IMG/VR virus record: IMGVR_UViG_2695420539_000017
Strand: one strand, 5' to 3'
Origin: a virus
Taxonomy: Duplodnaviria; Heunggongvirae; Uroviricota; Caudoviricetes
DNA: 14,342 nt
Position numbers and translations under genes: made by a program
Shown: positions 1 to 14,342 of the stretch, in pieces
Position numbering within the stretch: position 1 is the first letter of the stretch
Layout: the number at the start of each line of letters is the position of its first letter
Notes under the pieces: generated by a model
The model's database searches: none
What the model was told of the DNA's origin: nothing
The model's input: only the letters and a program-made list of their open reading frames with translations

Positions 1-185
1 TGCCAGCATCCTTTTTGTATCGGACGTAAACGGGCCAGCATTGAAAGAATGCATATTTTATTTAATAACTCCCGTTCGTGTTTTCTCTTGTTAATGGCAT
101 CTTCAGTAAATACAGGGTTACTGATAGTGACACCAATTTCAAAACAACCTTCAGACGTATTAACGTTTGGTAATAACGTTTCCAT
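1..185 (-). CDS. dicB: Cell-division inhibitor DicB, 3'-truncated by the window edge (61 codons present)
   Basis: Minus-strand ATG at 185-183 translates to METLLPNVNTSEGCFEIGVTISNPVFTEDAINKRK..., matching the 62-aa DicB as I recall it. Lies downstream of dicF in the same orientation, as in the dicB operon. Confidence 0.85.
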   Translation of the reverse strand, partial: METLLPNVNTSEGCFEIGVTISNPVFTEDAINKRKHERELLNKICILSMLARLRPIQKGCW

Positions 186-354
186 TATCGCGTCCTCAAC
201 AATGAATTTTGTGATGCGATGCCTGGTGCCTCCAGGTGACGTTAACCAGTTAACAATTAACGCCGGATACAGAGAATCCACCCATAACACTGTTTTTGGT
301 TTTAACTGTTCCGCGTGCGCTCAGCCGCATTCACCACATCACAAAATTCACTTT

Positions 355-412
355 AAAAAGGGCGGCAGAGCAGTCACGGAGTAAAACTGATACCGCCAAA
401 CGTCACCAGAAA
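355..412 (-). ncRNA. dicF: DicF small regulatory RNA (antisense regulator of ftsZ), with 3' U-tail
   Basis: Reverse complement of 355-412 reads UUUCUGGUGACGUUUGGCGGUAUCAGUUUUACUCCGUGACUGCUCUGCCGCCCUUUUU, matching the DicF sequence from memory. Sits between ydfC and dicB as expected. Confidence 0.85.
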
Positions 413-753
413 ATTGATAACAGAGGGCGTTGCAGCGGGGTTGTCACTTAAGCGTATGGTCAACCTGACAACCCGGTGTCCTCAACGGGGGAAGGAATAA
501 CCCCGCCATACTTACCGCCGCGCCATTTCGCGGATTGCCACAACCGGAAGCGCACGGTCGACGAAAATTTAACGACAGGCTATCTATGAACCAGCTACCT
601 CGCCGTGCGCTTTCGCGTTATGGTCTGACTTTTCAGGGAAATATCCTTTCAGTAAACTGTCAATGCCGGATGCTCACCCGTGTCCGGCGCACGCACTCCA
701 CCTCACCCGTGGAGAACTCCTTAATTACTAACCTTAGCTTTGTTGATTAGCTA

Positions 754-972
754 CTAACGCGGGTATGTAATCATTCTGGCAATGCTTAATGCCGCTGCTT
801 TTTCCAGATTGGTGATATCCTGCTCCAGAGCGGACAGATTTTCAGCCTGCTTAGCTCTGGCTTCATTGGCCCATTTCAGATCCTGCGCTGCATTAATTTT
901 CTGGTGCATCCACTCATAAAGTTCATCATCGGTATAGTCTGGCGCGATGATGACGGGTTCTCGTTTCTGCAT
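754..972 (-). CDS. ydfC: YdfC-like small protein of the dicB operon (72 aa)
   Basis: Complete minus-strand ORF with GAGGAA Shine-Dalgarno upstream of ATG at 972. Third gene after ydfA and ydfB, tightly packed, same order as the Qin dicB operon. Confidence 0.8.
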   Translation of the reverse strand: MQKREPVIIAPDYTDDELYEWMHQKINAAQDLKWANEARAKQAENLSALEQDITNLEKAAALSIARMITYPR

Positions 973-1001
973 ACTGATTCCTCGCGGTGCTGTTTCGCTT
1001 A

Positions 1002-1130
1002 TCAGCCGTTAGATTTTGCCGAACTGGAAAGCGCCTGTTTAAATTCGTTGAAGCTGAGAGCTTCTTCGCCTTCGGCAAGACCTTCGAAGTATTCTTCGTA
1101 AGCCTTTTCCATGATTGTGTCGAAATCCAT
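1002..1130 (-). CDS. ydfB: YdfB-like small protein (42 aa; below the ORF-track length cutoff)
   Basis: Minus-strand ATG at 1130-1128 preceded by GGTGAG; translates to MDFDTIMEKAYEEYFEGLAEGEEALSFNEFKQALSSSAKSNG and stops with TGA at 1004-1002. Start lies 1 nt after the ydfA stop. Confidence 0.7.
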   Translation of the reverse strand: MDFDTIMEKAYEEYFEGLAEGEEALSFNEFKQALSSSAKSNG

Positions 1131-1131
1131 A

Positions 1132-1287
1132 TCACTCACCTGAGTTTCTTTCCAGCCAGCGACGGGCACCATTTTCGGTTTTAAACGTTTTGCTTTTGGT
1201 ATACGTCATCGCGGTGAACGTACCGTCCTGGTTGGGAAACACGCCGTACACCAGAGATTCGTTGTTGCCAAGATCGATAGTATCCAT
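1132..1287 (-). CDS. ydfA: YdfA-like small protein (51 aa); internal start of the longer track ORF 1132..1341
   Basis: ATG at 1287-1285 has a GAGG Shine-Dalgarno 6 nt upstream; product MDTIDLGNNESLVYGVFPNQDGTFTAMTYTKSKTFKTENGARRWLERNSGE. The upstream in-frame extension has no ribosome-binding site. Confidence 0.75.
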   Translation of the reverse strand: MDTIDLGNNESLVYGVFPNQDGTFTAMTYTKSKTFKTENGARRWLERNSGE

Positions 1288-1367
1288 GCTGACCTCATTT
1301 CCCCTTAACGCTGGGGTAGCGGAACTGTTTGCTGAGAACACCGTGCGGTGTGTTGATGCAAATAAGA

Positions 1368-1419
1368 TTAGCCATGGCTAACATATAGGTCAAGTGATTT
1401 TGTATGTTATGGCTAACAT
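1368..1419. promoter_or_regulatory. Operator-like control region upstream of ydfA (dicB-operon promoter region)
   Basis: Perfect 14-bp palindrome TTAGCCATGGCTAA at 1368-1381 and a tandem repeat of TGGCTAACAT (1375-1384 and 1410-1419). Shares the half-site TTAGC/GCTAA with the sites in the dicA-dicC intergenic region. Confidence 0.5.
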
Positions 1420-1431
1420 GATTGATGTGGT

Positions 1432-1462
1432 AAAAGATAACTCATTGATGATGTTATCTTTT
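1432..1462 (-). terminator. Hairpin overlapping the dicA stop codon; possible bidirectional intrinsic terminator
   Basis: AAAAGATAAC-(11 nt)-GTTATCTTTT forms a 10-bp stem with A-run and T-run arms. The U-tract is clearer on the plus strand than on the minus strand. Confidence 0.4.
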
Positions 1463-1861
1463 ATTTGTCCGCTGACGGGCTTTTAGTAATTCTTCAAAGA
1501 GTTTATTGAAGTTTTTTACTCGAGCTCGCATTTCGGCGAGCTGGGTATCCTGTTCTGATTCTGGCAGTGCATTAAACAGCTCAAGGAGCTCTAGTTCTTT
1601 GGGGGATAAGGCAACTGGCTTCTCAACAGGTGGTGTTGGTTGCTTGTCTTCATCGCCAAATAGAATCCATGTTGGTGAGCATTGCAATACTTTGCTGAGG
1701 GCAAAAAGGTTCTTCCCTGTAGGTTCACTATCATCCCGTTCCCATTGTGATACAGACACATGGGAGATTTTCAGGGCTTTAGCAAGAGACCTTTGGGTGT
1801 GTTTGAGGTTTTTCCGACGATACCTAATGCGTTCGCCGATAGTTAAATTTTTTGTTTCCAT
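1454..1861 (-). CDS. dicA: DicA repressor (HTH, cI/C2-like), 135 aa
   Basis: Complete ORF translating to METKNLTIGERIRYRRKNLKHTQRSLAKALKISHVSVSQWERDD..., matching DicA as I recall it. Divergent from dicC. Confidence 0.9.
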   Translation of the reverse strand: METKNLTIGERIRYRRKNLKHTQRSLAKALKISHVSVSQWERDDSEPTGKNLFALSKVLQCSPTWILFGDEDKQPTPPVEKPVALSPKELELLELFNALPESEQDTQLAEMRARVKNFNKLFEELLKARQRTNKR

Positions 1862-1863
1862 AG

Positions 1864-1928
1864 TTAGCTAATGCTAAATCGTATTGACTATGTTTTTGTT
1901 AACATCTATTTTGTTAGTCATGACTAAC
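1864..1928. promoter_or_regulatory. Divergent dicA/dicC promoter-operator region
   Basis: Two inverted repeats of the form TTAGY-N4-RCTAA: TTAGCTAATGCTAA (1864-1877) and GTTAGTCATGACTAAC (1913-1928), in the 83-bp gap between the divergent repressor and cro-like genes. Confidence 0.55.
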
Positions 1929-1944
1929 AATAAAGGTGTTTTAA

Positions 1945-2175
1945 ATGCTTAAAACTGACGCTCTTTTGTATTTCGGTTCAAAAACAAAACTTGCACAAGC
2001 AGCAGGTATTCGTTTGGCTTCGCTTTATAGCTGGAAAGGGGATTTAGTTCCCGAAGGTCGCGCGATGCGTCTACAGGAGGCATCTGGCGGGGAGCTTCAG
2101 TATGATCCCAAAGTTTATGATGAATATCGTAAGACGAAGCGGGCGGGGCGGTTGAACAATGAAAATCACTCCTGA
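1945..2175 (+). CDS. dicC: DicC (Cro-like regulator), 76 aa
   Basis: ORF translating to MLKTDALLYFGSKTKLAQAAGIRLASLYSWKGDLVPEGRAMRLQEASGGELQYD...; AAAGGTG ribosome-binding site; divergent from dicA. Confidence 0.85.
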   Translation: MLKTDALLYFGSKTKLAQAAGIRLASLYSWKGDLVPEGRAMRLQEASGGELQYDPKVYDEYRKTKRAGRLNNENHS

Positions 2176-2680
2176 ACAGGCTCGTGAGGCTCTGGATGCC
2201 TGGATATGTCGACCAGGAATGACACAGGAGCAGGCGACGATATTAATCACTGAAGCATTCTGGGCTTTGAAAGAGCGCCCGAACATCGATGTTCAGCGTG
2301 TCACAGATGAAGGTGGCGCGGTTGATCAGCGAGCGCTTGGCGTTAATCGAGTGAAGATATTCGAACGCTGGAAGGCTATCGACACCAGGGATAAGCGTGA
2401 AAAGTTCACGGCGCTAGTGCCTGCGATTATGGAGGCTATCCGGATTAGTGATTTCAGGTTGTATCGTGAGATCAGTGATGGAAAAAGTATTACGTACATG
2501 ATCGCCGGGTTAAATAAAGAATATGGCGATGTGGTGGAATCCGGACTGCTTTTTGCAGATCCTGCCGTTGTAGATCGTGAAACTGACGAACTTATAGAAA
2601 AAGCAATTGCTTTCAAGCTTGCGTATCGACAGCAATACCAACAAAAAGCTGGATGGAATTATGAGTCTTCTTTTTGCTGA
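2159..2680 (+). CDS. Hypothetical phage early protein, 173 aa, in the cII/YdaT position downstream of the cro-like gene; function not established
   Basis: Complete ORF overlapping the dicC 3' end by 17 nt and the next gene's start by 20 nt, indicating operon coupling. Family assignment is a guess from position only. Confidence 0.6.
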   Translation: MKITPEQAREALDAWICRPGMTQEQATILITEAFWALKERPNIDVQRVTDEGGAVDQRALGVNRVKIFERWKAIDTRDKREKFTALVPAIMEAIRISDFRLYREISDGKSITYMIAGLNKEYGDVVESGLLFADPAVVDRETDELIEKAIAFKLAYRQQYQQKAGWNYESSFC

Positions 2681-3626
2681 ACGCCCACTGGTTATAAACA
2701 CGCAGCTGGCAATGAAAATTGGCTTAAACGAAGCCATTGTTTTGCAACAACTGCACTACTGGTTGAGAGATACCAACTCCGGCATGGAATGTGATGGTGT
2801 TCGCTGGATTTATAACACAACGGAACAATGGCTGGAACAGTTCCCATTCTGGTCAGAGTCAACGTTAAAGCGCGCGTTTGCAAGTCTGAAAACGCTGGGG
2901 CTTTTGCGTTGTGAAAAGCTCAATAAATCAAAGCGCGATATGACCAATTTCTACACGATCAACTACGGGAGCGAGCTTTTAGATGGTGGCAAATTGAGCG
3001 AATCCATCGGTTTAAAATGCGCCGCTCCATCAGGTCAAAATGACACGATGGAAGAGGTCAAAATGAAACGCTCCATTGGTTCAAAACGACTCAATGTCAT
3101 CGGGTCAAAATGGCCTGATGATCTTACAGAGAATACAACAGAGATTACTACAGAGAATAAAAAGACTTCTCGTCCGGAAGCTTCGCAACCGGACCCGCAG
3201 ACGGTTGAACAGGATTTTTTAACCCGACACCCTGACGCGGTTGTGTTCAGTGCGAAAAAACGCCAGTGGGGCAGCCAGGAAGATTTGGCGTGTGCGCAGT
3301 GGATCTGGGGGCGAATCGTGAGTCTTTACGAGCAGGCCGCCAGCGATGATGGCGAGATTTCGCGACCGAAAGAACCCAACTGGACCGCATGGGCCAACGA
3401 CGTGCGCACAATGCGGATGCTGGATGGCAGAACTCACAGACAAATTTGTGAAATGTTTGGTCGGGTGCAGCGGGATCCATTCTGGGTAAAAAATATCATG
3501 AGTCCGTCAAAGCTTCGCGAAAAATGGGATGAACTGGTTATCCGCCTGGGGCGTTCGTCTGTACAGCGTTGTGTGAATCATATTTCTGAGCCGGATACCG
3601 AAATTCCGCCGGGCTTCAGGGGGTAA
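2661..3626 (+). CDS. Lambda O-like replication initiator (start chosen at ATG 2661; track ORF begins at TTG 2607)
   Basis: Complete ORF with N-terminal HTH-like region (...LNEAIVLQQLHYWL...TLKRAFASLKTLGLL...). Contains an iteron array followed by an AT-rich tract in its central part, the arrangement of ori-lambda inside gene O. Confidence 0.7.
   Translation: MSLLFAERPLVINTQLAMKIGLNEAIVLQQLHYWLRDTNSGMECDGVRWIYNTTEQWLEQFPFWSESTLKRAFASLKTLGLLRCEKLNKSKRDMTNFYTINYGSELLDGGKLSESIGLKCAAPSGQNDTMEEVKMKRSIGSKRLNVIGSKWPDDLTENTTEITTENKKTSRPEASQPDPQTVEQDFLTRHPDAVVFSAKKRQWGSQEDLACAQWIWGRIVSLYEQAASDDGEISRPKEPNWTAWANDVRTMRMLDGRTHRQICEMFGRVQRDPFWVKNIMSPSKLREKWDELVIRLGRSSVQRCVNHISEPDTEIPPGFRG
3009..3170 (+). 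repeat. Candidate phage replication origin: five iterons plus adjacent AT-rich tract
   Basis: GGT(C/T)(T)AAAA(T/C)G repeats start at 3009, 3033, 3056, 3078 and 3103 (22-25 bp spacing), followed by AT-rich 3121-3170 (TTACAGAGAATACAACAGAGATTACTACAGAGAATAAAAAGA). Confidence 0.65.
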
Positions 3627-3666
3627 GTGTTAATTTCTGGTCATGAGGTAATTTTCAGGAGGGCTT

Positions 3667-5263
<1,597 letters not shown>

Positions 5264-5593
5264 TGGAGCACCTGTGTTGTTCTGAGGTGAGCATATCACC
5301 TCTGTTCAGGTGGCCAAATTCAGTGTGCCACTACAAAGTGATGAGATTAAAGTTTATTAGTTCAGATATTGATTGGCTCTTTTGTGGAGTAGGGTAGAGT
5401 TAGTGTGTTTGTCTGCTTGGTGCCAGCAGCGGATATGTTTAACAACAGAAAGCATTCAGCATGGTTAGTGGATTTGCAAAGTGGATTAGGATTTGAGAAA
5501 CTTTGATGAAGTTGTAAAGCTTGTTTCTATAAAAATAGAAATTTAACTAATAGTTAAACACACCTCCAGCTTCATTGAAAAGGATTATTAGCT

Positions 5594-6493
5594 ATGATTG
5601 ATCCACTTATTAGAAACTTACAGAGTGATATTGCACTACTCCAGCTTTATATCGCGCAACGCAAACAGGCAGGCTTTCATGACATGGAAAGAATAATTGA
5701 GTCATTGACCATCTTTATGTTTCGCGCGCTGAAAATGGGTGAACTGGTAAACATGAATCAGATTAAAGTTAATTTTCCCGCCATTGATTTAGCTGATAAT
5801 AAAAACATGATAGCAGTTCAAGTTACTACGAATGCAAGTCCAGCAAAAATTAAAAAAACTATCGAATCTTTTGAGAAAATAAATGAAATAGGAGAGAGTC
5901 TGAAAGATAAATACTCTACTTTATATATTTTTGGTTTTTGTAAAGCCTCAAGATACCTAACTCCAAGTTATTGTAAAATAATCGACCCCAGCTATTTCGT
6001 GAATGAACTTTGCGATAAAGCAGATGAAGATATGGTCCAGGATATGATTGACGCCATTCGACGCCATCATGATTATACATCATTACATCCATGGAGTGAT
6101 AAAGATTCACTCGAAATTATACTCAATATTATTAATCGCAATGCAATAAAACATCGGATGAGTTGCGAAGGCAGTCTGTCTGATATGCTCACTGGTTTAA
6201 AAGAAATTAATGAAGTAATTACAAAAGGAACAATTCAACGTAAGCAACGTTCAAAATCGATATCTGACTTCAAAGATCAAAGCATGGTGAAATTTATGAG
6301 AGGTGTAATGGATGATTTGTCTGTTATTCAAGCCATAGTGAACAAATCTAAAGTTAACCAAGGTGATATGGTTTATATAAGCCATGAAGATATGATTAAT
6401 ATTGATAAATTAAAAGCTAAAATAGCAAGTGATTCATCAGAGATTGCAAGGCTAAATAATATTGATATAACACTAAATGTTGTTGATTTATAA
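5594..6493 (+). CDS. Hypothetical 299-aa protein of the AT-rich island, with an RNxxxH (HEPN-like) motif; candidate toxin/abortive-infection-type effector
   Basis: Complete AT-rich ORF with AAGGA upstream of ATG 5594. Motif RNAIKH at residues 182-187 (nt 6137-6154); N-terminal motif NFPAIDLADNKNMIAVQVTT. Domain assignment not verified by search. Confidence 0.7.
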   Translation: MIDPLIRNLQSDIALLQLYIAQRKQAGFHDMERIIESLTIFMFRALKMGELVNMNQIKVNFPAIDLADNKNMIAVQVTTNASPAKIKKTIESFEKINEIGESLKDKYSTLYIFGFCKASRYLTPSYCKIIDPSYFVNELCDKADEDMVQDMIDAIRRHHDYTSLHPWSDKDSLEIILNIINRNAIKHRMSCEGSLSDMLTGLKEINEVITKGTIQRKQRSKSISDFKDQSMVKFMRGVMDDLSVIQAIVNKSKVNQGDMVYISHEDMINIDKLKAKIASDSSEIARLNNIDITLNVVDL

Positions 6494-6807
6494 TTGTCGA
6501 TTTAGCAAAACAGAGAATGCTTTGAAAGTTTCACCGAGAAATATTTATTGTGAACCTCCTTATTGTTTATCGACTTTTACTCTCCGCTCATTGCAGTACT
6601 GTCGGAGAAGGCTACTATGTACAAGAAGCAGCTAACATAAGCGAGCATCACTATTGATATTAGGAAGAGTATATAAAAACTTCATGCTGAACCTTACAAA
6701 AGTAGGTAAACCGGCAATGGCCTAAGTGGCAGGGTCATGTTGATCCGGCACTGCCGAGCTAATAATTAACAAGCAAATCACTCTTTCTAATAATTTGTTG
6801 AAATAAA

Positions 6808-7461
6808 CTAAATATGTATATGTTTACCAACAACCACATATGAACTACCTGCTTTGCTCCATGATTTTATTATTTCTAAATTATTATCTGAGCATATTTT
6901 ACTTACAGTATCCACATCTAATAAACCATAGTAGAAAGCATTGCGAGAGTTTTGGTATATATACCCATGCAAATGTTTAATACCGCTCTCGTACCTCTTG
7001 AAATAAGAACTTTTGTATTGATTGACAATCAGTGCTTCACCATCACTCTTTAATAATTCTCTAATCGCACTGAGGACTTTGTGAATTGTGGATTCACATG
7101 GAATTGCGGAAAGCACGTTTGCGCAAAGTATGAAATCATAATGATTTGTTATTTTATCTATATTTTCATAAGAAACAATATTAGCATTCTTATAGTTATT
7201 TATCACGTAATCTGGAATCGTGGTTTGTACACCTCTGATAATTTGCACTCTTTCTAGTTGTCTTCTGGAATCTAAAAATGTCACAGTTTCAAATTTATTT
7301 ACTAATTGTTCTGAATATCTAAGTTTTCCACATCCAAAATCAAGGGCATTGCCATTTTTATTAGTGCTTTCAATCTGTTTACAGAGATAGTTAGATGGCA
7401 TAGTGTGCGGTTTCGCTGCATTTTCTGAACGTATGTTTATTCCATTTATTTTGTAATTCAA
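6808..7461 (-). CDS. Class I SAM-dependent methyltransferase (small-molecule/RNA type), about 217 aa
   Basis: Motif I LDFGCGKL, acidic FLD after beta-2, and a YDFILCANVLSAIP segment; no DPPY/NPPW or PCQ/ENV DNA-methyltransferase motifs. Start set at TTG 7461 (GAGG 5 nt upstream) rather than track TTG 7467, which abuts the SD. Confidence 0.75.
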   Translation of the reverse strand: MNYKINGINIRSENAAKPHTMPSNYLCKQIESTNKNGNALDFGCGKLRYSEQLVNKFETVTFLDSRRQLERVQIIRGVQTTIPDYVINNYKNANIVSYENIDKITNHYDFILCANVLSAIPCESTIHKVLSAIRELLKSDGEALIVNQYKSSYFKRYESGIKHLHGYIYQNSRNAFYYGLLDVDTVSKICSDNNLEIIKSWSKAGSSYVVVGKHIHI

Positions 7462-7473
7462 AATCAACCTCGT

Positions 7474-8169
7474 TTAAAAAATATTGTTATTGTTAAAGAA
7501 TTCTTTTATTTTGCTATCAGGTATTTGTCTTACTTGGCTTTCTGTTCTTGGTTTAACTGATGCTATGAAAATAAGGAAGTCAAATGCGACAAGAGAAATA
7601 ATCCACAACCAAAGATTAATTAAAGAGCCAGTAACAGAGAATATATTTGTTAATTTGGCGATACTTATTATTAAAATAGTAACAAATGCGATTACTGTAT
7701 GTTCAAAGAAAACCCAAAAGTAATAAACTTTGTTCCAGAAAAGTTCAACGTAATGTTTGTCTTTTAACTCTTTAACTTCTGGGTAATACAGTTTACTCAT
7801 TACCTTGTGAGATTCATCAGTAGTTAATTTTCTCGTAACGCCTGCAATTTTTGCTAATGGTTTAATAATTAAATGACTATCCCACATCTTCCTTATTCCA
7901 ATAATTTTTGCTACATTATTATGTAGATCTAAAGCTCCACTAATTACTGACCAAAAAACTGAAGATGCAATTGGTAATATGCCAAAGGTTAATATCCATT
8001 TAATAAATTCCTCGTAGTCTTTAACGGGGGGGATATACTTGGCATTAATGCCAACCAATGGCATGTAGCCATAAATGACTAATGATAGGTAAAATATAAA
8101 TGTAGTAATAAAAGTCGCCTTATGGAGCATAGGCAACATTTCATTATAACTCTTTGGTGGTTCTAACAT
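7474..8169 (-). CDS. Integral membrane protein (about 4 predicted TM helices), 231 aa, unknown function
   Basis: Hydrophobic stretches (ATFITTFIFYLSLVIYGYMPLV, FIKWILTFGILPIASSVFWSVISGAL, VYYFWVFFEHTVIAFVTILIISIAKL, LINLWLWIISLVAFDFLIFIASV). Start set at ATG 8169 (GGAGAG upstream). Its stop at 7476-7474 lies 12 nt before the methyltransferase start. Confidence 0.7.
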   Translation of the reverse strand: MLEPPKSYNEMLPMLHKATFITTFIFYLSLVIYGYMPLVGINAKYIPPVKDYEEFIKWILTFGILPIASSVFWSVISGALDLHNNVAKIIGIRKMWDSHLIIKPLAKIAGVTRKLTTDESHKVMSKLYYPEVKELKDKHYVELFWNKVYYFWVFFEHTVIAFVTILIISIAKLTNIFSVTGSLINLWLWIISLVAFDFLIFIASVKPRTESQVRQIPDSKIKEFFNNNNIF

Positions 8170-8610
8170 TTTACTCTCCAAACACTCAAAAAAAAGCTAA
8201 TCTTCTATAATAACGAAATTCAGCTGGCACAATTAAAGATTAATTGCCACCAATTTCTTGATTTTATAATTTTATCTAAATGTTTTTGATTAATCTAGTC
8301 CTAAAAGAAACCTACTGCATAAATATTTATGCTGATGACCCACTCCCTGTTCGTTAACACATAGCAACGTTAGTAATGCATCCTAAGTGATCAATATTTT
8401 TGCTAGCTTCATCTGCTCGCTCAAAGGGAACTATAATGTTGGCTTGCGTGTGACTTGGCATGTTTAAAGAAGTGCTGGTGGTGACTGGTTGCTGTTTTCC
8501 ATTTCCACAGAACAAAATCATAGAAACTATACCCAGTAGTTGTATTGAATCACTGACGAGACAGCCTCATATTTATCAGGACTGGTGTACGTCCAATACA
8601 GGAGGTTGTG

Positions 8611-8700
8611 GTGCTGGTTCTCAAATGTGCGCTGGCTATTGCTGCTGTAATGGCAATTTATTGTCTTGCTGTTGTTCTTATGGATCACCTTTCTGATTGA
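8611..8700 (+). CDS. Candidate small hydrophobic protein (29 aa): possible type I toxin-like or small membrane peptide
   Basis: Perfect AGGAGG at 8600-8605, 5 nt before GTG 8611; product M/VLVLKCALAIAAVMAIYCLAVVLMDHLSD. Codon third positions are T-rich in this frame, unlike the overlapping Cys-rich 78-aa track ORF frame. Consensus -10 TATAAT at 8433-8438 upstream. Confidence 0.35.
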   Translation: MLVLKCALAIAAVMAIYCLAVVLMDHLSD

Positions 8701-8707
8701 TTTCATA

Positions 8708-8736
8708 TTGGCGAGGTAACGGTAGTTAAGTAGAAT
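8708..8736 (+). promoter_or_regulatory. Candidate hok promoter (-35 TTGGCG 8708-8713, 17-bp spacer, -10 TAGAAT 8731-8736)
   Basis: Placed just upstream of a 5' leader that begins GGGTGCTTGAGGCTATCTGCCTC (8743-), resembling the 5' end of plasmid hok mRNA as I recall it. Confidence 0.4.
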
Positions 8737-8911
8737 TGCTGCGGGTGCTTGAGGCTATCTGCCTCGGGCATCAACACCAAAGGCAGATAGAGAAAAGCCC
8801 CAGTTAACATTACGCGTCCGGCAAGACGCTTAACATTAATCTGAGGCCATATCTATGCTCTACACACGTAGGTTAGCCTCTTACGTGCCGAAAGGCAAGG
8901 AGAAGCAGGCT

Positions 8912-9067
8912 ATGAAGCAGCAAAAGGCGATGTTAATCGCCCTGATCGTCATCTGTTTAACCGTCATAGTGACGACACTGGTAACGAGGAAAGACCTCTG
9001 CGAGGTACGAATCCGAACCGGCCAGACGGAGGTCGCTGTCTTCACAGCTTACGAACCTGAGGAGTAA
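8912..9067 (+). CDS. hokD: Hok-family type I toxin (HokD/RelF-like), 51 aa
   Basis: MKQQKAMLIALIVICLTVIVTTLVTRKDLCEVRIRTGQTEVAVFTAYEPEE matches HokD as I recall it; AAGGAG 9 nt upstream of ATG 8912. The track ORF 8855..9067 is an in-frame upstream extension. Confidence 0.9.
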   Translation: MKQQKAMLIALIVICLTVIVTTLVTRKDLCEVRIRTGQTEVAVFTAYEPEE

Positions 9068-9137
9068 GAGACCCGGCGAGGGAGAAATCCCTCGCCACCT
9101 CTGATGTGGCAGGCATCCTCAACGCACCCGCACTTAA

Positions 9138-9160
9138 CCCGCTTCGGCGGGTTTTTGTTT
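9138..9160 (+). terminator. Rho-independent terminator downstream of hok
   Basis: CCCGC-TTCG-GCGGG hairpin followed by TTTTTGTTTTT. A 9-bp perfect stem with GAAA loop (9074-9095) lies just upstream. Confidence 0.7.
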
Positions 9161-9175
9161 TTATTTTCAACGCGT

Positions 9176-9205
9176 TTGAAGTTCTGGACGGCGCCGGAAT
9201 AGAAT
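9176..9205 (+). promoter_or_regulatory. Candidate promoter for rem (-35 TTGAAG 9176-9181, 18-bp spacer, -10 TAGAAT 9200-9205)
   Basis: Hexamers and spacing read directly from the sequence; no experimental support. Confidence 0.35.
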
Positions 9206-9283
9206 CAAAAATACTTAAGTAGCGCGCAGGGATAAGAGGGATGGTCCCTTAAAGGGGAGAGCTAATTATCCGGAAGGATTCTG

Positions 9284-9535
9284 ATGATGAACATCGAAGA
9301 ACTGCGTAAAATTTTTTGTGAAGATGGCCTCTATGCTGTGTGCGTTGAAAATGGAAATCTTGTTAGTCATTACCGCATTATGTGTTTGCGAAAGAATGGG
9401 GCTGCGTTAATTAATTTTGTGGATGGTCGAGTGACAGACGGATTTATCTTGCGCGAAGGTGAGTTTGTCACTTCATTACAGGCACTGAAAGAGATCGGAA
9501 TAAAAGCAGGCTTTTCAGCTTTTGCAGAAGAATAA
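9284..9535 (+). CDS. rem: Rem-like small prophage protein, 83 aa
   Basis: Complete ORF (MMNIEELRKIFCEDGLYAVCVENGNL...) with GGAAGG ribosome-binding site; sits next to hokD as in Qin. Confidence 0.8.
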   Translation: MMNIEELRKIFCEDGLYAVCVENGNLVSHYRIMCLRKNGAALINFVDGRVTDGFILREGEFVTSLQALKEIGIKAGFSAFAEE

Positions 9536-9601
9536 ACTCATCTACAATCTTGCGCGGGGCTGAACTCCCGCTGAGTAACACCGTGCCACCGGAGAAAACC
9601 G

Positions 9602-9880
9602 ATGGCACGCAACGTAAAATATTACAATTCTGATAATTCGCCCGTTCTTGCCTGCACGCACGAGCGGTATTCTCACGCATTCAAGTCTGAATGGTTCCAA
9701 CACCCTCCATGTACTGAAGAGCAGGCTGAATGGACAATTCAGTGTTACCGCAGGCGCGGATACGAGGTTAAGAAAGCCCTTAGTCTCGACTACCGTCACT
9801 GGATAATCTCCGTCAGGCTTCCTTACTCTGAACGCCCACCGCGTCCGTCTCGCACATTCCAGCAACGCATCTGGAGGTAA
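9602..9880 (+). CDS. Hypothetical phage protein, 92 aa
   Basis: Complete ORF with GGAGA upstream of ATG 9602; its stop is 1 nt before the YdfU-like start. No family recognised. Confidence 0.55.
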   Translation: MARNVKYYNSDNSPVLACTHERYSHAFKSEWFQHPPCTEEQAEWTIQCYRRRGYEVKKALSLDYRHWIISVRLPYSERPPRPSRTFQQRIWR

Positions 9881-9881
9881 C

Positions 9882-10931
9882 GTGCGGGTATTACTTCGAC
9901 CTGTTCTGGTACCGGAACTCGGGCTGGTGATCGTTAAGCCGGGCCGTGAATCCATGCCAGTATTCCACAATACCCGGGTATTGATGGAGCCGGAACCGAA
10001 AAGCATGCGTAATCTGCCGTCCGGGGTCGTTCCTGCCGTTCGCCAGCCGCTGGTGGAAGACAAAACATTGCTGCCGTTTTTCAGTAACGCACGGGTGATT
10101 CGTGCTGCTGGTGGTGCTGGTGCATTGTCTGACTGGCTGTTGCGCCATATTAAATCCTGCCAGTGGCCACACGGCGATTATCATCACAGCGAAACTGTCA
10201 TTCACCGTTATGGTACCGGCGCAATGGTGTTGTGCTGGCACTGCGACAACCAGCTGCGTGACCAGACATCCGAATCACTCGAGCAACTTGCTCATCAAAA
10301 CCTGTCAGCATGGATGATTGACGTCATCGGTCACGCAATAAGCGGTACGCAGGAGCGTGAATTATCTTTGGCTGAATTATCCTGGTGGGCGGTCCGCAAT
10401 CAGGTGGCGGACGCGCTACCGGAAGCGGTATTACGTCGTTCGCTGGGGGGGCGTGCGGAAAAAATCCGCTCAATGTACCGTGAAAGCGACATCGTGCCGG
10501 GAGAGCAGACCGCCACCAGCATACTGAAGCAGCGCACAAAAAATCTTGCGCCGTTGCTTCACACCCACCAGCCACAGAACCCAGCACAGGAAAAGGCGGT
10601 GGTCAGCATTACCGTTGATCCGGAGTCTCCGGAATCTTTCATGAGGCGACCTAAACGTCGCCGTTGGGTAAATGAGAAATATACGAGCTGGGTGAAGACA
10701 CAGCCGTGTGCGTGTTGTGGTCAGCCAGCCGACGATCCCCATCACCTGATTGGTCACGGTCAGGGAGGGATGGGAACAAAATCCCACGATATTTTCACGC
10801 TACCGCTGTGTCGGGAGCATCACAACGAGCTTCATGCGGATCCGCTGGCGTTCGAAGAAAAGCATGGTTCCCAGATTGATTTAATTTTTCGTTTTCTTGA
10901 TCACGCCTTTGCAACCGGCGTGCTCGGGTAA
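9882..10931 (+). CDS. ydfU: DUF968 / YdfU-like protein (349 aa) with C-terminal HNH-like Cys/His motif
   Basis: GTG start with GGAGG 6 nt upstream; length matches Qin YdfU (349 aa). C-terminal CACCGQPADDPHHLIGHG...SHDIFTLPLCREHHNELH (about 10706-10836). Confidence 0.8.
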   Translation: MRVLLRPVLVPELGLVIVKPGRESMPVFHNTRVLMEPEPKSMRNLPSGVVPAVRQPLVEDKTLLPFFSNARVIRAAGGAGALSDWLLRHIKSCQWPHGDYHHSETVIHRYGTGAMVLCWHCDNQLRDQTSESLEQLAHQNLSAWMIDVIGHAISGTQERELSLAELSWWAVRNQVADALPEAVLRRSLGGRAEKIRSMYRESDIVPGEQTATSILKQRTKNLAPLLHTHQPQNPAQEKAVVSITVDPESPESFMRRPKRRRWVNEKYTSWVKTQPCACCGQPADDPHHLIGHGQGGMGTKSHDIFTLPLCREHHNELHADPLAFEEKHGSQIDLIFRFLDHAFATGVLG

Positions 10932-10943
10932 AAGAGGTTACTG

Positions 10944-11303
10944 ATGCGTATAGAGTTTGTTTTGCCTTACCCGCCAACGGTGAACACCTACTGGCGGCGT
11001 CGTGGCAGCACATATTTTGTATCAAAAGTCGGTGAGCGTTATCGCCGTGATGTGGCGCTTATTGTTCGCCAGCAGCAACTGAAATTAAACCTGTCCGGAA
11101 GGCTGGCAATAAAAATTATTGCAGAGCCACCGGATAAGCGCCGTCGTGACCTGGACAATATCCTGAAGGCACCACTGGATGCACTGACGCATGCGGGGCT
11201 GCTCATAGACGACGAGCAGTTTGATGAAATTAATATTGTGCGCGGTCAGCTTGTTCCTGGTGGGCGGTTGGGGATAAAAATCACAGAACTGGGGTGCGCA
11301 TGA
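10944..11303 (+). CDS. rusA: RusA-family Holliday junction resolvase, 119 aa
   Basis: AAGAGG ribosome-binding site; conserved RusA-like core ...PDKRRRDLDNILKAPLDALTHAGLLIDDEQ... resembling E. coli RusA (...[20 protein letters not shown]...). Confidence 0.85.
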   Translation: MRIEFVLPYPPTVNTYWRRRGSTYFVSKVGERYRRDVALIVRQQQLKLNLSGRLAIKIIAEPPDKRRRDLDNILKAPLDALTHAGLLIDDEQFDEINIVRGQLVPGGRLGIKITELGCA

Positions 11304-11989
11304 ATAACCAGTATTTACAGTTTGTGCGTGAGCAGCTCATTATCGCCACCGCTGATTTGAGTGGGGCAACAAAAGGTCAGCTTGAAGCCTGGCAGGAGAA
11401 TGCCATGTTCGATACAGGGCGTTACAGGCGTAAAAAAATCCGGTACCGCGATGAAGTGACTGGAAAAATGATAACGCGGGATAATCCACCAATCCCGGGA
11501 AAGCAATCGCTGGCGAAGGGGACGTCAATTCCTCTGGTCAGTCCGATTGAGTTTTCGACATCATCGTGGCGGCGGGCTGTTCTGTCTCTTGAAGAACATC
11601 ATAAAGCCTGGTTGTTGTGGTGTTACAGCGGGAGTATTTGTTGGGAATATCAGATCGCGATAACACAGTGGGCGTGGAATGAATTTAATACTCAATCCGG
11701 TACCAGAAAAATTGCAGGGAAAACGCAGGAACGCCTGAAAAAATTAATCTGGCTGGCGGCGCAGGCAGTAAAAGCAGAACTTTTTGGTGGGGAAGGTTAT
11801 GAATACAAGGAGCTGGCATTACTGGTGGGAGTGACAACTAAAAACTGGTCCAAAACATTTACTCGTCACTGGGTTGCAATGAAACACATTTTTCACCGAC
11901 TGGATAGTGAGGCTTTATTGTTTGTAATGAGAACGCGTTCAAAACAAAAGGCGGCATTTTCAAAGCAAAGTGTTGCAAAAGTAGATTGA
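11300..11989 (+). CDS. Q-like late-gene antiterminator (QuuQ-type), 229 aa; start overlaps the rusA stop (ATGA)
   Basis: Last ORF of the nin-like region, immediately upstream of a PR'/tR'-like promoter-terminator pair and the tRNA cluster. Call rests mainly on position; sequence family not verified. Confidence 0.55.
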   Translation: MNNQYLQFVREQLIIATADLSGATKGQLEAWQENAMFDTGRYRRKKIRYRDEVTGKMITRDNPPIPGKQSLAKGTSIPLVSPIEFSTSSWRRAVLSLEEHHKAWLLWCYSGSICWEYQIAITQWAWNEFNTQSGTRKIAGKTQERLKKLIWLAAQAVKAELFGGEGYEYKELALLVGVTTKNWSKTFTRHWVAMKHIFHRLDSEALLFVMRTRSKQKAAFSKQSVAKVD

Positions 11990-12001
11990 AAGGCATATAT
12001 T
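11973..12001 (+). promoter_or_regulatory. Candidate late promoter PR' (-35 TTGCAA 11973-11978, 17-bp spacer, -10 TATATT 11996-12001)
   Basis: Located at the 3' end of the Q-like gene and about 55 nt upstream of a strong intrinsic terminator, as in lambdoid PR'-tR' units. Confidence 0.4.
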
Positions 12002-12052
12002 TCATGCAAATCTGATATTTTGCCGATTTTGTACGTGATGGCAAAAGCAAAC

Positions 12053-12080
12053 AAAACCCGCCCACAAGCGGGTTTTTTTG
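12053..12080 (+). terminator. tR'-like rho-independent terminator
   Basis: CCCGC-CCACAA-GCGGG hairpin (12057-12072) followed by TTTTTTT (12073-12079). Confidence 0.8.
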
Positions 12081-12199
12081 TGCCACTTATCTCGGATAGA
12101 CATGGTGAATGCGCTGGTGGAGGAAGCAAGGGTAATTTTTAACCAGGTGATTCTTGAATGCTTGCAACATTGATTTCGTAACGTTATTATCCTGCGCCC

Positions 12200-12275
12200 G
12201 GCCCTTTAGCTCAGTGGTGAGAGCGAGCGACTCATAATCGCCAGGCCGCTGGTTCAAATCCAGCAAGGGCCACCA
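12200..12275 (+). tRNA. ileZ: tRNA-Ile2 type (anticodon CAU, ileX/ileZ-like; could formally be annotated Met)
   Basis: Cloverleaf: acceptor GGCCCTT/AAGGGCC, D-stem GCTC, anticodon loop CTCATAA, T-arm GCTGG-TTCAAAT-CCAGC, encoded CCA. Close to E. coli ileX from memory. Gene symbol by analogy with Stx phages. Confidence 0.8.
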
Positions 12276-12282
12276 TCACATA

Positions 12283-12359
12283 CCGCCATTAGCTCATCGG
12301 GATAGAACGCCAGCCTTCGAAGCTGGTTTCGCGGGGTTCGAGTCTCCGATGGCGGTCCA
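12283..12359 (+). tRNA. argN: tRNA-Arg (anticodon UCG by my fold)
   Basis: Anticodon stem CCAGC/GCTGG with loop CTTCGAA; T-loop TTCGAGT; acceptor CCGCCAT/ATGGCGG; encoded CCA. One D-stem mismatch and a C1-G72 pair are atypical. Symbol by positional analogy only. Confidence 0.65.
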
Positions 12360-12372
12360 TTATCGGTATTCT

Positions 12373-12449
12373 GCGTTTTTAGCTCAGCCGGACAGAGCAA
12401 TTGCCTTCTAAGCAATCGGTCACTGGTTCGAACCCAGTACAACGCACCA
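12373..12449 (+). tRNA. argO: tRNA-Arg (anticodon UCU, reads AGA)
   Basis: Anticodon stem ATTGC/GCAAT with loop CTTCTAA; T-arm ACTGG-TTCGAAC-CCAGT; encoded CCA; one acceptor-stem mismatch. Symbol by positional analogy only. Confidence 0.7.
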
Positions 12450-12618
12450 CACTTATTTTCCCTCGCTCGCTTTTGCGGACCTTTTTTGTATCCGCACCAC
12501 GCCCGGCGCATACCAACCACAGAGCCTTTCGGGGGGAGCTTATGGAGTGGTCAGTGTGACTTTCTCTGTGGGCAGATCGCTCCCGGGCGTTGGCTCACCC
12601 ACCCAAAGGAACGTCACG

Positions 12619-13051
12619 ATGTTTGGTATTTTTGGTAAAAAAAGCCCGCAGAGCGGCAACGGAAATTAAAAAGTTTGAAAAACGCGATCTGGCACAGGTG
12701 GTGATTAACGCCGCATACCTGGTGGCCTGTGCAGATGGTGAATGTGAGGCTTCCTAGAAAGCGAAGATCGAACAGGTACTGCGTAATCAGCCTGCGCTGT
12801 ACGCGTTTACGTCAGAAATTAATGCGATTAGCGCAACCATTATCGGTCAGCTGGATACGAACTTTAAAACTGGTCGTCGTGCGGCGTTACGTGAGATCGA
12901 GGATGTGAAACACGATACGCGTGAAGCGGAAGATGTGCTGGATGTGGCGGTGGCCATTGCGGAGGCAGACGGCGAAATTGAGCCGGAAGAGCGCAAGGTG
13001 CTGGAAGAGATTGCCGGTGTTCTGGGTCTTCGTCTGGAGAATTACCTGTGA
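12619..13051 (+). pseudogene. TerB-like domain gene, disrupted (frameshift in an A7 run plus in-frame TAG)
   Basis: ATG 12619 frame (MFGIFGKK...) stops at 12667 after the A-run 12637-12643. The adjacent frame encodes ...KKFEKRDLAQVVINAAYLVACADGECEAS, TAG at 12755-12757, then KAKIEQVLRNQPALYAF...EAEDVLDVAVAIAEADGEIEPEERKVLEEIAGVLGLRLENYL, stop 13049-13051. Confidence 0.65.
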
Positions 13052-13215
13052 CGGTAAAACTGCGCCTGACTGTGGCTGCACTCCTGCTGTTTCTGGTGGT
13101 GATGGTGGATTTCACCAGCAGAATCATGTCGGTGCTGGCGGATGGGGTGCTGGTCTGCGGCATTATGGTATTGCTGTGGCCGGTGATAAAAAGAAACAGC
13201 CTGCATAATGCTTGA
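13048..13215 (+). CDS. Candidate small membrane protein (55 aa from GTG 13048; internal ATGs at 13102 and 13126)
   Basis: Hydrophobic product ...LTVAALLLFLVVMVDFTSRIMSVLADGVLVCGIMVLLWPVIKRNSLHNA; GGAGA 8 nt upstream of the GTG, which overlaps the TerB-frame stop. Confidence 0.4.
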   Translation: MTVKLRLTVAALLLFLVVMVDFTSRIMSVLADGVLVCGIMVLLWPVIKRNSLHNA

Positions 13216-13415
13216 TTTTTTTGTTTGCTGTTTATTAAAAACACTTCTGCATGGTGAATCCCCCTGTGCGGTGGGGCAATCAGCAAGAAGGAATATGGGG
13301 TAATCGCGGATTCAGGTGCTGATACTGAATTCACCGGGAGGCACCCGGCACCATGCTTTGCCACAAAAGTGTTATTTCTGTTTTTCTCAAACTATCATCG
13401 TTATCCCTTTATTTT

Positions 13416-13443
13416 CGGCTGCGCATGGCGCGGCCTTTTTTTT
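13416..13443 (+). terminator. Rho-independent terminator upstream of the esterase gene
   Basis: CGGCTGCGC-ATG-GCGCGGCC hairpin (13416-13435) followed by TTTTTTTT (13436-13443). Confidence 0.6.
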
Positions 13444-13529
13444 ACGACCAGCCACTGGCAGATGGTCATCCTGTGATTTGATTCCGCTTCCGGCTTTTTA
13501 ACTCTGTTCCTCTACACGGGAGAAATTCG

Positions 13530-14342
13530 ATGTCGATTAAACATTATGATGTTGTCAGGGCGGCGTCGCCGTCAGACCTTGCGGAAAAGCTGACACACAA
13601 ACTGAAAGAGGGCTGGCAGCCATACGGCGGACCGGTTGCCATTACGCCGTACACACTGATGCAGGCGGTGGCTATTGAAGGAGAGCCACAGGTCGGCCCT
13701 TCATCTGAGCCGGATTGGTACTACGTCATCGTACTGGCCGGGCAGTCCAATGCCATGGCTTACGGTGAAGGGCTTCCGCTGCCGGATTCATACGATGCTC
13801 CGGATCCGCGCATTAAACAGCTGGCGCGCCGCAGTACAGTGACGCCGGGCGGGGCTGCCTGCAGATATAACGATATTATTCCGGCTGACCACTGTCTGCA
13901 TGATGTGCAGGATATGAGTACGCTGAATCATCCGAGGGCTGACCTGAGCAAAGGGCAGTACGGCTGTGTCGGCCAGGGTTTACATATTGCCAAAAAACTG
14001 CTCCCGTATATCCCGAATAACGCGGGGATCCTGCTGGTACCATGCTGTCGTGGTGGTTCGGCATTTACCCAGGGCGCGGAGGGGACATTCAGCGAGTCCA
14101 CGGGGGCCAGTCAGGATTCGGCACGCTGGGGGGTGGGCAAGCCGTTATATCAGGATCTGATTTCCCGCACAAAAGCGGCATTGCAGAAAAATCCCAAAAA
14201 CGTTCTGCTGGCCGTCTGCTGGATGCAGGGTGAGTTTGACATGAGCGCCGCCACCCACGCACAGCAACCTGCGCTGTTTACAGCCATGCTGACACAGTTT
14301 CGTGCTGACCTCTCCGTGTTTAACGCGCAGTGCCATGGTGGC
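13530..14342 (+). CDS. Prophage sialate O-acetylesterase NanS-p-like (DUF1737 N-terminus + SGNH/SASA domain), 5' part only
   Basis: ATG 13530 with GGGAGA upstream; open to the window end. N-terminus MSIKHYDVVRAASPSDLAEKLTHKLKEGWQPYGGPV... and GQSN motif at residues 71-74, typical of the esterase gene found downstream of stx in Stx phages. Confidence 0.8.
   Translation, partial: MSIKHYDVVRAASPSDLAEKLTHKLKEGWQPYGGPVAITPYTLMQAVAIEGEPQVGPSSEPDWYYVIVLAGQSNAMAYGEGLPLPDSYDAPDPRIKQLARRSTVTPGGAACRYNDIIPADHCLHDVQDMSTLNHPRADLSKGQYGCVGQGLHIAKKLLPYIPNNAGILLVPCCRGGSAFTQGAEGTFSESTGASQDSARWGVGKPLYQDLISRTKAALQKNPKNVLLAVCWMQGEFDMSAATHAQQPALFTAMLTQFRADLSVFNAQCHGG

Follow-up and report, generated by a model that had tools for sequence, protein, structure and literature searches.

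The 299-residue protein encoded at positions 5594-6493 of an E. coli prophage is, on balance, best regarded as a standalone two-domain candidate defence nuclease, in which an N-terminal SMEK domain would be regulated by a C-terminal four-helix bundle and which travels as cargo of prophages and other mobile elements. Positions are those of the window, by which we mean the whole 14,342-nucleotide stretch of DNA that was analysed; it derives from a lambdoid prophage of the Qin/Dic type in E. coli. The protein is 100% identical to RefSeq WP_000566848.1, which is named 'SMEK domain-containing protein', so that the SMEK name is already public there. SMEK nucleases have so far been discussed solely as effectors of short Argonautes. 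What is new here is that SMEK also occurs in a compact architecture missing from the catalogues, whose C-terminal domain is seen nowhere else and which resides in defence islands as well as in an E. coli prophage. This compact standalone form is carried by 2.8% of the complete E. coli genomes and is scattered over at least five phyla. If it defends against phages, it would be a single-gene system that current catalogues have overlooked.

The features of the window are summarized in Table 1. The SMEK gene is complete, and the initial annotation was correct both in assigning 299 amino acids to its plus-strand reading frame and in describing the context as AT-rich: the GC content is 0.30-0.35 over positions 5501-8500, an island of about 3 kb with a GC content of about 0.32, against 0.43-0.55 in the flanks. 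The gene order of the prophage is DicF, dicA/dicC, ydaT, DUF977, the AT-rich island, sok/hokD, DUF968, RusA, Q and three tRNAs. DicF, sok, the three tRNAs and the STnc100 sRNA are usual content of Qin-like prophages. The DUF977 gene carries an inserted IS911-like element at its extreme end, 258 bp ahead of the start codon of SMEK. The DUF977 reading frame is 176 amino acids long with the element and 140 amino acids long in the prophage of E. coli strain C3, which lacks the element and is otherwise 98-99% identical. The insertion may uncouple the SMEK gene from upstream early-operon transcription. No inverted repeats of the element were found at the settings used, and when the island was scanned for promoters and terminators, the counts stayed at or below shuffle expectation.

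Table 1. Coordinates of the SMEK gene, its parts and other features of the window (residue numbers refer to the SMEK protein)
Feature	Position	Strand	Basis or remark
DicF sRNA	360-411	-	Rfam gathering-level match
IS911-like element, IS3 family	4089-5335		boundaries from alignment to strain C3
rve transposase ORF of the IS911-like element	4095-4799	-	
AT-rich three-gene cassette	5422-8326		also present, at 83% nucleotide identity, in another E. coli prophage with an unrelated backbone
SMEK gene	5594-6493	+	complete; ATG start, 299 codons and stop
SMEK_N / Mrr-like PD-(D/E)xK domain, residues ~6-146	5609-6031	+	Pfam, NCBIfam, PADLOC, PDB, AF2
Invariant nuclease-type residues E36, D65, Q76, T78, K85	5699-5848	+	conservation, Kordia alignment
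Codon of E36	5699-5701	+	
Codon of D65	5786-5788	+	
Codon of Q76	5819-5821	+	
Codon of K85	5846-5848	+	
Low-confidence linker, residues ~157-168	6062-6097	+	pLDDT
Family-specific up-down four-helix bundle, residues ~169-287	6098-6454	+	AF2 models
Conserved segment R182-N-A184-I-K-H187...E192-G193	6137-6172	+	55 relatives, secondary structure
Class I SAM-dependent methyltransferase, 219 aa	6808-7467	-	convergent to the SMEK gene
235-aa protein, about four hydrophobic segments	7474-8181	-	no family match; convergent to the SMEK gene
sok antitoxin RNA, adjoining hokD	8743-8917	+	Rfam gathering-level match
Three tRNA genes, downstream of the Q antiterminator	12200-12446	+	Rfam gathering-level match
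STnc100 sRNA	13220-13392	+	Rfam gathering-level match

The N-terminal half of the protein is recognised by several profiles. Pfam SMEK_N (PF21941) reaches E=2e-22 (79.9 bits, cut-off 27), NCBIfam NF033859 E=1e-30 (105 bits, cut-off 30) and the PADLOC model Aga_REase-PNTD1-PNTD2 E=1e-20, the last over profile positions 9-143 of 463 only. A profile search of the PDB identified chain 26bh_D, the Mrr domain of the Mrr-APAZ pAgo of Kordia jejudonensis (E=3.4e-13, residues 20-139), and the alignment contains a signature, E...NFPAIDLAD...QxT(S)...K, that is common to both proteins. The Pfam, NCBIfam and PDB matches bear out the SMEK assignment that the initial annotation had offered tentatively. The NFPAIDLAD...AVQVTT motif lies in NFPAIDLADNKNMIAVQVTT (residues 60-79, nucleotides 5771-5830). 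A SMEK_N profile made from APAZ- and STAND-type proteins only aligns to residues 6-146 (E=2e-25), and the nuclease domain therefore takes in the strand at 127-130 and the helix at 132-142.

Conservation was counted in an alignment of 55 divergent relatives of 17-49% identity. E36, D65, Q76 and K85 are each present in all 55, even at 17% identity, and T78 in 52. In the AF2 model (pLDDT 86) the order of the domain is alpha-alpha-beta-beta-alpha-beta-beta-alpha, with E36 on the helix 31-45, D65 just ahead of the strand 66-68, Q76 and T78 on the strand 73-81 and K85 at the beginning of the helix 83-94. As modelled, this order fits the alpha-beta-beta-beta-alpha-beta core of restriction endonucleases. 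Within the PD-(D/E)xK fold, such an order corresponds to a core with the lysine displaced from the triplet. K85 is not part of the classical (D/E)xK triplet, whose place is taken here by Q-V-T. Their invariance suggests that E36, D65, Q76 and K85 are catalytic, and we assume catalytic competence by analogy with the Kordia relative. In the literature, SMEK is an Mrr-like nuclease effector in a subgroup of short pAgo systems, and activity has been reported only for the Kordia Argonaute complex, as weak collateral DNase activity. The SMEK domain studied here probably cuts DNA. A comparison of the SMEK_N profile with EcoKMrr by hhalign detected no similarity (probability 0.1), so the label 'Mrr-like' derives from the title of the PDB entry and from published work.

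The C-terminal half belongs to no catalogued family: residues ~150-299 match nothing in Pfam, NCBIfam, PADLOC or PHROGs. AF2 predicts a linker of low confidence (pLDDT below 50 at residues 162-165 of the full model and at residues 32-37 of the C-terminal model) followed by an up-down bundle of the helices 169-184, 195-210, 229-251 and 264-287. When the C-terminal domain by itself served as the query of an exhaustive profile search, 93 clusters (at 50% identity) were recovered among 1.84 billion proteins. Fragments aside, all of them are 290-320 amino acids long and have the domain in the same position, and the domain is therefore confined to one architecture. Its profile matches no SMEK protein of ~500 amino acids and shows no kinship with the C-termini of other SMEK architectures. 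A hint of PDC-S04 in two members was dropped because full-length relatives gave no confirmation. A conserved segment spans the end of the first bundle helix and the loop behind it, with the consensus [DN]-R-x-A-[ILV]-x-[HD]-x4-E-G in the 55 relatives. A184 is invariant (55/55), E192 is present in 54, and R182 and D169 in 53 each. The residue after R182 is mostly D, S or N, with proline in 10 of the 55, and the column of H187 holds His in 35, Asp in 17 (31%) and N, C or Q in the remaining 3. R182, E192 and D169, near-invariant as they are, might just as well belong to a second catalytic site.

The full-length homologues of ~300 amino acids form 108 clusters; a homologue search with the N-terminal profile returned only fragments of at most 241 amino acids. 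SMEK architectures were surveyed in a genome scan with one genome per species, which yielded 71 loci. The ~300-residue family accounts for 19 of these, in Gamma- and Betaproteobacteria, Campylobacterota, Verrucomicrobiota, Planctomycetota and Acidobacteriota. About 45 encode APAZ-type proteins of ~500 amino acids, mainly in Bacteroidota and with Kordia among them, and a few encode ~1100-residue fusions of SMEK with a STAND NTPase, 1304-residue fusions with a PIN-TPR-GreABC region or proteins of 320-550 amino acids with other C-termini. In this sample SMEK_N always lies at the N-terminus, as would be expected of an effector that can be exchanged between different sensing or regulatory modules. 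The STAND fusions, with AAA_16/nSTAND matches, come from Stutzerimonas (L063:5920-9234) and Massilia (L072:5986-9291), and the 1304-residue proteins with a PIN-TPR-GreABC-type region from Chryseolinea and Cyclobacteriaceae (among them L065:5770-9681); nothing was found in the literature on either architecture. In E. coli the SMEK gene was detected in 152 of 5,426 complete genomes, always on the chromosome, and sequenced phage genomes are essentially devoid of it.

The compact family differs from both the APAZ-type and the STAND-type SMEK proteins. It has in common with the Kordia SMEK/Mrr-APAZ protein a homologous nuclease with the same signature and N-terminal placement (E=3.4e-13, as above) and a defence context, but it lacks APAZ, has 299 instead of ~500 amino acids and ends in an unrelated four-helix bundle. 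There is no adjacent Argonaute, the neighbours in the window being the methyltransferase, the membrane protein, DUF977 and the insertion sequence, and PIWI/Argonaute is absent from the 25 most frequent Pfam/PADLOC neighbour families among 135 neighbours in 16 species. Without APAZ and an adjacent Argonaute, and with an unrelated C-terminal bundle, activation directed by a guide RNA cannot apply here. The Avs-like SMEK-STAND NTPases (~1100 amino acids) are alike in combining an N-terminal SMEK_N module with a presumed control module at the C-terminus, whereas the present protein has no NTPase and no repeat sensor, and its regulatory part would comprise only ~140 residues. PADLOC v2 has no model for the ~300-residue architecture, and all 55 relatives are recognised only by Aga_REase-PNTD1-PNTD2, over its first ~143 positions. 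Because this is an Argonaute-partner model, automated pipelines could mislabel such genes as pAgo partners. No paper on the ~300-residue architecture was found in the literature on SMEK, phage defence and Mrr-APAZ.

In qualitative terms, the SMEK gene is found across genomes in defence islands and on mobile elements, prophages included. An all-against-all blastp of the neighbouring proteins found no family in more than two of about 23 loci, and no partner, antitoxin or methyltransferase; the gene accordingly has no obligate partner. In Citrobacter it is flanked on both sides by Lamassu LmuB and AAA_15/21 genes. Its neighbours include Abi_alpha in Vibrio, SLATT_5 in Pseudomonas and helicase, DUF87 and SymE genes in Cupriavidus, and elsewhere SMODS with S_4TM, AbiGi, integrases and resolvases. 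The 135 neighbours from 16 species contain IetAS, a type I restriction endonuclease, GajB, a CBASS cyclase with a 4TM effector, ShosA, PDC-S21 and Mrr_cat. In Pantoea the gene lies in a mobile element with primase/D5, AlpA and Ash genes, which we read as a P4-like satellite; satellites of this type are a recognised defence hotspot. The contexts differ even between loci that encode identical SMEK proteins.

In the mechanism we propose, the effector would be the N-terminal SMEK domain, an Mrr-like PD-(D/E)xK module. Its first core helix carries E36, its central strands carry D65 and Q76-x-T78, and the helix that follows has K85 at its start. The C-terminal bundle of ~140 residues would stand in the place of APAZ or STAND and would keep the nuclease inactive. 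When the bundle senses an infection cue, or drives oligomerisation, the nuclease would be released and would cut DNA. R182, A184 and E192, together with D169, K221 and D271/K274, would constitute a conserved polar site of the regulatory module and not a HEPN centre. More tentatively, the bundle may be a new minimal immune sensor or switch that detects a phage cue directly and activates SMEK, for example by oligomerisation; a variant in which it is a circularly permuted HEPN domain and the protein a dual DNase/RNase is less likely. If the bundle is a sensor, the protein would be among the smallest self-contained sensor-effector defence proteins and a natural 'Argonaute-free, STAND-free' version of SMEK. 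If it protects against phages, it would also be a simple system in which to study how a PD-(D/E)xK effector stays silent and then switches on.

The initial annotation had proposed an RNase effector of the HEPN type, based on the string RNAIKH, which it placed correctly at residues 182-187. The string has the R-N-x3-H form, i.e. Rx4-6H with a polar residue after the arginine, and the C-terminal domain might on these grounds be a divergent or circularly permuted HEPN RNase in which R182...H187 forms a composite site on dimerisation, making the protein an RNase, or a dual DNase/RNase, effector of abortive infection. We consider this unlikely. The caution that an Rx4H match is weak because it occurs by chance was well founded: 55% of shuffles of the same protein hold at least one Rx4-6H and 7% hold R[NDHSQ]x3H, and a second Rx4-6H match in the protein, R23-H29, is evidently meaningless. 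What exceeds chance is the conservation within the family and not the presence of the RNAIKH motif as such. Seen against the known HEPN effectors (HepT/DUF86, AbiD/F/J/V, RnlA, Csm6, Cas13 and the KEN domain of Ire1/RNase L), the domain is alike in the common form of its motif, the near-invariance of R182 with mostly D, S or N behind it, the all-helical up-down bundle of four helices and the defence context. In HEPN domains the motif is placed at the end of helix 3 of the four-helix core and runs into the loop to helix 4, and an insert lies between helices 2 and 3 (PMC3710099). RNAIKH is likewise located where a helix ends and a loop follows, but in the models the helix in question, 169-184, is the first of the four bundle helices, and everything up to residue ~146 is nuclease domain. 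Around residues 160-230, where a HEPN fold had been expected, AF2 gives two helices and not a four-helix core. The literature records H-to-D variants in some HEPN families, circular permutation and REase-HEPN fusions. As some HEPN families tolerate the exchange, the aspartate in the H187 column weakens the case without deciding it; His is retained there in only 35 of the 55 relatives, in contrast to the 55/55 of E36, D65, Q76 and K85, and the small residue at +2 is invariant, unlike in HEPN effectors. No HEPN family was detected at E<=10 when 33 members were searched against Pfam or PADLOC, the PDB profile search returned no HEPN chain, and three fold searches with confident AF2 models gave no HEPN, only generic four-helix bundles. 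An Rx4H string, even a partly conserved one, is too little for a HEPN call. RNAIKH is probably not a HEPN active site and the HEPN reading of the C-terminal domain is disfavoured. Of the interpretation first given, the SMEK part holds, while the HEPN RNase part lacks support.

It is also unlikely that the protein is a constitutive type IV-like (modification-dependent) restriction enzyme, whose bundle would recognise DNA or its modification, leaving the SMEK domain to cleave foreign modified DNA itself; neither abortive infection nor a sensor step would be involved. This would agree with the Mrr-like domain assignment, with a standalone gene that mostly lacks a cognate methyltransferase, as is typical of type IV enzymes, and with the Mrr_cat and type I R-M genes among the neighbours. 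The protein also resembles EcoKMrr and type IV enzymes in its PD-(D/E)xK type and in having Gln for the second acidic residue. However, the Mrr active-site pattern is D...QxK, and the present protein has Thr at the position of the triplet lysine and its invariant lysine seven residues later. EcoKMrr has its binding domain at the N-terminus and its catalytic domain at the C-terminus, an order that is reversed here, and the two showed no similarity in the hhalign comparison. With a pI of 6.5, the C-terminal domain is near-neutral; it is a simple bundle of helices and matches no known DNA-binding or modified-base-reading fold. A further explanation starts from the AT-rich cassette, in which the SMEK gene is accompanied by a methyltransferase and a 235-residue protein, probably a membrane protein to judge from its hydrophobic segments, whose genes form one operon. 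The E. coli prophage unit would then consist of the SMEK nuclease, the class I SAM methyltransferase and the ~4-TM protein, with the nuclease restrained or complemented, for example, by the methyltransferase and membrane pair. The 2.9-kb cassette recurs in two unrelated backbones (the second copy is L087:5814-8748) with 81-85% amino acid identity in each of its three proteins, the SMEK gene has co-diverged with the pair in E. coli prophages, and ~151 E. coli genomes carry the whole unit. Yet the pair is convergent to the SMEK gene and hence not in one operon with it. It is missing beside the 74-83% identical alleles of E. coli EC05, Yersinia, Pantoea and a metagenomic enterobacterium and beside all distant members, and the methyltransferase resembles small-molecule enzymes of the TehB type, not DNA methyltransferases. 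We therefore regard such a unit as improbable; linked to SMEK only in E. coli prophages, the methyltransferase falls outside the general system. Highly improbable, finally, is a non-defence regulator or housekeeping factor of prophage or host with an inactive nuclease-like fold. The idea draws on the legacy name 'regulator' of homologues in Salmonella, Rheinheimera and Chromobacterium and on a Klebsiella phage fragment named 'regulator of acetyl CoA synthetase', names for which no experimental basis was found in the literature and which are probably legacy annotation carried forward. Against it speak the strict invariance of the nuclease-type residues, a patchy spread as in horizontal transfer (2.8% of E. 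coli genomes) with varying contexts, and the embedding of the gene among known defence systems.

Some minor observations were made at individual loci. A SymE-family toxin gene lies directly downstream of SMEK at two unrelated loci, in Cupriavidus and Enterobacter (L008:7154-7369 and L010:6407-6871); SymE is one of just two neighbour families seen twice. At the Pseudomonas locus (L002:6958-9736), SMEK is followed on the same strand by genes for a 219-residue protein with a sub-threshold match to RiboL-PSP-HEPN (E=0.004), a SLATT_5 protein and a 309-residue protein, which may be a separate adjacent system. A homologue on a 3,048-bp contig labelled 'Streptomyces sp.' (L015, NZ_JBFBIU010000052.1) is 87% identical to the enterobacterial protein and is probably assembly contamination, not a genuine actinobacterial gene.

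What the first reader, a model, noticed from the sequence alone, without database searches (positions are those of the whole stretch)
6808..8249. Translationally coupled membrane protein and SAM-methyltransferase operon with an operator-like palindrome upstream
The membrane gene stop (7476-7474) and the methyltransferase start (TTG 7461) are 12 nt apart, with the methyltransferase GAGG Shine-Dalgarno directly after the stop codon, so the two are probably co-translated. A near-perfect inverted repeat TGGCACAATTAA-AGA-TTAATTGCCA (8225-8249) sits in the presumed promoter region. The methyltransferase lacks DNA-methyltransferase motifs, so this is not a standard restriction-modification pair.
Basis: partly seen in the sequence, partly recalled or inferred. 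Interest (0 to 1): 0.65.

Follow-up and report, generated by a model that had tools for sequence, protein, structure and literature searches.

The report
Mobile membrane-protein/methyltransferase pair (YmfE–YmfD family)
The two genes are a real, tightly joined pair, relatives of the uncharacterised E. coli K-12 prophage genes ymfE and ymfD, that travel together across many bacterial phyla on mobile elements and next to known anti-phage systems, so they are a good untested candidate for a new kind of phage defence; the upstream palindrome is probably not an operator.

Summary
The gene coordinates, the 12-nt junction, the GAGG Shine-Dalgarno and the TTG start are correct. The window is an E. coli lambdoid (Qin/Rac-like) prophage. 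The pair lies in a ~31% GC accessory island between the replication genes and hokD/nin.

Both proteins are homologues of K-12 e14 YmfE (60% identity) and YmfD (68%), whose function is unknown. The pairing is close to obligate:
- 52 of 54 genomic loci found with the methyltransferase, from about ten phyla, have the membrane gene adjacent on the same strand.
- 20 of 21 loci found with the membrane protein have the methyltransferase adjacent.
- Both gene orders occur, and 49 of 52 junctions span -28 to +14 nt.

The methyltransferase is a class I small-molecule-type enzyme with intact SAM motifs and no DNA-methyltransferase motifs. The partner is a 4-TM protein with no Pfam family and no structural match.

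Neighbours include Lit, Hachiman (twice), Gabija, a type III R-M system and the P2 ogr/int hotspot. Three family members carry a C-terminal TIR domain.

Best reading: an uncharacterised mobile immune module (confidence about 0.5). Its mechanism is inferred only.

The palindrome exists (10 bp with a 2-nt bulge). It is not statistically distinctive, and its outer arms are not conserved in close homologues.

The parts
7474..8169 (-). YmfE-like inner-membrane protein gene (231 aa, 4 predicted TM helices plus a ~65-residue cytoplasmic helical insert)
6808..7461 (-). YmfD-like class I SAM-dependent methyltransferase gene (217 aa, TTG start)
   Evidence: Pfam Methyltransf_12 and Methyltransf_23, plus TehB just above its gathering score. 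It is 68% identical to K-12 YmfD. Motif I (D41-x-G43-C-G45) and the motif II acidic residue D64 are invariant or nearly so in 58 homologues. The AF2 model has pLDDT 90.4 and a Rossmann fold. The nearest solved folds are Trm9, DnrK, NNMT, NodS and DhpI, at TM about 0.6 and 10-16% identity.
7462..7476 (-). Gene junction: stop TAA (7476-7474), GAGG Shine-Dalgarno (7471-7468), 6-nt spacer, then the TTG start at 7461
   Evidence: Read directly from the sequence. The family-wide junction is -28 to +14 nt in 49 of 52 loci. This fits translational coupling, which is inferred, not shown.
8174..8179 (-). GGAGAG Shine-Dalgarno of the membrane gene
   Evidence: Read from the sequence. TGGAGAG is conserved in homologous upstream regions.
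8225..8249 (.). Imperfect inverted repeat TGGCA(CA)ATTAA-AGA-TTAATTGCCA; regulatory role not supported
   Evidence: Hairpin energy and z-score. Region-wide chance 6.7%. The outer arms are not conserved in close homologues.
5336..8740 (.). Low-GC (~30-35%) accessory island of the lambdoid prophage. It holds the pair and a convergent SMEK-domain gene, between the DUF977 replication-region gene (with an IS3 insertion) and sok/hokD.
   Evidence: Composition profile. Annotation of identical DNA in E. coli strains C7 and MEI003. An island covering at least 80% of the query is present in 151 of 5426 complete E. coli genomes.

Best explanation
The two genes encode a self-contained, horizontally mobile two-protein module of the YmfE-YmfD family. 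One component is a 4-TM inner-membrane protein whose conserved polar residues face the cytoplasm. The other is a soluble, catalytically competent, non-DNA class I SAM-dependent methyltransferase, made in step with its partner by translational coupling.

The most likely role is anti-phage or anti-mobile-element immunity carried as prophage or island cargo.

Proposed mechanism (inferred, not shown): the methyltransferase docks on the cytoplasmic face of the membrane protein. Its SAM-dependent activity, on the partner or on a small-molecule or lipid target at the membrane, sets the state of the membrane protein. The membrane protein acts as the effector. Infection would switch it to disrupt membrane integrity or block entry. 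In the TIR-fused variants it would additionally consume NAD+.

Shown: homology to ymfE/ymfD, near-obligate adjacency, conserved SAM motifs, mobile and defence-island context, and TIR fusions.

Inferred: physical complex formation, the methyl acceptor, the trigger, and the defence phenotype itself.
For: Identity:
- 60% and 68% identity to K-12 YmfE and YmfD, in the same order.

Obligate pairing across phyla:
- 52 of 54 loci in Gammaproteobacteria, Planctomycetota, Acidobacteriota, Bacillota, Verrucomicrobiota, Nitrospirota, Actinomycetota and others.
- Reverse test: 20 of 21.
- 27 of 29 prophage loci in IMG/VR.
- Both gene orders occur (39 against 13), and junctions are tight.
- Divergence of the two proteins is correlated.

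No third conserved gene: among 118 flanking ORFs, no family is shared by more than 4.

Mobile and defence context:
- Lambdoid prophage accessory island.
- e14, next to the Lit abortive-infection protease and the integrase.
- A P2-like prophage, between ogr and integrase remnants/cI.
- A relaxase/reverse-transcriptase element.
- Hachiman directly adjacent in Pseudomonas and in Amphritea.
- Gabija GajA directly upstream in Eubacterium multiforme, and a type III R-M system directly upstream in an Acidimicrobiia genome.
- LmuB, capP and mad3 hits, with resolvases and integrases the commonest neighbours.

TIR fusions: a TIR domain is fused to the cytoplasmic C-terminus of the membrane protein in L066, L067 and P0282 (TIR_2 E about 1e-20 to 1e-21).

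Catalysis is conserved: the SAM-binding residues are invariant across the methyltransferase family.
Against: - No phenotype is known. A K-12 ymfD knockout grows normally (PMC12096079), and ymfD mutations were neutral in another study (PMC6828540).
- There was no match to the membrane protein in 50,697 sequenced phage genomes.
- No PADLOC model covers the pair. The only hit is a weak, generic methyltransferase-domain match to mad2.
- The defence-island association is shown by examples only. I could not compute an enrichment against a genomic background, and several neighbours are housekeeping genes.
- TIR fusions are rare: 3 sequences, 2 of them closely related.
- The mechanism has no direct support, and no non-DNA methyltransferase-based defence precedent was found in the libraries or papers searched.
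Confidence: 0.5

Rival explanations
1. Small-molecule detoxification or resistance cargo, analogous to the tehA-tehB operon. The methyltransferase methylates a toxic small molecule (a chalcogen oxyanion, a thiol-reactive compound or an antibiotic-like metabolite). The membrane protein imports, exports or presents it.
For: - The Pfam TehB match is just above its gathering score (24.5 against 20.4 bits).
- NCBIfam lists TehB and the ovoA C-terminal domain as the nearest named models.
- The nearest solved folds are all small-molecule or natural-product methyltransferases such as NNMT, NodS, DhpI and DnrK.
- The architecture, a membrane protein plus a soluble SAM methyltransferase in one operon, mirrors tehAB (my own knowledge).
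Against: - NCBIfam TehB equivalog scores are roughly a tenth of the cut-offs (28-29 bits against 218-303).
- The partner has 4 TM helices and matches no TehA/SLAC1 or other transporter family.
- TIR fusions and repeated adjacency to defence systems are not expected for a detoxification pair.
Confidence: 0.15
2. Addiction (toxin-antitoxin-like) module that stabilises the mobile element. The membrane protein is a toxin, and the methyltransferase neutralises it.
For: - It is a tight two-gene operon on prophages, islands and a conjugative megaplasmid.
- Small membrane proteins are common toxins.
- In one prophage copy the membrane gene is split while the methyltransferase is intact (L074; ISVsa5-interrupted copies).
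Against: - The Keio ymfD deletion, which leaves ymfE intact, is viable with normal growth (PMC12096079).
- One K-12-like assembly has a frameshifted ymfD with intact ymfE (L111; this may be an assembly error).
- The catalytic SAM motifs are strictly conserved, which simple sequestration would not need.
- Both gene orders occur.
- The K-12 argument is weakened if the locus is silent under laboratory conditions.
Confidence: 0.12
3. Prophage superinfection-exclusion or lysogenic-conversion function. The pair methylates an envelope lipid or carrier at the inner membrane so that incoming phage DNA cannot enter. No cell death is involved.
For: - It sits at a moron-type position in three different prophage types.
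- It is located at the inner membrane, and the methyltransferase is of the lipid/small-molecule type (Methyltransf_11/12/23).
Against: - Many family members are not in recognisable prophages. They lie in chromosomal islands beside Hachiman, Gabija or R-M systems, in both diderm and monoderm phyla.
- The TIR fusions point to an NAD-linked effector logic.
- This overlaps with the best explanation (it is still defence) and differs only in mechanism.
Confidence: 0.15

Closest known systems
E. coli K-12 e14 prophage genes ymfE (b1138) and ymfD (b1137)
   Same: - Both proteins are full-length homologues (60% and 68% identity).
- The order is the same: membrane gene first, methyltransferase immediately after.
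- Both sit in AT-rich prophage accessory positions next to a defence or toxin gene: lit in e14, and the SMEK gene and hokD here.
   Different: - The prophage type and insertion point differ: the att/int end of e14, against the replication-nin interval of a lambdoid prophage.
- The proteins are 32-40% diverged.
- The upstream regulatory DNA is unrelated.
- YmfE and YmfD themselves have no assigned function, so the match names the family but not the activity.
TehA-TehB tellurite-resistance pair
   Same: A membrane protein plus a soluble class I SAM methyltransferase in one operon. The methyltransferase gives a weak TehB Pfam match.
   Different: The methyltransferase is far below the TehB equivalog cut-offs. 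The partner is a novel 4-TM protein and not a 10-TM TehA/SLAC1 homologue (no Pfam hit). The context is mobile and defence-linked.
Membrane- or TIR-effector defence modules (TM effectors of CBASS, Pycsar and Thoeris; SLATT-TIR proteins; 2TM-TIR hotspot systems)
   Same: A small multi-TM protein in defence islands. Some family members carry a cytoplasmic TIR domain.
   Different: There is no cyclase, SMODS, SLOG or other signal-generating partner; the invariant partner is a methyltransferase. The membrane domain has no consistent SLATT match: 1 of 90 members each for SLATT_1 and SLATT_4, at E about 0.01.
Methyltransferase-based defences (R-M types I-III, BREX, DISARM, MADS)
   Same: A SAM-dependent methyltransferase encoded in mobile defence contexts. 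There is a weak hit to the MADS mad2 methyltransferase domain (E 9.5e-5).
   Different: There are no DNA-MTase catalytic motifs or Pfam families. There is no nuclease, ATPase or helicase partner. The system is only two genes, and the second gene is a membrane protein.

Membership tests
YmfE-YmfD family (E. coli K-12 e14) | Full-length sequence homology of both proteins to YmfE and YmfD | tested here: met
   BLASTP gives 60% identity over 230 aa (E 2e-108) and 68% over 212 aa (E 4e-113).
YmfE-YmfD family (E. coli K-12 e14) | Adjacent genes on the same strand with a tight junction | tested here: met
   The window gap is 12 nt. The K-12 genes abut in the annotation. 49 of 52 family loci have junctions of -28 to +14 nt.
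Restriction-modification (DNA methyltransferase plus nuclease) | DNA-MTase catalytic motif ((D/N/S)PP(Y/F/W) or PCQ/ENV) and a DNA-MTase Pfam family | tested here: not met
   The translated sequence has no such motif. Pfam gives only generic Methyltransf_11/12/23/25, TehB and similar families.
Restriction-modification (DNA methyltransferase plus nuclease) | A cognate nuclease or specificity partner | tested here: not met
   The invariant partner is a 4-TM protein with no nuclease family match. No third conserved gene was found.
TehAB tellurite resistance | Methyltransferase reaches the TehB equivalog score; partner is TehA-like | tested here: not met
   NCBIfam TehB scores are 28-29 bits against cut-offs of 218 and 303. 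The partner gives no Pfam hit.
SLATT / TM-TIR effector families | Membrane domain matches SLATT models | tested here: not met
   The window protein gives 0 hits. Among 90 family members, 1 hits SLATT_1 and 1 hits SLATT_4, at E about 0.01, which is noise level.
MADS (methylation-associated defence system) | mad2 homology together with the other mad genes in the locus | tested here: not met
   The only match is a partial one to the methyltransferase domain, E 9.5e-5 over profile positions 290-401 of 492. No other mad genes are in the window island.
Anti-phage defence system (generic) | Protects against phage when expressed | not testable with these tools
   Only contextual evidence is available: defence neighbours and TIR fusions.
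Anti-phage defence system (generic) | Statistical enrichment near known defence genes relative to a genomic background | tested here: inconclusive
   Clear examples exist in at least 6 unrelated loci, and PADLOC hits occur among the 118 neighbours. No background control could be computed.
Toxin-antitoxin module | Loss of the antitoxin is lethal or toxic while the toxin gene is intact | tested here: inconclusive
   From the literature only: the Keio ymfD knockout grows normally (PMC12096079). The locus may be silent under those conditions.

The most novel reading that the evidence does not exclude
The YmfE-YmfD family is a widespread, previously unrecognised immune system that does not use DNA methylation. 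In it, a small-molecule/protein-type SAM methyltransferase either marks a non-nucleic-acid target or acts as a sensor of the cell's SAM or methylation state, which phages perturb. That controls a novel-fold 4-TM effector, which in some lineages is coupled to a TIR NADase. E. coli K-12 would then have carried a silent example of it in e14, next to lit, all along.
Probability: 0.3. Interest if true: 0.8.

Novelty: new variant of a known kind. Interest (0 to 1): 0.6.

Why it matters
If the pair is a defence system, it adds a composition absent from the catalogues searched here (PADLOC v2, Pfam, PHROGs, NCBIfam): a non-DNA methyltransferase with a membrane protein of unmatched fold. It would give a function to two long-standing E. 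coli K-12 y-genes.

The family is easy to test. It is small (about 1.4 kb), native to E. coli, and has obvious catalytic point mutants. It is conserved from Proteobacteria to Bacillota and Planctomycetota, so a mechanism found in E. coli would generalise.

If it turns out to be a metabolic or detoxification pair, the result still gives a function to a family that has no Pfam model and whose members are all named 'hypothetical' in the databases searched.

Tried and rejected
- SMEK-domain neighbour (5594-6493) as a third component: rejected. The 300-aa convergent gene in the P2-like locus is unrelated, and no neighbour family recurs.
- Palindrome as a sigma-54 promoter or LexA box: rejected on reading. 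The spacing is wrong for TGGCAC-N5-TTGC and there is no CTG-N10-CAG. K-12 ymfE is listed only as having a 'potential SOS box' (PMC6590174) and is not SOS-induced in PMC11002266.
- A C5-pyrimidine methyltransferase reading of the conserved 'SAIPC' motif: rejected. The segment is the ordinary post-beta4 'NVLxxxP' motif of Methyltransf_11/12/23 enzymes, and C122 is not invariant.
- Sequence searches of the PDB with both family profiles: nothing informative.
- Fold searches: the afdb50 library was unavailable. BFVD gave no hit.
- The phage GenBank collection had no match.
- The two 15-kb E. coli 'plasmid' hits are just excised e14 circles.
- The preprint 10.64898/2026.09.05.749240 ('H-NS silences antiviral immunity...') mentions ymfE 11 times, including 'ymfE and lit' and 'ymfE locus'. 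It could not be opened under three id forms. Phrase probes gave nothing further.
- The DefensePredictor main text and held supplements contain no ymfE, ymfD or the WP accessions. The files were truncated when stored.
Full report
**1. Observation**

On the minus strand, a 231-codon ORF runs from ATG 8169 to TAA 7476-7474. GGAG lies 6 nt upstream of its ATG. Twelve nucleotides after the stop, and in the same frame, a 217-codon ORF starts at TTG 7461 and ends at 6808. GAGG at 7471-7468 sits three bases after the stop and 6 nt before the TTG.

The TTG-7461 start agrees with RefSeq's call for identical DNA. It also agrees with the conserved N-terminus of 58 homologues.

The inverted repeat at 8225-8249 exists as 7 + 3 bp with a 2-nt bulge. 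It is not distinctive: 6.7% of dinucleotide shuffles of the 361-nt upstream region contain an equal or better one. No sigma-70 consensus promoter was found on that strand.

**2. Where the window comes from**

The window is an E. coli lambdoid (Qin/Rac-like) prophage. The gene order is dicB, dicA/dicC, ydaT-like, a DUF977 gene, the island, sok/hokD, DUF968, rusA, Q, and three tRNAs. An extra IS3-family element lies at about 4090-5335.

The pair lies in a 30-35% GC island inside about 50% GC DNA, together with a convergent SMEK-domain gene. An island covering at least 80% of the query is present in 151 of 5426 complete E. coli genomes.

**3. What the proteins are**

Methyltransferase:
- It is a class I Rossmann-fold enzyme (Methyltransf_12 and Methyltransf_23; TehB just above its gathering score).
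- It falls far below every NCBIfam equivalog cut-off.
- It lacks DNA-MTase motifs.
- Its SAM-binding residues (D41, G43, G45, D64) are invariant or nearly so across the family.
- The AF2 model is confident (pLDDT 90.4). The nearest solved folds are small-molecule or tRNA methyltransferases (Trm9, DnrK, NNMT, NodS, DhpI), at TM about 0.6 and 10-16% identity.

Membrane protein:
- It has four hydrophobic helices and a K/R-rich insert of about 65 residues between TM2 and TM3.
- The positive-inside rule places the N-terminus, the insert and the C-terminal tail in the cytoplasm. The cytoplasmic TIR fused to the C-terminus in relatives agrees with this.
- The nearly invariant residues (Y8, H83, R93, Y129, H139, W152, E156) lie on that side or in TM3.
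- The AF2 model is very confident (pLDDT 96.3).
- It matches no family in Pfam, PHROGs, PADLOC or NCBIfam, even when 90 members are scanned individually.
- No source gives any family member a name other than 'hypothetical'.

**4. Identity with a known pair**

One methyltransferase homologue was labelled ymfD. The K-12 e14 prophage carries ymfE and ymfD in the same order, next to lit and intE. The window proteins are 60% and 68% identical to them.

The literature found gives no function:
- A ymfD knockout grows normally and is not the sole source of mRNA m6A (PMC12096079).
- ymfD mutations were neutral in a DHFR evolution study (PMC6828540).
- ymfE is listed only as having a 'potential SOS box' (PMC6590174), and neither gene is SOS-induced (PMC11002266).
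- A September 2026 preprint on H-NS silencing of immunity loci mentions 'ymfE and lit' and the 'ymfE locus', but could not be read.

**5. Is the pairing real?**

- Close and distant membrane-protein homologues (34-63% identity) all have the methyltransferase downstream, in unrelated contexts.
- Methyltransferase homologues at 40-47% identity in Microbulbifer, Colwellia and Pseudomonas all have a protein of about 230 aa with no Pfam hit upstream.
- A scan of one genome per species with the methyltransferase profile returned 54 loci from about ten phyla. In 52 of them, a profile of the membrane family hits an adjacent ORF on the same strand at E 1e-38 to 1e-73. The two exceptions are a contig end and a fragment.
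- Both orders occur: 39 with the membrane gene first and 13 with the methyltransferase first. 49 of 52 junctions lie between -28 and +14 nt.
- The reverse test, finding loci with the membrane protein in metagenomes, gave 20 of 21. The exception is a 1-kb contig.
- 27 of 29 IMG/VR prophage loci are intact pairs.
- Pairwise divergence of the two proteins is correlated across 43 loci (r = 0.71, Mantel p about 0.001).
- No third gene is conserved.

**6. Context and fusions**

The pair sits in these settings:
- Beside the Lit abortive-infection protease in e14.
- Between ogr and integrase remnants/cI in a P2-like prophage of Enterobacter asburiae. From my own knowledge, this is the position of a recognised P2 defence hotspot.
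- In a relaxase/reverse-transcriptase element.
- Directly beside Hachiman in Pseudomonas and in Amphritea.
- Directly downstream of Gabija in Eubacterium multiforme, and of a type III R-M system in an Acidimicrobiia genome.
- Among the 118 nearest neighbours there are further LmuB, capP and mad3 hits, and resolvases and integrases are the commonest Pfam families.

Three family members (L066, L067, P0282) carry a TIR domain on the C-terminus of the membrane protein. One of them also has an Lcl_C domain.

I could not compute enrichment against a genomic background, so the defence-island link rests on examples. The membrane protein has no match in 50,697 deposited phage genomes.

**7. Interpretation**

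The best-supported reading is a mobile, two-component, membrane-associated methyltransferase module with an immune role (confidence about 0.5).

The mechanism I commit to is this. The methyltransferase docks on the cytoplasmic face of the 4-TM protein. Its SAM-dependent activity controls the membrane protein, which acts as the effector and is supplemented by a TIR NADase in some lineages. This is inference from architecture and context. None of its steps is shown.

Rivals:
- A TehAB-like detoxification pair. The weak TehB match and small-molecule fold neighbours favour it. The TIR fusions, the defence neighbours and the non-TehA partner count against it.
- An addiction module. The viable ymfD knockout and the conserved catalytic motifs count against it.
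- Non-lethal superinfection exclusion through envelope methylation. This is a mechanistic variant of defence.

**8. The palindrome**

In upstream regions of 75-91%-identical homologues, the whole region is conserved, including a TATA-like element and the SD. The TGGCA/TGCCA outer arms are not. Only a 5-bp AT-rich core dyad persists, with one possibly compensatory change. More distant homologues have unrelated upstream DNA. An operator role is unsupported but not excluded.

**9. Novelty and verdict**

The genes are new alleles of a pair that has been annotated, but never characterised, in K-12. As a functional unit, a non-DNA methyltransferase with a novel-fold membrane protein is absent from the defence catalogues and papers searched. 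I rate it a new variant of a known kind (a two-gene mobile immune module), with its function unproven, and give it an interest of 0.6. An unreadable 2026 preprint may already touch on the ymfE locus.

Noticed in passing
window 5594-6493 (+): A 299-aa protein has an N-terminal SMEK domain (Pfam E 2.2e-22; NCBIfam E 1.3e-30). That domain also matches the N-terminal part of a PADLOC Argonaute-associated 'REase-PNTD' model (E 1.4e-20). SMEK is described as a nuclease domain of short-pAgo partners (abstract of PMC10810196). Here it stands alone with an unassigned C-terminal half, convergent with the pair in the same low-GC island. It may be a separate single-gene defence candidate.
   Followed up: partly
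window ~4090-5335 (-): An IS3-family insertion (HTH_Tnp_1 ORF 4961-5299 and rve ORF 4095-4799) lies between the DUF977 gene and the island. It is absent from the otherwise 98%-identical prophages of strains MEI003 and C7.
   Followed up: yes
window 8743-8917 (+) and ORF 8855-9067 (+): The sok antisense RNA (Rfam, 114 bits) and the hokD/mok type I toxin locus lie immediately upstream of the pair's promoter region and diverge from it.
   Followed up: partly
window 360-411 (-); 12200-12446 (+); 13220-13392 (+): DicF sRNA, a cluster of three prophage tRNAs (annotated Ile, Arg, Arg in the identical prophage) and the STnc100 sRNA. These are standard Qin-type prophage features.
   Followed up: no
L066 671-3211 (Candidatus Binatia MAG): The YmfE-like membrane domain is fused not only to TIR but also to a further TM segment and an Lcl_C (DUF1566-like) domain, giving an 847-aa protein. 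This suggests an extracytoplasmic sensing or binding module in one lineage.
   Followed up: partly
L003 9058-9960 (-), Enterobacter asburiae P2-like prophage: An unannotated 300-aa protein lies between the integrase remnants and cI. It gives a weak match to nucleoside 2-deoxyribosyltransferase (E 0.005) and may be another hotspot cargo gene.
   Followed up: no
L010 ~5440-5490 (K-12, upstream of ymfE): A TCATTTCAT-type short tandem repeat array lies in the ymfE-lit intergenic region of e14. It was seen in the upstream alignment and has no counterpart in the window.
   Followed up: no
L011 725-4146 (Microbulbifer) and L002 1-1836: Large unannotated proteins lie directly upstream of the pair on the same strand: 575 and 565 aa with no Pfam hit on record, and a 611-aa protein with a Helicase_C domain. 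They may be further uncharacterised defence genes.
   Followed up: no

Follow-up and report, generated by a model that had tools for sequence, protein, structure and literature searches.

Hok mRNAs are defined by the pairing of their two ends, i.e., of a tac element with an fbi element, and the mechanism is summarised in PMC9841398. Among described systems, the closest to the locus presented here is hokW-sokW of Sakai prophage 5 (Sp5) and of phage 933W in E. coli O157:H7, which behaves experimentally as a toxin and its RNA antitoxin (PMC8621323). On RecA-dependent prophage induction, Sok RNA disappears and Hok accumulates (PMC8621323). HokW is made after treatment with mitomycin C, and deletion of the locus halves the phage yield (PMC8621323). 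In E. coli K-12, hokD of the Qin prophage is co-transcribed with relBE (PMC5120126).

The DNA analysed here (hereafter the window, 14,342 nucleotides) is the IMG/VR record IMGVR_UViG_2695420539_000017 and corresponds to a Qin/Rac-like lambdoid prophage. Its genes are arranged in the order dicB, dicF, ydfC, ydfB, dicA, dicC, ydaT and replication genes, followed by a SMEK-domain gene, two minus-strand genes, hokD, rem, DUF968, rusA, Q and three tRNAs. An initial annotation had suggested that this copy of hokD, having an apparently full-length leader, may be an autonomous hok/sok-type module. This proposal is supported, since the leader, the tac/fbi pairing, the predicted Sok RNA with its promoter and the position of the K-12 breakpoint all agree with it. 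[quoted passage not shown]

Toxin gene, leader and predicted Sok RNA

The sequence elements of the locus, their integrity and conservation, the predicted tac/fbi and tac/ucb pairings and the covariation of tac with fbi were computed here. Everything pointed out in the initial annotation was found at the place given there. The features are the following:

8708-8736, plus strand: hok mRNA promoter (-35 TTGGCG at 8708-8713, 17-nt spacer, -10 TAGAAT at 8731-8736)
8743-9161, plus strand: hok mRNA as expected at full length (~419 nt), starting at the predicted +1 and ending in the U-tract of the terminator
8743-8754, plus strand: tac (translational activator), GGGUGCUUGAGG, the 5'-terminal element of the mRNA, aligning with the tac of 58 hok loci
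8751-8765, plus strand: local 5-bp hairpin GAGGC-UAUCU-GCCUC (GAGGC at 8751-8755, GCCTC at 8761-8765), read directly
about 8790-8864, minus strand: predicted Sok antisense RNA, ~74 nt, its ends placed from the promoter position and the U-tract
8795-8801, plus strand: ucb (upstream complementary box), AAGCCCC, forming 7 bp with tac in the truncated fold
8813-8828, no strand assigned: GC-rich insertion of 16 nt, CGCGUCCGGCAAGACG, relative to the Rfam consensus in the cmscan alignment
8843-8846, plus strand: mok Shine-Dalgarno, GAGG, 8 nt 5' of the mok ATG
8855-9067, plus strand: mok open reading frame, 70 codons, 213 nt, in the same frame as hok, from the ORF list
8870-8898, minus strand: putative Sok promoter (-35 TTGCCT at 8898->8893, 17-nt spacer, -10 TAACCT at 8875->8870)
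8898-8902, plus strand: hok Shine-Dalgarno, AGGAG, read from the sequence and overlapping the Sok -35 on the opposite strand
8912-9067, plus strand: hok toxin gene, HokD type, 51 aa, MKQQKAMLIALIVICLTVIVTTLVTRKDLCEVRIRTGQTEVAVFTAYEPEE
9075-9096, plus strand: hairpin of the 3' UTR (stem of 9 bp, GAAA loop), GGCGAGGGA-GAAA-TCCCTCGCC, present in the fold
9117-9129, plus strand: fbi (fold-back inhibition) element, CCUCAACGCACCC, pairing with tac
9136-9163, plus strand: intrinsic terminator AACCCGC-UUCG-GCGGGUU with its U-run, stem-loop at 9136-9153, from the terminator scan

The toxin differs from HokD of K-12 by a single substitution, A22T, and matches the HOK_GEF profile (Pfam PF01848) over its whole length (positions 1-42 of 42) with 84 bits for a cut-off of 22. 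The match to the NCBIfam Hok subfamily was strong (E = 6e-14), yet stayed under the curated cut-off, and RefSeq annotates hokD at near-identical loci. Codon 22 (8975-8977) is ACA (Thr) here and GCA (Ala) in K-12 and in ~99% of the phage-borne copies, so that A22T is a rare change; it lies inside the transmembrane helix. The Tyr46 codon, TAC (9050-9052), is followed by G at 9053 and the TACG context is thus kept; in hokC, hokD and hokE this codon is a site of A-to-I mRNA editing by TadA, which converts Tyr to Cys (PMC5630033). The AAGGAG motif at the hok ribosome-binding site is kept family-wide, partly by construction, the motif being within the search pattern.

The in-frame ATG at 8855, to which the initial annotation had attributed the mok position, does open a reading frame of 70 codons with a GAGG at the appropriate place upstream. 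In the HokD-type clade, Mok consists of Hok with 19 extra N-terminal residues. Relative to hok, mok is thus in frame 0 in the window and its clade, whereas it is in frame +1 in the R1 type (IncF locus), and an ATG-initiated mok is missing at the aligned position in many other family members. Among 93 phage-borne copies, the mok ATG is invariant and the GAGG is altered in one variant only, represented by one sequence. Phage records name the same 213-nt frame MokW or MokW-like, and HokW or HokD labels are also found.

Upstream of the toxin gene, the leader had been described as hok-type and apparently full-length, which was borne out by the search of Rfam: RF01794 matched 8743-8917 on the plus strand from end to end (model positions 1-157 of 157) with 114 bits, for a gathering score of 59 bits, and E = 8e-26. 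This family is titled 'sok', but its model represents the sense strand of the hok leader. The sole departure of note from the model is the GC-rich insertion at 8813-8828. The leader also aligns with the R1-type hok/sok locus of IncF, as had been anticipated, the two having in common the boxes GCTTGAGG..TCTGCCTC, AAAGCCCC and AGCCTCTTAC...GCAAGGAGAAG. The AAAGCCCC box is almost invariant in the family alignment. The promoter thought plausible in the first reading was recovered by a consensus scan; it is sigma-70-like, with 9 of 12 consensus matches, its -10 sits 6 nt upstream of the predicted +1 (~8743), and GGGTGCTTGAGGCTATCTGCCTC lies directly downstream of it. The segment GCTTGAGGCTATCTGCCTC, located at 8747-8765, includes the local hairpin. 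At the other end of the transcript, both the GAAA-loop hairpin and the terminator stem-loop of the structured 3' end were found, the stem of the former showing compensatory changes relative to a hokW-type copy.

On the minus strand, the candidate Sok promoter occupies the same position as that of R1 Sok, overlapping the hok Shine-Dalgarno, and the block from 8870 to 8960 that contains it is identical to the primer-verified hokW-sokW copy. In the latter system, the 'pro-less' primers YO-421/YO-422 replace exactly TAACCTA, and the antitoxin activity is abolished (PMC8621323). In the same study, the sokW probe YO-592 is the equivalent of 8833-8862 and the hokW probe YO-597 is identical to 8901->8872 (PMC8621323). 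A generic promoter scan did not flag the Sok promoter because its -10 matches only 3 of the 6 consensus positions. The RNA expected from this promoter would begin with ~15 unpaired nt, continue into a long hairpin and finish in a U-rich stretch; its minimum free energy (MFE) is -32.1 kcal/mol (z = -5.1). The GC-rich insertion, kept in the phage HokD/HokW clade, would form the tip of the Sok hairpin with a 6-bp stem. The minus strand is predicted to encode a Sok-like antisense RNA together with its convergent promoter.

K-12 junction, frequency and conservation

When compared by BLAST with 10 kb of Qin of K-12, the window is homologous from 7 to 2438 and then from 8898 to 10931. The breakpoint between relE and hokD in K-12 therefore corresponds to position 8898, 14 nt before the hokD ATG and inside the Sok -35. 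A three-way alignment of the window, the R1-type IncF locus and the K-12 relE-hokD region showed that K-12 shares nothing upstream of AGGAGAAGCAGGCTATG. As a consequence, K-12 is without the hok promoter, tac, ucb, mok, the Sok target and the Sok -10. This is in line with the earlier description of K-12 hokD as a truncated form co-transcribed with relBE, the junction alignment showing that the leader is lost upstream of 8898. The reported absence of relBE upstream of the present copy also holds: neither relB nor relE is found within the window, homology to K-12 Qin resumes only at 8898, and the K-12-type relBEF layout (relE stop, hokD within ~70 nt and no hok leader) does not occur here. A simple insertion of relBE in K-12 was considered and rejected, the leader not being kept beyond relBE in the 10-kb Qin segment; the K-12 state is therefore a replacement or a deletion. 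The ~6.5 kb of the window at 2439-8897 are without counterpart in this segment and carry a ydaT-like gene, replication genes, DUF977, the SMEK-domain gene, a minus-strand methyltransferase gene, a membrane protein gene and the hok leader, while the K-12 equivalent is ~2.1 kb with ydfW, flxA, ydfV and relBE.

The leader and hok segment (8743-8960, presence being scored at a coverage of at least 80%) was found in 4024 of 5426 complete E. coli genomes (74%), with a median of 2 and a maximum of 9 places per genome. The K-12 relE-hokD junction is less common than this full-length form and was found in 1166 of the 5426 genomes (21%). Elsewhere in the window, Rfam models identified DicF sRNA at 360-411 on the minus strand (76.7 bits) and STnc100 at 13220-13392 on the plus strand (100.8 bits), and three tRNA genes lie downstream of Q at 12200-12446 on the plus strand (Ile, Arg and Arg in related genomes). 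Matches of this kind are usual in lambdoid prophages of the Qin/Rac-like and Stx types.

Conservation was assessed on 93 unique phage-borne copies from IMG/VR. The module appears as a sharply bounded conserved block, from about 8730 to about 9155, between variable flanks; none of the regulatory elements is missing and IS insertions are absent from the sample, the low variability at 8874-8905 being partly forced by the search pattern.

Within this otherwise near-invariant transcript, positions 8846-8869 constitute a hotspot of variability among the 93 copies. The stretch spans the spacer from the mok Shine-Dalgarno to the ATG and the first mok codons, which is also the predicted 5' tail of Sok, and exists as at least five discrete sequence types, the window carrying the commonest. 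These types may mark Sok specificity classes, or the stretch may just be the least constrained one. When copies from the same genome were compared, their types differed in two of three pairs and were identical in the third, too few pairs to decide. Immediately upstream of the module, a hydrophobic ORF of 30 aa, VVLVLKCALAIAAVMAIYCLAVVLMDHLSD, occupies 8608/8611-8700 on the plus strand, with a GTG at 8608 or 8611 preceded by a strong Shine-Dalgarno, AGGAGG (8600-8605), and stops 8 nt short of the hok -35. All 14 homologous flanks retain it uninterrupted, with conservative substitutions (86-100% nucleotide identity), whereas the overlapping ORFs at 8527-8706 (minus strand), 8460-8696 (plus strand) and 8354-8521 (minus strand) have stops or lost starts in several flanks. 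The small ORFs at 8354-8706 gave no match in Pfam or NCBIfam; the 30-aa ORF occurs in four phage records and is annotated on the plus strand in none of the four. It is conceivable, though rather doubtful, that the types at 8846-8869 reflect diversifying selection on Sok/hok specificity and, separately, that the 30-aa ORF encodes a hitherto undescribed small membrane protein with a link to the module. If so, specificity classes would stop cross-neutralisation among the 2-10 hok/sok modules that reside on prophages of one E. coli genome.

Folding and covariation of the transcript

The 419-nt transcript (8743-9161) folds with an MFE of -173.8 kcal/mol (z = -7.7 relative to shuffled sequences); both this fold and the Rfam match of the leader are far beyond chance. 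In the MFE fold as well as in the centroid fold, tac and fbi form a helix of 12 bp with one bulged C, which bears out the 5'-3' pairing that a fold analysis was expected to reveal. When the transcript was cut in silico at 9117, tac (8743-8750) was predicted to pair instead with the AAGCCCC of ucb. The textbook pairing between ucb and the mok Shine-Dalgarno was not exactly seen in the MFE fold, where the region of the latter is partly paired with 9103-9110 in the 3' UTR. The GAGGC/GCCTC hairpin pointed out at the start of the leader is present in the sequence; however, it is missing from the MFE fold, in which 8755-8764 pairs with 8781-8790. It is probably the transient co-transcriptional 'metastable' 5' hairpin of R1 hok mRNA (Nagel et al. 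1999).

The tac/fbi helix was then compared across genera. Candidate loci were collected by a pattern scan of GTDB genomes, a Hok-like ORF being required downstream before the leaders were aligned; this filter removed many chance matches in unrelated phyla, and one further false positive was discarded by hand. The resulting set comprises 58 hok loci from Escherichia, Photorhabdus, Serratia, Erwinia, Pantoea and others, for which the best duplex between tac and the 3' UTR was computed. The mean duplex energy was -20.4 kcal/mol for cognate tac/fbi pairs, versus -16.7 kcal/mol for non-cognate ones. Indeed, the two elements covary across the 58 loci. This is illustrated by compensating variant pairs such as GGGUGCUCUGGAU with GAUCCAnGAGCACCC, GGGCGCUUGAGA with UCUCAAGCGCCC, GGGUGCUUAGGG with CCUUAAGCACCC, and GGCGCUU with AAGCGCC. 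The distance from the stop codon to fbi is 42-60 nt in almost every one of the 58 loci, and 49 nt in the window. Inside the phage-borne HokD/HokW clade (93 unique IMG/VR copies), no tac/fbi covariation was found, tac being invariant, and the clade is uninformative on this point for that reason. Several Photorhabdus and Serratia genomes (L128, L134, L157 and L242) carry 2-4 tandem hok/sok units spaced ~0.5-1 kb apart.

Proposed mechanism, possible roles and known systems

Transcription, processing, Sok action and toxicity of the module would be expected by homology with the characterised systems. According to this analogy, the weak promoter at 8708-8736 would produce a stable mRNA of ~419 nt. 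In this molecule, the computed clamping of tac to fbi would, as in R1, result in a closed mRNA, translationally inert and refractory to Sok binding. Slow trimming of the 3' end, presumed from R1, would remove fbi, and tac is predicted to move to ucb; the mok ribosome-binding site could then open, and translation of hok would be coupled to that of mok, again by reference to R1. Meanwhile, the convergent promoter in the hok ribosome-binding region would yield a short, unstable Sok RNA (about 8863->8790), whose 5' tail may pair with the start of mok, thereby blocking mok and hence hok, and marking the duplex for RNase III. Once the supply of Sok stops, Hok would be made and, judging from its homologs, would depolarise the inner membrane.

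A module that is structurally intact could nevertheless be physiologically silent, i.e., a selfish hitch-hiker of the prophage that is never naturally activated. Such silence has been reported, several chromosomal hok loci being inactive for post-segregational killing in the summary of Pedersen and Gerdes (1999) given by a preprint (bioRxiv 10.1101/2025.08.07.668861), and the hok promoter, like the Sok -10, matches the consensus weakly. However, the 420-nt transcript is strongly conserved amid variable flanks in 93 phage copies devoid of IS insertions, and the 90%-identical hokW-sokW has a phenotype, with HokW made after mitomycin C and a phage yield halved by the deletion (PMC8621323), which makes a silent module very improbable. 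It is also unlikely, to a slightly lesser degree, that Hok is expressed mainly by read-through from the early-right operon, the leader elements mattering less. The hok gene and the dicC-replication-rem-Q early genes do share a strand, production of HokW needs RecA-dependent induction, and hokD of K-12 is read through from relBE (PMC5120126). Yet two genes of the minus strand (6808-8181) intervene between hok and the plus-strand genes upstream, and tac/fbi covariation requires a defined 5' end. Besides, the beginning of the conserved block coincides with the -10 and the tac +1, a sign that the mRNA's own 5' end is of importance.

If the module is active, its main role may be to retain the prophage, by killing cells that lose it, or to keep other phages out through abortive infection, and not the help in lysis and release that has been suggested for hokW-sokW; we regard this as a serious possibility, somewhat short of an even chance. 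Indeed, hok/sok of R1 stabilises plasmids by post-segregational killing and lowers the plating of T4 (reviewed in PMC8621323), and hok is about four-fold enriched in prophages (bioRxiv 10.1101/2025.08.07.668861). Moreover, the present prophage resembles the defective Qin/Rac type (dicB, dicF, dicA), to which help in release would be useless. Against this stand the sole direct experiment on the subtype, which gave a positive effect on phage release (PMC8621323), and the fact that hok loci are without association with defence systems. The sequence itself holds nothing that separates these roles.

The value of the present description lies mainly in annotation. RefSeq marks the toxin only ('hokD') and leaves out mok, Sok and the regulatory RNA elements, and therefore a reader with K-12 in mind could mistake the full-length form for an unusual one. 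In fact, the full-length form is the majority in E. coli and K-12 is the exception. A specific published account of 'sokD', or of full-length hokD in non-K-12 strains, was not found in the literature searched. For the biology of hok/sok, the locus brings no novelty, the variability of the Sok tail and the small upstream ORF being minor leads.

Compared with hokD (relF) of K-12 Qin, the present locus has the same toxin ORF (apart from codon 22), 3' UTR, fbi, terminator (identical in K-12) and downstream rem-ydfU, whereas K-12 has relBE in place of the leader and co-transcribes hokD with it. It follows hok/sok of R1/IncF (parB) in its general layout and presumed logic of regulation, with tac/fbi, ucb, mok, the conserved AGCCUCUUAC box and, opposite the hok ribosome-binding site and overlapping it, a putative convergent Sok promoter. 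It differs from the R1 system in its toxin, the divergence being about that of HokW from R1 Hok (44% identity, PMC8621323); moreover, R1 has mok in the +1 frame, is without the 16-nt insertion in the Sok hairpin, and is carried by a plasmid and not by a prophage. The likeness is greatest with hokW-sokW, which occupies the same niche in the lambdoid nin region (PMC8621323, Takada et al. 2021) and has ~90% identity across the mRNA, rising to 100% at 8870-8960, the stretch with the putative Sok promoter and the hok ribosome-binding site. In both loci, tac and fbi are the same, the Sok hairpin carries the 16-nt extension and mok is an in-frame ORF of 70 codons. They differ at the C-terminus of Hok (...VFTAYEPEE here versus ...VFVDYESEK in HokW), in the type of the Sok 5' tail and mok start (CCATATCTATGCTCTACACACG here versus CTCAATCCATGCTGAACACATG) and in the terminator. 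Thus, the autonomous full-length module is of an already known kind, the same as hokW-sokW of Sp5 (PMC8621323).

Follow-up and report, generated by a model that had tools for sequence, protein, structure and literature searches.

The late-region segment that lies in this prophage where Stx phages carry their toxin genes is best read as a tciA/tciB-type cassette, in which the TerB-like gene has been inactivated twice over by lesions that were inherited and the small DUF3927 gene is intact. We put the probability of this reading at about 0.88. The window is the whole stretch of DNA analysed, 14,342 nt of a Caudoviricetes genome (IMG/VR record IMGVR_UViG_2695420539_000017). Judged by alignment, the locus is the equivalent of the stx slot, situated downstream of Q between tRNAs of the ileZ/argN/argO type and nanS-p. 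Its features are listed in Table 1.

Table 1. Features of the cargo slot and its flanks (window coordinates).
Feature	Position	Strand	Basis and remarks
Promoter-like site TTGCAA-17-TATTAT, 5' of the tRNAs	12162..12190	+	Consensus scan; aligns with 933W "pT; putative tRNA promoter"; putative function
tRNA trio: CAT (Ile2/ileZ-type), Arg-TCG, Arg-TCT	12200..12449	+	ARAGORN; Rfam tRNA; PGAP tRNA-Ile/Arg/Arg in identical copies
Post-tRNA segment common to 933W; left edge of the cargo slot	12450..12498	+	933W homology ends at 12498; possible terminator annotated here in 933W
Cargo cassette in place of stx2AB	12499..13230	+	No 933W homology between breakpoints 12498 and 13231
TerB-family (tciA-like) pseudogene, 433 nt vs. 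432 nt intact	12619..13051	+	Pfam TerB; phrog_632; 2JXU; JLK-2012 and P1 TciA; PGAP
In-frame TTG, used by PGAP as start; masks the frameshift	12623..12625	+	PGAP CDS 4174-4602 in L001 = window 12623-13051
A7 run, +1 insertion relative to A6	12637..12643	+	Alignment with JLK-2012
TAG nonsense codon at codon 46, GAG in intact copies	12755..12757	+	Alignment with intact homologues
DUF3927 / TciB-like intact ORF, 55 codons	13048..13215	+	Pfam DUF3927; phrog_1470; PGAP WP_000216649.1
STnc100-family sRNA (PasD relative); right slot edge, common to Stx phages	13220..13392	+	Rfam RF02076
Terminator-like hairpin followed by T8 run	13417..13445	+	Consensus scan only
nanS-p 5' part (SASA-family sialate O-acetylesterase), runs off the window	13530..14342	+	Translation MSIKHYDV...; PGAP SASA family carbohydrate esterase

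The order annotated in 933W is Q, pR', pT, ileZ-argN-argO, a possible terminator, stx2A, stx2B and the SASA esterase. Positions 12162–12498 of the window align in BLAST with the 933W segment from pT to 49 nt past argO (90.6% identity), the homology breaks at stx2AB, and it resumes at window position 13231, that is, 87 nt after stx2B. Given these breakpoints, the cassette (732 bp) cleanly replaces a 1369-bp stx2AB segment, as the preliminary description of this DNA had proposed when it placed the locus between the tRNA cluster and nanS-p. On the right, patches 13231–13277 and 13327–13356 match the stxB–nanS-p spacer (an STnc100-like spacer) of 933W and of a Stx1a phage, which has the same right flank as the window, and between nanS-p and the yjhS gene of an Stx1a phage the identity is 91.5%.

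The tRNA genes were located by ARAGORN at 12200–12275 (CAT), 12283–12359 (Arg TCG) and 12373–12449 (Arg TCT); the CAT-anticodon tRNA is called Met by ARAGORN and Ile by PGAP in identical copies. A tR'-like terminator is found at 12053–12076, and the cassette lies downstream of both Q and this site. The predicted fold of the 170-nt leader (12450–12625) is no more stable than that of shuffled sequences (z = 0.44), and the same leader has no Rfam match. The STnc100-family sRNA scores 100.8 bits against RF02076, with a gathering score of 47, and the start codon of nanS-p is ATG 13530. A 2026 preprint on Pas sRNAs (bioRxiv 10.64898/2026.05.13.724894), which is also the background source for the STnc100-family sRNA, names TerB as one of the genes conserved next to prophage sRNAs of such regions.

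For family assignment, the TerB-like gene was translated after repair of both lesions (one A deleted, GAG in place of TAG), which yields 143 residues. The repaired protein scores 45.7 bits with the Pfam TerB profile (PF05099, cut-off 24.4), matches phrog_632 ("tellurite resistance") over 143 of 143 positions (E = 2e-68), and aligns by residues 15–137 with chain residues 21–144 of the solved Klebsiella TerB (2JXU, E = 4e-7). Both acidic DG...E motifs are present, Glu46 aligns with a glutamate of 2JXU, and the identity is 96.5% to TciA of JLK-2012 and 41% to TciA of P1. By both the profile and the solved domain, the repaired translation is thus assigned to the TerB family. TerB proteins of this stand-alone kind, about 143 residues long, are encoded in 129 phage records, ranging from jumbo phages of Erwinia to phages of Vibrio and Pseudomonas, and the alignment covers at least 80% of the length in every case. 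The "tellurite/colicin/cell division" name is given to such proteins by homology only, P1 included, and our literature search found no tellurite, colicin or phage resistance experiment on this phage TerB family; searches for DUF3927, or for TerB together with prophage and Shiga toxin, returned nothing specific to the cassette. Among the PADLOC defence models, TerB has only a weak local match to PDC-S48 (E = 0.006, 13.7 bits) and DUF3927 has none; neither PADLOC nor NCBIfam gives anything above threshold.

An uninterrupted TerB reading frame was not found: the gene carries both the extra A in the run at 12637–12643 and the in-frame TAG at 12755–12757, and the sequence statements of the preliminary description about these two lesions are all correct. 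The frame opened by ATG 12619, which has AAGGAA 8 nt upstream, crosses the A7 run and ends at TAA 12667–12669 after 16 codons. The TerB frame (+1) reaches TGA 13049–13051 and contains the TAG, 112 nt downstream of the A-run. In the alignment to intact homologues that the preliminary description had suggested, the gene is 432 nt long in both JLK-2012 and Evi; the A-run region reads GGT-A6-GCC in JLK-2012 and is an interrupted run, AAAAAGAAAA, in Evi, and codon 46 is GAG in both. The glutamate at this position is also conserved in Klebsiella TerB 2JXU and in P1 TciA. In identical copies PGAP records a pseudogene with an "internal stop" and makes no frameshift call, because it places the CDS start at TTG 12623, which is in the TerB frame 4 nt after ATG 12619. 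The lesson for annotation is that a TTG following the ATG in this way makes PGAP show the internal stop and hide the frameshift.

Homopolymer indels are a frequent sequencing error, and the preliminary description had itself allowed for the A-run being such an error with TAG as the true terminus, or for the region being known non-coding DNA flanking stx. Both possibilities are refuted, and we give them practically no chance. Several independent complete genomes, which come from different laboratories and hosts, match an 811-nt stretch (12450–13260) at 100% identity, the TAG is found at 1005 places, and exact pattern scans of IMG/VR gave 48 stretches with the A7 string and 50 with the A6 string; the lesions are therefore real alleles. 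A true terminus is at odds with GAG in the intact homologues. Positions 12499–13230 do not align with the stx flanks of 933W, and the homology to TerB/TciA and to DUF3927/TciB covers full-length proteins, which argues against non-coding DNA.

The second gene of the cassette carries no lesion in any of its 55 codons. It scores 60.4 bits against DUF3927 (PF13064, cut-off 25), matches phrog_1470 ("TciB-like") with E = 2e-29, and is 51% identical to TciB of P1. The preliminary description of a hydrophobic ORF whose GTG overlaps the TerB stop holds: the overlap is GTGA at 13048–13051, and there are two hydrophobic segments, with Kyte-Doolittle 15-residue means peaking at 2.66 (residues 7–21) and 2.56 (residues 29–43 and 33–47), so that the two-helix call is that of a hydropathy calculation and not of a topology predictor. 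GTG 13048 retains its own GGAG 8 nt upstream, and therefore DUF3927 can probably still initiate independently.

The cassette is widespread: of 5426 complete E. coli genomes, 807 carry it, at approximately 3127 places in all and with five copies in the median carrier. Alleles were counted with 45-mers, and a TAG-centred 45-mer cannot seed a megablast match on a GAG copy. The TAG allele occurs at 1005 places at least, in 577 of the 5426 genomes; GAG occurs with window-type flanks at 164 places (159 genomes), with Evi-type flanks at 1374 places (578 genomes), and with JLK-type flanks at 135 places (124 genomes). About a third of the cassette copies thus carry TAG, with up to five such copies per genome, and in some genomes, such as those of strains MEI003, IAL7252 and Z1323CEC0015, a TAG copy is the sole copy of the cassette. 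Moreover, O157:H7 has both kinds, its intact, PGAP-valid copy being flanked by tRNA-Ile/Arg, DUF3927 and the esterase, and PV15-279 has a second TAG copy in another prophage.

In the IMG/VR loci, TAG is observed on at least four 5' backgrounds, namely A7, A6, Evi-like and 5'-deleted; in the last of these a remnant lacking its start comes straight after Q, and the tRNAs are absent. Conversely, A7 combined with GAG is represented by 13 haplotypes. All A7 copies belong to one related 5' haplotype family, which indicates a single origin, and one haplotype exists in both the A6 and A7 forms. As the lesions are spread over these backgrounds and over many prophages, we consider both to be inherited alleles shuffled by recombination, which did not arise here. 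The counts of IMG/VR loci are not independent, since the sample was selected by pattern and includes duplicate fetches of the same contig and copies related by descent and recombination. The preliminary description had spoken of a late slot occupied by different, now degenerating cargo; the different cargo, a TerB gene plus a membrane ORF with the TerB gene broken, is confirmed, but the decay did not take place in this prophage, as the alleles are shared with hundreds of others.

Among complete genomes, the window is best matched in BLAST by that of strain MEI003, in a lambdoid prophage of the Qin/dic type (91% coverage, 98.3% identity) with the gene order dicB, dicA, dicC, ydaT, hokD, DUF968, RusA, Q, tRNAs, TerB pseudogene, DUF3927, SASA esterase, holin, lysozyme. 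The cassette allele itself is common to O157:H7, O111 and many other strains. A prophage of O157:H7 PV15-279, 100% identical over the 811 nt of the cassette region, was considered as the source and rejected, as whole-window BLAST gives 95.8% over 9585–14342 only; since it is not the same prophage, its split integrase and its frameshifted portal and terminase are not defects of the window.

Comparison of private variants makes the intact copies look strongly constrained, and the broken ones look enriched in non-synonymous variants and further damage. The ratio of non-synonymous to synonymous private variants is 7:41 in intact copies, 8:6 in TAG copies and 4:1 in A7-only copies; for the pooled broken copies it is 12:8 against 7:41 (p = 0.0003), a comparison confounded by variant age and made on loci that are neither independent nor randomly sampled. 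When variant age is controlled by restricting the analysis to singletons, the difference has the same direction and is not significant (7:6 in broken and 4:8 in intact copies, p = 0.43). Among the private changes of A7-only copies are R125C and D117E, the latter in the second DG motif. Of 38 TAG haplotypes, 10 have a broken DUF3927, as have 3 of 32 GAG haplotypes, mostly by conversion of W44 to a stop or by frameshifts, and 5' deletions and A7 are further damage accompanying TAG. No further stop or indel was found in codons 16–143 of the 38 TAG haplotypes, so the 3' two-thirds are still open, consistent with a young allele carrying few mutations in total.

We suggest that the cassette is a non-essential accessory ("moron") module carried by a Qin/dic-type lambdoid prophage in its late region. 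Its transcription would start at the Q-dependent late promoter, as part of the late operon, and perhaps also at pT, together with the tRNAs. Ribosomes starting at ATG 12619 would meet the TAA after 16 codons on account of the extra A; those starting at TTG 12623, or slipping in the A-run, would stop at the TAG after approximately 45 residues. The latter product would keep less than one third of the domain, without conserved Glu46 and with nothing of the second ADGEIEPEE motif. As the domain spans residues 15–137, neither the 16-residue nor the 45-residue peptide is expected to form it. Neither lesion originated here; this prophage acquired both through descent or through recombination among lambdoid prophages. 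DUF3927 would be left without translational coupling to its TerB partner; its expression may be lowered, or decay may just not have reached it yet. The original function of the module may have been related to the membrane or to stress, and possibly lay in phage or colicin exclusion, by analogy with the ter operon.

Homopolymeric A runs are known slippage sites, and the preliminary description suggested that slippage in A7 could leave the gene partly alive. This does not hold for the window, because the TAG lies downstream of the run and ends any frame-corrected product at codon 46. A leaky gene would have to combine slippage, or initiation at the TTG, with read-through of the TAG to give enough full-length TerB-like protein; the in-frame TTG would indeed make the frameshift irrelevant, and codons 47–143 are open in 38 of 38 TAG haplotypes. 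However, two independent rare events would be required, and the search for a suppressor tRNA among the adjacent tRNAs, whose anticodons are CAT, TCG and TCT, found none. Nor does the run resemble a site of programmed frameshifting or slippage, as it is not conserved in the intact homologues and the shifted frame is closed at codon 46. The TAG copies, moreover, tolerate a deletion that removes their entire 5' end, start codon included, and the A7-only copies have private changes at conserved positions, so we regard a leaky gene as very unlikely. Even less credible, in our opinion, is a reversible phase-variation switch toggling the cassette between A6 and A7. It could draw on the nearly equal numbers of the two forms in IMG/VR and on the 5' haplotype that exists in both, but the repeated independent changes of tract length on many backgrounds expected of a phase-variable locus were not seen in this limited sample, where only A6 and A7 were looked for and the A7 copies form one closely related haplotype family, as would follow from a single origin. 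Seven bases are also short for a contingency tract, many of the intact copies, another large group, have no such run at all, and the TAG makes any switch moot in the window.

The frequency of TAG, about a third of the copies, is above what one might expect for a neutral null allele. It could point to a truncation that is functional or adaptive, either through a role of a short product or through selection for the loss of TerB (cost, conflict or redundancy with a host ter island), and the several backgrounds of the allele, its multiple copies per genome and its presence as the sole cassette copy agree with this. Candidate short products are the 45-residue N-terminal peptide and a 48-residue C-terminal ORF from GTG 12905, and a family of 48-residue C-terminal fragments does exist in PHROG (phrog_3920). 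We rejected the latter ORF as a re-initiation product, as GTG 12905 has only a GAGG 2 nt upstream, a poor Shine-Dalgarno spacing, and phrog_3920 is most simply explained as an annotation by-product of broken copies. A neutral allele can also spread by gene conversion among co-resident lambdoid prophages, and more decay accompanies TAG (5' deletions, A7, DUF3927 nonsense), which leaves an adaptive truncation quite unlikely. It is likewise unlikely, if a shade less so, that tciA/tciB is a lysogenic-conversion or exclusion module alternating with stx, whose TAG and A7 null alleles are selected and whose DUF3927 is kept as the working part; in that case the very high frequency of these two independent null alleles would reflect selection to switch TerB off, e.g., because TerB is costly, or is redundant or in conflict with the ter island on the EHEC chromosome. 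Drift and gene conversion remain the default explanation of the TAG frequency. The spread of the lesions also shows that null alleles of such cargo move between prophages by recombination and do not arise in place.

The feature as such is already known: the module has a name, the slot has been described, the pseudogene is flagged in RefSeq and the small ORF is recorded as DUF3927. The preliminary description had missed the tciA/tciB name and the existing RefSeq annotation of the pseudogene. Our additions are minor, namely the frameshift hidden by the PGAP start, the breakpoints of the slot, and the frequency and mosaic spread of the null alleles. They do not change the understanding of Stx phages and are of modest importance; what they illustrate is that lambdoid late operons have a general slot for cargo, the one in which Shiga toxin genes are carried and in which tciA/tciB is commonly found instead.

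Among the closest known systems is the tciA/tciB pair of phage JLK-2012, and the pair in the window is identified as a module of this type. JLK-2012 has the same pair in the same place, in the order Q, three tRNAs, tciA (432 nt), tciB overlapping its stop, yjhS/nanS-p and lysis genes, and at the DNA level the identity to the window is approximately 92%. It differs in the tRNA set (Asn/Thr/Gly) and in a divergent C-terminus of tciB. An equivalent, unnamed pair is present in phage Evi and in PPyecE_EH1910. The copies of all three are intact, with an A6 or interrupted run and GAG at codon 46, unlike that of the window.

The module also occurs in P1, a phage-plasmid, and hence outside the lambdoid late operon. 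P1 TciA aligns with the repaired protein over its full length and keeps Glu46, P1 TciB keeps the WP motif, both pairs have a stop-start overlap (TGATG in P1, GTGA in the window), and the P1 tci genes, too, adjoin a tRNA-Ile2(CAT) gene. In contrast to the window, the P1 copies are intact and are accompanied by a third small gene, tciC; tblastn with P1 TciC found no counterpart in window positions 12401–13700 (E ≤ 10), and what follows tciB in the window is the STnc100 sRNA. The P1 genes tciA, tciB and tciC proved non-essential for P1 growth in a CRISPRi screen (PMC10695390).

With TerB of the terZABCDE cluster (tellurite, phage-inhibition and colicin resistance) the gene shares the PF05099 domain and the match to 2JXU, but it stands alone, with no TerZ, TerA, TerC, TerD or TerE genes nearby, has a DUF3927 partner, and is truncated at codon 46. 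Finally, compared to the stx2AB slot of 933W and the stx1AB slot of Stx1a phages, the flanks are alike in kind (pT, tRNAs, STnc100-like patches and nanS-p), whereas the cargo is unrelated: the window holds tciA/tciB and no toxin gene at the position where 933W holds stx2AB.

DUF3927, the tciB-like ORF of 55 codons, is itself broken in some related loci: at codon 44 a nonsense allele (TGG to TAG) recurs in L171, L173 and L149, which are IMG/VR loci with a related cassette, and in other loci. The allele is found in seven haplotypes, all seven of which also carry the nonsense codon 46 of the upstream tciA-like TerB pseudogene. The tryptophan affected is conserved and belongs to a WP motif, which is also seen in TciB of the phage-plasmid P1. 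Further DUF3927 copies have frameshifts close to the A-rich 3' end.

A variant of the locus that lacks both the tRNAs and the first approximately 15 TerB codons is widespread: besides L171, L166 and L169, some 40 further IMG/VR loci have it. In the three named loci, which were the ones examined, the Q-type antiterminator is a different one (273 residues), and it is followed directly by a start-less, TAG-bearing TerB remnant, then by DUF3927 and the esterase (nanS-p). PHROG 3920 groups 48-residue proteins whose match to TerB is confined to its C-terminal third. Its members are probably ORFs called within broken tciA copies like that of the window, and PHROG 3920 would therefore be an annotation artefact.

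Coordinates of features in the window and of one related locus
Feature	Position	Strand	Remarks
DicF sRNA	360-411	-	Rfam, 76.7 bits
IS3-family insertion sequence	4089-5335	-	HTH_Tnp_1 and rve ORFs
Sok antitoxin RNA	8743-8917	+	Rfam, 114 bits
Region with strong terminator hairpin AAAACCCGC...GCGGGTTTTTTT	12005-12078	+	just 3' of Q
tRNA with CAT anticodon	12200-12275		
ORF matching PHROG 3920	12905-13051	+	inside the broken TerB gene
DUF3927 codon 44	13177-13179		
STnc100-family sRNA match	13220-13392	+	100.8 bits, gathering score 47
Terminator-like GC hairpin and T8	13417-13445	+	25 nt beyond the STnc100 match
L178 locus (O157:H7 strain PV15-279)	PV15-279 2114732-2119776		PGAP: 690-nt Q, no tRNAs, then 429-nt TerB pseudogene with internal stop

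The match to the STnc100 sRNA family starts directly 3' of the DUF3927 stop, and the 3' hairpin of the model has no counterpart in it. In patches, this spacer matches the stxB–nanS-p spacers of the Stx2 phage 933W and of an Stx1a phage. PasD sRNAs have been linked to STnc100 (2026 preprint, bioRxiv 10.64898/2026.05.13.724894).

The presence of both Sok and DicF RNAs identifies a Qin/dic-type prophage; in related prophages, Sok adjoins hokD. The IS3-family element is absent from MEI003, the closest complete E. coli genome. It occupies the 3' end of the DUF977 gene and, in doing so, lengthens the DUF977 ORF to 176 codons.

The position of the hairpin, downstream of the late antiterminator Q, corresponds to that of the short transcript which runs from pR' to tR' in lambdoid phages. 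Its region also shows weak, below-threshold similarity to isrK and isrJ (22.7–24.5 bits, E = 0.03–0.07), which are Hfq-binding prophage sRNAs. The tRNA with the CAT anticodon is assigned to Met by ARAGORN, but to Ile by PGAP and in the 933W annotation, the latter label corresponding to ileZ, of the lysidine-modified Ile2 type. In P1, a tRNA-Ile2(CAT) gene lies directly 3' of tciC, and thus the tci module adjoins such a tRNA in two unrelated phage types.
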